Positions 1 to 64,000 of a stretch of 64,000 nucleotides of DNA are shown here, piece after piece. Every line of letters starts with the position of its first letter. Within the stretch, counting starts at the first letter, position 1. Made by a program: the position numbers and the translations under genes. Source of the DNA: Vicinamibacterales bacterium (lineage in GTDB: Bacteria > Acidobacteriota > Vicinamibacteria > Vicinamibacterales > JAMQPK01); assembly GCA_963832375.1 (NCBI GenBank), contig CAWHUA010000004.1:29352-93351 (forward strand), read 5' to 3'. The notes under the pieces are model-generated. The model saw only the letters and a program-made list of their open reading frames with translations, searched no databases and was not told the origin of the DNA.

Positions 1-2
1 GC

Positions 3-671
3 CGCGTGTGGTTCCGCAACGGCGCCGCCGGTGATGGCGACGGCTGGTATGTCGATTACCCGCGCGCCGACGAAAATCTCTCCATCAGGCTGATGGAGCT
101 GACCAGGACACGAGTCACGCAGGACGGCGAAGGCAATCCGTATCCGGTGGTTGTACGGTTGACCGATCCATCGCTGTTCCACTGCCCGTTTCTCATGATG
201 AGCGAGCCGGGCGGTTCCTACTTCAACAACGAAGAAGCGGCCAACCTCCGGGCGTATCTGTTGAAGGGCGGATTCCTGTGGGTTGACGACTTCTGGGGCA
301 GCCGCGCGTGGCGGAACTGGGAGAACCAGATTGGCAAGGCGCTCTCGCACGCCGAGTTCCCCATCGTCGATCTGAACGTCGACCACACGATGTTCCGCAT
401 GCTGTTTCCTGTCCACTCCCTGCCGCAAATTCCGAACGTCGGCCTGTGGCGGTACGAGCGGCGCACGTCGGAGCGGGGCCCGGACAGCGACGAGTTGCAC
501 GTCCGCGGCATCTACGATCGGAAGGGGCGCGTCATCGTGCTGATGACGCACAACACCGATTTCGGCGACGCCTACGAGCGCGAGGGCGACGACCCCAGTT
601 ACTTCCACACGTTCTCGGTCAACGGCTACGCGATTGGCATCGACGTCCTGCTCTACGCGATGACGCACTGA
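3..671 (+). CDS. DUF4159-like protein, 5' end outside the window
   Basis: The frame is open to the window edge (track ORF 6..671). Motifs FLMMSEPG, GGFLWVDDFWG and LMTHNTDFGDAYE match my memory of DUF4159 proteins. Stop codon at 669-671. Confidence 0.5.
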   Translation, partial: RVWFRNGAAGDGDGWYVDYPRADENLSIRLMELTRTRVTQDGEGNPYPVVVRLTDPSLFHCPFLMMSEPGGSYFNNEEAANLRAYLLKGGFLWVDDFWGSRAWRNWENQIGKALSHAEFPIVDLNVDHTMFRMLFPVHSLPQIPNVGLWRYERRTSERGPDSDELHVRGIYDRKGRVIVLMTHNTDFGDAYEREGDDPSYFHTFSVNGYAIGIDVLLYAMTH

Positions 672-708
672 CAGCCCTCTGTTAGAATCCGCGCCACAGG
701 AGGCCACC

Positions 709-1185
709 ATGCGCGTGCTTGCCGCCGCGGGCGTCATCGTTTGGTTGTGTTCACCCATCTCTGCTCAGCAGCCAGCCAGTCCCCAGGCTCCGCGCGATCG
801 CGTCAGCTACATGTCGGCAGCCGATGTCGCGACCGCCCTCGCAAAAGGCAAACCCGACAGCCGCAGCACGAACGTGCGCGTGTTCACGATCGGGCCGTAC
901 AACGTCAACGTCGAGAAGCGCAACCCGGTCGCGCAGGGCGCGTCGCTGCACGAAGCCGTCACCGAGTTGTTCCACGTCGTCGACGGAACCGGCACCATCG
1001 TCACAGGCGGCACGATTCCGAATGCGACAAAGAACGGGACCAACCTGTCGGGGAAAACGATTTCGGGCGGCTCGCGTCAGGTGGTGAGCAAAGGTGACTG
1101 GATTCTCGTGCCGTCGGGCGTGGCGCATGAATTCGTGGACATCAAGGGCAATCTCACGCTGATGTCCTTGTATCTGCCGAATTGA
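709..1185 (+). CDS. secreted cupin-domain protein
   Basis: ATG is preceded by AGGAGG. Signal-like N-terminus MRVLAAAGVIVWLCSPISAQ. Cupin-like C-terminal strand GDWILVPSGVAHEF. Confidence 0.5.
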   Translation: MRVLAAAGVIVWLCSPISAQQPASPQAPRDRVSYMSAADVATALAKGKPDSRSTNVRVFTIGPYNVNVEKRNPVAQGASLHEAVTELFHVVDGTGTIVTGGTIPNATKNGTNLSGKTISGGSRQVVSKGDWILVPSGVAHEFVDIKGNLTLMSLYLPN

Positions 1186-3146
1186 CACGCGATCGCCGTC
1201 GCAATTCAAAACGTCTCCGGTCCGGCCCCGGACCCACGCGCATCTGGGCGCGGGCACTCGCGATCGCTGTCGCCGTAGCGGTCGTCTACGCCAACAGCCT
1301 GTCGGCACCGTTCATCTTCGACGACCAGTCCTCGATCGTCGAGAACCCGAGCATTCGATCGATCGCGGCGGCACGATCGCACCCGCGCAACACGCCGCTG
1401 GCGGGCCGACCGGTTGCCGGCCTCAGCTTCGCGCTGAACTACGCGGCAAGCGGCCTCGACGTCTCCGCCTATCACGCCACGAACGTCGCCATCCACGTGG
1501 CTTGCGCGCTGCTGCTCTTCGGCATCGTGCGCCGGACGCTCGCGCTTCCGAACCTGGCGCCTCGTTTCGATGGCGCGGGCGCAGATCTCGCGACGGCTAT
1601 CGCCCTGGTCTGGGCAGTGCACCCGCTCGCCACCGATGCGGTGACCTACATCACGCAACGCACCGAATCGTTGATGGCGCTGTTCTATCTGATCACGTTG
1701 TATGCGAGCCTGCGCGCGCACTCCGCCGCACATCCGATGCGGTGGCACGCGCTGGCGCTTGGCGCCTGCGTGCTCGGGATGGGCACCAAGGAGTCGATGG
1801 CCACCGCACCGCTCATGGTCGTGCTGTACGATCGCGTCTTCCTGTACGAGTCATTCGGCGGCGCCTTCAGGGCTCGCTGGCGCTTCTACGGTGGACTATC
1901 GCTTGCGTGGGTGTTTCTGGCCTACGAACTGGCTGCAACGCCACGCGCCGGCTCAGCAGGATTCGATACCGGCATCAGCGTCTGGACGTATCTGCTCAAC
2001 CAGTCGGTCATGATCCTGCGGTACCTGAGGCTCGTGTTCTGGCCGGTCGATCTCGTCATCACCTATGGTTCGGCCGTCGGTTATTCGCTGGGCGATGTCC
2101 TCCCTCAGGCGCTCGCAACGTGCGCGCTCGTCCTCGTGACGGCCGCCGCCTTCAAGTGGAATCCCGCGGCCGCGTTCCTCGGTGCGTGGTTCTTCATCAC
2201 GCTGGCGCCCTCGTCCAGCTTCGTGCCGATCGCAACTGAAGTGGGTGCGGAACGGCGGATGTATCTCCCGCTCATGTCGGTCGTCGCAGGCCTCGCGATC
2301 GCCTGCTACTGCTGGAAGACCTTGCAAGATTGTACGTCGCGCCGAATGGCGGCCGCCGTGGTCACCGTGGTCGTCGTCGTGCTGGGCGCGGCCACGATTC
2401 GCCGGAACGCCGAACATCAATCCTGGCTGACGCTGGCCGAAACGACGCTCGAACGATGGCCGACCGATATGGCGTATGCGGGTGTGGGCGGCGAGCTCGC
2501 GCGGCTCGGTCGCGACGAGGAGGCCCTTCCCCTTCTGCGCATCGGTGCCCGATCGGATCCTCGCGCGCGCTACAACCTCGGTGTCGCGCTCTTCAACCTG
2601 AGGCGCTACGACGAAGCGATCCGCGAGCTCGAGGAGCTGGTGGCCGGGCACCCGATGCGCGAGGAGGTGCCGTGGTCGCGGCGGCTCATGGGTCATTCGT
2701 ACATGCGGTTGTTGAAATGGCCGGAAGCGATCTCGCAGCTTCAGATGGTCCTGACGATGACGCCGCACGATGCGGAGGCGCAGCGGCTGCTCGTGGACGC
2801 CCACATCTCCTACGGGGCGGGCCTGGCCGAGGGCGGACAATTCGACGGGGCGATTGCCGAGTTCCGCCGCGCGCTGAGCCTCGATGAACGCAATGCGACC
2901 GCGCGCTACAATCTTGCGGCCGCGCTCTTCGACGCGCAGAAGATGGAGGAGTCCTTTACCGAGGCGGAGCGTGCGCTGGCGCTGAACCCCACGAACGCCG
3001 ACGCTCACCATCTGCTAGGGAAACTGCTGGCCCTGCAGGGCCGCCTGAAGGACTCGGTCGTCAGCCTGGAAACCGCCCTCAAACTGAGCCCCAACGACAC
3101 ATCCATACGCGACGATCTCGCACGCGTGCAACGAGCCATACGATGA
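1182..3146 (+). CDS. TMTC/PMT-like polytopic membrane protein with C-terminal TPR repeats
   Basis: TTG start overlaps the cupin stop (TTGA). FIFDDQSSIVENP motif followed by many hydrophobic segments. The C-terminal third has TPR-like repeats (ARYNLGVALF, ARYNLAAALF, ADAHHLLGKLL). Confidence 0.6.
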   Translation: MTRDRRRNSKRLRSGPGPTRIWARALAIAVAVAVVYANSLSAPFIFDDQSSIVENPSIRSIAAARSHPRNTPLAGRPVAGLSFALNYAASGLDVSAYHATNVAIHVACALLLFGIVRRTLALPNLAPRFDGAGADLATAIALVWAVHPLATDAVTYITQRTESLMALFYLITLYASLRAHSAAHPMRWHALALGACVLGMGTKESMATAPLMVVLYDRVFLYESFGGAFRARWRFYGGLSLAWVFLAYELAATPRAGSAGFDTGISVWTYLLNQSVMILRYLRLVFWPVDLVITYGSAVGYSLGDVLPQALATCALVLVTAAAFKWNPAAAFLGAWFFITLAPSSSFVPIATEVGAERRMYLPLMSVVAGLAIACYCWKTLQDCTSRRMAAAVVTVVVVVLGAATIRRNAEHQSWLTLAETTLERWPTDMAYAGVGGELARLGRDEEALPLLRIGARSDPRARYNLGVALFNLRRYDEAIRELEELVAGHPMREEVPWSRRLMGHSYMRLLKWPEAISQLQMVLTMTPHDAEAQRLLVDAHISYGAGLAEGGQFDGAIAEFRRALSLDERNATARYNLAAALFDAQKMEESFTEAERALALNPTNADAHHLLGKLLALQGRLKDSVVSLETALKLSPNDTSIRDDLARVQRAIR

Positions 3147-4216
3147 CCATCTCCGACATTCCAACTCCCGCCCTCATCGCCGACGTTGCCACGATGGAGC
3201 GCAACATCAGCCTCATGAGCGGTTACTTCGCGTCGCGCTCGTGCAAATTGAGGCCGCACTTCAAGGCACACAAGACCCCGGAAATCGCGCGGCGTCAGCT
3301 CGCCGCCGGCTCGTGTACCGGGCTCACGTGCGCAACGATCGGAGAAGCGGAAATCGCGGCGAACGTTTCGACGAACATTCTGATAGCCAACGAGATCGTC
3401 GACCCGGACAAGTGCAGGCGGGCTGCCGCCCTCGCGCGGACGGTCGCACTCACGGTGGCGGTCGACTCGGTTGTCGGCCTCGAACGGTGGAGTGCCGCAG
3501 CCATGGAAGCCGGCGTCACCATCGATGTGCTCATCGACTTGAACGTGGGTCAGAACCGTTGTGGGGTGACCCCCGGTGACGAGGCCGTCGCGCTGGGAAG
3601 AGCGGCGCTCGGCAGGCCCGCGTTGAAACTGCGCGGCGTGATGGGCTACGAAGGGCACGCGGTGGGCATCCACGATCGCGCCGAGCGCGAAGCGGCCGTT
3701 CGACGCTCGATGAACCTGATGGCATCGACGGCAAAGGCGTTTGCCTCCGTCGGCTTGCCGGCCGACGTCGTGTCAGGAGGCGGAACCGGCAGCTACGACA
3801 TCAGCAGCCAGATTGAAGGCATCACCGAGATTCAGGCGGGTTCCTATGCGCTGATGGACAGCGACTACGGCTGCCTGGGCATGCCGTTCGAGCAGGCGCT
3901 CTTCGTCCTCGGCACCGTGGTCAGCCGGCCCGTCCCCGAGCGCTGCGTCATCGACGCGGGCCACAAAGCGTGTACCAAGGATCACGGCCATCCATCGGTC
4001 AAAGGCATGAAGGAGGCCACCGTGCTCGCGCTCAACGACGAGCACGCGATCATCGCCATTCCGCCGACGAGCGCGATCAAGATAGGCGATCGCCTGGCGC
4101 TCGTGCCCTCACACATCGATCCGACGATGAACCTTCACGACCGGGTGTACGCGCTCGACGGTCACAACGTCGTCGGCGTGTGGCCGGTGGCAGCCAGAGG
4201 CTACGGTGTACCCTGA
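3143..4216 (+). CDS. DSD1-family PLP enzyme (D-serine deaminase / D-threonine aldolase-like, alanine-racemase N-terminal fold)
   Basis: ATGA overlap with the upstream gene. LRPHFKAHKT lysine motif typical of this family. 357 aa. Confidence 0.6.
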   Translation: MTISDIPTPALIADVATMERNISLMSGYFASRSCKLRPHFKAHKTPEIARRQLAAGSCTGLTCATIGEAEIAANVSTNILIANEIVDPDKCRRAAALARTVALTVAVDSVVGLERWSAAAMEAGVTIDVLIDLNVGQNRCGVTPGDEAVALGRAALGRPALKLRGVMGYEGHAVGIHDRAEREAAVRRSMNLMASTAKAFASVGLPADVVSGGGTGSYDISSQIEGITEIQAGSYALMDSDYGCLGMPFEQALFVLGTVVSRPVPERCVIDAGHKACTKDHGHPSVKGMKEATVLALNDEHAIIAIPPTSAIKIGDRLALVPSHIDPTMNLHDRVYALDGHNVVGVWPVAARGYGVP

Positions 4217-4292
4217 ATTGGCAGATTGGCAGATTGGTAGATTGGTAGATTGGTAGATTGGCAGATTGATTGGTGGATTGGCCGATTTGTGG
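4217..4292 (+). repeat. ATTGGYAG octamer tandem array (about 9.5 units) starting at the first base after the stop codon
   Basis: Read directly: ATTGGCAG x2, ATTGGTAG x3, ATTGGCAG, ATTG, ATTGGTGG, ATTGGCCG, ATTTGTGG. Confidence 0.95.
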
Positions 4293-4302
4293 TGGCCGAT
4301 CG

Positions 4303-5541
4303 TCAGAAGAAGATGTAACAGAATACCCCGCCGACGACCGTCATCGACAGGCCCCAGATGAGGAGCTTGTTGAAGACGCTGCGCACGTTCTCGCCAGACG
4401 CCACCGCGGCGATGCAGAGCGCGCCGGTCGTGGAGAGCGGCGACAGATCGACCAGGTGCGCGCCGATGTTCATCGAGGCGGCAATGGCCAGCGGGTCTCC
4501 CCCGCCGAGCCGCTCGATCAGGCCCGGGATCGTCGGGAGAAACGCCGGCAGCACCACGCCGGACGTGCTGCTGTAGACCGAAATCAGCCCCGTCACAAAC
4601 GCGATGACGCCCGTTATGGTCCCCGGCGTCGCCAGTCGGGCCAGCGCCGAGGTAAACAGGTCGAGGCCGCCTGTCTTCTCCATCAGCGCGATGAGCACCG
4701 TCACGCCGCTCATCATCACGATGACCGACCACGGCATTTTCTTGACCGACTCTTTGTGATCGGCGGCGCCGGCGACGGCGAGGATCACCGCGCCGGCAAA
4801 CGCGCCCATCCCGACGTTGACCCCGTAGAACAGCACTCCGATGAGCAGCGCGCCAATCACCACCATCGTGATGATGTTGCTGCGGTCGAACTCGATCTCG
4901 TCGGGTTTGTGGTCGATCGTGGCGACCGCGGACGACTGGAAGAGCTTCAGCCCGCCGAAGAGCGCGTACCCGCCGAACGCCACCGCCGCATGCGCGGCCA
5001 GATTCGTCCAGTAGGTGAACCACTCATGACCCGGCAGCCCGATCTTGATCATCAAGCCGTTCACGATGACGCCAGTCGGCGCAAAGGGCGAGAGCGCGCC
5101 GGACTGGGCGCCGTTGCCCACCATGATGATCATCAGGAACGCGGGAATGGCCGCACGGCCCGCGACGGCCATGGCCATCGGGCCGAGCAGCGCGGCCGTC
5201 GAGATGTTGCCAGGGCCGAGTGACGCCAGGGCGCAGGCGAGCATGAAAAACATGATCGGGATGAGCCCGGTGTTGCCGCGGCACAGCCGCACCGCGCGAT
5301 GAGCGATGCGGTCGAGCGTGCGGTTGAGCTGCGCCTGCGAGAACAGCAGCGTCACGCCGGCCAGCGTGAGAAAGAGCGACACGGGAAAGCCGCCGATGAC
5401 GTCGTTCAGCGGCATGCCGCCGACGTAGACGCCCACGATCCACGCGAGCGCGAGGGCAAGGATGCCGACGTTCAGCTCGGTGAAACAACTGACCAGGATC
5501 GCCACGACAAGCGCGGCCAGAGATACGTGCGCGAGGTTCAT
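4303..5541 (-). CDS. ion-transporter-superfamily anion permease (MatC/DASS/ArsB-like)
   Basis: 412-aa polytopic ORF, hydrophobic throughout. The N-terminus resembles MatC-type dicarboxylate carriers. The family call is from memory. Confidence 0.45.
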   Translation of the reverse strand: MNLAHVSLAALVVAILVSCFTELNVGILALALAWIVGVYVGGMPLNDVIGGFPVSLFLTLAGVTLLFSQAQLNRTLDRIAHRAVRLCRGNTGLIPIMFFMLACALASLGPGNISTAALLGPMAMAVAGRAAIPAFLMIIMVGNGAQSGALSPFAPTGVIVNGLMIKIGLPGHEWFTYWTNLAAHAAVAFGGYALFGGLKLFQSSAVATIDHKPDEIEFDRSNIITMVVIGALLIGVLFYGVNVGMGAFAGAVILAVAGAADHKESVKKMPWSVIVMMSGVTVLIALMEKTGGLDLFTSALARLATPGTITGVIAFVTGLISVYSSTSGVVLPAFLPTIPGLIERLGGGDPLAIAASMNIGAHLVDLSPLSTTGALCIAAVASGENVRSVFNKLLIWGLSMTVVGGVFCYIFF

Positions 5542-5553
5542 TCGGAGCCCGGC

Positions 5554-6684
5554 TCAGCTCGTAATGGCCGCGACGACGCGCCTGAAGCCTTCGCCGGCTT
5601 CCGCGCTCCAGCGCCAGACCACGACCAGATCGTGGCTCGGTGAAATCAGGATGATGTTGCCGCCCTGGCCGACCGCGCGGTAGGCATCGGCCGGCGAGCC
5701 CGGCCACAGTGCCTGTTTGGCATTCAGCCACCACAGAAACCCGTAATCGGGGCCATGTGCGCTCGGCGTGGTGGCCATCTTCACGTAACCGGGCGACACG
5801 ATTTGCTTCGTGCCCCACTTGCCGTTGCGCAGCCACAACAACCCGAACCGCGCCATGTCGAAGCTGTTGATCCACACGCCGCCGCCCCAGCGCGTGCCGC
5901 CCGACACCGACACCATCCGCTTGCCGTCGATGTCGAGGTACGCGTTCGTGTAGGGCACCCACTTCCACGTGGAGGACGCGCCGATCGGATTCATCACCTC
6001 GTCACGGAACACGTCGGGAAGCGGCTTCTTGAAAATCCGCAGCAGCGACAGGGCGAAGCGGTTGATCCGGACGTCGTTGTATTCGTAAAACGCGCCGGGC
6101 GCCTGAATCGCGCGCGGTTTCCGCTCGGCGCGGCCGAACGCGTCCGTGCCGATGAAGTTCGCGTTCTTGCCCCACATCTCGCCTTCCCACTCTGATTCCT
6201 GCTGCAGGTGATGGCGCCAGGTGACGCGGTTGTTCTGCGGCGAATCGTATCCGCCGTCCTTGATGAGCGCCGCAACCGGATCGTCGACCTTGCCGATCAG
6301 CCCGCGATCGAGCGCGATGCCAGCCAGGGTGGACAACATGCTCTTGGCCACGCTGTAGGTCGGATCGGGGCGCTCGGTATCGCCCCACTCGGCCACGACG
6401 TAACCCCTCCGGATGACCAGGCCATTCGTGCCGGCGCGCTCGGTGGGTATCGACGCGAGCAGCTTCCCGTTGACGATTTCCTGGTCCGAGAAGTCGCGCC
6501 GCGGCGACGTCGCCTCGTGCGACTTCATGAACTGCACGGCGTCGTCGAGCCTGGCGGCGTCCATGCCGACTTCGGCGGGCGTCTTGCGTGCCCACTGCCC
6601 GGCAGGCGGGTAATACGGCGTCTGGGCGGCCGGCCACGCGACGACAGCCAGAAACAACGCCAGACCAAGGAATCCTTTGCGCAT
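5554..6684 (-). CDS. secreted serine hydrolase, beta-lactamase fold
   Basis: Signal peptide MRKGFLGLALFLAVVAWPAAQ. SxxK motif in TYSVAKSM. 376 aa. Confidence 0.65.
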   Translation of the reverse strand: MRKGFLGLALFLAVVAWPAAQTPYYPPAGQWARKTPAEVGMDAARLDDAVQFMKSHEATSPRRDFSDQEIVNGKLLASIPTERAGTNGLVIRRGYVVAEWGDTERPDPTYSVAKSMLSTLAGIALDRGLIGKVDDPVAALIKDGGYDSPQNNRVTWRHHLQQESEWEGEMWGKNANFIGTDAFGRAERKPRAIQAPGAFYEYNDVRINRFALSLLRIFKKPLPDVFRDEVMNPIGASSTWKWVPYTNAYLDIDGKRMVSVSGGTRWGGGVWINSFDMARFGLLWLRNGKWGTKQIVSPGYVKMATTPSAHGPDYGFLWWLNAKQALWPGSPADAYRAVGQGGNIILISPSHDLVVVWRWSAEAGEGFRRVVAAITS

Positions 6685-6747
6685 GGTGAGCGGAAGTCTA
6701 CCAAAAAGGGGGTGAATTCAACGGCATTTCCAACCGATATACCAAGC

Positions 6748-7317
6748 ATGAGGTCTGTCAGGATCCTCCCCGCCCTCGTGCTGATCGCGGCCGTGCCCGC
6801 GCTCGGTGCAGAGTTGACGGGTACCGTGCAGAATGCCGGCAAACCCGTGCAGAACGCGGTGGTCTGGCTCGAAGCCGCGAATGCGCCCGCCCCGGTTCAG
6901 AGGGCCCGGATTGTGCTCGACCAGCGGAACCTGACGTTCTCGCCGCACGTGCTCGTCGTCCGTGTGGGCTCGACCGTTGATTTTCCGAACAACGATCGCG
7001 TATTTCACAACGTCTTCTCGTTCCGCGACGGGAAGAAGTTCGACCTGGGGATGTATCCGAAAGGCACGTCGAAGCGCATCGTCTTCGACAAGCCAGGCCT
7101 GGCGCGCGTGTTCTGCAACATTCATCCGAACATGGCGGCGTATGTCCTGGCGGTCGAGTCGCCATACTTCGCCGTCTCCACCGATCGGGGCACCTTCCAC
7201 ATCACCGGCGTCCCCGCAGGCACCTACACCTATCACGCGTGGCGGCCGGGCGGCGGGCAGCCGCTCACCGGCTCGGTCACCGTCGACGGGAATCAGCCTT
7301 TCGAAATCCATTGGTAA
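6748..7317 (+). CDS. secreted type-1-copper-like cupredoxin domain protein
   Basis: The internal ATG 6748 of track ORF 6208..7317 gives the signal peptide MRSVRILPALVLIAAVPALGA. Ligand-like pattern FHNVFS ... FCNIHPNM. Confidence 0.55.
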   Translation: MRSVRILPALVLIAAVPALGAELTGTVQNAGKPVQNAVVWLEAANAPAPVQRARIVLDQRNLTFSPHVLVVRVGSTVDFPNNDRVFHNVFSFRDGKKFDLGMYPKGTSKRIVFDKPGLARVFCNIHPNMAAYVLAVESPYFAVSTDRGTFHITGVPAGTYTYHAWRPGGGQPLTGSVTVDGNQPFEIHW

Positions 7318-7328
7318 AGCCACTCCAC

Positions 7329-8375
7329 GTGTTCGCCGCACTGCTGCTCGTCACCGTCGTCCGCGTACCGGCTCGCGCGCAGACCGCCGTGTCCGCCGAA
7401 GTGGATTTGACTGCCGGTCTTTCGGGCGAGGAAATCCGCGCGGCCGCGTCGCAGTTGCGGCTGTTCGGCCAGGCGCCGGCAGGCATTCAATTTTTCACCG
7501 AGATGGCGTGGGGCGATCGCTGGGCTGGTGATGCGCCGCTGCTCGGGCAGAGCGTATCGGGCATGGATCCGATGGGCTCGGATGTGTTCGGCGCCGCGTA
7601 TCCGTATCGAGGAAAAACCCAGCTCATCGAGGCTTTCGGCGAGCGGTATTTCCGTCCAGGTGGAAGCCTGCTCGGCGTTCGCGCCGGACGATTCCGCATG
7701 CCGTTCGGCATCTACACGCGGAGCGACTACGGCTATTCCGGATTCGTGCGCCCGCCGCTCATCCGCTACGACGGGTACTTCGGCATCTCGAACAACTGGC
7801 TCGAAGACGGCGTGATGTTCACTGGTGGCGTGCCGCAGTTGTTCGTGGAGGCGAGTGTCAGCCGTCCGCACGACGTCGGGTACGCCGTTCGGGAGACCGG
7901 CACAGACACCTCCGTCCGCGTTCAGGGCTATCGCGGCCAGTTCATCGTCGGTGCCAGCTACGCACGCAGCAACCCCTATCTCTCGCGGCGATTTGCGGTG
8001 GGCCGCCAGGCGTTCGGCGGAATCGACGCCCGATGGTCTCACCCCGCCGGCATTCAGGCGCGCGGGGAGTTCCTGAAGGGTCATTCCTACGAAGGCGTGA
8101 AGACAAACGGGTTCTACGTCGACGGCCTCGTCCACCGCGAGGGAATGGGCCCCTTTACCCTGTTCACGCGCGCAGAGTGGCTCGACTATACAGCGCCTTC
8201 GCCGCGGGCCCGCGAGGCCAGGCGGCTGACGCTGGGGACACGAGTCCGGCTGCCCGGCCCGGTCACCCTGCAGCTCAACTACCTGCGGCAGCGCGGCGAT
8301 CTGCCGCACCTCAAGGCGCACACGATCGACTTCAGCGCGACCTACTCACTGCGTCTGGATCATGTCGTCCATTAG
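7329..8375 (+). CDS. outer-membrane beta-barrel-like protein
   Basis: GTG 7329 (or TTG 7311) gives the signal peptide VFAALLLVTVVRVPARAQ. Alternating aromatic/glycine beta-strand-like pattern. The start codon is uncertain. Confidence 0.45.
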   Translation: MFAALLLVTVVRVPARAQTAVSAEVDLTAGLSGEEIRAAASQLRLFGQAPAGIQFFTEMAWGDRWAGDAPLLGQSVSGMDPMGSDVFGAAYPYRGKTQLIEAFGERYFRPGGSLLGVRAGRFRMPFGIYTRSDYGYSGFVRPPLIRYDGYFGISNNWLEDGVMFTGGVPQLFVEASVSRPHDVGYAVRETGTDTSVRVQGYRGQFIVGASYARSNPYLSRRFAVGRQAFGGIDARWSHPAGIQARGEFLKGHSYEGVKTNGFYVDGLVHREGMGPFTLFTRAEWLDYTAPSPRAREARRLTLGTRVRLPGPVTLQLNYLRQRGDLPHLKAHTIDFSATYSLRLDHVVH

Positions 8376-11127
8376 GAAGGAAATCCACTGGCAGGATCGG
8401 ATGGAAGCCCGGGTCGCCGCCGGGGTACTCGTCCTGGTCGCCCTGTCGGTGGCCGCCGTCGTGTTGACCGCCACGCGCGTCGCGACGCGCAGCGCCGTCG
8501 CGCGCACCTCGGACAACCTCGAAGCGGCCCGCACGGCGTTCTACCGGCTCGTTGACGATCGCGCGGCGGTCGCGGCGCAGCAGACACGGTTGATCACCGA
8601 ACTGCCCGTGTTCCGCTCGATGATGCTGTCGCCTGCCGTCGCCAGCGACGTCGCCACGCTCACCGAGATGGCCGAGAGCTACCGGGCGACCCTGAACGCG
8701 CAATTCGCCATCGTCTCGACGCCGACCGGCACCCCGATGGCCACGCCGGGATGGCAGCCGAACCTGACGATGCCAGACACGCTCATCGCGGCGATCCGTG
8801 GCGCCGCCGCCGGACAGTCGCGACGCGATATCGTGCCCATCGACGGCCGGCTTGTGCTCATCACGTCGGAGCCGGCGAAATTCACCGAAGCCGAAGTCAT
8901 CGGCGTCGTTACGTTCGGGTTCGTTCTCGACGATCGCGTGGCGCAGGACCTGGCGCGCATCACACGCGCGGAAATCAATCTGGTGACGGGCAATCGCCTC
9001 GCCGGCAGCAGCCTGAGCCCGAACGAGCAGAAACAGATTGCGGCCCTGGTGGCCGCCGGAAATCTCGCCAGCGCCGATGCGATCTCGTCAGAGATACGGC
9101 GGATCGGTGACCGGCAGTTCATCGGCGGGGCATTCCCGCTCTTCCCCGACCATGCGAGCCAGGCGGGGCACCTCGTGCTGCTGCAGGACTGGGCGCCGAC
9201 CCAGAAGTTCCTCGACGAGCTGCGCCTGTCGCTCGTCCTTGCAGGCATCGGCGGCTTCGTCATCGCGCTGGGCGGCGGACTGCTGTTCAGCCGGCGCATG
9301 AGCCAGCCGCTGATGGACATCGCCGCCGCCGCGCGCGACATCGCCGCGGGCGACTGGAGTCGCATCGTTCCCGGCGCGCGGCAGCGCCGAAGCGACAACC
9401 ATGGCGATGGCGTTCAACGACATGACACGCAGCCTGCGCAGTCAGGCCGAGCGGTTGAACGCCTCGTACCAGCGCTTCGCGACGGTCACGCAGTCGGCGC
9501 GCGACGCCATCGTTTCGACGGACGAGGTGCGAACATCACCTTCTGGAACCGGAGCGCGGAATCGACGTTCGGGTATACGGAACAGCGAAGTGCTCGGTCG
9601 CCCGATCGTGAATCTGATTGGCGAGTCCGATCGCGCGGCGTGGACGGCCGCGCTCCCGAGCCCTGCGACCGACGAAGTCACGTTCGGACACATCATCGAA
9701 GTCACCGGCATGCGCAAGGACGGCGGCCGGTTCCCCTGCGAGTTCTCCCTCGCGGTGCTGCACAGCGCGGAAGGCACGGCCTTTACGGCGGTCGTGCGCG
9801 ACGTGATGGAGCGCAAGCAGTCGCAGGATCACGCTCCAGCAGCGCGACGAGCAGCTGCGCCAGGCGCAGAAGATGGAAGCCATCGGCCGGCTCGCAGGTG
9901 GCGTGGCGCACGACTTCAACAACCTGCTCATGGCGATCCACGGCTACGCGGAAATGCTCGCGCAGAACCTGCCGTCCGGCGACGAGCGGCGAAGCGACGC
10001 GGAAGAGATTTTGAGGGCCTCGGATCGCGCGGCGGGACTCACGCGCCAGCTGCTGGCGTTCAGCCGGCGCGAAGGTGATCACGCAGCAGGCGGTTGCGCT
10101 CGATCAGCTCGTCGCAGACGATGCAGGCGATGCTGCAGCGGCTGATCGGCGCCGACATCCAGATGAGCACCGAGATCTGGCCGGACCTGACACCGGTGCT
10201 CGCCGACAGCACGCAGCTCGAGCAGATTCTCGTGAATCTCGTCATCAACGCCCGCGACGCCATGCCCAAGGGCGGAAAGATTACCGATCGAGCTTCGCAA
10301 CGTCGAGCTCGACAAGATCGGCGTCGCGGCGCATCCTGGGCTGCAGCCCGGCGACTACGTCGAGATGTCCGTGAGCGACACCGGCAGCGGCATGGACAGC
10401 GAGACGATGTCGAGAATCTTCGAGCCGTTCTTCACGACGAAGGAAGCCGGCAAGGGCACGGGGCTCGGGCTCGCGACCGTGTACGGCATCGTGCAGCAGA
10501 ACAACGGGGCCATCGAAGTTCAGAGCCGTATCGGACACGGCACGACGTTCTACATTTACCTGCCGCGGGCGACTGACCTCGGCAAGCCCGCGCCGATCAA
10601 AGCGGACGGCGTCACCAGACGGCAACGAGACGATTCTGCTGGTCGAAGACGACGACCGCGTGCGCGCGCTGGTGTCGAACATGCTCCGCAAGAACGGCTA
10701 CACCGTGCTGCTGGCGTCGGCCGGCGATCAGGCGCTCGAGATTGCGGCACGACATCGCGGCCGAATCCATCTGCTGCTGACCGACGTGGTGATGCCCGGC
10801 CTGAGCGGCCGTATCCTGTCGGAGCGGCTCACCGCCGCCCGTCCCGACACGCGCGTGCTCTACATGTCGGGTTACTCGGACGACGCGATCCTGCGACACG
10901 GCGTCCGCAAGGCCGCCGCGCACTTCATTCAGAAGCCGTTCTCGATCGACGCGCTCACGCACAAGATCCGGGAGACGCTGTCCGCACCGTCGAACATTCC
11001 GGCGGAACCTGCGGCTACGGACAGCGCGCACAGGGGCGGTAGCCGCAGGTCCACGAAGATCAGGGCGGCGCACACTGTGATGACAGCGGTGTGCTCGATG
11101 CGATCTGCTCTCGAGACGCCACGGTAG
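8362..11127 (+). pseudogene. hybrid sensor histidine kinase (TM-sensor-HAMP-PAS-HisKA-HATPase-REC) broken by about eight frameshifts
   Basis: Domain motifs can only be followed by switching frame near 9372, 9526, 9586, 9830, 10072, 10113, 10285 and 10615. The motifs are HAMP (LMDIAAAARDIAAGDW), PAS (ITFWNRSAESTFGYTE, EVLGRPIVNLIGE), HisKA ([14 protein letters not shown]), HATPase ([36 protein letters not shown]) and REC ([24 protein letters not shown]). They are spread over track ORFs 8362, 9401, 9873, 10094, 10365 and 10660. Confidence 0.75.
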
Positions 11128-11193
11128 AGCGGAAGACAGGCCGCATCCTAGCATGGCGGACGTGGAGAGAACGTGCGATGTACGAGGGACTTG

Positions 11194-13259
11194 CTACTGC
11201 CGGTGCGCGGAAACGAGCGTGGGAACCGGAAGGCCCTCCTCGGGGTCCACGGCGGGCAACGACAGGCGGAAGCAGGCGCCTTTGCCGCTAGGCACCAGCG
11301 TCAACGCGCCGCCATGCGCTTCGGCGATGCCCATCGCGATAGACAGGCCCAGGCCGGTGCCTTCGCCCACTTCCTTCGTCGAGAAGAACGGCTCGAAGAC
11401 ACGCCCCGCCAGCGCCTGTGGCACGCCGGGGCCATCGTCCTGGATCTCGATCGTGACCATCAGATCGACGCACTTCGTCGTGACGGTGAGCGTTCCGCCG
11501 CGGTGCGCCGACCGCATGGCCTGCTCGGCGTTGAGAATCAGATTCAGGATGACCTGCTGAATTTCTTCCGGGTTCACGACCACTGAAGGCAGCCCTTCGC
11601 CGTAGCTCTCGAAGAGCCGGATGTTGGCCGATCCGAACTCGTACGACCGCAGCGAGATGGTCGTCTTCACGATGTCGTTGATGCTGGCCATCGTCCGCTC
11701 CGACGACGATCGCCGCACGAACGCCAGCAGGTTGCGCACGATCTTGCCGGCGCGGATCGCTTCCGATCGCACCTGCTCGAGGTCGCGGCGCAGTTCCGGC
11801 CGCTCTTCCGCGTCGATCAGCAGCTCGGTGAAGCCGAGAATCGACTGCAGCGGGTTGTTCAGCTCGTGCGCGACGCCCGATACGAGCTGACCGACCGCCG
11901 ACAGACGCTCGCTGTGGATCAGCTGGCCGCGCAGCCGGAGCTCCTCGGTGATATCGCGCTCCATCTGCACGTAGTGCGTGACGTGCCCCTGCTCGTTGGT
12001 CAGCGGAACGATGGCGCATGCGGCCTGGAACGTCGAGCCGTCGGCGCGGCGGTGCACCAGCGTGCCGTTCCATGCCTGTCCCTTGGTGACGTTCTTGCAC
12101 TTCCTCGAGCTTCGGCAGCGACTCGTCGGCCACGACCGACGCGCGCGATCGTGTCGAGCAGGTCGACGAGCTCGTAGCCGACCGCCTGGCAGAACGCCCG
12201 GTTCGCATGGCGGATGCTGCCCATCGCGCGACACGATGACGATGAGCTCGTTGGCTTCTTCGACGGCCGCGCCCATGAGCCGGAGCTTCGCATCGACCTG
12301 ACGCAGCTCCGCACGCTCGACCGCCAGACGTGCCATCAGCAGCGGCAGCACCGAGACGATCGCGACCGCCATCGACAGGTCCTGGAAGGTATCGAACGGG
12401 CCGGCCGGCGCGGCCCGGCGCAGGCCGTAGTCGATCAGCGGCAGCAGCGCGAGACCGCCGAAGATGACCCACGGGCGCGACGTGGCCGCATGAGCCTCGT
12501 CCACTTCGATGAGCGAAATCGCGGATCTCGGCGCTTCCGACAGCCGCCCACGGATAGAACGCGAACGGCAGAATCCACATGACGTCGCCGAGCGACGCGC
12601 TCTGATAGAACCCCTGCCAGATTTCCATGTTGCCGAGCGACAGCGTGATGAACGAGATCGACGAGGCCGAATGTCAGGCGCCGGTACACCTGCTTCCATC
12701 CCGGGTCCGGCGTAAACATCGCGGCGATGCCCATGCCCAGGCACACCAGGAATTGCTGAAGCTCCGAGAGCAGCAGGAGCGGGCCCGACGCGCCAGCCGC
12801 CACGGCCGAATCGGAGGCCACGACAAAATGCGAATACAGAAACCCCGTCAGCACGGCGATGCCGGCGATGTCCACCGCAATCGTCGCGGTGACCTTTTCG
12901 CGCGGCCCGCGATGGGGCTGCGCGAGCAAGGCGAGAAGCGGCGCGACGCCGCCGAACAGCGCGAACACCGCGTGCCACCCGAGCCAGGACGTGCTGACGC
13001 CCAGCAGCATCTCGTCGACGGACCAGCCGACGACGCTGATGCCCGACATCAGCAGTCCGAGGGCCAGCGTTGCCCAGAACAGCCAGTGACACCCCGCCCA
13101 CGTGTGACGCCGGATGACGATAAATGTCACACCGACCAACGGCGGAATCAGTAATGCGAAGATACGAAACCAGGGAAGGACATCTGTAAGCGGCCGGAGG
13201 TAGGCACCGATAACAGCGTAGAGGATCGAATATGCGGCGCCGAGCGCAAGCCAGCCCAT
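11194..13259 (-). pseudogene. membrane sensor histidine kinase (polytopic N-terminus-PAS-HisKA-HATPase) with about five frameshifts
   Basis: The N-terminus is in track ORF 12435..13259. The gene continues in the frames of 11288..12628, 11194..13602 and 12000..12314. Motifs: PAS (SIRHANRAFCQAVGYELVDLL, GQAWNGTLVHRRADGSTF), HisKA (SAVGQLVSGVAHELNNPL) and HATPase (NLILNAEQAM, DDGPGV, GEGTGLGLSIAMGI). Frame switches are near 12655, 12540, 12215, 12150 and 12105. Confidence 0.7.
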
Positions 13260-13362
13260 CTACATGATGGTTTCGGCCGGAATGCCCTCCCGCCGTAGGC
13301 TTTCGTCGCACTTTTGTGCAAGGATGGTCAGGCGATTTTTGTCGTCGGACATTCACTGACAG

Positions 13363-14047
13363 ATGCCAAAAATTCTCATCGTCGAAGACGACGAGGATAT
13401 CGCTGCGCTGATCGCGCACTACCTCGAAAAAGCCGGGTACACGCGCTGACATCGTGGGCGACGGCGGCCGCGCCCTGGCCGCGGCGCGCGAAACGCCGCC
13501 GGATCTCGTCATCCTCGATCTGATGTTGCCGGGCCTGAACGGCCTCGAAGTGTGCCGGGCGCTGCGGGCCGACAACCGCACGGCCGCGATGCCCATCGTC
13601 ATGCTGACGGCTCGCGGCGAAGAATCGGAGCGGATTCTCGGACTCGACTCAGGCGCCGACGACTACGTCGTGAAACCGTTCAGCCCCAACGAGCTGATGG
13701 CGCGCGTACGCGCGCTCTTGCGGCGCACCGCGCCGTCACCGACCAAGGAGCGCATCCTGCGCTGCGGTCCGATCAGCGTCGATGTCGAGCGGCACACGGT
13801 CTCGAACGACGGCGAGAGCGTCCGCCTGACCGCCAAGGAGTTCCTGCTGCTCCAGTATCTGCTCGAGCACCGTGGCCGCGTGCTCTCGCGCGATCGCCTG
13901 CTGTCGGACGTGTGGGACTACCAGTATCCCGGCGCGACGCGCACCGTCGACGTCCACGTCCGGCGGCTGAGAGAAAAGCTGCCGTTTCTCGAGAAAGCGC
14001 TCGTGACCGTGCAGCAGTTCGGCTACAAGCTCACGGCCGACCCCTAG
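13363..14047 (+). pseudogene. OmpR/PhoB-family response regulator with one frameshift near 13446
   Basis: ATG 13363 gives MPKILIVEDDEDIAALIAHYLEKAGYT and then TGA. The sequence continues one frame over in track ORF 13454..14047 (DLVILDLMLPGLNG, winged-helix TVDVHVRRLREKL). Confidence 0.75.
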
Positions 14048-14050
14048 GTC

Positions 14051-15231
14051 ATGACCACTCTGATTATCTCGGTGCTGGTCGCGCTCGCGACGGCCTCGTG
14101 GGCGCGTGGATCGGCATGGCGGTCGCCACACGGCGCTCGCGCATGACGCCGCGGCGCACGACCGTGGAAATGTCGCAGATGTCGCGGCGCGTGACCGAGC
14201 TCGAGACCGATCGCGCGCGCATGGCCGCGATCCTGTCGGGCATGGTCGAGGGCGTGCTGGTCGTCGACGGCGAGGGACGTCTGCGGCTCGTGAACGACGC
14301 CGCGCGCCGGATGCTGAATCTGGAAAGCGATCTGATCGGGCGTCATTACGTCGAAGCCGTACGCCAGCCTGCCGTCGTCCGGCAGCTCGGTGCGGCGCTT
14401 CGGGGCGAACAGGGCGCGCCCATCGAGGTGCCGCTCGGGGCGACCGAGGCCCCGCGGATCTTCCGCGCCCAGGCGACGCCGGCGACCGCGAGCGGCGGCG
14501 CCGTGCTCGTCCTGCACGACATCAGCGATCTCCGCCGCATCGATCGGGTGCGCCGCGACTTCGTCGCCAACGTCTCGCACGAGCTTCGTACGCCGCTGAC
14601 CGCCGTACGCGGCTATGTGGAAGCGCTGCTGGAAGACTCGGGCGAATTGGACCAGCGCAAGAAGTTTCTCGAGGTCATCGAACGCCACACCGCGCGCATG
14701 GAGCGGCTGGTTCGCGACTTGCTGCGTCTCGCCAGGCTCGACGCGCTGCAGGAAACGGTCGAGCTCCGCCCCATCGAGCCCGCCTCGCTTTTTCACTCGG
14801 TCTCGTCCGACCTCTCCGAGCGCATCGATCGAAAGCGCATCCAGGTGGAGGTGCGCGTCGATGCCGCTGCCCAGACGATCGAGGCGGACGCCACGAAGAT
14901 GCACGATGTGCTGCGCAACCTGATGGAAAACGCGGTGAACTACGCGCCCGACGGTGGACGTATCGAGCTCGGCGCGCGCCTCGACGGCGGGCGCGTGCTG
15001 CTGACCGTCGCCGACAACGGCCCCGGCGTACCGGAAACCGATCTCGAGCGCGTGTTCGAGCGCTTTTATCGCGTGGACAAGTCGCGAACGCAGGATCCCG
15101 GCGGCACCGGGCTGGGCTTGTCGATCGTGCGGCACCTCGTGGAGCTGCACGGCGGCCGCGTCAAGGCGGACAATCGGAAGGAAGGCGGGGCAGTCTTTAC
15201 GATTTCGCTGCCCCACTCACGAAATCGCTGA
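14051..15231 (+). pseudogene. PhoR-like sensor histidine kinase with one frameshift near 14095
   Basis: ATG 14051 lies 3 nt after the regulator stop and gives the TM helix MTTLIISVLVALATA. The gene continues in the frame of track ORF 13552..15231 (LVGAWIGMAV, FVANVSHELRTPLT, NLMENAVNYAP, DNGPGV, GGTGLGLSIV). Confidence 0.7.
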
Positions 15232-15271
15232 ATTCGCAGATTGGTAGATTGGTAGATTCGCAGATTGGCGT
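15232..15271 (+). repeat. ATTSGYAG octamer array (5 units) filling a convergent spacer
   Basis: ATTCGCAG ATTGGTAG ATTGGTAG ATTCGCAG ATTGGCGT starts at the first base after TGA 15229-15231. The convergent gene's stop codon is at 15275. Confidence 0.95.
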
Positions 15272-15274
15272 GGG

Positions 15275-16231
15275 CTACTGCGCCTGCGGCGCGAAGTATC
15301 CCAGCCTGGTGCGGACTCCTGCATCCGCGCGACTCACACGCACCATAATCGTGCGCCACTGGCCATCGCGCCGCTGATTCGCGGGCGTGTAGCCGAGCGT
15401 GTACTGCGCGGAAATCTCATCGTAGATCTGCGTGTACATCGATGCCAGGCTGCGCACATCCTGGGGAAAGAACGCGCGCCCTCCGGTGACCGTTGCGAGT
15501 TGCCGCAACGCGGACGTGAATTCGCGGTTTCCTTCAAGCTGCCCCTCACCCGTCAGTGCAATCACATAGATGGCCGCATGCGACCGCTTCGCCAGGTTCA
15601 GCGTCTCTTCGAACCTCATCGACGGCGATGCATCTCCTCCATCGGTGAGGAACACAATCGCGTCTCTCCGAATCGGGTAGGCTCCCTCTGCTGGCGCCGC
15701 TTCGAGTCTACGTCGCAGGAGGTGGAGTGCATCATGAACAGGTGCTTGCTTGAACGGTGCGGTCCTCCGTATGGCGCGTTCGAGTGTTCCACGATCGGCA
15801 GTGAAGGGCTGGTGGACCTCGCCGCCCCTCACGAACCCGGCAACATCTGCCATGTCGGTCGCACGCAACTTTCGGACGAGCGCAATCGCCGCGTCCTGTA
15901 TATCTCTTGTTCGTGCGTCTGCCGCTGATCGCGCGTCGATGAGCAGTGAGAGCGCGATGGGTACGTCGCTGCGATGAAAGAGCTCGACGCGCTGTGCCAC
16001 CCCATCCTCGAGCACTTCGAACGCGGCCTTGGCAAGATCTGGTACCGGGCAGCCATCCCACCCGGCACTCCAATACGCGGGATAGCGAGTAAAGCATTGC
16101 CGTGACTGATCGGTCACCGTGATGTTCAGCGAAACAATTTCAGTCGCGGACGCGAAGCGAGCGATCTCTTGCGCAGCCGTGGGCAAGGCCGCCAGTCCCA
16201 TCATTGCGATCGCGAGAACCGTTCGATGCAT
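15275..16231 (-). CDS. secreted VWA-domain protein (VWFA-related Acidobacterial-domain type)
   Basis: The internal ATG 16231 of track ORF 15275..16282 gives the signal peptide MHRTVLAIAMMGLAALPTAAQ. VWA-like core (LLIDARS, FLTDGGD). The C-terminus (YTLGYTPAN, RTRLGYFAP) matches my memory of TIGR03436. Confidence 0.6.
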   Translation of the reverse strand: MHRTVLAIAMMGLAALPTAAQEIARFASATEIVSLNITVTDQSRQCFTRYPAYWSAGWDGCPVPDLAKAAFEVLEDGVAQRVELFHRSDVPIALSLLIDARSAADARTRDIQDAAIALVRKLRATDMADVAGFVRGGEVHQPFTADRGTLERAIRRTAPFKQAPVHDALHLLRRRLEAAPAEGAYPIRRDAIVFLTDGGDASPSMRFEETLNLAKRSHAAIYVIALTGEGQLEGNREFTSALRQLATVTGGRAFFPQDVRSLASMYTQIYDEISAQYTLGYTPANQRRDGQWRTIMVRVSRADAGVRTRLGYFAPQAQ

Positions 16232-16240
16232 CTCGCCATT

Positions 16241-16276
16241 TAATCTACCAATCTGCCAATCTGCCAATCTGCGAAT
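16241..16276 (-). repeat. ATTSGYAG octamer array (minus-strand sense) between two co-oriented genes
   Basis: The plus strand reads CTACCAAT CTGCCAAT CTGCCAAT CTGCGAAT. On the minus strand the array begins 9 nt after the TAG of the DUF218 gene. Confidence 0.95.
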
Positions 16277-16285
16277 AGTCATTCA

Positions 16286-17059
16286 CTACGCCCACCCCCT
16301 GACCTTGTAGTAGCCGATCGCAAACAGATCGTACAGAACGCGCTCGCTGAGGTGAAGCGCGGCAAGGGATGGCAGGTACATTTCGAAGCGTGCGCCGCGG
16401 CTGACGTACTCTTCGGGCGCCGAAGGAACCGGGTCGGTGCCCGCGACACGAAACGCCGCGAGGGATCGCCGCATGTGCTGTCTGGACGTCACCAGCACGA
16501 ACTGACCGAGGCCGTGTGCCTTCAGGACCGGCGGCACGAGCAATGCGTGATCGCGGGTGTTGCTCGCGTGCTCTTCCTTGATGATGCGATCGACCGGTAT
16601 GCCCAGCTCCTGCAGTTGATGCGCCATCAGCCCGGCTTCCGTGTACTGGTCAGAGCCGTGGCTGCCCGTCGTGACAATCGGCACCCCGCCGAGTACCCGG
16701 GACACCCGCGCCGCCTCCATGACGCGCAGCCATCCCTCGCGCGTGGGCACGCCCCGGGACTCGCCGCGCGATCGATGAATCTCCATGCCCGCGCCCAGCA
16801 CGACGACGGCCGTTGCGCCGCGCGCGTCTGCCTGTGACATCACCGGCGGATAGTCGGGAGAGAACGATCGGATGAACGCGACGGCGGCGATCGGTGTGCT
16901 CAGAGCCCAATAGAGCGCGACCAGCGTGGCTACCCAGATTCGGCCCACGCGCCCGCCGTCCTTCCGGCGAAACAGCAGGCACACACCGGGGAGCAGCATG
17001 AAGAGGAAGAACGGAATCGAGCCGGGGACGAACAGCTCTTTCAGCGGAAGAGGCACCAC
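16286..17059 (-). CDS. DUF218 (YdcF/ElyC-like) membrane-anchored protein
   Basis: 257 aa with two N-terminal hydrophobic helices followed by a YdcF-like core (VVVLGAG, FVLVTSRQHMRRS). Confidence 0.55.
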   Translation of the reverse strand: MVPLPLKELFVPGSIPFFLFMLLPGVCLLFRRKDGGRVGRIWVATLVALYWALSTPIAAVAFIRSFSPDYPPVMSQADARGATAVVVLGAGMEIHRSRGESRGVPTREGWLRVMEAARVSRVLGGVPIVTTGSHGSDQYTEAGLMAHQLQELGIPVDRIIKEEHASNTRDHALLVPPVLKAHGLGQFVLVTSRQHMRRSLAAFRVAGTDPVPSAPEEYVSRGARFEMYLPSLAALHLSERVLYDLFAIGYYKVRGWA

Positions 17060-17062
17060 GCG

Positions 17063-17311
17063 TCAGCGCGTTTCCTCGCGCAGCTCGCGGGCGCGCTCGT
17101 AGAGGGAGTCGCGATCGGGATAGAGCTCGCGGAGGACGATCTCTTCCTCGCCCTGCGCGGCACGCACGATTTGCAGCTCGGCCCCGCCGCAGCAGCTCAC
17201 CATGACGCACGTCGTCGTGGCGTCGTCACTCGAGATTTTCCAGAGGATGTGGTGATCGCGGGAAGGCATCGGCGTCAGGAAGGCACGGAGAAACACGGAC
17301 AAATTTTTCAA
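17063..17311 (-). CDS. small hypothetical protein with a Cys cluster and an acidic/basic helical tail
   Basis: Track ORF of 82 aa with a TTG start lying inside a repeat array. An alternative ATG at 17269 would give 68 aa (MPSRDHHILWK...CVMVSCCGG...ELREETR). No family recognised. Confidence 0.35.
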   Translation of the reverse strand: MKNLSVFLRAFLTPMPSRDHHILWKISSDDATTTCVMVSCCGGAELQIVRAAQGEEEIVLRELYPDRDSLYERARELREETR

Positions 17312-17372
17312 AAGACTCAGTGTGCCTCCGTGCCTCTGTCCCTCCGTGTTTAAGCACGCTCCGTGTCCTCAC
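17281..17372. repeat. CCTCCGTG / CACGGAGG-type oligomer arrays in inverted arrangement
   Basis: Plus strand 17281-17300 reads GGCACGGAG AAACACGGAC. Plus strand 17321-17372 reads GTGCCTCCGTG CCTCTGTC CCTCCGTG ... CTCCGTGT CCTCACAC. The arms bracket the annotated TTG start at 17311. Confidence 0.85.
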
Positions 17373-17381
17373 ACCCCTCGA

Positions 17382-18407
17382 TCAGTGGGAGTATCTACCC
17401 ATGGCGAGGCCGAGGATCTCCTCGACCAGCTGGTTGTAGGTGCGGCCGGCCTTGCGCGCGGCCTGCGCGAGCTCGGCACGCGAGGCGAGCCACGGGTTCG
17501 GGTTCACTTCGATGACCGCCACCGTGCCATCCGGCTTGAGTCGCATGTCGACGCGCCCGTAGTCCCGGAGCTCGAGCGCCTGATACGCCGACACGGCGGT
17601 CGACTGCAGCAGTGCCGTGGTTTCTTCCGACAGGTCGGTGGCCACGATCGACTTGGTATCGCGATACGCCTTCGTGCCCTTGGCCCACTTCACCTCGGCC
17701 GCCGCAATCCTCGGCGTGCCCTCCGGCAGTTTCGAGAGATCCAGCTCGATGACGGGCAGCGCCTCGGGGTTCTCGTTGCCGAGCACGCCGACGTACATCT
17801 CGCGCCCGTCCACGTACTCCTCGATGAGGATCGGCGAGTCGAACTGCCCGTGCAGCCAGTCGATGCGCTCCATCAGCTCCTTGATCGACGAGACTACCGC
17901 GTCGAATTCGATGCCGATCGAGCCGTCTTCGCGCATCGGCTTGACGATGACCGGAAAGTGCAACTCGTGCGAGAACGCCAGGCGGCCGCGGAACGAGCGG
18001 GCGAACACCGGCGTGGCGATGCCGTGAAACGCGAAGATCTTCTTCGCCACGCTCTTGTCCTGCGCGAGCATCAGGCCGTGGCTGCCGGCGCCCGTGAAGC
18101 GCTTGCCGACGAGCTCCAGGTACGCGGCGATGTTGTAGTCGGCGGTGTCGTTGCCGCCGAACGACTCGCTGAGGTTGAAGATGAGGTCTGTGTCGAGCTT
18201 CGCCAGCGCGTGCAGGCTCTTCAGCGAGCCGTCGAGCTGGTGCAGCGCCGGCTCGTGACCCAGCTTGGTCAGCGCATCGATGACTTCCTCCTCGACTTCC
18301 TTCTTGTCGAGGGTTCGCACGAGGGGCGCCTTGCCGTTGGTGCCCGCGTTGTCGTCTTCGGGCTCCCACCGATCGTAAAGGACCGTGATTCTGAGTTTTC
18401 CTGCCAT
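17382..18407 (-). CDS. D-alanine--D-alanine-ligase-family ATP-grasp enzyme
   Basis: 341 aa. Ddl-like layout with ATP-grasp motifs (FPVIVKP, ILIEEYVDGRE, IEVNPNP). Confidence 0.65.
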   Translation of the reverse strand: MAGKLRITVLYDRWEPEDDNAGTNGKAPLVRTLDKKEVEEEVIDALTKLGHEPALHQLDGSLKSLHALAKLDTDLIFNLSESFGGNDTADYNIAAYLELVGKRFTGAGSHGLMLAQDKSVAKKIFAFHGIATPVFARSFRGRLAFSHELHFPVIVKPMREDGSIGIEFDAVVSSIKELMERIDWLHGQFDSPILIEEYVDGREMYVGVLGNENPEALPVIELDLSKLPEGTPRIAAAEVKWAKGTKAYRDTKSIVATDLSEETTALLQSTAVSAYQALELRDYGRVDMRLKPDGTVAVIEVNPNPWLASRAELAQAARKAGRTYNQLVEEILGLAMGRYSH

Positions 18408-19495
18408 TAGTCGGCTTCGGCCTTCGGGCTCTCCACTTTAGGCTTGGGACGTTTCCCGTTCGGGCTCTGCGCTGCGCTCTTCGCTCGGCGATCCCCGGTG
18501 AAGGTACCACGAGTCAGGTAATTCATCGCCAACGTTGTGCCGAACGCGGTCAACTCCACGAGGTAGACCGGCTCACGTCCGACTTCGCCCCAGAGCTTCA
18601 GCCGCTCGCAGTTCTTCGCGATCGCTTCCACCAGCGCGCGCACGACCTCGCGGCGCACGCCGGTCCAGTAGGTGATCTTGTCGATCAGCTCGCGCCGGTA
18701 TTTCGTGACGACCTGCGTGGCCGGACGCCCTTCGCGCGGCTTCCGCGTGAGAAAGATCTCGGACAGATGCGCGTCCATCGCGAGGTCCACGCGCAGGCCG
18801 CGCTCCTTCTCGGCGCGCCGGTAGAACTCTTCGACGGTGAGGCGCATGTCGTCGACGGTGATGTCCACTTCACCGGTGCGCACGATCGGCTCCTCGCTCG
18901 CGAACGTGCGCGCCATCCGATCGACGTAACGCAGCTTCCGCATCGCCGGCCAGCCCTTGTACCGGCGCCGCCACGCGCTGCCGGGCGTCAGCCAGACGGC
19001 GAACGTTTCAGCAAAGTCTTCGTCGGGGTGCTTCTGCGCGTACCAGCCTTCCATGTGGCGCACGTAATTGCGGCTGAACGGCACCGGCCGGTATTTGTCG
19101 CGATACGGGCGGTCGAACGGGCCGAACACGGCCACCCAGTCGGGACGGGTGTACAGCCGGTACGCGTAGTTGAAGACGTGCCCGGCCTCGTGCCGCATGT
19201 AGCGCATGATCTCGCGGCTGTCCTCGAGATCGTCGATCGCACGCTCGAGCCGGCCGAGATTCGGGTCGGCGAGATAGAACGGGATGCCGAGCACGGGCTG
19301 CATATCGGGACAGCCCCACTCGTCGGTGAGGTAGCACACCGGCCGGAACTTGCGCAGCCCCCGCCGCTCGAGCTCCTTGTACAGCTGGCGCACGTACGGC
19401 TCGACGGGCGAGCCCTCGAGCTTCAACCCCAGCTCGCGGATGCGCTTGCCGAGGACGCCCCTCAGCTCCGGATCGAGCGTTTCGAAGGCCGGCAT
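18407..19495 (-). CDS. putative zinc-binding metallopeptidase (Peptidase_Mx-like)
   Basis: HExxH in RHEAGHVFNYAY and a second acidic motif HPDEDFAETFA. Its stop overlaps the ATP-grasp start by one base. Basic, low-complexity C-terminal tail. Confidence 0.55.
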   Translation of the reverse strand: MPAFETLDPELRGVLGKRIRELGLKLEGSPVEPYVRQLYKELERRGLRKFRPVCYLTDEWGCPDMQPVLGIPFYLADPNLGRLERAIDDLEDSREIMRYMRHEAGHVFNYAYRLYTRPDWVAVFGPFDRPYRDKYRPVPFSRNYVRHMEGWYAQKHPDEDFAETFAVWLTPGSAWRRRYKGWPAMRKLRYVDRMARTFASEEPIVRTGEVDITVDDMRLTVEEFYRRAEKERGLRVDLAMDAHLSEIFLTRKPREGRPATQVVTKYRRELIDKITYWTGVRREVVRALVEAIAKNCERLKLWGEVGREPVYLVELTAFGTTLAMNYLTRGTFTGDRRAKSAAQSPNGKRPKPKVESPKAEAD

Positions 19496-19609
19496 TCTTA
19501 TTGAGGATTATATGGGGGTGAGCGCTTGACGCCGCAGCGCCCTGCGGGCAACAATCATGTTGTTCCAATACTTCAAGGTTACATTCTTGTCTGAATTTCG
19601 ATTCCCCCG

Positions 19610-21179
<1,570 letters not shown>

Positions 21180-21339
21180 TAGTAGGTTCGTCGGTTCGTG
21201 GGGTTCGTCGGGGTTCGTGGGGTTCGTCTGGGTTCGAGCCTGCGACCGAATAACCGGTAGTGCGCGACTTCAGTCGCGCCGTACGAACCGTACGAACCCA
21301 CGAACCTTACGAACCTACGAACCCGACGAACCCAACGAA
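21180..21339. repeat. composite inverted array: six GGTTCGT units, a central GC hairpin, seven ACGAACC units
   Basis: It occupies the entire 160-bp spacer between convergent stops (TAA 21177-21179, TAG 21340-21342). The central hairpin is GCGCGAC-TTCA-GTCGCGC at 21262-21279. Confidence 0.9.
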
Positions 21340-22287
21340 CTACCTTTTCTCAAAACTCTTGTAGTTCTCCTTCGTCACCAGCTCGAACGGAATCCAGACG
21401 AAGCTGTCGACCGCTTCTCCACGCGACAGTTTCAGCGCCGCGTCGAGGGCGCCCCGCCCCTGGCCGCGGGCGTCCTGAAACACGGTGACGGCCAGCGTGC
21501 CCTTCCCCACTTCGGCAAGCGCATCGGGCGTGGCATCGACACCACCCACCAGGATCGTGCCCTGCTTCGCGCCGGCCTGTTGAATCGCCATGATCGCGCC
21601 GATCGCCATCTCGTCGTTGTTCGACGCCACGGCGTCGATCTTCGTGCCGGCCGTCAGCCAGTTGTTCATGAGGTCGAGCCCGCGCTCGCGCTGGAAGTTG
21701 GCCACCTGTTTCTCGACGATCTTCATCCCTGGATATTTCGCGACCACGTCCTCGACCGCCTTCGTCCGAAGCTGCGCGCCGTTGGACGCCAGCTCGCCAA
21801 CCATGATCGCCACGTTACCCCGGTGGTTCATCAGCCGTGCGAGCTCCTCCATTTCCAGCGTGCCGGCCTGCGAGTCCTCCGAGCCGACAAAGACGACCCC
21901 CTTCGGCAGCGTTTCTTCCGAGGGCCGCCGGTTGACGTACACCAGCGGCACACCGGCGTCGCGCGCCACTTTGGTCATGCTCGGCGTTGCCGACGTGTCG
22001 GCGGCGTTCACGATGAGCGCGGCCACACCCTGCGCCACGAAGTTCTGGATCTGATTCAGCTGCCGGGCGACGTCGCCCTGGGCGTCGGAGAACTGCAGCG
22101 CGACGCCAGGCAGCGTCGCCGCGTGCTCGGTCATCGACGTGCGCAGGATCGTGAGCCAGAGGTCGTCGAAATGCGCCATCGAGACCCCGATCACGGGTGT
22201 CCGGGGCGCAGAGGACCCACAACCCTGGCCACCGAGTGCGAGCACGAGCAGCGCGGCCAGGCATCCGAATCTCACCTTCGATATCAC
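21340..22287 (-). CDS. sugar ABC transporter substrate-binding lipoprotein (RbsB-like)
   Basis: Lipobox-like LALGGQGC. Periplasmic-binding-protein type I pattern (IGVSMAHFDD, ALIVNAAD). First gene downstream of the permease and ATPase. Confidence 0.7.
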   Translation of the reverse strand: MISKVRFGCLAALLVLALGGQGCGSSAPRTPVIGVSMAHFDDLWLTILRTSMTEHAATLPGVALQFSDAQGDVARQLNQIQNFVAQGVAALIVNAADTSATPSMTKVARDAGVPLVYVNRRPSEETLPKGVVFVGSEDSQAGTLEMEELARLMNHRGNVAIMVGELASNGAQLRTKAVEDVVAKYPGMKIVEKQVANFQRERGLDLMNNWLTAGTKIDAVASNNDEMAIGAIMAIQQAGAKQGTILVGGVDATPDALAEVGKGTLAVTVFQDARGQGRGALDAALKLSRGEAVDSFVWIPFELVTKENYKSFEKR

Positions 22288-22300
22288 GAGCGTCCTCCGG

Positions 22301-23278
22301 TTACGGGTGAGCGCCTCGATGGCGATAGCGATCGGCCACGACGGCGAGCACGATCACGGCCCCCTTCACGATGTCCTGAATATAAGCGTCGAACCCGATG
22401 AAGGTAAATCCGCTGGTGATGACGCCCAGGATCACGGTGCCGATGACCGTGCCCGAGATCCGTCCGATGCCTCCAGAGAGGCTCGTCCCGCCGATCACCG
22501 AAGCCGCAATGGCATCGAGCTCGTACGACATGCCCATGCCGGCCTGCCCGCTCGCCGCACGCGCGGACGTCATGACGCCGCCGAGCCCTGAGAGAAGGCC
22601 GCCCACCGTGTACACGAGCACAAGATGCCGATCCACGCGGATGCCCGACACACGGGCAGCCTGTGCGTTTGCGCCGATGGCGTACGTGTATTTCCCGTAT
22701 CGTGTCTGACGGAGGAGGACGTGAAACACGATCGCCGTGATGATGAACATCGCCACGGGCAGCGCGCCTTCGCCAATACGCGTGTAAGACTCGGACAACA
22801 TGCTGATGGGCTGTCCGCGCGTGTAGTACCGCGCCAGCCCGCGCGCGGTCACCATCATGCCGAGCGTCGCGATGAAGGGTGGGATGCCGGTCAGCGCGAT
22901 CAGCCGCCCGTTGACGAACCCGGCCAGGGCGCCCGTCGCGAGACCCGCAGCGATGGGAATGACGACCGGCAGATCGACGAGCGAGGGGAACACGGCGCGT
23001 GCGTTCGCCGTCTGCGCCAGGCTGGCCGCGATCATCGCAGACAGCGCCACGACCGACCCCGAGGACAGATCGATGCCCCCGGTGAGAATCACCTGCGTCA
23101 CGCCGATGGCCAGCAGGCCGATGATCGACACCTGCAGCACCATGACGAGCAGCCGCTGCGCGTTGAAGAGAAAGCTCGTGCCTCGAATGCTCCAGCCCAC
23201 GGCTTCGAAGAGCACGACGATGGTGACGAGCACCAGGAAGATCCCCGTATCGTGAGACAGTCGCCGTGGCTGGCTCAT
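22301..23278 (-). CDS. sugar ABC transporter permease (RbsC-like)
   Basis: The internal ATG 23278 of track ORF 22301..23635 gives [22 protein letters not shown] overlap with the ATPase stop. Polytopic. Confidence 0.7.
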
Positions 23279-24717
23279 TGCGAAGCCAGCCTCATCAGAT
23301 CGACCTGATTCGCGCCGGGTCCTTCGAGGAAGCCGGCGACGCGCCCCTCGCGCATCACCATGACGCGATCGCTCATGCCGAGAATCTCCGGCATCTCCGA
23401 CGAGATCATCACCACTGCCGCTCCGTCCGCCGCGAGATTGGAAATCAGACGGTGAATCTCGGCCTTCGCGCCGACGTCGATGCCGCGCGTGGGCTCGTCG
23501 AGAATCAGGATCCGCGGCGAGGTCAACAGCCACCGGCCGACGAGCACCTTCTGCTGATTGCCGCCACTCAACGTCTGGATCGGCTCGAACAAGCTGGGTG
23601 TCTTCACGCGCAGCCTGCCGGCCATGTCGCGGCAACTGGCGCCGAGCTTCTCGGCGTTCACGAAGCCCATGCTGATGAACCGGTCGTCGAGGACGGCAAT
23701 CTCCATGTTTTCCTGAACGTTCAGCGGCAGCAGCAGCCCGCTCAACTTTCGGTCCGCGGTGAGAAACGCCATGCCCAAGTCGATCGCCACGGCCGGGGAG
23801 GCGATATCCACCAGGCGGCCGTCGATGGACACGCCACCGGACGAGGCGCGCCGGAGCCCGAACAACGTCTCGGCCACCTCGGTGCGCTTCGATCCGACGA
23901 GTCCGGCCACGCCGAGGATTTCTCCCGCCCGCACGTCGAACGATACGTCGGCAAATGAGCCTGCAACGGCGAGATGCTTGACCGACAAAACCACTCGCTC
24001 GGTCGGCGTGTTCCCTTTCGGGAACATCTGCGTCAATTCCCGTCCCACCATCAAGGCGATCAGCCGGTCGCGATCGAGGCGGTCCGTCGAGCTGGAATCG
24101 ACCACCCGCCCGTCGCGAAGGGTGGTGACTTCGTCGGCGATTCGGAAGATCTCGTGCATCCTGTGGGTGATGTAGATGATGGCCTTTCCGCGGGATCTCA
24201 AATCCGCGACGATCCGGAAGAGATGATCCACTTCGCGCTCGGACAAGGTGGAGGTGGGCTCGTCCATGATGAGCACGTCTGCCTCGTACGACACCGCGCG
24301 CGCGATCTCCACCATCTGCCTGCCGGCAATCGTCAGGTCGCCAACCCGCTGTTCGGGATCGATGGCAATGGCGAGCTCCTCGAGCAGTTCGGCCGTGCGG
24401 TGGGCCAGCGCACGATGATCGATGAACCCGAGTCGCGTCAGCGGTTCGCGGCCGAGCCAGATGTTCTCGGCGACCGTCATGGGCGGCATCAAGTGCAGCT
24501 CCTGATGGATCATCGCCACGCGGCCGCGAAGCACCACCTGGCCGGAGTCGGGCCGATCGAAGCCCGCGACAATCCTCATGAGCGTCGATTTGCCCGCGCC
24601 GTTTTCGCCCATGAGCGCGTGCACGCTGCCGGGACGCACCTTCATCGACACGTCGTCCAGCGCAAGGACGCCGGGAAAGGCTCTGCTGACCCGGTCTGCT
24701 TCGACGAGATAGTCCAT
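23275..24717 (-). CDS. sugar ABC transporter ATP-binding protein with duplicated ABC domains (RbsA/MglA-like)
   Basis: The internal ATG 24717 of track ORF 23275..24990 gives [14 protein letters not shown]. Motifs: Walker [10 protein letters not shown], signature LSGGNQQK and Walker B ILILDEPT. Confidence 0.75.
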
Positions 24718-24747
24718 GGGGCTGAGATACACTAACAGCCTTTTCTT

Positions 24748-25767
24748 ATGAAACGCACAAGGCTGAAAGTCGGAGTGGTCGGCCTGGGCCGGCTGGGGAA
24801 AGTCTACGTGCGCGATCTCGCGGCGCGGATTCCGGAAACCACGGTCGTCGCGGTCGCGGACATCGATCGCACGCTGGCCGATTCGATCGCGGACGAGTTC
24901 GACGTGCCGAAGACGTACGCGTCGGCCGACGACCTCGCCGCCGATCGCAACGTCGACGCGATCGTCATCGTCACGTCCACCCACGCGCACCGCGACAACG
25001 TCGTCATCGCGGCCGGGTCGAAGAAGCCGACCTTCTGTGAAAAGCCACCGGCCCTGAGTCTGGCCGAGTGCGCGGCCATGGCGAGCGCGGTCGAGAAATC
25101 GGGCGTGTTCTTCCAGATGGGCTTCATGCGCCGGTTCGATCCCGGCTACGCGGCGGCGAAGGAGAAAATCGCCCAGGGCGTCATCGGCCGGCCCGTGGTC
25201 TTCAAATCGAGCTCACGCGATCCCTTCCGGCCGAGCCTCGAGTACGCCAATCCCGCCAGCAGCGGAGGCATCATGGTCGACATGGGGATCCACGATTTCG
25301 ACCTGGCCCGGTGGTTCATGGGAGACGTCGAGGCGATCTCGGCAACAGGCGCGGTGCTCGCCTATCCGGAAATGGCGTCGATCGGCGACATCGACAACGC
25401 GATCGCGACCCTGGAGTTCGCCGACGGCCGGCTGGGCGTCATCGATCTCACGCGGAACGGATACTACGGCTATGACATCTGCACGGAATTGCTCGGCGAC
25501 GCGGGCACACTGCGGGTCGGCTACATCCGCGAGACGCCGCTGCTGACCATGACGAAGAACAGCGTCGCCCACGATACCGTTCCGTATTTCATGGAGCGGT
25601 TCGAACGCGCCTACACGATTCAACTCCAGAATTTCGCGCAAAACGTGCTGCAAGGCCGCGAGCCCGCGGTGGTGCTCAAGGACGGCGTCGAAGCGCTTCG
25701 GACGGCGCTCGCCGCAACCGAAGCCCACCGCACGAAGCAGCGGGTCCTCGTCAACACGATTAAATAG
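24748..25767 (+). CDS. Gfo/Idh/MocA-family oxidoreductase (inositol 2-dehydrogenase-like)
   Basis: N-terminal Rossmann motif [14 protein letters not shown] motif (FCEKPPA). 339 aa. Divergent from the ABC operon across a 30-bp spacer. Confidence 0.7.
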
Positions 25768-25776
25768 CTCCGGGAG

Positions 25777-26694
25777 CTATTTCAAGAAAGGGGCCAGGCC
25801 GGAGCCCTTCTTAAGGGCAAGGACCTCGTCGAGGGCCGGCACGGACGGAATGGCGCCGAGTCGCGTACAGCTGATGGCTGCCGTCGCATTGGCAAACCGG
25901 AGAATCTCCGGCACCGGCCATTGCTGAAGCAGTCCGTAGATGAATCCCGCACGGAACACGTCGCCGGCACCCGTGGCGTCGACGACCTTCACGCTGTAGG
26001 CAGGCGCAGTGTAAAACGCGTCCCCCTCGAGCGCCACCGCGCCTTCTTCCGCCAGCGTCATGACCAGGGTGCCCTCGTTCAGGCGGCGCAATTTCCTCAG
26101 CGCCCGCTCGGGGTCGCGTTCTCCGGTCAGGCGCAGGGGGAGATGCTGCTCGAAGATCGGATAGGTCACGGCTCGAATGAGCTCTTCCACCCGATCGACC
26201 GGGTGCTCGATGTCGCTCGTCACCATGGCACCCGCCGCACGCGCGGCGCGCACGGCAGCCATCGCCAACTGCAGATCGTCGTCATCCACGTGGACGATGC
26301 GAGCCGCCACCGACTCTGGCGTCAACACGTCCTGCGGAACGACCAGATGTCCGCTCCGATGCCACAACACGGTCCGCCGCCCGGCCGTGTCGACGAGAAT
26401 GATCGCTCCGCGATTGGGCGCATCGGCCACGACAGCATGCGAGAGATCGACACCACGCGAGAGCAATCCATCGCGCGCCAGCCCGCCGTTCGCGTCCGAT
26501 CCGAACGCACCGATGTAACCGGTTCGCAAGCCCAGGACCGCACACGCCGCCGTCACGGTGGCCGTCTGGCCACCCATGATGACGTGCCGGCTGGTCACGC
26601 GCGCCTTGCTCGATTCCAGCACGGCAGACAGTTCTCCGCCGAGCTGGATCACGTCATCGACGGAGTTGGTTCCGACTCCTACTACATCCAGCAT
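25777..26694 (-). CDS. PfkB-family carbohydrate kinase
   Basis: PfkB signature DATGAGDVFRAGF. N-terminus VVGVGTNSVD. 305 aa. Confidence 0.7.
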   Translation of the reverse strand: MLDVVGVGTNSVDDVIQLGGELSAVLESSKARVTSRHVIMGGQTATVTAACAVLGLRTGYIGAFGSDANGGLARDGLLSRGVDLSHAVVADAPNRGAIILVDTAGRRTVLWHRSGHLVVPQDVLTPESVAARIVHVDDDDLQLAMAAVRAARAAGAMVTSDIEHPVDRVEELIRAVTYPIFEQHLPLRLTGERDPERALRKLRRLNEGTLVMTLAEEGAVALEGDAFYTAPAYSVKVVDATGAGDVFRAGFIYGLLQQWPVPEILRFANATAAISCTRLGAIPSVPALDEVLALKKGSGLAPFLK

Positions 26695-26806
26695 TGGCAG
26701 ATTCGCAGATTGAAAATTGGAAGATTGAGAGCCGCCGGTCCGATCGTCACTCTAGCAATATTCTGCAAATCCGCCAATCAATCTACCAATCTGCGAATCT
26801 GCGAAT
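26693..26806 (-). repeat. two ATTSGYAG-type arrays in inverted orientation around a 29-bp core
   Basis: The plus strand reads ATTGGCAG ATTCGCAG ATTGAAA ATTGGAAG ATTGAGAG, then a core, then CTGCAAAT CCGCCAAT CAAT CTACCAAT CTGCGAAT CTGCGAAT. The array begins 6 nt after the glnE-like stop and ends by contributing the AT of the PfkB ATG. Confidence 0.9.
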
Positions 26807-26812
26807 ACCGCG

Positions 26813-28192
26813 TCAGAGGTTAATGCTGCGGATGAGCGACCGGACGCGCTCGCGCGATGCGTCGATCTGCTTCTGAAGATCTTCGTGCAGTCCCAGCTGC
26901 CGGCGATGCTCGGTGGATCGAAGAAAGACGTACGCGTGGTCGAGCTCGCGGCAGAGTTGTTCTGAAATCAGGCCTGCCTTCCCCATGGCGTCGAGCGTGC
27001 CGAGCGTGCCGGTGTGGCGGAGTGCGGCATGGCGGGCGCCGTGCCGGAGCTGAAACGACTGGGTCAGCAACTCGACGGTGGACAGGGTTTCATCCTGGTC
27101 GCGATCGGTCACCGGAATGGCTTCGAAGCCGTTCTCGCCACCTTGTTCGCGGTACACGAACGGTTGACACGCGGCGAGGAAGCGCGAGCCCAGCTCGGCG
27201 TCGCCCGCGATGTGGCGGGCCCTCGTCAGCGATGCCCGCTCGGCCATCTCGCCCAGCGCGGCATAACGCTCGGCGTACTCGGTGAGCGAGCACGCCCGAA
27301 GCCACCCGTCGGTCTGCGGCCAGGCGGGCAGCCTTACGCGATAGAGGCTTCCGTCGTGGGTTTCTTCCCGCAAGACCGCCGTCAGATCGCATCCCACCCG
27401 CTCGTAGAACTCGCGCATGCCCGTCGCGCCGGCGCCGTCGACGCTGCGCGCGTCGTACACGTAGAGCAGATCGACGTCGGGCTCGTAGCTCATCTCCCGC
27501 CCGCCGACCCTGCCCGTGCCGATGACGGCAAACGATCCCGGCGGACGATCGCGGCCGTCCGCCACGAGGCGCTGCTGCATGACACTGGCGAGCGCAAAGT
27601 CGATCGCCACCGACGCCACGTCCGACAGCTGCGAGGCGGCGGTCTGAACGGTTTCCCTGCGCAGCAGATCGCGCGTGCCGATGCGAAGCGTCTCGCGCCG
27701 CTTCCATCGCCTCAGCAGGTTCAGCCCTTCGGCCGGCTCGTCGATCGCCGAGAACGCCGAAACGAGCTCCTCTTCGTGATCCTGGCGATCGGGCGCGCTG
27801 CGCTCGACCTGCGAGACGAGCCAATGAAAGTATTCAGGTGTGCGAACGAGGATCTCGCCAAGCTGCGGCGATGCGCCCATCACATAGCTGAGGACGTGCA
27901 GGGCGCGAGGGTCTTCGCGGAGGTAGTCGAGAAACATCGCCCGGCCGCTGCGACCGGAGACGTAGCGCGTGATGGCGGCCACCGCCCCATCCGGATCCGG
28001 CGATTCGAGCACGGCCGCCAGCAAGTCGGGGGCGAGCCGCCCCAGCGCCTCGCGCGTCACGAGATCGTCGGCCATCTGCTGAAGCTGGCTGTCGACGGCC
28101 GCGACATCGCGGAAGCCGAGCGACGCAAGGTACGCGCGAGCCTGATCCTCGGTGAGGTCGGGTGACAGGAAGAGATCTGAGGGGTTCGGCAC
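26813..28192 (-). CDS. GlnE-family nucleotidyltransferase, half-size (one adenylyl-transfer/removal module)
   Basis: GTG start. Motif VIGTGRVGGREMSYEPDVDLLYVYD matches the GlnE nucleotidyltransferase signature. At 459 aa it is about half the length of canonical GlnE. Confidence 0.55.
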   Translation of the reverse strand: MPNPSDLFLSPDLTEDQARAYLASLGFRDVAAVDSQLQQMADDLVTREALGRLAPDLLAAVLESPDPDGAVAAITRYVSGRSGRAMFLDYLREDPRALHVLSYVMGASPQLGEILVRTPEYFHWLVSQVERSAPDRQDHEEELVSAFSAIDEPAEGLNLLRRWKRRETLRIGTRDLLRRETVQTAASQLSDVASVAIDFALASVMQQRLVADGRDRPPGSFAVIGTGRVGGREMSYEPDVDLLYVYDARSVDGAGATGMREFYERVGCDLTAVLREETHDGSLYRVRLPAWPQTDGWLRACSLTEYAERYAALGEMAERASLTRARHIAGDAELGSRFLAACQPFVYREQGGENGFEAIPVTDRDQDETLSTVELLTQSFQLRHGARHAALRHTGTLGTLDAMGKAGLISEQLCRELDHAYVFLRSTEHRRQLGLHEDLQKQIDASRERVRSLIRSINL

Positions 28193-28379
28193 GGTTTAGT
28201 CGCAAGGCGAAAGTCGCCCCTCGACTTCGCTCGGGGCGATCCTGAGCTTGTCGAAGGGTCGGAAGTCGGGAGTCGCAAGGCGCCAGTGCCCGGTGACAGT
28301 CGACCGCCACTGTCGACTGCGACGCGCGACCGACTTGGGACTGCCCACTTTCGACTGACGCCTTGCGACTGACACGTCT
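28193..28379 (-). other. 187-nt structured spacer between glnB and the glnE-like gene
   Basis: A 12-nt closing pair AGTCGCAAGGCG (28198-28209) / CGCCTTGCGACT (28359-28370) and a third direct copy at 28271-28282. Inner hairpins are TCGCCCC/GGGGCGA (28214-28239) and CAGTCGAC/GTCGACTG (28297-28319). Confidence 0.7.
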
Positions 28380-28709
28380 CTACACGTCCTTCTCACCGGT
28401 CCTGATGTTGTAGCCCTGCTCGACCGGCATCACGAACACGCGGCCGTCGCCGATCTCGCCGGTTCGCGCAGCGCCGATGATGGCCTTGATGGCCTCGTCC
28501 ACTGAGGCATCAGGCACGACGCATTCGATTTCCATCTTCGGCAGCAGGCTCACTTCGTATTCACGGCCGCGATAGACCGCGGTGTGCCCTTTCTGGCGGC
28601 CGTGGCCGCGGACTTCGGTCACGGTCATGCCGGCGATGTTGAGCTTGCCGAGGGCTTCTTTGATGTTGTCAACCATGTTGGGCCGAACAATCGCCTTTAT
28701 CAGCTTCAT
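28380..28709 (-). CDS. glnB: nitrogen regulatory protein P-II
   Basis: 109 aa: MKLIKAIVRP..., T-loop GRQKGHTAVYRGREY, TGEIGDGRVFV. Textbook PII. Confidence 0.9.
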   Translation of the reverse strand: MKLIKAIVRPNMVDNIKEALGKLNIAGMTVTEVRGHGRQKGHTAVYRGREYEVSLLPKMEIECVVPDASVDEAIKAIIGAARTGEIGDGRVFVMPVEQGYNIRTGEKDV

Positions 28710-28719
28710 GCAGTCTCCT

Positions 28720-31386
28720 TCATTGGTCGCGGGGTTCCGGCGCCCGTTCCTCGCTCGCCTCTTGCAGCATGCGTTCGAGGTCGGCCTTCAGCGAGGCCGC
28801 GGCGGCCTCGGTCAGCTTCGCCCCGGCCTGCGTAATGTGAAAGACGTCGATGGCCTTCTGTCCTTCGGTCGTAATCAGCACCAGATCGACGTCGATTCCG
28901 TGATCGGAGATGACCCGGCTGACACGATACAACAACCCCGGCGCGTCGTCGGCCACGAGCTCCAGCACGGTATAGCGCTGCGAGTGTGCCGCGTCGAAAT
29001 ATACACTCGGCGTGCGACGAAGGAGCGTCCGTTTGGCCAGCACGCTGCCTTCCTTGCTCCTGAGCAGCGACGTCACGTCGGTCCTGCCGCTCACCACTTC
29101 GTCGAGCCGCCGGTCGAACTCCTTGCGCCCCAGCGAGTTGCGCTCGAAAAATCCGTCGCCGTCGGCAAACTCGAACACGTCCACCGCGAGCCCGGCCAGG
29201 CTGGTCAGCGCGTGGCCCCTCAGAATGTCCATGCCGAAGTACGCCAGCACGCCGCAGATGTTCGAGAACAGGAACGGCTTGTCGAGCGAGACGACGGTCA
29301 GTTCCCAGACCTCGGCTTTCTTCTCGAGGAAGAAATGCGCCTCGTTGGGCCGGATATCGCGGGAGAGCCTGACATGACGATATATCGCTTCGTGTGAAAA
29401 CAGAATCAGATACCGGCGGGGCAGCCCCTCCAGGAAGGTCGCCATCTCGCGCTCGGTGATGTCCTCGGGACGATTCGCCTGCAGCGCCGCCACCAGGGCC
29501 TGATCGCGATCGATGATGTCGTCGCCGTAGCCCATGGTCATCTGGTTGTAGGCATCGACGTAGAGCCGCCACAACAGCTCTTCCTTCCAGCTGGTCAGCG
29601 TGTCGGGGCTCACGGCGCCGACATCGCACAACGTCAGGAGGAGAAGCAGCTTCAGATGCTCCTCGGTCGCGAACAACGTCGCAAACTGGCGCACGACCTC
29701 GGGCTCTTCCGTATCGCGCCGGAACGCGATGCGAGACATCTTCAAGTGCTGGCGAATCAGAAAATCGATCGTCTGCCGTGCGTCAGGGCCGAGGCTCAGG
29801 CGGGCGGTCATGGCGACCGCCATCTCGGCTCCGACGATGGAGTGATCGCCCTCGCGTGCCTTGCCGACGTCGTGGTACAGCAGCGCCAGCACGAGCAGCT
29901 CCGGCGTGCGGATCTCGCGCAGGATCGGCGCAAATCGAGGGTTGGTCAGCAATCGCTCGGCGTTGCGCACCGTCAGCAGCGTGTGCTCGTCGACCGTGTA
30001 CTTGTGATAGAAGTCGCGCGTCACGCGGCACGAAATCTCGTGAAGCTCGGGAAAGATCGCGCCAAGCAGGCCGCAATCGCGCATCTCGCCCAACCGCGCG
30101 GCGAGCCCGGGCCGCGGTCGCAGGAACTGCAGCAGCCGGATCTGGTGGCCCGCAGTCGCCAGGAACACCTCGGGCTGGTAGTTGTGCTTCTGCAGCTCGC
30201 GCTCGATCAGCGCGAGCGCATCGTCCGCCACGGGGACATTCCGCGCGACCCCCGCTTCGAACGCGCGCAGCCATTCGTCCGGCTCCGCCGCCGCCCTGGA
30301 GGTGTCGGCGAAGTTGATCCCCTCGACGACGCACATCAGGTTGTCGTCGACAAGCCGGATGGGCGTCGGCGGCGGAGGCAGCGCCGCGCGTCGGACGCGG
30401 CCGAGCGCGCGTGTGACGCTGCGCGCGTCCCTGAAGTAGTCGGTCATCAGGGCTTCCACGCGGCGCCGCATGTCCGGCGCGGTGTAACCCAGGCGATCGA
30501 CGGCCTTCTCCTGCAACTCGTAGCTCAGGACATTCAGGTTGCGCCCCGTGTCGGCGTGAAGTCCCGACCGGATGCGCATGAGAAATTCCTCGGCTTCCCT
30601 CAATCGATCGGGCGAGGCCCCGCGCACGCCGCCCCGACGATCGCCGCCGAGCCTCAGCATCAGCCGCGTGGCCCAGATGTCGCGCAGCGCGCCGGGCCCG
30701 TCTTTCACGTCAGGCTCGAGCTGATAGAGCGTGTCGTAGAACTCGCTGTGGCGCTGATCGGTCAGCGTGACGAGCGCGTCGAGCACCATCGGGCGCCAGA
30801 CGTCGGCCGAGGCCTTCAGGGTGGTCTCGAGCTGATCGATCACGTCCTGGTCTCCGGCGAGCGGCCGCAGATCCATCAGCGCCAGAAGATATTCGGGGTT
30901 CGTCGTGTCGGGCCGATCGAAGTCGGTGTACTCGCGCACGTGATGGCCGACCTGGAACCGCAAGTCCCAGAGCGGATGGAGCAACGCCTTGACGAAGCGT
31001 TCTTCGGGACGGCCGAGCGGTCCACCGAAGACGATGAGCAGGTCGATGTCCGAATGGAGGAACTGTGACTTGCGGCCGTAGCCGCCGACCGCGAACACGG
31101 CCAGCGGCGCGCGCGTCTGCGCGCGCGCGCGGTCGACCAGCTCGCGCACGATGCCGTCGATGGACTCGGCGTAGCGGGCGAGCGCAGCGTGCCCGCCGTC
31201 TCCGCGTTCGGTGGCGTCGACGAGCTCGTGGCGCGCCAGGTCGAGAGAGGCCGACAGGCGGAGACGCAGTTCCGCCTGTTCGACGTCCCTTCCCTTAATG
31301 GGACCCATCGCGATCCATGACGCCATAAAGGATACTTCGCCCACGGGATGGGGCGATGAGGGATTGGGGCGCGCGTTCACGCCCAA
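28720..31386 (-). CDS. glnD: [protein-PII] uridylyltransferase / uridylyl-removing enzyme
   Basis: 888-aa ORF. Nucleotidyltransferase motif GGYGRKSQFLHSDIDLLIVF, HD domain LLYHDVGK, and two ACT-like C-terminal segments. Its stop lies 10 nt upstream of glnB. The start could instead be 31326 or 31308. Confidence 0.8.
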   Translation of the reverse strand: MGVNARPNPSSPHPVGEVSFMASWIAMGPIKGRDVEQAELRLRLSASLDLARHELVDATERGDGGHAALARYAESIDGIVRELVDRARAQTRAPLAVFAVGGYGRKSQFLHSDIDLLIVFGGPLGRPEERFVKALLHPLWDLRFQVGHHVREYTDFDRPDTTNPEYLLALMDLRPLAGDQDVIDQLETTLKASADVWRPMVLDALVTLTDQRHSEFYDTLYQLEPDVKDGPGALRDIWATRLMLRLGGDRRGGVRGASPDRLREAEEFLMRIRSGLHADTGRNLNVLSYELQEKAVDRLGYTAPDMRRRVEALMTDYFRDARSVTRALGRVRRAALPPPPTPIRLVDDNLMCVVEGINFADTSRAAAEPDEWLRAFEAGVARNVPVADDALALIERELQKHNYQPEVFLATAGHQIRLLQFLRPRPGLAARLGEMRDCGLLGAIFPELHEISCRVTRDFYHKYTVDEHTLLTVRNAERLLTNPRFAPILREIRTPELLVLALLYHDVGKAREGDHSIVGAEMAVAMTARLSLGPDARQTIDFLIRQHLKMSRIAFRRDTEEPEVVRQFATLFATEEHLKLLLLLTLCDVGAVSPDTLTSWKEELLWRLYVDAYNQMTMGYGDDIIDRDQALVAALQANRPEDITEREMATFLEGLPRRYLILFSHEAIYRHVRLSRDIRPNEAHFFLEKKAEVWELTVVSLDKPFLFSNICGVLAYFGMDILRGHALTSLAGLAVDVFEFADGDGFFERNSLGRKEFDRRLDEVVSGRTDVTSLLRSKEGSVLAKRTLLRRTPSVYFDAAHSQRYTVLELVADDAPGLLYRVSRVISDHGIDVDLVLITTEGQKAIDVFHITQAGAKLTEAAAASLKADLERMLQEASEERAPEPRDQ

Positions 31387-31422
31387 TCCCCCGTCCAGAG
31401 TCCCTAGCCCCCGGGTCGCACG

Positions 31423-32289
31423 TCAGTAGGAAAGGCCAATCCCGATCGAGGCGATCACCTGGCTCCCCTCGGGCGTTCCATCCTTGACGTTGAAGTACTT
31501 CGTGCCATCACCCAGCGCAAAGAAATCCACGCCGCCGTGGAGGTTCCAGGTGCCGAACTTCGTCGGCGCGCTGCTGAACGGCACGGTGAAGAGGACGCCG
31601 AGATCGAAGTACCCGAAGCCGTTGTCCTCGCCATTCGCCTCGTAGTAGTCGCCCAGGCTGAAGCCCATCTTGACGGGAATGCCGAGTGTCACGCCCTTGT
31701 CGCCCAGCGGGAAGCTCGGCGCCACGCCGATTTCTGCGTACGTCCCTTCGTCGCTGCCGCCGTCCGCCTGCCCACTCATCTCGAACGCCACGATCCCGTA
31801 CGGCGCGAACCTGCTCGCGTGCGCGACCTTGAACGCGAACTCCTTGACCGTGCCGAACGAGCCGTTCGGGCTGGTGTAGGCGGTGTAGAAGGGCGAGATC
31901 GTGATGCCCTTGCCGACGCCCAGGTTGAGCATCACGTAGAAGTCCTCTTCGTAATGGCTGGGCTTCTTCGGGTCTGCGCCGGTCCCCGATGTGCCCGTGT
32001 GCAGGCTGTTCCACACGCCGAAGTTCACGCTCGCGCTCTGGCCCTGGTCGTTCGAGAACAGCGCGATGCCGACGTCGCCGAACGCGAACATGGTCAGCGA
32101 CGGATCGGCTTCCTGACGGATGCCCCGGAAGAAGTACACCGAGGGAAAGTCGATACCGGCGGTCAGCGTGATGGCGCCGGGATTGGGATCGTCCTGCGCG
32201 CTCGCGGTGCCGGCCGCCAAGGTCAGCGCCATGGCTCCTGCCAGGGCAATACGGGTGAATCGGGAAACGTAAGACGAAGTTTCGATCAC
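31423..32289 (-). CDS. TorF/Gcw_chp-family outer-membrane porin-like protein
   Basis: GTG 32289 is preceded by GGGAGGA. Signal peptide ...FTRIALAGAMALTLAAGTASA. ITLTAGIDFPSVYFFRGIRQE matches my memory of the TorF family, which often neighbours glnK/amtB. The track ORF 31423..32631 has a longer upstream extension. Confidence 0.5.
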   Translation of the reverse strand: MIETSSYVSRFTRIALAGAMALTLAAGTASAQDDPNPGAITLTAGIDFPSVYFFRGIRQEADPSLTMFAFGDVGIALFSNDQGQSASVNFGVWNSLHTGTSGTGADPKKPSHYEEDFYVMLNLGVGKGITISPFYTAYTSPNGSFGTVKEFAFKVAHASRFAPYGIVAFEMSGQADGGSDEGTYAEIGVAPSFPLGDKGVTLGIPVKMGFSLGDYYEANGEDNGFGYFDLGVLFTVPFSSAPTKFGTWNLHGGVDFFALGDGTKYFNVKDGTPEGSQVIASIGIGLSY

Positions 32290-32424
32290 GTAGTCCTCCC
32301 ACATGAGGTGATCCGGCGGCGCCACGAGCGCCGGCGCATCGAGGTTAAGAGCGTGTTCGCGCAACATCGGCGGCGGGCCGAGGTTCACTTCGCCTTGTTG
32401 ATGCAGGCCCGTTCTTCGGGTCAG

Positions 32425-32440
32425 TGCACGAGGGATGCCA
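32425..32440 (-). promoter_or_regulatory. candidate sigma-54 (-24/-12) promoter
   Basis: The minus strand reads TGGCATCCCTCGTGCA, with GG and GC at the canonical spacing (consensus TGGCAC-N5-TTGCA). It lies about 135 nt upstream of the porin start and about 230 nt downstream of the activator gene. Confidence 0.5.
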
Positions 32441-32671
32441 GTGCGTAAATCGCGAGGATCGCAATTTTCCTCAGGAATTCGGCGATTGTGAGGATCCGCC
32501 AATCCCACAAACACGTCAGGAGCCTTGTGTACGCCTACATTGATGTAACTTTCAAGATCTGGCGCGGAGTCAAAACGAACGACGCCGCGTCGTCCCGCGG
32601 TCGGCGGCGCGGGCGCGTGGCGGCGGCTCATGACAAAGTTGTAGGAGTGATCGTGCGGGCCGGCGGTTTTG

Positions 32672-34249
32672 TTACTTCTTGAAGCGGCGCCAGTCGATCC
32701 CGAGCAGGCGGACTTTGTAGTTCATGATGCGGCCGGTCGTGTTGAGCAGGCGGGCGGCCTTCGCGCGGTTGCCCCGCGAGGTCTTCAGCGCGTCCTGGAT
32801 GAGGTCCTTCTCGTAGGCGTCGAGGGCATCTTTCAACGACAGGCTCATCGTCGTGCCCGATGAGGCCGCCGTCTGGAGCGTCGGCGGCATGTGGTGCGCG
32901 TGCACGACCTGGCCATCGCAGACCACGACCGCCCGCTCGATGGCGTTCTCGAGCTCGCGCACGTTCCCTGGCCAGTGGTAGGCCATCAGCATGTCGATCG
33001 CCGGCGTCGAGATCCGCTTGATGTGCTTGCCGTGGGCGAGCGACGCCTTCTCGAGGAAGTGATCCGCCAGGAGCAGGAGATCCGGTTTCCGCTCGCGGAG
33101 CGGCGGAATGAAAATCGAGAACACGTTGAGACGGTAGTACAGATCTTCGCGGAAGCTGCCGTCCACGATTGCGCGCTCGACGTCCTTGTTAGTCGCGGCA
33201 ATCATCCGCACGTTGGCGCGAATCGTCTTCGTGCCGCCGAGCCGCTCGAACTCGCGCGCCTGGAGCACGCGCAGGAGCTTGATCTGCGTCCCCAGGTTGA
33301 TCTCGCCGATTTCGTCGAGGAACAGCGTGCCTCCGTCGGCGAGCTCGAACCGGCCCTTTTTCGGGGCGTGCGCGCCCGTGAAGGCCCCCTTCTCGTAGCC
33401 GAACAGCTCGGACTCGATGAGGCTGTCCGGCAGCGCCGCGCAGCTGACCTTGATGAACGGGCGCTTTGACCGCAGCGAGTTGTAGTGAATGGCCTGGGCG
33501 ATGAGCTCCTTGCCGGTGCCCGACTCGCCGCGCACGAGCACCGTGGTGTCGGTGCGGGCCACCTGCGAGACCTGCTCGTAGACGAGACGCATCGGACCGC
33601 TGGTGCCCAGAATGTTCGAGAAGTCGTAGCGCTCGCGCAGCTCGCTCTTGAGGTGGGTGTTTTCCTCCCGCAGGCGATCGCGTTCGGCGTCAATGACGCG
33701 CTGAATGCGAATCCACTGAGCCATGAGCGACGCCACGACGCCGAGGAACTTGACCGTGCGGTCGAACTCGCGCTCGGGCTTGAAGCGGAAGTCGGCGCCC
33801 AGCGCGCCGACGGCCTTGCGGTTGAGCAGAATCGGCACGCACACGTAGCTGATTTCCTCGCGCGCCAGCTCCGGGCGCTCGGACGTGCGCCGCAGGAACA
33901 TCGGCTCGCGCGAGATGCGGGGCACGACGATCGGCTTGCCGCTCTGCACGACGCGTCCCGTGATGCCTTCTCCCAGACGGAACTTCACGTCCGTTTTACC
34001 GGCGCCCGGCCCTTCCGAGGCCACCACTTCGATCTCCTCGGCAGCCGTCAGCAATGCCACGGTGCTGCGGATCACGCTGTGATGACGCTCGAGAATATTG
34101 AGGACCTGGTGCAGCGCGGTCTTCTGGTGCGCGCCCGCAGACAAGGTCTGACTAATCTCCAGCAGCGTCGACAAGCGTCGAAGCTCGGCGGTGCCGCTCG
34201 TCGTGGTGGTCGCCTCGGCCAGTTTCAACCCCGCTGGGTTCGATGCCAT
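32672..34249 (-). CDS. sigma-54-dependent transcriptional activator (GAF-AAA+-HTH, NifA-like), intact
   Basis: 525 aa. GAF N-terminus, Walker [15 protein letters not shown] loop (EKGAFTGA), and HTH RGNRAKAARLLNTTGRIMNYKV. Confidence 0.8.
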   Translation of the reverse strand: MASNPAGLKLAEATTTTSGTAELRRLSTLLEISQTLSAGAHQKTALHQVLNILERHHSVIRSTVALLTAAEEIEVVASEGPGAGKTDVKFRLGEGITGRVVQSGKPIVVPRISREPMFLRRTSERPELAREEISYVCVPILLNRKAVGALGADFRFKPEREFDRTVKFLGVVASLMAQWIRIQRVIDAERDRLREENTHLKSELRERYDFSNILGTSGPMRLVYEQVSQVARTDTTVLVRGESGTGKELIAQAIHYNSLRSKRPFIKVSCAALPDSLIESELFGYEKGAFTGAHAPKKGRFELADGGTLFLDEIGEINLGTQIKLLRVLQAREFERLGGTKTIRANVRMIAATNKDVERAIVDGSFREDLYYRLNVFSIFIPPLRERKPDLLLLADHFLEKASLAHGKHIKRISTPAIDMLMAYHWPGNVRELENAIERAVVVCDGQVVHAHHMPPTLQTAASSGTTMSLSLKDALDAYEKDLIQDALKTSRGNRAKAARLLNTTGRIMNYKVRLLGIDWRRFKK

Positions 34250-34373
34250 GTAGAAGAATCCCTACCCTTCGACATGAGCAAAGCTGGTTCCACATGCGGT
34301 GCGGGCGACTCCGGTGATTTGTTAAGGAATCCTGCAATATGGCGGTGTGGGCTTCCGGCCAAACACACAAACT

Positions 34374-34418
34374 TGGAGAAAAACAATTTGACGCCGACAT
34401 TCGTGTCGCAATTGTCAA
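34374..34418 (-). terminator. weak intrinsic terminator after the copper operon
   Basis: The minus strand reads TTGAC..CGACA-CGAA-TGTCG..GTCAA followed by ATTGTTTTTCT. The stem is imperfect. Confidence 0.3.
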
Positions 34419-34431
34419 AACAGGAAATGGC

Positions 34432-34845
34432 TCACTTCCCGTTTGAGGCGGGCGGTTTCGGGCGCGTGAGGTACGCCGTCAGCCGTTCTTTCTTCAGCCC
34501 GATGGACTTCCCGTCACGACTGGCCGTCATCGTGACCTCCCACTCCCCCGCCATCGTCACCATCACGATGCCGTTGTAGGTGCCTTTGCCGATATTGTTC
34601 AGTTTCCCTTCGGTCTTCATCTCGGGGTGCTTGGTTTTCGGATCGGCGGGCATCAGCAGGACGATCCCGACGTCGGCATTGGTGACGGGCTGCCCTTTCG
34701 CATCTCTGACCGTGACTTCAAAAAGATTCTGGCCGAGGCCGAGCGGCGACGGCTTTGTCGTCAATGCCAGCGACGCGCCACTCGACTGCGCGGACACCTG
34801 AACGGCCGCGGCCACCACCGCGGCCGCGATGAGCCTCTTTCTCAT
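34432..34845 (-). CDS. YtkA/FixH-like periplasmic domain protein
   Basis: The internal ATG 34845 of track ORF 34432..34950 gives the signal peptide MRKRLIAAAVVAAAVQVSAQ. Pattern FEVTVRDAKGQPVTNADV...GKGTYNGIVMVTMAGEWEVTM. Confidence 0.5.
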   Translation of the reverse strand: MRKRLIAAAVVAAAVQVSAQSSGASLALTTKPSPLGLGQNLFEVTVRDAKGQPVTNADVGIVLLMPADPKTKHPEMKTEGKLNNIGKGTYNGIVMVTMAGEWEVTMTASRDGKSIGLKKERLTAYLTRPKPPASNGK

Positions 34846-34849
34846 GGCG

Positions 34850-35416
34850 CTATTTCGAAGCGGGGACACGTCGCGACTGCGCAAACTCGATGGCGAACTT
34901 GCGCAGCGGCAGGCTCGTCTGCCCGAGGGCGGCCGCTTCCTCCACGGCACGATCCACCTCCCAGCGATCGATCGCCAGCCGCTTGATCAGCCACATGGTC
35001 GCGGCGCGGTTGCCGCCGCCGCAGTGAATGAACGCCGGCTCGGCGCCCGGGCTCGTGATCGCTTTCAGGAATGCCTCGGCCGCGACCGGATCTGGACTGC
35101 CGTCGAACGGCACGTGAAAGTACTTCAGTCCCGCGGCCTTCGCCGCAGCCGCCTCTTTTTCGACTTCCGCGCCGGGCTCGGTGGCCAGACGAAGATTCAC
35201 GATCGACACGAACCCCATCTTCCCGATCTCGGGCACGGCGTCGGTGGTGATGGCGCCGGCGCACGCGACCGTGGTCTCGAGACGAGCCATGTTGCGAATA
35301 CCCGCGACAGGATCCTTGGTAACCCCCTGTGCCTGTACGCTCGCAGCAGCGGCAACCACGACAAGCAGCGCCAGGCAGGTGCGACGGTTGATGAGCATGA
35401 TCTTCTCCTTCATCAC
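34850..35416 (-). CDS. secreted DUF442 / phosphatase-fold protein
   Basis: Signal peptide followed by a P-loop-like FIHCGGGNRA. 188 aa. Confidence 0.55.
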   Translation of the reverse strand: MMKEKIMLINRRTCLALLVVVAAAASVQAQGVTKDPVAGIRNMARLETTVACAGAITTDAVPEIGKMGFVSIVNLRLATEPGAEVEKEAAAAKAAGLKYFHVPFDGSPDPVAAEAFLKAITSPGAEPAFIHCGGGNRAATMWLIKRLAIDRWEVDRAVEEAAALGQTSLPLRKFAIEFAQSRRVPASK

Positions 35417-35430
35417 GAGTTATCGCTGCG

Positions 35431-37752
35431 CTACAACTCCACCCGGCGCAAACGCAGCGCGTTGCCGATGACCGAAACCGAGCTGAACGTCATGGCCGCG
35501 CTCGCGATCATCGGGCTCAGAAGCAGGCCGGCGAACGGATACAACACACCGGCGGCAATCGGCACGCCGATCACGTTGTACACGAACGCAAAGAACAGAT
35601 TCTGCCTGATGTTCTTCATTGTCGCCCGGCTCAATCGGCGCGCGCGTACGATGCCGCGCAAATCTCCCTTGACCAGGGTAATGTGCGCGCTCTCGATGGC
35701 AATGTCGGTCCCGGTGCCCATCGCGATCCCCACATCGGCCCTCGCCAGCGCCGGCGCATCGTTGATGCCGTCTCCCGCCATGGCGACGCGGCGGCCTTGC
35801 GCCTGAAGGCGTTGAACCGCCTCTGCTTTGCGCTCCGGAAGTACTTCGGCCTCGACCTGGTCGATCCCGACAGCTCCGGCCACCGCTTGCGCGGTCATCC
35901 TGTTGTCGCCGGTCAGCATGATCACGTTCAGACCCTGTTGGTGCAATTGGTCGATGGCTTCGCGTGCCGTCGATTTCACCGGATCGGCGACGCCGATGAT
36001 GCCTGACAGCACGCCGTCGACCGCCGCGAACACGACCGTCTGACCCTCGCGGCGACGCGCCTCGAGACTCTCGACGAGCCCGCCGGTGTCGACGCCAAAC
36101 GATTGCATGAACCGGACGTTGCCGACCGCGACCTTGCGGCCATCGACGGTGCCGGCTACACCCTGTCCCGTCACCGAACGAAACTCGTTGGCTGGAAAAA
36201 GCGACAGGTTCCGTTCGCGAGCGGACGCGACAATCGCCGAACCCAGCGGATGCTCGCTCGCGTTTTCCAGGCTCGCCACCAGTTGCAGCAGCGTGGCCTC
36301 GTCCATGCGGTGTGCCTCGATCGACGCGAGCGCGGGCCTTCCCTGGGTGAGCGTCCCGGTCTTGTCGATGACCACCGTCGTCACCTGTTCGAGCAGTTCG
36401 AGCGCCTCGGCATTCCGGAACAACACGCCGACCTCGGCGCCTCGTCCGGTCCCGACCATGATCGACATCGGCGTGGCCAACCCGAGCGCGCACGGGCACG
36501 CGATGATCAAGACCGCGATGGCATTGACCAGCGCATGGGCGAACCGCGGCTCCGGCCCCACGAGCGCCCATGCGGCGAACGTGACGACCGCGACCGCGAT
36601 GACCGCGGGCACGAACCACCCTGACACGGTATCGGCAAGGCGCTGAATCGGCGCACGCGACCGCTGCGCGTCGCTCACCATGCGCACGATCTGCGCGACG
36701 AGCGTATCGGACCCGACGCGTTCGGCACGCATGATGAACGCGCCCGTCGTGTTGATGGTCCCTCCGGTGACACCGTCCCCCGGATCTTTTTCGACAGGAA
36801 TGGGCTCGCCCGTCACCATCGATTCGTCGACGGCCGCGCTCCCTTCCAGCACGGCGCCATCGACAGGAATCCGCTCCCCGGGGCGCACGCGAAGGCGGTC
36901 GCCGGCCCGCACATCGCCGAGCGGAACGTCGAGTTCGAGGCCGTCGGTCCCGATACGCCGCGCTGTTTTTGGCGCCAGCCCGAGCAGACTGCGAATGGCC
37001 GCGCTCGTGCGGCCCCGCGCCCGAAGCTCCAGCACCTGCCCCAGCAGGACGAGCACCACGATGACGGCCGCCGGCTCGAAATACACGCCCACGCCCTCGT
37101 GCATGCTCAAGGTATCCGGGAATAGGCCCGGCGCCAGCGTCGCCACCACGCTGAACCCGAATGCCGCGCCCACGCCAAGGGCGATGAGCGTGAACATGTT
37201 CAGGTGACGGCTGACGATCGATGCCCAGCCGCGGACGAAGAAGGGCCAACCTCCCCACAGCACCACGGGGGTCGCCAGCACGAGCTCTATCCAGTTGAGA
37301 ACGGCTGGCGACACCGCGTGCTGGATGGGTCTCGCCGGCAGGAACTCGGACACCATGACCGCAAGGATCGGCAGGGTCAGCGCCACCGATCCGCGGAAGC
37401 GCCGCGTCATGTCCTCGAGCTCTTCGTTGGGCTGCTCCTCGAGCGACACCGCCACTGGCTCGAGCGCCATGCCGCAGATCGGGCACGCGCCCGGACCCTT
37501 CTGCCGGACTTCCGGGTGCATCGGGCAGGTGTAGTCGGCATCCCGATCGGCCGGCGCGGACGCTCGATCGGCAGCTTTCGTGTCGAGGAACTGCGCCGGG
37601 TTGCCCTTGAATTGTTCGAGGCACGACTCGTTGCAGAAGTAGTACGTCTGGCCGTTGTAGTCGAAGTGGCCGGCTGCGTCACCCGGGAGGATCATCATTC
37701 CGCAGACCGGGTCGAGTACTTCCTCTTCCGCGGGGGGCGGCGTCATTGTCAT
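35431..37752 (-). CDS. copA: copper-translocating P1B-type ATPase with N-terminal YHS/TRASH-like domain
   Basis: Start is ATG 37752 ([19 protein letters not shown]...YYFCNESC). Motifs TGEP, CPC ([13 protein letters not shown]), DKTGTLT and GDGINDAP. The upstream part of track ORF 35431..37887 is rejected (see the rejected list). Confidence 0.85.
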
Positions 37753-37762
37753 CAGGACGCGG

Positions 37763-37906
37763 CTACTTGGCGTATTTGGCGGGATCGGCGTCAAATCGCG
37801 CTTTGCATGCCTTCGCGCAGAAGTAGTACGTCTTCCCGTTGTATTCACTCGTGCCCGCGGCCTTCGCGGGATCGACCTGCATTCCACACACTACGTCTCG
37901 TTCCAT
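37763..37906 (-). CDS. 47-aa YHS-domain mini-protein (not in the ORF track)
   Basis: My translation: [47 protein letters not shown], stop TAG. GGGGAGG lies 6 nt upstream of the ATG. The stop is 10 nt before the copA start. Confidence 0.6.
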
Positions 37907-37935
37907 GACAATCCTCCCCGTGTAGAAACCGTTCC

Positions 37936-37974
37936 GGGATCCGTTTTCGCGGGCGTCCTCCGAAAACGGATCCC
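37936..37974 (-). terminator. perfect 14-bp inverted repeat (terminator of the BNR gene or operator of the YHS-copA unit)
   Basis: GGGATCCGTTTTCG, 11-nt loop, CGAAAACGGATCCC. It lies 8 nt below the BNR stop and 29 nt above the YHS ATG. Only a weak T-tract follows. Confidence 0.45.
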
Positions 37975-37982
37975 TGAACCGT

Positions 37983-39287
37983 TTATTTTGCCGGCTCGAC
38001 TCGACGGACTCGAATCACCGATTCGTCGCGGTTCGCCCACGCCACGACGAGGTCGCGACCCGTTCGAACGATGACCGGGTGCGACGCTGATTCGGTTCCG
38101 CTCAGCACCCGCGACGGCCCGATCGCGCGCAATGGCGATGCATGCGCCAGCACAACCCGATGCACGCCGTCGACCGTCTCGTCCCAGACAATGACCGCTC
38201 CGCCATCTGCTGCCAGCGTCATCTGCGGATGTCCGGGCGTGATGCCGGCAGCGGGCAGACGGGTTCTCGCCGAGAACGTCCGGCCATCCCGGGACGTCGC
38301 GTAAAAGACGGCTTTTCGAGGCTCGTCGCCCTCAGTCACGAGCGTCGCCCACGCCACGTGGATCGTTCCGGCTCGATCGACCGCCAGCGCGGGTCCGTCT
38401 TCCGGACAGCCATTCAGTTCCCACTTGTCCTCGCTGACGCGGACGAGCGGATCGAAATGCGCGCCGCCGTCGGTCGACCTGGCGAACGCGATGTCGCGCA
38501 TGCTGCCGGGAAAAATGTGACGCCAGGCGGCGTACACGGTGCCCTTCACGTCGACGGCGACGGCGGTCTTGCAGCAGAAGCAGACGCCGCTGGCAATGAC
38601 GGTCTCCACACGGCGTCCGTCAGGGGTCAGGATGCCGTGATAGACGTCCTGCGGCGGCTGCCCCTTGTGGGGCATGCCGGAATGCGCCGTCTCGTCGGCG
38701 ATCTTCCGGTTGGCGTCACGCCCGTCGAGCCACACCGCATGAACCGCGCCTGACCGCCCGGTCGCGAGCGACTCCCAGCCGCGTGCGCCCGAAAACGCGG
38801 GATCGTGAATCGTGCGGGCCGGAGAAAATGTGCGGCCTCCGTCGGTCGAGCGGGCGACCCGCACCACATCCTGGCGCGACCGCTGAGGACCGTCATTTCT
38901 TCTTGACCAGACGACGGTGATGGCGCGCGCGTTGACGGGGCCGGACACGACGACGCGCGGCGGCTGTTCGCTGTTGACGCTCGCGTCGCCGTCCTGATCG
39001 TTGACACGGCGCGGCTCCGAGAACGTCACACCGGCGTCCTGACTCACGGCAGCAAAGACATTCGCTGCGCCATTCCTGCTCGCGGCCCAGACCGCCACAA
39101 TCGTGCGGTCGAGCGCCGCCAGCGACGGTGCGGAACTGGCAGCCCCCGTGACGGAAAGCGACGTCCGGGGCGGCTGCTGACGCGCCAGCGTCGAACCGCC
39201 GGCCGACGCAAGAACGGCAATGACACTCGCACACAGTCCCACCTTCAGCGCGCGCCGGATAGTCGCAGACATCGCGGGCACCTCCAT
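37983..39287 (-). CDS. secreted BNR/Asp-box repeat (sialidase-fold) protein
   Basis: Signal peptide and repeated Asp-boxes (SQDAGVTF, STDGGRTF, STDGGAHF, SRDGRTF). Confidence 0.6.
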   Translation of the reverse strand: MEVPAMSATIRRALKVGLCASVIAVLASAGGSTLARQQPPRTSLSVTGAASSAPSLAALDRTIVAVWAASRNGAANVFAAVSQDAGVTFSEPRRVNDQDGDASVNSEQPPRVVVSGPVNARAITVVWSRRNDGPQRSRQDVVRVARSTDGGRTFSPARTIHDPAFSGARGWESLATGRSGAVHAVWLDGRDANRKIADETAHSGMPHKGQPPQDVYHGILTPDGRRVETVIASGVCFCCKTAVAVDVKGTVYAAWRHIFPGSMRDIAFARSTDGGAHFDPLVRVSEDKWELNGCPEDGPALAVDRAGTIHVAWATLVTEGDEPRKAVFYATSRDGRTFSARTRLPAAGITPGHPQMTLAADGGAVIVWDETVDGVHRVVLAHASPLRAIGPSRVLSGTESASHPVIVRTGRDLVVAWANRDESVIRVRRVEPAK

Positions 39288-39302
39288 CTGTCGCTCCGCC
39301 GA

Positions 39303-41033
39303 TCAGGCGTCTTGTCTGTGGCTGCTGAGGAAGGCTTCGAGCGCGAACTGATCGGCGCTCGTAAACGACACCCCGGCGCGGTACCACAACTGACCGGATT
39401 TCGGTTCGAGGCGCGACCACATCACCTTCGCCTTACAGGCAATGAGACTGTCGCCCATCGGCATGGTGAGCTTGACCAGCCTGTTCGGTTTCATCGAGAA
39501 CGGCGTCAGCACCTGGGCACCGGTGACGGAGAGATCGATCAGTTTGCCTTCGGTGCCGTCGATCTGCACCTCGACCTCGGTGGAAATCGCGACACGTTTG
39601 GCACCGCGCGCCGGGCCTCGATACGCGGGTTCGTTCGCATCCGAGGAGAGCGCGGACTCCATCGCCAGGGACGGCGTCTCCGAGGGTGGAAGGGCCAGCA
39701 GCCGCTGCTGATCGAGCTCGAGCTCTGCGATCTCGGCACGCGCCTCAGCATCCCGGAGCGCGCCCTCGAGGCTCCGGATCCGGTTTTCAATCAACCGCTG
39801 CCGTTCTTCGTCCCTCGTATCGACCGTCAGATCGATCACGGTTTCCTCGATGGGCTCCTCGTCGCCATCGATCACGAGCTGAGGCCCCGACTGCAGCGAT
39901 CGCGCCGCGTCGCGCTCCTCGTGCGCGGTTTGCAGCTCCTGCCTCAGGAACTCTCGTTCGCGAATCGCCTCATGGGCCAGCTCGAGCTCGCGCCTCAGCG
40001 CATCGCGTTCGCGCAGGGCCTCGTCGACCAGTGCATCGGCCGCCCGAGTGGCCTCTTCCGCTCGTGCATCGGCGGCACGAATGGCCTCTTCGACTCGTGC
40101 GTCGGCGACACGAACGGCTTCTTCGGCCCGTGCATCGGCGGCACGAGCGGCGTCCTGTGCCGAAACGAGGAGATGGCTCTGATCGGATTCCGAGCGCGAG
40201 AGGGCCTCGTGCCTGGCGTCCGTCTCGCGGCGCATTCCGTCGATCTCGTGGCGCGCCGCCGCGAGCTCGCCGCGCGTCCACTCGAGATCGCGTTCGAGCT
40301 GGGCCGACGCTTCGCGCAACTGCGCAGCCGCCGCGCGCTCGGTATCGGCCGTCGCGCGAGCCTGCTCCATTTCCGCCCGCCCGGCAGCCTGGGCGGCCTG
40401 CGCGTCCTTCAGCTGCTGATCGACGCCCTGATGGCGCGCCGCGAACTCCTGGAGCTTTGCCGCAATCTCGCGCTGTTGCGCTTCGACGACCGCCCGCGAG
40501 GCTTGCGCCTCGCCACGGACCTGCTCGACGGCCTGCTCGAGACCAGCGGCGCGAGTCCGTTCGGACTGGGCGGCGGCTTGCGCCGCTTCAAGCTCGCGTT
40601 CGAGAGCGGCGCGTTCGGCCTGCTCCTGTTCGAGGCGCTGCTGCACCGCTTCGACCTCGCGCTGCGCGCCGGACGAGTCGCGGGCGGCCGCGTCGACGAC
40701 GCGACGCTGCTCTTTCAGCTCGGCCTGCGCTTTGTCCAGCGCCTGGCGCAATTGCGCCACGGTGCCCTTTTCGGATTCCAGCGCCGATTCCGCCTCACCG
40801 CGCGCCGCAGCGGCCGCGCTTTGCCCGTGCCGCTGTGCGTCGTGCACCACCTGCCGCACGGTCGTGTCCGCCTCGTCGGTGGCCACGCGCGCCAGGTCGC
40901 GAATCAGCGATTCGAGCGAGGCGTGCTTGCCGGGATTCGCCAGCGCCTCTTCGAGCGCGCCCAGCCGCGACGCCATCGACGCGCGCAGGGCTTCGACCTC
41001 CTTCGGCACAGCCTGTTTGGCACTCTTTTTCAC
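39303..41033 (-). CDS. long coiled-coil protein with C-terminal PilZ domain
   Basis: About 470 aa of A/E/R/Q-rich heptad-like sequence. Then RGAKR (RxxxR) followed 19 residues later by DLSVTG (DxSxxG), which are the two PilZ c-di-GMP motifs. Confidence 0.6.
   Translation of the reverse strand: MKKSAKQAVPKEVEALRASMASRLGALEEALANPGKHASLESLIRDLARVATDEADTTVRQVVHDAQRHGQSAAAAARGEAESALESEKGTVAQLRQALDKAQAELKEQRRVVDAAARDSSGAQREVEAVQQRLEQEQAERAALERELEAAQAAAQSERTRAAGLEQAVEQVRGEAQASRAVVEAQQREIAAKLQEFAARHQGVDQQLKDAQAAQAAGRAEMEQARATADTERAAAAQLREASAQLERDLEWTRGELAAARHEIDGMRRETDARHEALSRSESDQSHLLVSAQDAARAADARAEEAVRVADARVEEAIRAADARAEEATRAADALVDEALRERDALRRELELAHEAIREREFLRQELQTAHEERDAARSLQSGPQLVIDGDEEPIEETVIDLTVDTRDEERQRLIENRIRSLEGALRDAEARAEIAELELDQQRLLALPPSETPSLAMESALSSDANEPAYRGPARGAKRVAISTEVEVQIDGTEGKLIDLSVTGAQVLTPFSMKPNRLVKLTMPMGDSLIACKAKVMWSRLEPKSGQLWYRAGVSFTSADQFALEAFLSSHRQDA
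40032..40158 (-). repeat. in-frame 33-bp tandem repeat (about 3.8 copies) inside the coiled-coil gene
   Basis: The plus strand shows TGCATCGGCNGCNCGAnnGGCCTCTTCnnCTCG repeated. It encodes ARAADARAEEA / VRVADARVEEA / IRAADARAEEA. Confidence 0.8.
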
Positions 41034-41108
41034 AATTGTGATCTTATATGAGAGACGAGAAACATCGAACCCGACCGATTCCTCACGGGCGCGCTAATAT
41101 GAGTCTGC

Positions 41109-42368
41109 GTGGCGTTGATACTTGCCATCAACCCGGGAAACAGCCATAGCCCCACGCTCGCCCGTCTTGCGCGCGAATTGCAGGGATGCGAGCTCATCGG
41201 CGCTGACTCCTGTGCGGTTGCCATTACTGCAATCAACAAGCGCGTGCCCGACCTCGTGCTGCTGCCCGAGAGACCCGCGAAAGGAGAGGCCGACCTCCTT
41301 GCGCGTCTCCGAGCGATACCGGGCGGCGTGCTCACGCTGAAGCTGCCTCCCGTCTCATCGGCCGATCCGACGGCGATCGCCAAGGACATCCGCATAATGC
41401 TCGCGGGCGAGACCACCGCGCAGGCGCCGGCACCAGTACGAGCGCCAGCACCAAAGGTCAGCGGTCCATCGCCACATCTGGTTGCCGCCGCAAAGGCGAT
41501 GATCGACTGGGTTCACACACGTCAGGCCCAATGGGCCGAGGCCGAACGTCTCGATCTGGCTCCCGAACCGCTGGCCGTCTCGGCTTCGGCCGGCAGGTCC
41601 GAACCTCACGAACCCTACGAACCTTACGAACCCAACGAACCCCACGAACCCCACGAACCTCTCGATCACGATATGTTTGGCGCAAGCGAGCCGGCCGGCA
41701 GCACCTGGTTACCTCGCGTCGCCATCGTTGCCGCACTCCTGGGAGCAGGAGCGGCGGGCGTCTGGCTGTGGCCGAGCCTTCGCGGCGGCACATCCAGCGG
41801 GGTGACTCAGGCGAGCGCGCCGCAGGACACGGCCCCGGTCGACAGCAACGCCCCGCCGGCTGCAGTGCCCACACCAGTTCCCGGCACACAGGCGACGGTG
41901 CCCGCGCCGACTCAGCCGACGATCGACAAGCCGGGCGCGGTTCCTGCGGATGCTGCCGCTACGGTGGGAGGGTTTGTGGCCGTTTCTGCACCGTTCGACA
42001 TCAGCATCACCAACGCCGCTCAGCCGGTCACGGTCGACGATCGCGGGCGTGCCATGCTGCCTTCGGGCAAATACCGCCTCAGGTTCCAGAATCGCGAGGT
42101 CGGTTACGACGAGACACGCGCCGTCGAAGTACGACCAACCGAAACGACGACGATCAACCTCGTTCCGCAAACCGCGCTCAACGTCACCGCAAACGAATCC
42201 GCGGAAGTGCTCGTCGATGGAGAGCGCACCGGCGAAACACCCTTCAACGGCCGAATCCCGTATGGCGCGCATACCGTCACGGTGAGAACCGCCGGCGGCG
42301 AGCGCCAGTTTCAGATCGAGGCCACGATGAAGCCGGTTCAACTCGAGGTCGATTTCTCGAAGCCATGA
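41109..42368 (+). CDS. membrane protein: pseudo-receiver-like N-terminus, EP[HYN] repeat, TM helix, C-terminal PEGA domain
   Basis: GTG start. The N-terminal ~90 aa are receiver-like but lack the acceptor Asp (DLVLLPE). TM helix VAIVAALLGAGAAGVWLW. PEGA-like segment AEVLVDGERTGETPFNGRIPYGAHTVTV. Confidence 0.5.
   Translation: MALILAINPGNSHSPTLARLARELQGCELIGADSCAVAITAINKRVPDLVLLPERPAKGEADLLARLRAIPGGVLTLKLPPVSSADPTAIAKDIRIMLAGETTAQAPAPVRAPAPKVSGPSPHLVAAAKAMIDWVHTRQAQWAEAERLDLAPEPLAVSASAGRSEPHEPYEPYEPNEPHEPHEPLDHDMFGASEPAGSTWLPRVAIVAALLGAGAAGVWLWPSLRGGTSSGVTQASAPQDTAPVDSNAPPAAVPTPVPGTQATVPAPTQPTIDKPGAVPADAAATVGGFVAVSAPFDISITNAAQPVTVDDRGRAMLPSGKYRLRFQNREVGYDETRAVEVRPTETTTINLVPQTALNVTANESAEVLVDGERTGETPFNGRIPYGAHTVTVRTAGGERQFQIEATMKPVQLEVDFSKP
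41601..41663 (+). repeat. seven codon-aligned 9-bp units GAACCNNAC encoding EPHEPYEPYEPNEPHEPHEPL
   Basis: Read directly. It shares 14-15-nt strings (CGAACCTTACGAACC, CGAACCCAACGAAC) with the intergenic array arm at 21281-21339. Confidence 0.9.
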
Positions 42369-42397
42369 CCTACAATGAGAAAATAAAGGGGGAATAG

Positions 42398-42886
42398 ATG
42401 AACAGATATCTGGCATCGGCCTTGTTCGTCCTGATCTTTGCGGCCGCCACCCTCGATGCGCATGTCGTCGTGACACCGCGCGAATCGGCGCCAGGTGCCG
42501 AACAGGTCTACACGATCGTCGCAATGGTCGAGGGTACGGTGGCGTCGAGCTCGGTCGAACTCGAAGTGCCCGCCGGCCTGCACGTGATGCAGGTAGCTTC
42601 GGGTGAAGGCTTCACCTTCGACGTCAAGAAGGACAAAGACCGCATCGTCGCGATTACGTGGAAGAAAGAGATGAAGCCGAAAGAGCCGGCGGCGAAGTTC
42701 ACGTTTACCGCGCACAACCCGCAGTCGGGCACGTTGCAGTGGAAGGCGCATCAGACGTTCGCGGACGGATCGGTGCGGCACTGGGTTGGCGAGCGCGGAT
42801 CCAAGGACCCCGCATCGGTCACGACGATCGCAGTGAAAGGCGCAAAGACTGCACCGGCGGCGGAAGCCGGTCACGACCACAAGTAG
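42398..42886 (+). CDS. YcnI-family (DUF1775) periplasmic copper-binding protein
   Basis: Signal peptide ending ...TLDA, then HVVVTP, the N-terminal His typical of YcnI. His-rich tail AGHDHK. Confidence 0.65.
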   Translation: MNRYLASALFVLIFAAATLDAHVVVTPRESAPGAEQVYTIVAMVEGTVASSSVELEVPAGLHVMQVASGEGFTFDVKKDKDRIVAITWKKEMKPKEPAAKFTFTAHNPQSGTLQWKAHQTFADGSVRHWVGERGSKDPASVTTIAVKGAKTAPAAEAGHDHK

Positions 42887-42907
42887 CGCGTTTTCGCGGA
42901 GAACGCA

Positions 42908-43921
42908 TTGGTCTACCGATGGCTTCGCGACCTGCACCTGTATTTCGGGCTCTTTGTCAGCCCATTCGTGCTGCTCTTCGCGGTGAGTGTGTTCTACCTC
43001 AACCATGGCAAGTTGAGGCCAGGCACACCACCGCCCTCCGAAGCCTTCCATAATCTCCAGATTCCAGACGGATTCGATCGGCTGAAAGGCCGCGATGCGG
43101 TGGAGCTCACCAGACACATCCTGCCGCAGGTCGGCGTGTCCGGCGAGATTGGTTTTCTTCGCTATGTCGCCCGGGATCGGCATCTCATCTTTCCGGTTTC
43201 GATCGCCGGTCTGGAGTCGAACGTCGATGTGGACCTCGACGGGCGCTCGGCCCTCGTCATGCGGCGTCCGATGAATGTCTGGGAATCGCTTTCCTACCTG
43301 CACAAGATGCCGGGACCGCACAACGTGGCGATTCGAGGGAACTGGGTCGGCATGCGAGTGTGGAGATGGCTGGCCGACGCGACCATCTATCTGCTCCTGT
43401 TCATTTCGCTGAGCGGCATCTACCTCTGGTGGACGATCAGGGCCGAGCGACGGATTGGTCTCGACACGCCGATCGAAACGCCCGACGGCGACACGCTCGC
43501 CGCCAGGACGCACGACTTGATGCGCCAGCTCGGGCTGCAGGGCGAAATCGACTGGCCGGCCGCGCAGCCGGTGTGGCACATCGATTTCAACGTGAGCCGG
43601 CCGAACGGGACTGCACAGGTGCGGGTGGACCTGACGGCCAAGCAGGCGTACCTGCGCGAGTTTCGGAACGGCCGGTGGCACGCCTTTCAGATCTTTCACA
43701 CCTTCAGCGGCTCCCGCTTCAATCAACCTGCGAGCGAGCGCGACTGGATGGTGACCAGCGTGTGGGTGTTTGCGATGGACGCCCTGGCCCTTGGCCTGGT
43801 CCTGATGGTGCTTGGCAGCTACTACATGTGGTGGCAGCTCAAGAAGAAGAGCACGCTTGGGGTTTTCGCGCTGGCGGCAGGGTTCGCGAGCTGTGGCGCG
43901 TTCGTCGCCGGCATACTCTGA
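42908..43921 (+). CDS. PepSY-associated TM-helix membrane protein
   Basis: TTG start. YRWLRDLHLYFGLFVSPFVLLFAVS motif. Further TM helices in the middle and at the C-terminus. Confidence 0.6.
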   Translation: MVYRWLRDLHLYFGLFVSPFVLLFAVSVFYLNHGKLRPGTPPPSEAFHNLQIPDGFDRLKGRDAVELTRHILPQVGVSGEIGFLRYVARDRHLIFPVSIAGLESNVDVDLDGRSALVMRRPMNVWESLSYLHKMPGPHNVAIRGNWVGMRVWRWLADATIYLLLFISLSGIYLWWTIRAERRIGLDTPIETPDGDTLAARTHDLMRQLGLQGEIDWPAAQPVWHIDFNVSRPNGTAQVRVDLTAKQAYLREFRNGRWHAFQIFHTFSGSRFNQPASERDWMVTSVWVFAMDALALGLVLMVLGSYYMWWQLKKKSTLGVFALAAGFASCGAFVAGIL

Positions 43922-43995
43922 TCTCGTTACCGCCCTTGCGGCCTGTCTCGACCTCGATCGACAGGGGTGTTAACATCCGCTCCCACGGAGGAACT

Positions 43996-44370
43996 ATGAA
44001 GAGAATCACCATCATGGCGGCGGCGCTCGTATTGATTCTGAGTGCGTCGGCGTTCGCGGAAGATGTCACCGGCGTTCTCGTCGATCTCGCCTGCTACACC
44101 AAGGACAAGGCCAACACGACCAACGCGCACAAAGGCATGGGCGAAACGTGCGCCCAGGCGTGCGCGAAGAAGGGCGGCACGGTCGCGCTCGTCACCGAGA
44201 AAGGCGACGTGTACGAAGTGATGACGATGGGCGGCCTGGCCGGCGAGAACAACGCCAAGCTCGTCCCCCACATGTCCCACACCGTCACGCTGACGGGCGA
44301 CGTCATGGACTCCAAGGACAAGAAGACGAAGATGCTTCACGCCACCGCGCTGAAGATGATCTCCAAGTAG
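43996..44370 (+). CDS. small secreted Cys-containing protein, family not recognised
   Basis: The internal ATG 43996 of track ORF 43360..44370 is preceded by GGAGG. Signal peptide MKRITIMAAALVLILSASAFA. Cys pattern C-x21-C-x3-C. Confidence 0.45.
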   Translation: MKRITIMAAALVLILSASAFAEDVTGVLVDLACYTKDKANTTNAHKGMGETCAQACAKKGGTVALVTEKGDVYEVMTMGGLAGENNAKLVPHMSHTVTLTGDVMDSKDKKTKMLHATALKMISK

Positions 44371-44408
44371 CGTCCGGGACCACCCACTCCGACCGCATCG
44401 CACGCTCG

Positions 44409-44448
44409 CTGTCAACGGCTGCCGGCCGTTGACAGCGGCCGGTTTCTT
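44409..44448 (+). terminator. intrinsic terminator
   Basis: CTGTCAACGGC, 5-nt loop, GCCGTTGACAG, followed by CGGCCGGTTTCTT. It lies 39 nt after the stop at 44370. Confidence 0.6.
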
Positions 44449-44504
44449 GATGTAGTCTCTGCTACATTCTGAAGTCTATCTTTCACAGATTTGCCAGCCC
44501 TTCA

Positions 44505-45629
44505 ATCAAGGTCCTGCACGCGGCTGCACTGGCGGCCGTGTTCGGCGTCGCGCCGGCGATGGCCCAGCAGGCGGACCCGCCCGCCGATCGCACGACCGGC
44601 GTGTCGGGCTACATGGATTTTCACTTCAACAAGAACGAATTCGAGGATGCGCGGCTCGACTTCCATCGATTCGTCCTGCTCATCACCCATAACTTCAGCG
44701 ACCGCATCCGGTTCGTGAGCGAGCTCGAGCTCGAGCACGCGTTCGTCGAGGGACCGGAGGAAGCCGGCGCGCTGGAGCTGGAGCAGGCGTACGTCGACTT
44801 CCTGCTCTCGCGCGGATTCAACCTGCGCGCGGGCATGATGCTCGTGCCGGTCGGCATCATCAACGAGCGGCACGAGCCACCCGTCTACTACGGGGTGGAG
44901 CGGCCGTTTGTCGATACCGTGATCATCCCGACGACGTGGTTTGAAACCGGCGTCGGGGTGCACGGCGAAGTCGGACGCGGGTGGCGCTACCGCGCGTACG
45001 TCATGTCGCCGCTGAACGCGCGGGAGTTCACGGCAGAGGAAGGCATCCGCGAAGGGCGGCAGAAGGGCTCGGATACGAACATCGGCCGCCCTGCCTTCAC
45101 GGGCCGGCTCGAATTCGTCGGCGTGCCGGGACTGACCGCGGGCGCGAGCTTCTGGACCGGACGTTCGGGCTTTGAATTCCGGCCGCGATTCGACGTGCCG
45201 GTCACCGTCGGCGAAGCCGATGTTCGTCTGGCGCGCGATCGGCTGGAGCTGCGCGGACAGTTCGCCTACGTCAGCGTGTCGAACGCCGCCGAGCTGAACG
45301 ATGCGCTCGGCCGGGCGGTCGGCGTGGATCCGAACGTCGCCAGTGCGATGCGAGGCTTCTACGGCGAGGCCGCGTACCGCGTCATCTCGGGCGCCCGCAT
45401 CGGTGATGTCGGCATCTTCACGCGCTACGAAAATTTCGATACCCAGTACCGCATGCCGGACGGTTACCTCCCGCTCGAAGAGTTCGACCGCGATGCGTTC
45501 ACCACGGGAGCCACGTACTGGCCCGATCCGGACATTGCGATCAAGGTGGACTATTCGATCTTACGCAGCAAGAGCGCGATCCTTCCCGCGCCCAACTCGT
45601 TCAACATCGGCCTTGGATGGTGGTTCTGA
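44505..45629 (+). CDS. outer-membrane beta-barrel protein (C-terminal ...GLGWWF); start codon unresolved
   Basis: Track ORF 44538..45629 starts in the middle of a signal peptide. The frame is open from 44451 and reads ...IKVLHAAALAAVFGVAPAMAQQ. There is no ATG/GTG/TTG upstream. ATC 44505 would give a textbook signal peptide. Confidence 0.5.
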   Translation: MKVLHAAALAAVFGVAPAMAQQADPPADRTTGVSGYMDFHFNKNEFEDARLDFHRFVLLITHNFSDRIRFVSELELEHAFVEGPEEAGALELEQAYVDFLLSRGFNLRAGMMLVPVGIINERHEPPVYYGVERPFVDTVIIPTTWFETGVGVHGEVGRGWRYRAYVMSPLNAREFTAEEGIREGRQKGSDTNIGRPAFTGRLEFVGVPGLTAGASFWTGRSGFEFRPRFDVPVTVGEADVRLARDRLELRGQFAYVSVSNAAELNDALGRAVGVDPNVASAMRGFYGEAAYRVISGARIGDVGIFTRYENFDTQYRMPDGYLPLEEFDRDAFTTGATYWPDPDIAIKVDYSILRSKSAILPAPNSFNIGLGWWF

Positions 45630-46003
45630 TGACACGCATCTTCACGCGATTCAACGTCGTGGTCGTGACCGCCGGGGTCATCGCCGCAGTCGGCGGCGGG
45701 GCGATCGCGGCACGGCAGCAAAAGCCGCAGGTCGTCGACATTTCGGTAGAGCGGTTCAGCTTTACACCGTCGGAGTTCAAGGTGAAAGCCGGACAGCCCG
45801 TCGAGATCAGGCTGCGCAGCGACGATACCGATCACGGGTTCCGGATTCTCGGCACCGACGTCAACGTCGCGATCCCGAAGCGCGGCAAGGGAGTGGCGAC
45901 CGTGGTGTTCGAGCCGCCGAAACCCGGGCGCTACACGTTCGAGTGCTCGAAGTTGTGCGGGGCCGGCCATTCCTTCATGCGTGGCACGCTCATCGCCGAA
46001 TAG
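45629..46003 (+). CDS. membrane-anchored cupredoxin with a CuA-type ligand signature
   Basis: TGATG overlap with the barrel stop (alternative start 45617). TM anchor, then DHGF, 36 residues, and CSKLCGAGHSFM. This gives the H-x36-C-x3-C-x3-H-x2-M pattern of COX2/NosZ CuA centres. Confidence 0.6.
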   Translation: MTRIFTRFNVVVVTAGVIAAVGGGAIAARQQKPQVVDISVERFSFTPSEFKVKAGQPVEIRLRSDDTDHGFRILGTDVNVAIPKRGKGVATVVFEPPKPGRYTFECSKLCGAGHSFMRGTLIAE

Positions 46004-46013
46004 AGAGAACACA

Positions 46014-47192
46014 ATGTCCATCCGGTTGATGATCGGCGCGGCCTTTGCGGTGTTCGCCACCGCTCTGGCGGTCGCGCAAACGCGAACGGCGCAGCCCGGC
46101 GGTCCGCTCCCGGGCATTACGCCCGTCGAGTTCGAGGAGTTCCGGATTGGCCTGGACGACTTTCTCGAAGTCGAGGCGTCCGAGGAAGGGCTCGGACCAG
46201 CGTTCAACGGCACGAGTTGCGCCGTCTGCCACAACGTGCCGGTCGTCGGCGGCGTCAGCCCCGTCGCCGAGATGCGCGCAGGGCGCCTGAACGATCGAGG
46301 GGAATTCGAAACGCTGGATGGCACGGGCGAAACGCTGTTCCACCTGTTCTCGGTTCCCGGCCACGCGTGCCAGCCCATCGTGCCGGCCGAGGCGAACGTA
46401 TTCGCGCGGCGCGTGCCCATACCCGTCTTCGGCGCCGGCCTGGTCGAAGCCATTCCCGACGACACGCTGCGCGACCTCGAGGATCCCTTCGATCGCAACG
46501 GCGACGGTGTGAGCGGACGTGCCGCGATCGTCGTCGATGTGGCGACGGGCGACCGGCGCGTCGGCCGTTTCGGATGGAAGGCACAGCACGCCACGCTGCT
46601 GACTTTCAGCGCCGACGCGTACCGCAACGAGATGGGCATTACCAACGATCTCTTCCCGGCCGAGATGGCGCACGGTGTGGCCGCCGATCGCATGCGTCTC
46701 TGCGATCCGTTCGCCGATCCCGAGGACATCGCCGATCCGCGAACGCGCCGCCGCGGCATCGACAACTTCGCGAGCTTCATGAAATTTCTCGCGCCCCTGG
46801 CGCGCGAGGGCGTGACGCCGCAAACGCAGGCCGGCGAAAAAGTGTTCCAGTCGCTCGGCTGCGCGACGTGTCACGTGCCCGTCCTGATGACGGGCGCGAG
46901 CGCGAATCCGCTGTTCAACCGGAAGCGGGTGGACCTCTTCTCTGATTTGCTGCTGCACGAGGTCGGTACCGGAGACGGCATCCGGCAGGCATCCGCGGAC
47001 CCACACGAAATCCGCACGCCGGCGCTGTGGGGGCTGCGATTCCGTCGCCCGCTCCTCCATGACGGCTCCGCCGCGACCATCGAGCACGCCGTGCTGAGGC
47101 ACGCCCGGGAAGCGGATCTGGCGCGGCGCGGCTTCGAGCAGCTCAGCGACGTCGACAAGGCCGCCTTGATGGCATTCCTGAAATCACTCTAA
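46014..47192 (+). CDS. di-haem oxidoreductase / cytochrome c peroxidase-like protein (DHOR family)
   Basis: The internal ATG 46014 gives a signal peptide. Two CxxCH motifs (CAVCH, CATCH). The overall pattern matches my memory of PF06537. Confidence 0.6.
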   Translation: MSIRLMIGAAFAVFATALAVAQTRTAQPGGPLPGITPVEFEEFRIGLDDFLEVEASEEGLGPAFNGTSCAVCHNVPVVGGVSPVAEMRAGRLNDRGEFETLDGTGETLFHLFSVPGHACQPIVPAEANVFARRVPIPVFGAGLVEAIPDDTLRDLEDPFDRNGDGVSGRAAIVVDVATGDRRVGRFGWKAQHATLLTFSADAYRNEMGITNDLFPAEMAHGVAADRMRLCDPFADPEDIADPRTRRRGIDNFASFMKFLAPLAREGVTPQTQAGEKVFQSLGCATCHVPVLMTGASANPLFNRKRVDLFSDLLLHEVGTGDGIRQASADPHEIRTPALWGLRFRRPLLHDGSAATIEHAVLRHAREADLARRGFEQLSDVDKAALMAFLKSL

Positions 47193-47208
47193 CGGGGTTG
47201 CATCGGAT

Positions 47209-47646
47209 ATGAAACGGCCACGACCCACGTCTGCCGGCCGTCGCGCGACTCCGCGCGGACACGCGGCCCGACGCCGCAACGACCACTCGCAGGAACTGGC
47301 GCAGGACTACGTCGAGATGATCGCCGATCTCATCGCGAAGAACGGCGAGGCTCGCCTCGTCGATCTCGCGCGCGGCCTCGGCGTCACGCACGTGACCGCG
47401 GGGCAGACGCTGCGGCGCCTTCAGACGAGGGGCCTCGTCACGACGCAGCCGTACCGTTCGATTTTCCTGACCTCCACGGGCCGCAGCCTCGCCAAGGAGT
47501 CGCGCGAGCGCCACGATCTCGTCGCCCGTTTCCTGACCGCGCTCGGCGTGCCCGCCAGCGTCGCCGAATCGGACGCGGAGGGCATGGAGCACCACGTCAG
47601 TGCCGAAACGCTGGCGGCCTTCGAGAAGTACCTGCGAAAAGGGTAA
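47209..47646 (+). CDS. DtxR/MntR-family metal-dependent transcriptional regulator
   Basis: EDYVE-like QDYVEMIADLI, HTH LVDLARGLGVTHVTAGQTLRRL, and dimerisation/metal segment RERHDLVARFL...AEGMEHHVS. Confidence 0.7.
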   Translation: MKRPRPTSAGRRATPRGHAARRRNDHSQELAQDYVEMIADLIAKNGEARLVDLARGLGVTHVTAGQTLRRLQTRGLVTTQPYRSIFLTSTGRSLAKESRERHDLVARFLTALGVPASVAESDAEGMEHHVSAETLAAFEKYLRKG

Positions 47647-47667
47647 GATACTTCAGAAGGAGTTCCG

Positions 47668-48126
47668 ATGTCTCGAGGCACCAGTATCGCGCTTGCCGCA
47701 GCGGCGCTTGCATTGGTCGGGTTCGGCGCGGCAGCCCAGCAGAAAGCGTCCGGACCGCTGGTGGAAGTCTTCAAGACGCCCACATGCGGATGCTGCTCGC
47801 AATGGGTCGAGCACATGCGCAAGAGCGGGTTCAATGTCCGCACCACCGATCTCAACGATTTGACCGAGATCAAGAAATCGCGCGGCGTGCCCGACCAGGT
47901 GCAGTCGTGCCACACCGCGGTGGTCAACGGCTACGTCGTCGAAGGACATGTCCCCGCCGCCGACGTGCAGCGGATGCTGAAGGAAAAACCGGCGATCGCC
48001 GGGATCGCGGTCGGCGGCATGCCCGCGGGCTCGCCGGGGATGGACTATCCTGGAGTCACGCCGCAGCCGTTCAACGTGACGTCGTTCGACAAGAGCGGCG
48101 CTCTGCGCGTGTTCGCGAAACATTGA
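47668..48126 (+). CDS. DUF411 (CopG-type) periplasmic metal-binding protein
   Basis: Signal peptide, CGCC motif (TPTCGCCSQW), SCHTAVVNGYVVEGHVP and GMPAGSPGM. Confidence 0.7.
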   Translation: MSRGTSIALAAAALALVGFGAAAQQKASGPLVEVFKTPTCGCCSQWVEHMRKSGFNVRTTDLNDLTEIKKSRGVPDQVQSCHTAVVNGYVVEGHVPAADVQRMLKEKPAIAGIAVGGMPAGSPGMDYPGVTPQPFNVTSFDKSGALRVFAKH

Positions 48127-48850
48127 TCTGATCGACCTGCTCGTTCTCCTCGCCGGCATCGGAGGCGGCGCGGTCGCCTCGATTGCGGGATTCGGCATCG
48201 GCAGCCTGCTGACGCCCGCGATGGCGGCCGCCGCCGGCGCCAGGCTGGCGGTCGCCGCCGTTTCGATTCCTCATGCCGTTGGCACCTCCCTCCGTTTCTG
48301 GCGATTCCGACACGACGTCGATTGGACCCTGGTCAAATCGTTCGGACTCACCAGCGCGGCAGGCGGCCTCACCGGTGCCCTGCTGAACACGTGGGCATCG
48401 AACCGTGCGCTCGAAATCGTCTTCGGCGCGCTCCTCGTGCTGGCCGGCACGTCGCAATTGACGGGCTTCGCCCAGCGCTGGCGCCTGCGAGGTGCGCTCG
48501 CATGGCTCGGAGGAGCCTTATCGGGGTTTTTCGGCGGCCTCGTCGGTAATCAGGGCGGCATCCGCACCGCCGCCATGCTGGGGTTCGACGTCGAGAAGCG
48601 TCAGTTCGTCGCGACGACGACGGCCGTGGCGTTGCTCGTCGATGCCGCGCGCGTGCCCGTCTTCGTCGCGTTCCAAGGTCGCGAGCTCGCGGGGCTCGTC
48701 CCGATCATCGCCCTCGCCACGGTGGGCGTAATCGTGGGCACGCTCTTCGGAGAGACCTTGCTCGCGCACGTGCCCGACAGGCGCTTCCGAATCATCGTCG
48801 GGGCGCTGCTCCTCGCCCTCGGCGCATCTTTCCTGTTCGGGTTCTCCTGA
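48122..48850 (+). CDS. TauE/SafE-family anion exporter; start codon unresolved
   Basis: Track ORF 48221..48850 lacks the first TM segment. The frame is open from 48080 and reads IDLIDLLVLLAGIGGGAVASIAGFGIGSLLTP. Only ATT 48122, CTG 48128 and ATC 48131 are available as starts. Confidence 0.5.
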   Translation: MDLIDLLVLLAGIGGGAVASIAGFGIGSLLTPAMAAAAGARLAVAAVSIPHAVGTSLRFWRFRHDVDWTLVKSFGLTSAAGGLTGALLNTWASNRALEIVFGALLVLAGTSQLTGFAQRWRLRGALAWLGGALSGFFGGLVGNQGGIRTAAMLGFDVEKRQFVATTTAVALLVDAARVPVFVAFQGRELAGLVPIIALATVGVIVGTLFGETLLAHVPDRRFRIIVGALLLALGASFLFGFS

Positions 48851-48866
48851 CGACTCTTCGGACTCC

Positions 48867-48901
48867 TACTTTTTACTTTTCACTTTTCACTTTTTACTCT
48901 C
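48867..48901. repeat. YACTTTT heptamer tandem array in a convergent spacer
   Basis: TACTTTT TACTTTT CACTTTT CACTTTT (T) TACTCTC, between stops at 48850 and 48907. Confidence 0.9.
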
Positions 48902-48906
48902 TGGTT

Positions 48907-49428
48907 TCAGTCCGTCGCCCGGGCCCGGTTTCTGTAAGCTTCGAGGCTGACGATCCTGCCCGCCTCCTGCGCGCGAAGGCTTTCAAACAGATGTTTATCG
49001 ACCGCCCATACGCCCGAGCCGCGGACCGTCGACAGGCGTGGCAGGTTGAGCCCTTCGACCTGTTCGAGCACGTGCTCGAACTCGTGCCCGAGCATCTCCG
49101 CGAAATGTCTGCCCGGCGGCAGGTTGACGTCGGCTTGTATCTCGAATCCCTGGCGGTACACGACGGTCAGCGCGCGGTACGCCGGGGGAATCCTCGTGTT
49201 GATGTGCACGCGAACGAGCAGATTCGACGCCTTCGCGATGCGCTCGCACTGCGATCGGAATGTCGGCGACCGGTCGTAGATGCGTTGGACCACACGATTG
49301 AGGTCGGAGAAAAATTCCACGTTCGCGGGCAGCGTCGACCGCCGGCATTCCCGCTCGTCCGCCGACGTCGCACTTCCGCACAACAGCACGACACTCACCA
49401 TCACACCCACCCAAGGCTCGATCCGCAT
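48907..49428 (-). CDS. small secreted HExxH zincin-like protein (DUF4157-like)
   Basis: The internal ATG 49428 of track ORF 48907..49602 gives a signal peptide. LLVRVHIN ... LGHEFEHVLEQ resembles the DUF4157 VRVH...HELxHVxQ pattern. Confidence 0.4.
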   Translation of the reverse strand: MRIEPWVGVMVSVVLLCGSATSADERECRRSTLPANVEFFSDLNRVVQRIYDRSPTFRSQCERIAKASNLLVRVHINTRIPPAYRALTVVYRQGFEIQADVNLPPGRHFAEMLGHEFEHVLEQVEGLNLPRLSTVRGSGVWAVDKHLFESLRAQEAGRIVSLEAYRNRARATD

Positions 49429-49639
49429 GCGCTCTCCTTGCGTCGAAGCGATGACGCGCGCCGAATGGCGGCAGCCATCGCCCGACGTCCGGAGCATCAC
49501 AGAGCAAGGTAAACGCCAATCGACAAATGTGCGAACTCCCGAAAAACTCTCGGCAAATTCTCCGATCGCCCAATACGTCGCGAACAAGAATGTCCGGACC
49601 AACCGGGAACGTGAACGGGAATGTTGGAGGAGGGGCGCG

Positions 49640-51577
49640 CTAGCGCGCCGAGACGAGACGCAGTTCGGTGGAGGCGTTCGCGTGTTGTGTGTTCTGGGAT
49701 GTGTGCGACGCTTCGTCGCGCCGGGCCGTCCAGATGGCCTGCGCGAGGTGCGGCGCGATCACCTGCACCAGGCGGCTCTGGTTTTCGGTAAATATCGCCG
49801 TCGAGTCCAACGTCAGCGTCCCGACCAGCGACTCGCGTGCGATGAGCGGCACGCTCAGCGCGTATGCGAGCCCTCCCGCCAGACGCGCGCGCTCGCCGAG
49901 GTCGAGCCGCGCCTCGGAGTTCACGATGACCTGACGTTGCGCCGCGACCCAGCCGCTGACGCCCTCGCCGAGGCGGAGCATCGTACCGCCAATCTTGTCT
50001 GCGGCCGGACCTGCCCCGTGACGCAACGCGAGAGAGCCCCTTTCATCGACGGTGTACCACGCAATCGTCGCGCCGGGGACGACATCCTTCACGAGCTTCG
50101 ACGCGAGCGCCAGCACGTCGTTCGTCGACGCATCGCCCGCGGTCAGGCGGGCAAGGCTCACGAACGCCAGCACGTCGTCGGACACCCCGGCGGGTGTCAC
50201 GACGGGCGGTGGCGGCACGGCGACAGGCGCCGCAACGGACCGGGTAATCTGCCGAAGCGCGTCGTGCGGCTGGAACGCCGCCATCTGCGCGACGAGCTCG
50301 CGATGCACGCCGATGAAGGTGTCCACCACGAGCGGTTCGTACATGGTTCCGCGCCGCGCGCGCAGGATGTCGAACGCTTGCTCGTCGGACAATGCGGACC
50401 GGTACGGGCGGTCGGAGGTGAGCGCGTCGAAGCAGTCCACGACCGAAAGAACCCTCGCGCCGATCGGAATATCCGCGCCCACGACGCCCCTCGGGTACCC
50501 GGTGCCGTCCCAGTTCTCGTGATGGCAGCGCACGATGGGCACCACCGGATACGGAAATTCGACGAGCGACAGAATGTCGGCGCCGACGTCGACGTGGCGC
50601 TTCATCTCTTCGAACTCGGCTTCGTTCAGCTTGCCGGGCTTGTTGAGAATGTGTTCCGGCACGGCGAGCTTACCCGTGTCGTGCAGCAGTGCCGCGGCTT
50701 CGATCGCTTTCAGCGTCGCTTCGTCCTTGACGCCCAGCGCGCGCGCCAGGCCGAGCGCGTACACCTGCACGCGCCTGACATGGCTGTGCGTCACGTCGTC
50801 TTTGGCATCGATGGCCATCGCCAGCGTCTCGACCGTCGAGAGGTACAAGCGATCGAGGTGCGCCAGATGGCGGGTCGCATCGTCGAGCCGCCCGATCGAT
50901 GACCGCAACGTCAGGTGCAACACCAGCAGCAGCGGCACCAGCACGAGGATCGTGGCCGTCAGACCCGCCTCGTACATGACGAGGACGAGACAGAACGAGA
51001 CCGACGCGGCCGCAAAGTACGTGGCCATGAGCCAGAGGAAGTGCTCGCGCCACACCGCCAGTGTCGGCCGGTCCGTGTCGAGTGCGACGGCGATCGCAAT
51101 CACCAGCGTGTTCGTGAGGAAGTACACCGCGGTGAACGCGAGCAGCGGCACAACCAGATCGACGGCCGGCGACTGCACCTGCGAGAGCGGCGGCACACCG
51201 GCCATCCAGAAGAACACGTGGCTGCCGGCCCAGACCGCAAACGCGCACGCCGACACATTGAAGGTCACTCGCTCGCGCGCATGACCGCGCTTCGATGACA
51301 CGATGAGCGTGCCGAGCGCCACCGCGAGCGTCGCAGGGGCCGGACCGAAGAGCAGCGCAGTGGTGATGAAAAACGTGTCGGAGACCGTGACTCGGACCGA
51401 GATGGACCCGAGCTTCAGCGAGAACGAGCCGGCCACCGCCGTGAGGGCCGCGAAGATCAGCCACTCGTATCGATGCGGGGTCGTCTGCAGCGAGACAACC
51501 GACTGGACGATGACCGCAACGCCGACGGCGCCAACCGCGAAGACCCACGCACGCAACCCGTTTCGCGGTCCGGTCAT
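49640..51577 (-). CDS. polytopic membrane HD-GYP phosphodiesterase with C-terminal GAF-like domain
   Basis: About 230 aa of TM helices, then HDTGKLAV ... HHENWDGTGYPRG (HD-GYP), then a GAF-like C-terminus. Confidence 0.75.
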   Translation of the reverse strand: MTGPRNGLRAWVFAVGAVGVAVIVQSVVSLQTTPHRYEWLIFAALTAVAGSFSLKLGSISVRVTVSDTFFITTALLFGPAPATLAVALGTLIVSSKRGHARERVTFNVSACAFAVWAGSHVFFWMAGVPPLSQVQSPAVDLVVPLLAFTAVYFLTNTLVIAIAVALDTDRPTLAVWREHFLWLMATYFAAASVSFCLVLVMYEAGLTATILVLVPLLLVLHLTLRSSIGRLDDATRHLAHLDRLYLSTVETLAMAIDAKDDVTHSHVRRVQVYALGLARALGVKDEATLKAIEAAALLHDTGKLAVPEHILNKPGKLNEAEFEEMKRHVDVGADILSLVEFPYPVVPIVRCHHENWDGTGYPRGVVGADIPIGARVLSVVDCFDALTSDRPYRSALSDEQAFDILRARRGTMYEPLVVDTFIGVHRELVAQMAAFQPHDALRQITRSVAAPVAVPPPPVVTPAGVSDDVLAFVSLARLTAGDASTNDVLALASKLVKDVVPGATIAWYTVDERGSLALRHGAGPAADKIGGTMLRLGEGVSGWVAAQRQVIVNSEARLDLGERARLAGGLAYALSVPLIARESLVGTLTLDSTAIFTENQSRLVQVIAPHLAQAIWTARRDEASHTSQNTQHANASTELRLVSAR

Positions 51578-51580
51578 CTC

Positions 51581-53329
51581 TTATTGATCGGTGACGATCG
51601 AATCGCCCCAGATGACCTCTTCGCCTTCCATCTTCCTGGAGTCGCCCCAGATCACTTCCTGGCCCTCGGGATTGGTGAGGTGATCGCCCCAGATGACTTC
51701 CTGATCGGCGGACCATCGCGACACGTCGCCCCAGATCACTTCGTTCGGATGCACTTGCGAGAGCGGGTTTGAGAGACCGAGCAGATTCAACTCATCCGAC
51801 CGCAGGTAGCCCGCGCTCAGCCAGGCCAGCGGCGCCTCGAGGAGCGAGAGGACCCGGAGCCCGTACCCGCGGTAGAGCCGCGTCGTCATCGTGCCGGCAT
51901 CCCAGAACATCACGCCGCTGGCGGGCGTCAGCACGCCGCCGACGAGGGTGGACACGAGATTGGTCAGACCGCTCGACGCCATCTTGCGGCTCGACCAGAA
52001 ATTCACGCTGCCCGCTCCGCCCCCCATCAAACCGCCATCGGCCATGTAGGTGGCGCCGCTCTGCAGTGCCATCTTCAACTGGGCCGGCGTGATCTTGGGA
52101 TGCGCCTGCATCAGAAGTGCGGCGCCGCCGGTGACGACGGCGGCCGACATGCTGGTGCCGCTCAGGTGCATGTAGCCGTTCGTCGAGCTGCCGGCGATGT
52201 GGAACTGCGGATACGTGCGGCGCAGGTACGACCCGCGTGCCTCGAGCGACACAATCTTGTTGCCGGGCGCTACCACGTCGGGCTTGACGGCGTTCTCGAA
52301 CTTCGTCGGCCCGCGCGAGCTGTAAGTCGCCATGATGTCGTCTGAACGATCGGACGTCCCTTTGGTGTTGATCGCACCGACGGTAATCGCGTACGGCGAA
52401 TTGCCCGGCGACGAAATGCCTCCGAGGATCGGCGAACCGTCATCGGTTTTACCCGCGTTCCCCGCCGACGCGATGACGATGATGCCGGCCATGCTCGCCT
52501 TCATCACGGCCTGGCAGAGCGGATCGGTCGTGGACGGCTCGGTGACCGGATGACCGAGCGAAAGGTTGATCGCGCGAATCTTGTACCTGTCGCGATTCTC
52601 GATCACCCACTCGATGCCCGCGATGACGTCGCTGGTGTACCCGGTACCGTCCGGGCCCAGGACGCGGACGTTGACGAGCTTCACGCCTGGTGCGACACCG
52701 CCGCGAAAACCTGTCGTGATGCCGTTCGAGGCCGACCCACCGCCCGCGATGATGCCGGCGATGTGCGTGCCGTGGCCGTGTGCGTCGTCGGTGGAAGGAT
52801 CGCCGGTGACCTTGCTGACGCTGGCGATCACTTTCTGATAGAGAGCGGGGTGATCGGAAATGCCCGTGTCGATGACGGCAACCGTGACGCCCGAGCCGTT
52901 CACGCCTGCAATGCCGCCGATGCCGAGCAAACCACCGTTCTGTCCTGCCCTCACCTGATCGGCCGCGGTCGACGCGTTCGAGACATCCATGAACGGCGCG
53001 ACCAGTGCGTCGCCCGACAGGACGTCGTTGGCCGAATCGGCGGCCAGATCGGACACCTGCCCGCTGTTGGCCAGCACGACCGCCGCGCCATCGAGCCATC
53101 GCGCGATCGCGAGGCCGTGACGCGAGGCCATCGCCTCGATTTCCGTTTTGGATCCGCGTACGATGACGCGCGTGCGCGCAGTCGAGAGGCGCCCTTCGAA
53201 CGACAAGAGATCGCTCGAGAGACTGGCGCGGTGACGTTGCCCGCCGACGCCGAAGGTGGAAGCGGCGATGAGGGCGACGACCGCGAAGAACTTCAAAAAG
53301 CGTGAGCTGGGGAGCCGCACAGTGTTCAT
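51581..53329 (-). CDS. secreted S8 (subtilisin-family) serine peptidase with C-terminal EVIWGD repeats
   Basis: Signal peptide. Catalytic triad motifs VAVIDTGI, HGTHIAGI and GTSMSAAVV. The stop lies 3 nt before the HD-GYP start. Confidence 0.8.
   Translation of the reverse strand: MNTVRLPSSRFLKFFAVVALIAASTFGVGGQRHRASLSSDLLSFEGRLSTARTRVIVRGSKTEIEAMASRHGLAIARWLDGAAVVLANSGQVSDLAADSANDVLSGDALVAPFMDVSNASTAADQVRAGQNGGLLGIGGIAGVNGSGVTVAVIDTGISDHPALYQKVIASVSKVTGDPSTDDAHGHGTHIAGIIAGGGSASNGITTGFRGGVAPGVKLVNVRVLGPDGTGYTSDVIAGIEWVIENRDRYKIRAINLSLGHPVTEPSTTDPLCQAVMKASMAGIIVIASAGNAGKTDDGSPILGGISSPGNSPYAITVGAINTKGTSDRSDDIMATYSSRGPTKFENAVKPDVVAPGNKIVSLEARGSYLRRTYPQFHIAGSSTNGYMHLSGTSMSAAVVTGGAALLMQAHPKITPAQLKMALQSGATYMADGGLMGGGAGSVNFWSSRKMASSGLTNLVSTLVGGVLTPASGVMFWDAGTMTTRLYRGYGLRVLSLLEAPLAWLSAGYLRSDELNLLGLSNPLSQVHPNEVIWGDVSRWSADQEVIWGDHLTNPEGQEVIWGDSRKMEGEEVIWGDSIVTDQ
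51600..51745 (-). repeat. four coding repeats (period 39-42 nt) specifying [EQ]EVIWGD
   Basis: The plus strand has TCGCCCCAGATSAC at 51603, 51642, 51684 and 51726. The protein tail reads NEVIWGDVSRWSADQEVIWGDHLTNPEGQEVIWGDSRKMEGEEVIWGDSIVTDQ. Confidence 0.85.
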
Positions 53330-53653
53330 AAATGGCCTCTGGCAACGGGCGCGGGTGAGAGAGCAATCTCGACGCCAGGCTGTCGGCGTCGTTCTTACAC
53401 GAGGCTTAACTGTTTGATTTATCGAGGCTTAATCGTGTCGGGAAAGTTACGCAGCAGCGCAAGGCCAGACGAGGGTCCTGTGCCAAACCTGCACACGTTT
53501 CTCGCATCGGCGGGCGTGATCGGCGGAATTTCTCAGCAAATCTGCGCCGATCGGCTTCGTGTTCAAGTCCGGCACACCTGTGCCGAGCTGGGGCACTCGG
53601 GCGCGTCGAGGGTGGGACACTGGTTCAAAGGCCCTGACCGATCAGACAATTGA

Positions 53654-54904
53654 GTGCCGAACATGCCGGGACAACAGCTCATCAAAGTTCGCCAGCGATT
53701 CGATCGCACGCACCTCGACGATCCGCGCACCACCCTGCAACAGCAGCTTCAGCGTCTGAACGACCTGGTTCGACCGGATACACGGATCGCGATCGCCGCC
53801 GGCAGTCGCGGCATCGACAACCTCGCCGCGCTCATCACCGGGATCGCCGCGTACGTGCGCGCCCGCGGCGCCCATCCATTCGTCGTGCCCGCAATGGGCA
53901 GCCACGGCGGTGCGACGGGCGTTGGTCAGGCCGCGATCCTCAAGGAGTACGGCATCGTCGAAGAGATCGTGGGCGCGCCCGTGCGGTCGTCGATGGATGT
54001 CGTGGAACTGCCTCGCGGCGAACTGCCGCTCGGGATCTTCATGGATCGGCACGCTTACGAGTCGGACGGCGTCATTCTCGTCAACCGCATCAAGCCGCAT
54101 ACCGACTACCACGGGTCGTACGAGAGCGGCCTGATGAAAATGGCGCTCATCGGCCTGGGCAAGCTGGAGGGCGCACGCGCCGTGCACGAGTTCGGCGTGC
54201 GGGGACTGCGCGAGCTGATCGCGCCGGGAGCGGCGCAGGTGCTGGCAACGGGAAAAATCCTTGCGGGCGTCGGCCTGGTCGAAAACGCGCTGCATCAAAC
54301 ACTGGACGTGCGCGTGTTGATGGCCCGTGAACTCGCGGACGAAGAGCCCCGGCTGCTCGATCTGGCCAGGCGCCACATGCCGCGTCTGCCGGTGGACGAG
54401 GTCGACGTGCTCCTGATCGACCGCATGGGGAAGAACATCAGCGGCGTCGGCATCGATCCGAACGTGACCGGGCGCATCGGCGTGAACGGCGAGGACGATG
54501 CCGAATCGCCGCGAGTTGGGGCGATGATGGTGTGCGACCTCACCGATCAGTCGCATGGCAACGCGATTGGCGTCGGGCTCGCCGACGTCATCACACGCCG
54601 CCTGCACGCGAAGATCGACCGCGACGCGACTTACGCCAACGTGCTGACCAGCGGATTTCTCGAGCGCGGCAAGATTCCGATCGTGGCGGACACACCCCGG
54701 GCCGCGTTCGAGATCGCCATGCGAAGCTGCGGGCGGGGAGCGGACGAGGGTATGCGCGTCTTGCGCATCATGGATACGCTCAACGTCGAAGAGCTCTACG
54801 TCTCGCCGGCCGTCGTCGACGAGCTGCGAAGCCGGCAGGAGCCCGACATCGTCGGCAGCGCCTCGGATTTATTCGATGAACTGGGTGAGTTGACGGCGTT
54901 CTAA
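53654..54904 (+). CDS. LarA-like / DUF2088 domain protein
   Basis: 416 aa. VNRIKPHTDYHGSYESGLMKMALIGLGK resembles the LarA IEPHxxAGFSGGRK region. Weak call made from memory. Confidence 0.4.
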   Translation: MPNMPGQQLIKVRQRFDRTHLDDPRTTLQQQLQRLNDLVRPDTRIAIAAGSRGIDNLAALITGIAAYVRARGAHPFVVPAMGSHGGATGVGQAAILKEYGIVEEIVGAPVRSSMDVVELPRGELPLGIFMDRHAYESDGVILVNRIKPHTDYHGSYESGLMKMALIGLGKLEGARAVHEFGVRGLRELIAPGAAQVLATGKILAGVGLVENALHQTLDVRVLMARELADEEPRLLDLARRHMPRLPVDEVDVLLIDRMGKNISGVGIDPNVTGRIGVNGEDDAESPRVGAMMVCDLTDQSHGNAIGVGLADVITRRLHAKIDRDATYANVLTSGFLERGKIPIVADTPRAAFEIAMRSCGRGADEGMRVLRIMDTLNVEELYVSPAVVDELRSRQEPDIVGSASDLFDELGELTAF

Positions 54905-54942
54905 GCAAAGAACGCGACAACACACACACGGAAAGATCTAAC

Positions 54943-55016
54943 AAGAGATCAGGAGTTCAAGAGATCAGGATTAGTAGTTCTCCTGATCTCCTGAACCCTG
55001 TTTTTTTGTGTTTTTC
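54943..55016 (+). terminator. hairpin plus T-tract terminator built from AAGAGATCAGGAG units
   Basis: GTTCAAGAGATCAGGA (54955-54970), 10-nt loop, TCCTGATCTCCTGAAC (54981-54996; one mismatch), then TTTTTTTGTGTTTTT. An extra direct copy of AAGAGATCAGGAG is at 54943. The gltD stop is at 55018. Confidence 0.6.
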
Positions 55017-55017
55017 G

Positions 55018-56466
55018 TTACGAGAGGGGCGCCGGCAGATCCGATTTGCCCATCAGGAAGAGATCGACGCCGCGTGCCGCGCTGCGGCCCTCGGCAATCG
55101 CCCACACGATCAGCGACTGGCCGCGCTGCATGTCGCCGGCGGCGAAGATGCCGGGCACGCTCGTCATCCAGTTCGCGTCGCGCCACACGTTACCGCGCTC
55201 GGTCAGCTTGACGCCGAAATTCTCGAGCAATCCCTGACGCTCGGGGCCGAGAAAGCCCATGGCGAGCAGCACGAGGTCGACATCCATCTCGAACTCGCTG
55301 CCCGGCACCTGTTCGAACGACATCTTGCCGTCTTTGCGCACGAGCTCGACCGTCGAGCCGTGCAGCTTCTTCACGCGCCCCTGGTCGTCTCCGCTGAAAC
55401 GCTGGGTCGAGACCGAGTACACCCGCTCGCCCCCCTCTTCGTGAGCGGTCGACACGCGGAAGACGTTCGGCCATGTCGGCCATGGATTGTCCGCGGCGCG
55501 GGTGTCCGGCGGCTTCGGGAGCAGCTCGAACTGATGCACGGACAGAGCGCCCTGGCGGTGGACCGTTCCGAGGCAGTCGGCTCCCGTATCGCCGCCGCCG
55601 ATGATCACGACGCGCTTGCCCTTGGCCGTGATGAAGTCGGCGTCAGCAATCGTGTCGCCTTCCACCCGTTTGTTCGAGAGCGTCAGGTACTCCATCGCGA
55701 AATGGACGCCCTTCAGCTCGCGGCCCGGCACCTGGAGATCGCGCGGCCAGCCGGCGCCGCCGGCCAGGACCATCGCGTCGTATTCCGACTTCATCCGATC
55801 GATCGTCAGGTCTACGCCGACGTTGACCTTCGTGCGGAACGTCACGCCTTCCTGTTCCATCAGCGTCAACCGGCGATTCAGGACCTTCTTCTCCATCTTG
55901 AACTCGGGGATGCCGTAGCGCAGCAGCCCGCCGATGCGATCGGCCTTTTCGAAGACGGTGACGAAGTGACCCGCGCGGTTCAGCTGCTCGGCCGCCGCCA
56001 GTCCGGCCGGGCCGGAGCCGATGACCGCGACCTTCCGGCCGGTGCGCACGAGCGGCGCCTTGGGGGTCACCCAGCCCTGTTCGAAGGCTTTCTCGATGAT
56101 CGCCACTTCGATCGACTTGATCGTGACGGGGTCGTCGTTGATGCCGAGCACGCACGACCCTTCACACGGCGCCGGGCAGAGGCGCCCGGTGAACTCGGGA
56201 AAATTGTTCGTCGCGTGCAGCCGGTCGATGGCCGGCTCCCATCGATCGCGGTACACGAGATCGTTCCAGTCGGGAATCAGGTTGCCCAGCGGGCAGCCCT
56301 GATGGCAGAACGGAATGCCGCAGTCCATGCAGCGCGCGCCCTGCTTCTGGAGCTCTCCCTGCGCGTACGGAAGATAGACCTCTCTCCAGTCGTTGAGCCG
56401 CTCGGGCACAGGACGGGTCGACTGTTTCTTCCGGTGAATTTCGATAAAACCTGTTGGTTTACCCAT
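55018..56466 (-). CDS. gltD: glutamate synthase (NADPH) small subunit
   Basis: 482 aa. Cys cluster CMDCGIPFC...GCPLGN. Two dinucleotide folds VAVIGSGPAGLAAA and VVIIGGGDTGADC. Confidence 0.85.
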   Translation of the reverse strand: MGKPTGFIEIHRKKQSTRPVPERLNDWREVYLPYAQGELQKQGARCMDCGIPFCHQGCPLGNLIPDWNDLVYRDRWEPAIDRLHATNNFPEFTGRLCPAPCEGSCVLGINDDPVTIKSIEVAIIEKAFEQGWVTPKAPLVRTGRKVAVIGSGPAGLAAAEQLNRAGHFVTVFEKADRIGGLLRYGIPEFKMEKKVLNRRLTLMEQEGVTFRTKVNVGVDLTIDRMKSEYDAMVLAGGAGWPRDLQVPGRELKGVHFAMEYLTLSNKRVEGDTIADADFITAKGKRVVIIGGGDTGADCLGTVHRQGALSVHQFELLPKPPDTRAADNPWPTWPNVFRVSTAHEEGGERVYSVSTQRFSGDDQGRVKKLHGSTVELVRKDGKMSFEQVPGSEFEMDVDLVLLAMGFLGPERQGLLENFGVKLTERGNVWRDANWMTSVPGIFAAGDMQRGQSLIVWAIAEGRSAARGVDLFLMGKSDLPAPLS

Positions 56467-56469
56467 AAC

Positions 56470-56544
56470 TCAAGAAAAAACAAAACAAGAGACTAAGAGA
56501 TTAGGAGTCTTCTTTGAAAAGAATTCTCCTAGTCTCTTAATCTC
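56470..56544 (-). terminator. terminator-like hairpin plus T-tract between gltB and gltD
   Basis: Arms GAGACTAAGAGATTAGGAG (56489-56507) and CTCCTAGTCTCTTAATCTC (56526-56544), with two mismatches and a self-pairing loop. On the minus strand it is followed by TTGTTTTGTTTTTTCTT, which ends 6 nt before the gltD ATG. Confidence 0.5.
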
Positions 56545-56551
56545 CTGTTTC

Positions 56552-59500
56552 TTAGACAGTGCCGACGAGTTCTGCGAACGCGGGCTCGCGGTTCTCCGCC
56601 CTCGCCTTCGCTTCGGCCAGGAGCACGCGCTTGTAATCGCGCGGCATGACCTTCACGAACGGAAGATCGGCAAACGTTGCCAGGATCGACTTCGCATACA
56701 AACTGTTGGTGAACAGCACGTGGCGCTCGATCATCTCGCGCAACGTTCTCCGGTCGTCGTCGCTGAGCGGCTCGAGATCGACCATCCCAGTGTTCAGCCG
56801 CTGGGCGAACGTCCCGTCCCGGTCGAGCACGTAGGCGATCCCGCCGCTCATGCCCGCGGCGAAGTTGCGTCCGGTCTTGCCCAGCACGACCACGCGGCCG
56901 CCCGTCATGTACTCGCAGCCGTGGTCGCCGATGCCTTCGACGACTGCCCACGCGCCGCTGTTGCGCACGGCGAACCGCTCGCCCGCGACTCCGCGCAGGT
57001 ACGCCTCGCCGCTCGTCGCGCCATAGAGGGTGACGTTGCCGACGATGATGTTCTCTTCGGGCACGAACATGGCTTTCGACGACGGGAACGCCGCGAGCGT
57101 GCCGCCTGACAGCCCTTTTCCGAAGTAATCGTTGGCATCGCCCTCGAGCGTCAGCGTCATGCCCGGCGGCACGAACGCGCCGAAGCTCTGCCCCGCCGAT
57201 CCCTTGAAGCGAATCGTAATGGTCCCGTCCGGCAGCCCTTTCGCGCCGAAGGCGCGCGTCACTTCCGAGCCGAGAATGGTGCCCACCGTCCGATTGACAT
57301 TGCGAATCGGCATGCTGAACTCGACCCGCTTGCGGTGCAGCAGTGCGTCCTCTGAACGGCGAATCAGCTCGTTGTCGAGCGCCTTGTCGAGGCCGTGGTC
57401 CTGCGCGCGGACGCAGCGCTGGGCGACGGTTGGCGCGACAACCGGCTTGTAGAGGATCTGCGAGAGATCGATGCCGGCCGCCTTCCAGTGGTCAACCGCT
57501 TTGGTGATATCGATCTTGTCCACCCGCCCGATCATCTCGTCCATCGTCCGGAAGCCCAGCTGCGCCATCAGCTCGCGCACGTCCTCGGCGATGAAGTGGA
57601 AGAAGTTCTCGACGAACTCGGGCTGGCCGTTGAAGCGCTTGCGCAGCTCCGGGTCCTGGGTCGCCACGCCGACCGGACAGGTGTTCAGGTGGCAGACGCG
57701 CATCATCACGCAGCCCAGGACGACGAGCGGCGCCGTGGCAAATCCAAACTCTTCCGCGCCGAGCAGCGCGCCGATGACGACGTCGCGGCCCGTCTTCATC
57801 TGACCGTCCACCTGCACCACGATGCGATCGCGCAGGTTGTTGAGCACCAGTACCTGCTGCGTCTCGGCGAGGCCGAGCTCCCACGGCACGCCCGCGTGCT
57901 TGAGGCTCGTCAGCGGCGACGCACCGGTGCCGCCATCGTGGCCGGAAATCAGCACGACGTCGGAATGCGCCTTCGCCACGCCCGCCGCAACCGTCCCGAC
58001 GCCCACCTCCGCGACCAGCTTGACGTGAATCCGCGCGCGCGGGTTCGCGTTCTTGAGGTCGTAGATCAGCTGCGCGAGGTCCTCGATCGAATAGATATCG
58101 TGGTGCGGTGGGGGCGAGATGAGCCCCACGCCGGGCGTCGCATGACGCACCTTCGCGATCCACGGGTACACCTTGTGGCCCGGCAACTGACCGCCCTCGC
58201 CCGGCTTGGCGCCCTGGGCCATCTTGATCTGCAGATCGTCGGCGTTCACCAGGTACTCGCTCGTGACCCCGAACCGCGCCGACGCCACCTGCTTGATCGC
58301 GCTCCGGCGCGAATCGCCGTTTGCGTCGGGAATGTAGCGCGCCGGATCCTCGCCGCCTTCGCCCGTATTCGACTTGCCGCCCAGCCGGTTCATGGCGATG
58401 GCCAGCGTTTCGTGCGCCTCGCTGCTGATCGAACCGTAGGACATCGCACCCGTGGCGAACCGCTTGATGATGCTGGCCGCCGGTTCGACCTCCTCGATCG
58501 GAATCGGCTGGGCCGCCACCTTGAGCTCGAACAGGCCACGCAGCGTCGCACGCTTGCGCGTCTGCTCGTTCACCGCCTGGGTGTATTCCTTGTAAATCTT
58601 GTACTGGCCGCTGCGCGTCGCGTGCTGCAGCTTGTAGACCGTATCGGGATTGAAGAGGTGGTACTCGCCGTCGCGGCGCCACTGGTACTCGCCGCCTTCG
58701 TCGAGATCGCGCTCGGCGACCGGGCGCAGCGGGAAGGCCAGTTCGTGGCGTGCGCGTACTTCCTGGGCGATCGCCTCGATGCCCACGCCGCCAATGCGCG
58801 ACGCCGTCCACGTGAAATAGCGATCGACGAAGTCCTTCGCCAGGCCGACCGCTTCGAAGATTTGCGCGCCGCGATAGCTCTGCAGCGTCGAGATGCCCAT
58901 CTTCGACATCACCTTCAGCACGCCCTTGTTCAGGGCTTTTATGTAGTTCTTGACCGCTTTCTCGTGTGTCAGCCCGGGCAGCATGTCCCGGCGAATCATG
59001 TCGCTGAGCGTCTCGAACGCCAGGTACGGGTTCACGGCGCCTGCGCCGTAGCCGATGAGCAGCGCCAGGTGATGCACCTCGCGCGCCTCGCCGGTCTCGA
59101 TGACGAGCGCGGCGCGATTGCGCGTGCCCTCGCGCACGAGGTGATGATGGACGCCAGCGGTCGCCAGCAGGCTCGGAATCGGCGCGAGCTTCATGTTCAC
59201 GCCGCGATCGGACAGGATGATGATCGTGTAGCCCTGCTCGACCGCTTCGCTCGTGCGGCGCTGCAAATCCTCGAGCGCGCGCGACAGCCCGGTGCCGCCC
59301 GAATCGGCGTCGAAGAGCATCTGCAGCGTAATCGACTTGAAACCGCGCTCGTCGATGTGGCGCAGCCTGGCCAGCTCTTCGTTGTTCACGATGGCCGACT
59401 TGACCTTGATCTGACGGCAGGCTTCGGGGCCCGGCTTCAGGAGGTTCGCCTCCGGGCCAATCGTGGAGCCCATCGAGGTGACGAGCTCCTCGCGAATCGC

Positions 59501-61161
59501 GTCGAGCGGCGGATTGGTCACCTGCGCGAAGAGCTGCGTGAAGTAGTCGTACAGCAGGCGCGGCTTGTCCGAGAGCACCGCCAGCGAGCGTGTCGGTGCC
59601 CATCGAGCCGATCGCTTCTTCGCCGTTGAGCGCCATCGGCGCGAGCAGAATCTTCAGATCCTCCTGCGTGTAGCCGAACGTGCGCTGCCGGTTCACCATC
59701 GTGTAGTGATCGGGCAGCGGCAGCAGCGGCGCGGGCTTGAGGTCCTCGAGCGCCACCATGTTCTGCGTCGAGCCACTTCGCGTAGGGCTGCTCCGACGCC
59801 AGCTCGCGCTTGATCTCCTCGTCCTCGATGATGCGTCCCTGCTCGGTGTCGACCAGGAAAATCTTGCCCGGGTGCAGCCGTTCCTTGAGCAGGATGTTCT
59901 CGTCGGGCACGTCGAGCACACCGACTTCCGACGCCATGATGACCAGGTCGTCCTTGGTCACGTAGTAGCGCGACGGACGAAGCCCGTTGCGGTCGAGCAC
60001 GGCGCCGATCACCTTGCCGTCGGTGAACGCGATCGACGCCGGGCCGTCCCACGGCTCCATCATCGTCGCGTGGTACTCGTAGAACGCCTTGCGCTCGGGC
60101 GACATCGTCTCGTGGCCGGCCCACGGCTCGGGAATCATCATCAGCACCGCGTGCGGGAGCGAGCGGCCCGTCATGACGAGGAACTCGAGCACGTTGTCGA
60201 AGGTCGCCGTATCGCTGCCGCCTTCGCGGATGACCGGCAGAACCTTCTGCAGATCGTCGCCGAGGACGTCCGATTCGCACATCGCTTCGCGCGCGTGCAT
60301 CCAGTTGATGTTGCCGCGCAAGGTGTTGATCTCGCCGTTGTGCGCGATGTAGCGATACGGATGCGCGAGCGGCCACGACGGGAACGTGTTGGTGCTGAAG
60401 CGCTGATGCACCAGCGCGAGCGCCGAGGTGACGTCCGGATCCATCAGATCGGGGAACATCGTCTCGATCTGATCGGCGATGAGCATGCCCTTGTAGATGA
60501 GCGTGTTCGCCGACAGGCTGGGAATGTAGAAGTACTTCTTGTCGGTGCTCGCGATCGGCAGCTTGTCGACCTCGTGCTCGATGCGCTTGCGGATCACATA
60601 GAGCTTGCGCTCGAACTGGGGATCGAAAAGGGGTCGGGAGGGTTTTTCGATGGGATCGGGCGAAAAACCCTCCCGACCCCTTTTCGATCCGGCTCCCACA
60701 AACAGCTGCTTGAAGTACGGCTCGACCGCGGCGGCCGATGCCCCGACCAGGCGATCGTCGGTCGGCAGATCGCGCCAGCCGAGCAGCACCTGCCCTTCCT
60801 CGTGGACGACTTTTTCGACGACCGCCTCAATCGTGGCGCGCGCGGATGGATCGCTCGGCAGAAAGACGCAGCCCGCGCCGTATTCGCCGGCGGGCGGCAG
60901 CTCGATACCGAGATTCAGCACCTGCTTCCGGAGAAACGCGTCCGGCATCTGAATAAGGATGCCGGCGCCATCACCGGTGTTCACCTCGCAGCCGCACGCA
61001 CCGCGATGGAGCAGGTTGACGAGCAACTGCAGCGCCTGCCGCACGATGCGATGCGAGCGCACGCCTTTGACGTTGACGACGAACCCGACGCCACACGCGT
61101 CCTTCTCGTAGGCGGGGTCGTAGAGGCCTTGCGCGGGTGGACACCCGGGATCGCGATCCAT
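56552..61161 (-). CDS. gltB: glutamate synthase large subunit, interrupted by two frameshifts near 59766 and 59594
   Basis: N-terminal amidotransferase domain ([11 protein letters not shown]) is in track ORF 59518..61161. About 60 codons ([13 protein letters not shown]...GSMGTDT) lie in the frame of 57492..59921. The rest ([26 protein letters not shown] ... C-terminal GXGXG domain) is in 56552..59578. Confidence 0.85.
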
Positions 61162-61280
61162 AAAGAAGGACTAGTTATCTGGTACCCCTAGCCATAAGTA
61201 AAATACAATTTTTACATTCGATGTATCGAATTTCCTGATGTATTGGGTCCAAGCCCCTAATCGTCTGCGTTTTCATCGCG

Positions 61281-62072
61281 TTATGGCCGCACTGCGGCCA
61301 CCCATGTCAGGCTTCCCTCCACCTGTTCGACCGAAATCGGGCGGAAACCCGCGGCTTCGAGCTCCGCGGTCAGCGCCTGGCGCGTGAAGTGATGCCGATA
61401 GCGCAGCGTGCGGCCAGGCCGGTGACGCCAGAACACATCGCCGGGCTCCGGCGACCAGTCGGCTCGTGCCACGCGCGCGCTCGTGCGAAGCAGCCACAAG
61501 CCAGGTGCAGACTGGCGCGTCAACCCGTGATAGCTCACCAGTACTCGCCCTCCGGGCGCGAGATGATCGGCGGCGCTCGCGAGCGCCGCGGCTCGGCGGC
61601 GCGCGCCTCGAACGAGCGAATAGCAGCCGTTGGAAAAAATCACCGCGTCGTAGCGTCGATCGAGCGCGGCGGACTCGATCGCCCCCGTGTGCAGCGCGGC
61701 CGCAGCACCGTGCCGCGCGAGATGCGCGCGCGCGATCGCAATGACCTGCGGCGAGTGGTCCAGACCCTCGACGTCGTATCCCAGACGGCCCAACGCCAGC
61801 AGATCGCGGCCGGCGCCGCAGCCCACGAGCAGCACGCGATCGCCGGATCGGAGGTGGCCCTCGAAGAACTGACGCTCGTCCCGCGACAGCCCGGCGTCCA
61901 CGTCTTCATCTGAAATGCTGAAGTCGCTCCACTCGTTGCGCGCGGCCGCATCGAGATCGTCGGCACGCAGGAGACCGGCGGCGAGATACAGAAAAGCGTT
62001 TCCGAGTGGTCTGGGAAGGGCGGACGAGGCCCAGAGCGAGCGGTGAAGCGAGGCTCGACTTACGCCGAGCAC
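61281..62072 (-). CDS. class I SAM-dependent methyltransferase
   Basis: Motif I VLLVGCGAGRDL, with DAVIFSNG downstream. There is no in-frame ATG. GTG 62072 is the first plausible start and overlaps the reductase end by 13 nt. Confidence 0.5.
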   Translation of the reverse strand: MLGVSRASLHRSLWASSALPRPLGNAFLYLAAGLLRADDLDAAARNEWSDFSISDEDVDAGLSRDERQFFEGHLRSGDRVLLVGCGAGRDLLALGRLGYDVEGLDHSPQVIAIARAHLARHGAAAALHTGAIESAALDRRYDAVIFSNGCYSLVRGARRRAAALASAADHLAPGGRVLVSYHGLTRQSAPGLWLLRTSARVARADWSPEPGDVFWRHRPGRTLRYRHHFTRQALTAELEAAGFRPISVEQVEGSLTWVAAVRP

Positions 62073-63899
62073 TCGCCTTCTTGAATTTCGGGATTGAACT
62101 GCGCGGTCTCCGCGAGGTCGACGTAGTCGTCCGCAACCGCCGATGACGAGGTCATCTTTTCGAGATCGGACAGCACGCTCTTGACGCGTTCCACATCCAC
62201 TCGCATGAAGAACGCCGTGGCGGTCTCGCCGTCGCTGCTTGTCGGAGACATAGAGATCGAGCAACAGCTCGAGCGCCGCCGTCAGCCGGCGCGCGGGAAT
62301 CTTCGCGGCCAGACGGCCAAAGCGCACGGCATCGCCGTCCGGCCCGCCGCCCACCATCACGAAGTACTGCGGAATCGCCCTGCCGGCCACCTTGCGGACG
62401 CTGCCCTGGAATCCCAGGCCGGCGATGTGATGGCGTCCGCACCCGTTCGGGCAGCCGCTGATCTTGATCTGCAGATCTGGCGCCTTGGCGATGAGCTCCG
62501 GATGCTCCCGCAGATGGTCGCCGAGGAATCTTCCAAGCCCGCGCGACTGCGTGACGGCGAGCTTGCACGACTCGGCGCCCGGGCAGCTCGTCACGTCGGC
62601 AATCGTGCCCGCATCGGCCAATCCCAGTCCTGCGGCCGCGAGCTGACGGTACAGCTCCGGTACGGCGTCGGTCGGTACCCAGCGGAAGACGAGGTTCTGC
62701 TCCGCCGTGATACGCACCATGCCGTCGGCGAACGCGGTCGCGAGATCGCCGAGGATGCGCATCTGCTGGCTCGTGAAGTCGCCGAGCGTAATCGTGGCGT
62801 TCACGACGAAATAGCCGCTCTGCTTCTGCTTGCGCACGTTGGTGCTGAGCCAGTGCGAGTAGTCGCCGTTCATCGTCGGCAGCATGGGACGCACCTGCGG
62901 AACGATGCCGGGACCGGTCACCTGCGAGCTCATCGCGCGCGACACTGTTTCGAGAATCGGCGGAGAATCGATGCGGCGCCACGCCGGCGCCTGCTCGGTG
63001 GGCGGACACTCGGGATCGAACGGCAGACTCGCGCCGCCCGCCGACCTGAATTCAGCCAGCTTCTTGTTGTACTCGGCGAGAAACGCCTCCCATCCGATCG
63101 ACTTGATGAGGAACTTGAGGCGGTTCGCCTGCTTGTGCTTGTAGTCGCCGAACTGGTGAAACACACGAATCACCGCTTCGGCGACGTTGAAGATCTCGGA
63201 GGCCGGCAGAAACTCGTGCACCGGCACCGCCGACTTCACCATGATCGACGTGCCGCCGCCCACGACGACGCGGAAACCGCGCTTGCCGTCCTTGATCGCG
63301 GCGCGATAGCCCAGGTCGTGCATGCCCAGGAGCGCGTGATCCGCGTCGGTGCACCCCTCGAACGCGATCTTGAACTTGCGCGGCAACGACGAGCTGAGCG
63401 GATGGCGCAGAAGATATCGCGTCATCGCTTCCGAATATGGCGTGACGTCGAAGAGCTCTGAGGGCGAGACACCAGCCTCCGGGCAGCACGTGATGTTGCG
63501 CACGGAATTGCCGCAGGCCTCGCGCGTCGTCAGGCCGGCATCGGCCAGAAGGCGCATCGCGGGCTCGACGTCGTGCAGCTTGACGAAATGAAACTGGATA
63601 TTCTGACGCGTCGTGATATGCCCGAAGCCGCGCGAAAAGCGCTCGCCGACCTCGGCCAGCGCCTCGAGTTGCGGCTGGGTCAAGACTCCCTGTGGAATCT
63701 TGATGCGCATCATCTGCACGTCTCCGGCCTGACGCTGGCCGTATGTGCCGCGGACGAGCCGGAACATGCGCCACTGGTCGGGGGTCAGCTCGCCGCTTTC
63801 GAACTTCTCGAGCGTGGCGACGAACTCGTCGATATCGGCTTCGCTCGCAAACGAGAGCCGGGTTCTGCCGAGCGTCTTGGGATCGTCAACTGCAGCCAT
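62060..63899 (-). CDS. ferredoxin-type sulfite/nitrite reductase (sirohaem-[4Fe-4S]), one frameshift near 62232
   Basis: Cys motifs TSCPGAESCKLA and SGCPNGCGRHH. After ...LYVSDKQ the protein continues in track ORF 62060..62251 (DGETATAFFMRV...PEIQEGECSA). Confidence 0.7.
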
Positions 63900-63924
63900 G
63901 ATTCGGGGTTAATTGGGCATTATC

Positions 63925-64000
63925 TCACTTTTTCCCAGCGAGGATCTTCCACGCGCCGTGCACGTTGCGGTGCACGTAAAGCGCCGGCAAGAGCCACGTG
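63925..64000 (-). CDS. C-terminal fragment of an unidentified gene running out of the window
   Basis: The minus-strand frame reads ...TWLLPALYVHRNVHGAWKILAGKK then TGA (63925-63927). It is too short to identify. Confidence 0.25.
   Translation of the reverse strand, partial: TWLLPALYVHRNVHGAWKILAGKK

Follow-up and report, generated by a model that had tools for sequence, protein, structure and literature searches.

Strand-oriented ATTSGYAG octamer arrays at gene ends of Vicinamibacterales and Chloroflexota

Introduction

Tandem repeats with units of 7-9 nt at the ends of bacterial genes have been known since the STRR sequences of cyanobacteria and have never been explained. In heterocystous cyanobacteria the STRR heptamers form genome-wide families of 7-8-nt tandem repeats. 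The REP, BIME and REPIN elements of proteobacteria are likewise high-copy short intergenic repeats, located at gene 3' ends and inside operons; their inverted doublets form hairpins, singlets are regarded as decayed halves, presence and absence are polymorphic, and roles in mRNA stabilisation and termination have been described. The REP unit itself is an imperfect palindrome of ~20-40 nt and not a tandem array.

Position-biased tandem arrays of the heptamers GGGNATC and GGGGA(C/T)T, with unknown function, have been reported for Xanthomonas and Nostoc (Rehm et al. 2015, PMC4692102). Direct repeats of the heptamer TAACTGA occur in Beggiatoaceae, Cyanobacteria and Bacteroidetes, and a role involving an RNA-binding protein has been proposed for them (MacGregor 2015, PMC4679880). 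Short-unit prokaryotic satellites, for which a transposition-like spread has been suggested, include (GATAGRA)n of Chloroflexus and (AGGGGAGT)2 of Mesorhizobium (Subirana and Messeguer 2019, PMC6749651). Here we describe an octamer family, ATTSGYAG, that is abundant in two major and poorly studied phyla of soil and wastewater.

Results

The window, i.e. the whole 64-kb stretch of Vicinamibacterales DNA analysed here, contains five ATTSGYAG arrays at four gene junctions (Table 1). The initial annotation had placed octamer arrays at four sites, and each was recovered in its place: the dimer pattern ATTSGYRGATTSGYRG, with one mismatch permitted, matches 17 times, while shuffled sequences lead to an expectation of 0.07, and Tandem Repeats Finder picks up all ATTSGYAG arrays of the window. 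Pfam confirms the labels of the genes concerned (DSD1-like, MatC, histidine kinase, VWA, DUF218, PfkB and GlnE).

Table 1. Positions and make-up of the repeat arrays in the window.
Feature	Position	Strand	Units or context
Site 1 array	4217..4292	+	ATTGGCAG x2, ATTGGTAG x3, ATTGGCAG, ATTG, ATTGGTGG, ATTGGCCG, ATTTGTGG
Site 2 array	15232..15271	+	ATTCGCAG, ATTGGTAG x2, ATTCGCAG, ATTGGCGT
Site 3 array	16241..16276	-	ATTCGCAG, ATTGGCAG x2, ATTGGTAG, ATTA
Site 4 proximal arm	26763..26806	-	ATTCGCAG x2, ATTGGTAG, ATTG, ATTGGCGG, ATTTGCAG
Site 4 distal arm	26693..26731	+	ATTGGCAG, ATTCGCAG, ATTGAAA, ATTGGAAG, ATTGAGAG; inverted, degenerate
GGTTCGT(N1-3) array pair	21185..21340	both	+ arm 21185-21236, inverted - arm 21340-21282
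TACTTTT heptamer array	48867..48898	+	16 nt past the stop of a TauE-family gene (48850), convergent genes
GGAGGCAC-type octamer array	17322..17348	-	spacer between an ATP-grasp gene and a small downstream gene

Site 1, which comprises six full units, a half unit ATTG and three degenerate units, follows directly on the TGA of the DSD1-like gene (4214-4216) and occupies 76 of the 86 nt separating this codon from the convergent stop of a MatC-type gene (4303-4305). At site 2 five units fill 40 of the 43 nt between two convergent stops, that of the histidine-kinase gene immediately 5' of the array (15229-15231) and that of the VWA gene on the minus strand (15275-15277). Site 3, with four units and ATTA, lies 9 nt downstream of the stop of DUF218 (16288-16286); its last full unit is separated from the ATG of the VWA gene (16231-16229) by 13 nt. 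The proximal arm of site 4 starts 6 nt past the GlnE-like stop (26815-26813) and forms a -> <- pair with the distal arm, the 5' end of which overlaps the minus-strand PfkB ATG (26694-26692) by 2 nt. Each proximal array of the window begins 0-9 nt past the stop of a co-oriented gene, as had been claimed for all four sites; this part of the claim stands, but the plus-strand arm of site 4 follows no stop and abuts the PfkB ATG instead.

Independent Logan contigs assembled from metagenome and metatranscriptome runs of soil read through sites 2 and 3 with no gap, and the arrays are therefore no assembly artefact, a possibility that the initial annotation had raised. Site 2 is covered by a metatranscriptome contig (15185-15369) and site 3 by an RNA contig (16258-16407), and metatranscriptome contigs also cover the GGTTCGT pair; these RNA data are low-depth assembled contigs, possibly including DNA, and show coverage, not transcript ends.

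Arrays of other units in the same window are placed in a similar manner. The plus arm of the GGTTCGT pair begins 5 nt after the stop of a sigma-54 activator gene and the minus arm reaches the stop of a periplasmic-binding-protein gene (21340-21342), the two arms forming a -> <- hairpin with a predicted fold of -87.9 kcal/mol (z = -8.3). In every sibling unit family, the strand read on past the stop codon contains little C. Two other octamer-built hairpins, with T-runs, lie near 54940-55017 and 56470-56551. GTTGGTAGA is similar to the D-loop of tRNA and GGTTCGA to its T-loop, probably by coincidence; the window contains no tRNA.

The least variable letters of the family consensus ATTSGYAG are AG/ATT, which reach 90-100% in the unit profile, while the middle positions are varied and C replaces the first G in 14% of units. 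Among 52 Vicinamibacterales-type arrays, metagenome contigs included, 16 have three units, 26 four, seven five, two six and one seven, i.e. there is an excess of three and four units and a sharp fall at five; four is also the commonest number in the genome-scan sample (14/25). This preference was not found in Chloroflexota arrays, which spread broadly from 3 to 35 units. The unit ATTCGCAG stands first in 10 of the 52 arrays and last in just two, GA directly precedes the array in 17/52, and ATTA or ATTG closes it in 31/52. Decay polarity from 5' to 3' within arrays is marginal only (p = 0.05). The tail YAG ATTG ATTGGYGG, noticed at sites 1 and 4 in the initial annotation, holds up and is found again in the two unrelated contigs L072 and L168. 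Because the arrays show internal positional structure and the ATTG-ATTGGYGG tail recurs across genomes, copying or common descent is favoured over purely independent slippage, as had been argued from the window.

The same octamer is present at 118 or more genome loci, mostly in Chloroflexota and Vicinamibacterales MAGs (at least 10 of the latter, many of the former), with ATTGGTAG being the form of the family in Anaerolineae and Caldilineales, and arrays also occur in high-GC metagenome contigs. In soil metagenomes the contig depth is 5- to 20-fold higher over arrays and the flanks of those contigs differ; the repeat is therefore high-copy there. A two-unit scan of metagenome contigs gave 20 high-GC hits, none with further flanking units, and 78 low-GC hits, 67 of them two-unit. 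Most two-unit hits look like chance matches, and the metagenome-contig evidence used here is restricted to arrays of at least three units in high-GC contigs. Comparison of the VWA protein with metagenome contigs yielded 201 pattern hits, of which none was confirmed. A literature search turned up no paper containing the exact octamer dimers.

The orientation rule proposed for the window extends well beyond it. Position statistics rest on 73 arrays, 19 of Vicinamibacterales type and 54 others, mostly from Chloroflexota, with genes called by codon usage (stop positions exact, start positions approximate). The 5' neighbour ORF is the closer one in 16/19 Vicinamibacterales-type arrays (p = 0.004) and in 44/54 of the others (p = 3e-6); the median distances are 11 and 17 nt, respectively, at the 5' end and 74 and 85.5 nt at the 3' end, and distances from array to stop are chiefly -8 to +17 nt. 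For solitary Vicinamibacterales-type arrays the 5' end is nearer to an ORF in 11 of 12 cases. All 14 arrays with an opposite partner at most 250 nt away are arranged -> <-, and none <- ->. Convergent genes flank 11 of the 19 Vicinamibacterales-type arrays, many arrays separate co-oriented genes (e.g. site 3, an operon-type junction), and in one Chloroflexota class arrays precede a start codon on the strand opposite to the gene.

Comparison with related sequences shows rapid turnover. Contigs from two soil metagenome runs represent an array-less allele that lacks 4207-4293 at site 1; the 87-nt difference brings a new stop codon and swaps the last codons of the gene, and at the limited resolution of this junction no target-site duplication or terminal inverted repeat was seen. 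The orthologous DSD1/MatC junction carries an octamer array of GTCTTCGT in L239 and GC hairpins in L240 and L241. The close relative L242 has neither the site 2 array nor the VWA gene. Site 3 is kept in a ~90% identical contig and in L242 (DUF218 protein 93% identical), where it reads ATTCGCAG ATTGGCAG ATTCGCAG ATTGGGGG ATTGG; the DUF218 junction of L243 has a hairpin, CCGGGTCT-N8-AGACCCGG, in place of the array. The ATP-grasp junction is in three different states among three relatives, with a ATTCGCAG-type array in L242 and genes overlapping without a spacer in L243. Since an array-less allele and overlapping-gene junctions exist, any array function is dispensable.

Divergence within arrays is ~5-8% between L017 and L048, compared to 9-11.5% at third codon positions, and ~13% between the window and L242, compared to 10%. 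In these two close pairs there is no sign of purifying selection on the arrays, because array divergence is close to the synonymous rate. Unit number varies at orthologous Chloroflexota loci (4 vs ~9, 7 vs at least 15, 8 vs 5) and is little changed between the close relatives compared for Vicinamibacterales-type arrays.

We then analysed the folding potential of the arrays. The initial annotation held that sites 1-3 are not hairpin terminators, which agrees with their folding z-scores of -2.35, 0.24 and 0.02; the single arrays at sites 2 and 3 fold no better than shuffles, and site 1 RNA has weak structure when read from the plus strand and is essentially unpaired when read from the minus strand (-8.4 kcal/mol, z = -0.78). 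For the site 4 RNA (26815-26690, minus strand), a fold of -47 kcal/mol (z = -3.6) is predicted which none of 200 shuffles equals, with the proximal arm as the 5' arm of the hairpin. Strong as it is, this hairpin has no U-tract, and the hairpin pairs of the family lack one generally; nor do the arrays show the GC-rich hairpin followed by a U-tract of an intrinsic terminator. A terminator scan of the region gave 11 sites with 11.8 expected from shuffles, none of them an ATTSGYAG site, and no canonical promoter or terminator motifs were found at the arrays, the counts matching shuffle expectation.

Other known elements also differ in structure. The 8-nt units abut directly and do not form the 24-48-nt repeats with unique spacers of a CRISPR, a single array has no self-complementarity and lacks the palindrome of a REP, and Rfam gives no family match at gathering score anywhere in the window, in line with the initial annotation, which had excluded CRISPR and recognised no REP. 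A rut site is C-rich, G-poor and unstructured over ~60-80 nt; the sense RNA of the arrays is G-rich and C-poor, while the antisense RNA is unstructured and rut-like in composition, most arrays measuring just ~32-36 nt. The two-tier G-quadruplex suggested in the initial annotation is rejected on an unfavourable energy model and on unit variants that break the GG tract. Given two layers joined by 6-nt linkers, the ViennaRNA G-quadruplex model returns +15.3 kcal/mol and predicts no quadruplex, while a GGGAAUC control forms one at -8.4 kcal/mol. The ATTCGCAG variant destroys the GG tract, only about half of the 4-5-unit arrays retain four GG tracts, and the four-unit array of site 3 has three.

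Discussion

The ATTSGYAG arrays share many properties with the heptamers of Xanthomonas and Nostoc (PMC4692102): a short G-rich unit in dispersed tandem arrays that are over-represented in non-coding DNA, the nearer ORF on the 5' side of the array whichever way that ORF points, a location after a stop on the coding strand or before a start on the non-coding strand, a preference for four units (in Vicinamibacterales-type arrays), inverted copies, transcription, and positions between corresponding genes of related species, where length and sequence vary. In contrast to those heptamers, the unit has 8 nt and a GG tract only, is predicted not to form quadruplexes and is hosted by Acidobacteriota and Chloroflexota; Vicinamibacterales-type arrays moreover have GA and ATTA as defined start and end and vary little in unit number between the close relatives compared. 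The arrays belong to the position-biased kind of 6-9-nt repeats but outside its G-quadruplex-forming subclass, because no quadruplex is predicted and 14% of the units have no GG tract. The ATTSGYAG family itself is new, while its class of bacterial repeats, which had been taken to be uncatalogued, has already been published with its positional rule and four-unit preference (PMC4692102). As the octamers follow the heptamer rule without a quadruplex, they weaken the only structural explanation that has been offered.

Like the TAACTGA repeats (PMC4679880), the arrays are abundant intergenic direct repeats with one unit in distant phyla and suspected horizontal spread, and TAACTGA repeats often lie a few nt from a start codon, which is comparable to the antisense arms in Chloroflexota. 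TAACTGA repeats are, however, located mainly before starts on the coding strand, whereas ATTSGYAG is found mainly after stops and, near starts, on the opposite strand; unit and hosts differ as well. The satellites of PMC6749651 are also genome-wide 7-8-nt tandem families with a sequence conserved at many loci, but their units and host lineages differ from those of ATTSGYAG and the part of that study considered here reports no rule of position or orientation.

Anatomy, orientation rule, distribution, turnover, RNA-contig coverage and the hairpin potential of pairs were observed; an influence on termination or on RNA processing, a factor behind it and a mechanism of copying are inferred. The reading that we tentatively prefer, and regard as quite possible, is that the arrays are spreading fillers of the terminator niche, which are co-transcribed with the upstream gene and form hairpins where paired. 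Dispersed, strand-oriented copies of the tandem octamer lie with the 5' end of the G/T-rich strand next to an ORF boundary, in most cases 0-13 nt past a co-oriented stop; they would act as fillers of gene junctions and take the niche that compact GC hairpins hold there in relatives. A transcript across two arrays that face each other (-> <-) is expected to fold into a long imperfect hairpin that may act as a terminator or as an RNA-stabilising or processing stem. A single array of 3-4 units and ATTA would instead give a 3' UTR or intercistronic spacer that is low in C and free of structure, with four or five evenly spaced AGAUU cores, which might be docking or cleavage sites for a single-strand-specific factor. 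The enterobacterial RNase E consensus is RN/WUU, and AGAUU fits it. Spread would proceed by some copying process and not by independent slippage, and other unit families replace the arrays fast.

Against this reading, the match of AGAUU to RNase E is post hoc and, by our own inspection, missing from most sibling families. We rejected the core as a general explanation and keep it as a family-specific idea only; it suits ATTSGYAG and TACTTTT but not GGTTCGT, GTCTTCGT or GGAGGCAC. Operon-type junctions such as site 3 also carry arrays, though termination is unexpected there. Near-synonymous divergence, the array-less allele along with the overlapping-gene junctions, hairpin pairs without a U-tract and terminator-like sites at shuffle frequency likewise count against the reading.

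Presence/absence polymorphism between close strains and a near-neutral divergence would also be explained if the arrays were a selfish, non-autonomous mobile repeat of REPIN-like nature with no host function, its inverted doublets being mobilisable and single arrays their decayed halves. A trans-acting enzyme, possibly transferred horizontally between Chloroflexota and Acidobacteriota, would then copy the arrays, and the positional rule would reflect target preference together with selection against harmful insertions. This is consistent with the loss or gain of an array along with the VWA gene, the positional structure within arrays, the ATTG-ATTGGYGG tail in unrelated genomes, the occurrence of one unit in two phyla, the exclusive -> <- arrangement of doublets, the many copies indicated for soil metagenomes and the difference of 87 nt at site 1, which includes a new stop and replaces the last codons of the gene. 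Nevertheless, we consider it somewhat unlikely: the site 1 junction shows neither target-site duplication nor terminal inverted repeat at the limited resolution available, a single unit or array is not palindromic as a REP is, Chloroflexota arrays range from 3 to 35 units as in slippage-prone repeats, and a Pfam scan of the flanking genes in the window reveals no transposase beside the arrays. Several unrelated unit families following one rule in one genome would furthermore call for several mobilisers or an unspecific one. Neutral replication slippage at unconstrained gene ends, with neither copying nor function and with the shared unit as a coincidence of mutational bias, would account for unit numbers that differ at orthologous Chloroflexota loci, for unit families that replace one another at one junction and for the near-neutral divergence. 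It appears improbable because an identical 8-mer recurs at four junctions within 64 kb as well as at hundreds of loci across two phyla, and because of a strong orientation bias that persists even between convergent genes, where either orientation would be equally tolerable. The 11 of 12 solitary Vicinamibacterales-type arrays with a nearer 5' end, the defined start and end (GA...ATTA), the excess of 3-4 units with a drop at five, and the degenerate tail common to different genomes speak against slippage as well.

Read on the antisense strand, the arrays are (CUGCCAAU)n or (CUACCAAU)n, which is C-rich, G-poor and unstructured much like a site of Rho loading; they might accordingly be orientation-specific insulators that keep convergent or antisense transcripts out of the gene they protect. 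The antisense of ATTGGTAG has no G and 37.5% C, hardly any pairing is predicted for the site 1 antisense RNA, convergent genes flank 11/19 Vicinamibacterales-type arrays, the region shows no enrichment of canonical intrinsic terminators, and every sibling family is C-poor on the post-stop strand. Yet a typical array of ~32-36 nt is short for Rho loading, many arrays lie between co-oriented genes where the neighbour does not transcribe the antisense strand (site 3), and the Chloroflexota arrays upstream of starts would put the C-rich strand in the gene's own 5' leader. To our knowledge, cyanobacteria lack Rho. The Nostoc repeats nevertheless obey the same positional rule (PMC4692102), and we regard a Rho insulator as very improbable. 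For G-quadruplexes in DNA or RNA, built from GG every 8 nt in four units as proposed for GGGNATC, one can cite the fixed GG spacing, a positional rule shared with the quadruplex-forming heptamers and the predominance of four units (14/25 in the genome scan and 26/52 in the wider set with metagenome contigs). Tracts of only two guanines with 6-nt loops, the energies of array and control given above, the breakage of the tract by ATTCGCAG in 14% of units and the retention of four GG by just half of the 4-5-unit arrays leave this proposal with hardly any credence.

A bolder idea, which we consider unlikely, is that the arrays and their sibling families mark the activity of a dedicated, sequence-specific factor by which they are written, bound or cut. 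Candidates would be a nuclease, a transposase-like enzyme or a protein that binds RNA or ssDNA, and horizontal sharing of the factor between Chloroflexota and Vicinamibacterales is conceivable. If true, the gene-end rule would be independent of quadruplex chemistry, because ATTSGYAG follows the rule and the four-unit preference yet forms no quadruplex, and one general mechanism could apply to the STRR, GGGNATC and TAACTGA families.

Octamer arrays and compact hairpins alternate from relative to relative at a given junction, and the array-plus and array-minus alleles of natural populations constitute natural controls for effects on transcript ends. All frames of the ATTGGTAG antisense strand are free of stop codons, and 26 arrays fell inside ORFs predicted by a simple gene caller. 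Stop-free antisense strands of this kind inflate ORF calls, which matters for genome annotation.

Results

Oriented octamer arrays at gene junctions

The window contains five tandem arrays of the octamer ATTSGYAG at four gene junctions, with positions and layout exactly as described in the initial annotation. Allowing one mismatch, a two-unit pattern gives 17 matches in the window, compared to 0.07 expected from shuffled sequences. Sites 2 and 3 are spanned without gaps by contigs of independent assemblies (soil metagenome and metatranscriptome runs), which rules out an assembly artefact as the source of the arrays. The arrays at these two sites are inverted (-> <-) and flank a 957-nt VWA gene.

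Tandem-repeat features at gene junctions of the window (gene identities at sites 1-4 from Pfam)
Feature	Position	Strand	Description
Site 1 array	4217-4292	+	six full ATTGGYAG units, half unit ATTG, three degenerate units; abuts TGA of DSD1-like gene, 10 nt to stop of convergent MatC-type transporter gene
Site 2 array	15232-15271	+	40 of the 43 nt between convergent stops of histidine-kinase and VWA genes
Site 3 array	16276-16241	-	first unit 9 nt past DUF218 stop; last full unit 13 nt from VWA start codon
Site 4 proximal arm	26806-26763	-	6 nt past GlnE-like stop
Site 4 distal arm	26693-26731	+	inverted, more degenerate; 5' end overlaps start codon of minus-strand PfkB gene
GGAGGCAC-type octamers	17322-17348		same kind of position as ATTSGYAG arrays
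GGTTCGT(N) inverted pair	21185-21340		same kind of position
TACTTTT heptamers	48867-48898		same kind of position
AGGAGATY-type octamer hairpins with T-runs	near 54940-55017 and 56470-56551		same kind of position

Genes were called with a codon-usage log-odds model trained on long ORFs of the compared loci, in which stops are exact and starts approximate, and distances refer to arrays read as ATTGG.... In this orientation the 5'-side ORF is nearer than the 3'-side ORF for 16 of 19 Vicinamibacterales-type arrays (p = 0.004; medians 11 vs 74 nt) and for 44 of 54 other arrays (p = 3e-6; medians 17 vs 85.5 nt). The 5' neighbour at Vicinamibacterales-type loci almost always has the orientation of the array, which starts between -8 and +13 nt from the stop codon of that neighbour, bearing out the earlier proposal that the sense orientation follows the stop of the upstream gene. 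In a second class, seen in Chloroflexota, the 5' neighbour is the start of an opposite-strand gene. Many of these loci (e.g. L001, L004, L021, L028, L044, L049) carry a degenerate inverted array downstream, giving the order gene A stop, (ATTGGTAG)n, loop, (CTACCAAT)m, ribosome-binding site, gene B start, and window site 4 shares this paired layout. At other second-class loci (e.g. L006, L009, L042, L076) the inverted partner is absent. Fourteen arrays have a partner in opposite orientation within 250 nt; all of them face it (-> <-) and none is placed back to back (<- ->).

In Chloroflexota loci such as L030, L031, L034 and L036, all frames on the antisense strand of the ATTGGTAG arrays, which reads CTACCAAT, are free of stop codons, so that ORFs run through the arrays. 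A simple gene caller places 26 arrays inside genes, and the stop-free strand is a likely cause of over-long gene calls in Chloroflexota genomes.

Distribution and unit composition

An exact-pattern scan of one genome per species found ATTGGYAGATTGGYAGATTGG at 118 loci or more, the matches listed being mostly from Anaerolineae, Caldilineales and other Chloroflexota MAGs, with at least 10 Vicinamibacterales MAGs; a second scan revealed further arrays in high-GC metagenome contigs. In soil metagenomes the contig depth over arrays is 5-20x the flanking depth, and the flanking sequences are discordant among these contigs, demonstrating many copies at different loci. Chloroflexota arrays have 3-35 units, 49% of them ATTGGTAG, and also use GTTGGTAG. 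In Vicinamibacterales-type arrays the units used are ATTGGCAG, ATTGGTAG and ATTCGCAG, with three units in 16 arrays, four in 26, five in 7, six in 2 and seven in 1. Within this set GA precedes the array start in 17/52, a partial unit ATTA or ATTG ends the array in 31/52, and ATTCGCAG is the first unit in 10/52 and the last in 2/52. Along the unit A7, G8, A1, T2 and T3 (AG|ATT) vary least, while positions 4-6 are variable. The degenerate tail AG ATTG ATTGGYG is common to window sites 1 and 4 and two unrelated contigs. The defined starts and ends, the position-specific variants and this tail favour copying between loci over independent slippage, in line with the common descent or templated spread originally suggested. 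Slippage alone also leaves the orientation rule between convergent genes unexplained.

The MAG CAYHHH01 (GCA_964356125.1; L003, L040, L081, L243), labelled 'uncultured Bifidobacteriaceae', has 64-65% G+C, Vicinamibacterales-type arrays, 83% identity over 4.3 kb to a Vicinamibacterales MAG (L077) and gene order in common with the window; its label is probably wrong. L047 and L084, from MAGs labelled Candidatus Peribacter and Methanobacteriota archaeon, are 100% identical over 7987 nt and appear to be one contig binned into two unrelated MAGs.

Predicted structure and probable transcription

The RNA of site 4 folds at -47 kcal/mol (z = -3.6) and that of the GGTTCGT pair at -87.9 kcal/mol (z = -8.3). 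For single ATTSGYAG arrays the predicted folding is no stronger than that of shuffled sequences, and at site 1 the antisense RNA is predicted to be unpaired over the full array. The hairpin-plus-U-tract pattern matches no ATTSGYAG site, and such patterns are no commoner than in shuffles. The two-tier G-quadruplexes (GG every 8 nt) offered in the initial annotation alongside the stop-codon rule and shared descent do not stand with them: two layers with 6-nt linkers come to +15.3 kcal/mol in ViennaRNA, compared to a GGGAAUC control that forms a quadruplex at -8.4, and the first G is replaced by C in 14% of units.

Rhizosphere metatranscriptome contigs cross site 2 (15185-15369), extend from site 3 into DUF218 (16258-16407) and also cover the GGTTCGT pair. 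Transcription of the array regions is therefore probable, from assembled contigs of low depth with possible DNA admixture that are uninformative on transcript ends.

Turnover at orthologous junctions

Contigs of two soil metagenome runs, ~96% identical to the window, skip 4207-4293, and in this array-less site 1 allele the DSD1-like ORF would continue into the convergent gene. Among relatives whose DSD1-like protein is 80-82% identical to the window's, L239 carries another octamer array (GTCTTCGT) at this junction and L240 and L241 carry GC-rich hairpins. At the DUF218 junction an array of four to five units, 9 nt past the stop, is retained in L242 (93% protein identity), and L243 (67% identity) has a compact hairpin, CCGGGTCT-N8-AGACCCGG, in place of the array. 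Both the VWA gene and the array of site 2 are missing from L242, leaving DUF218 and the kinase gene convergent; since ~10-20 nt resembling the VWA 5' end remain (GGTTCTCGCG), the sequence suggests a deletion in L242, not an insertion in the window. At the junction of the ATP-grasp gene and a small gene, the two genes overlap in L243, a ATTCGCAG-type array reaches from stop to ribosome-binding site in L242, and the window has the GGAGGCAC-type array.

In Chloroflexota, arrays persist at the same junction of orthologous loci and differ in unit number (4 vs ~9, 7 vs at least 15, 8 vs 5), and the relative L107 has none. Arrays of close relatives diverge at about the synonymous rate, with 3 substitutions and 2 indels in 64 nt between L017 and L048 (third codon positions 9-11.5%) and ~13% between the window and L242 (comparison rate 10%). 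The niche therefore persists, but each single array is dispensable and can be replaced.

Sibling repeats in the window

The window has 64-68% G+C, proteins 61-65% identical to proteins named as Vicinamibacterales and the gene order of Vicinamibacterales-like MAG contigs, which make it most likely part of the genome of a soil member of the Vicinamibacterales (Acidobacteriota); its array-bearing stretch is present in metagenomes from bog, rhizosphere, soil and sediment. At least 9 of its ~35 intergenic spacers are made of 7-9-nt tandem units. Hairpins of AGGAGATY / TCTCCTRA octamers followed by T-runs (TGTTTTTTTGTGTTTTT; TTGTTTTGTTTTTT) at 54905-55017 and 56410-56551 resemble canonical intrinsic terminators made from tandem octamers, a possible link between this repeat class and termination. 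The 187-nt spacer at 28193-28379, between two minus-strand genes, is another repeat-built junction, with GTCGSRA and TCGACTG heptamer-like units in both orientations.

Discussion

Our data establish the ATTSGYAG arrays as a dispersed, strand-oriented tandem-repeat family filling gene junctions. The claim that the arrays are uncatalogued holds for the octamer itself, which has no match among Rfam families and whose dimers are absent from the literature searched, but not for the kind of repeat, which is already published (PMC4692102); the family is thus a new addition to a known, unexplained kind. Rehm et al. described GGGNATC and GGGGAYT heptamer arrays in Xanthomonas and Nostoc that lie closer to the 5' neighbouring ORF in any ORF orientation, prefer four units, are transcribed with no known function and vary among species at conserved junctions (PMC4692102). 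TAACTGA repeats are common to Beggiatoaceae, Cyanobacteria and Bacteroidetes, with horizontal spread suspected (MacGregor, PMC4679880), and the short-unit satellite families described by Subirana and Messeguer include a Chloroflexus heptamer and a Mesorhizobium octamer (PMC6749651). The contrast with the GGGNATC repeats (PMC4692102) is informative, as the ATTSGYAG family obeys the same 5'-ORF rule and four-unit preference without any predicted quadruplex potential.

As a working model we prefer that the arrays occupy a terminator or 3'-end niche, because the same junctions carry arrays in some genomes and compact hairpins in others, paired arrays fold into long hairpins and two other octamer-built hairpins of the window carry T-runs like true intrinsic terminators. 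A single array would then give a C-poor 3' UTR without structure, in which four or five AGAUU cores at even spacing might be where a single-strand-specific factor docks or cleaves. The enterobacterial RNase E consensus is RN|WUU; AGAUU would fit it, a match drawn after seeing the data, and the motif is absent from most sibling unit families.

A selfish, REPIN-like mobile repeat accounts about as well for the observations, as it covers the presence/absence polymorphism, near-neutral drift, doublets and cross-phylum distribution, although neither target duplication, palindromic unit nor enzyme was seen. Rho loading on the antisense strand fits the composition; however, the arrays are short, also lie between co-oriented genes, and the same positional rule applies in Nostoc.

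The minus-strand ORF 39303-41033 contains a 33-nt tandem repeat (40017-40151; ~4 copies, 81% matches), probably a coding one. A nonamer array at 41600-41665 shares the ACGAACC core of the intergenic GGTTCGT/ACGAACC pair and lies in frame in ORF 41109-42368, an ORF with a C-terminal PEGA domain; the array codes (EPx)n (SEPHEPYEPYEPNEPHEPHEPL), and frame +1 scores best throughout. With an alternative start at ~41672 it would sit just upstream of the start codon. A GAF / sigma-54-activator / HTH_8 gene (19610-21179) is broken into at least three overlapping ORFs (19610-20125, 20122-20631, 20583-21179), all missing part of the AAA+ domain, and its L243 orthologue is intact (521 residues); it is either a pseudogene or the product of assembly indel errors.

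No tRNA genes were found in the window. GTTGGTAGA / TTGGTAGA, present in window and Chloroflexota arrays, are identical to a segment common in tRNA D-loops (U16-A23), and GGTTCGA is similar to the T-loop, so that the two main unit families of the window resemble the two most conserved tRNA motifs, probably by coincidence.
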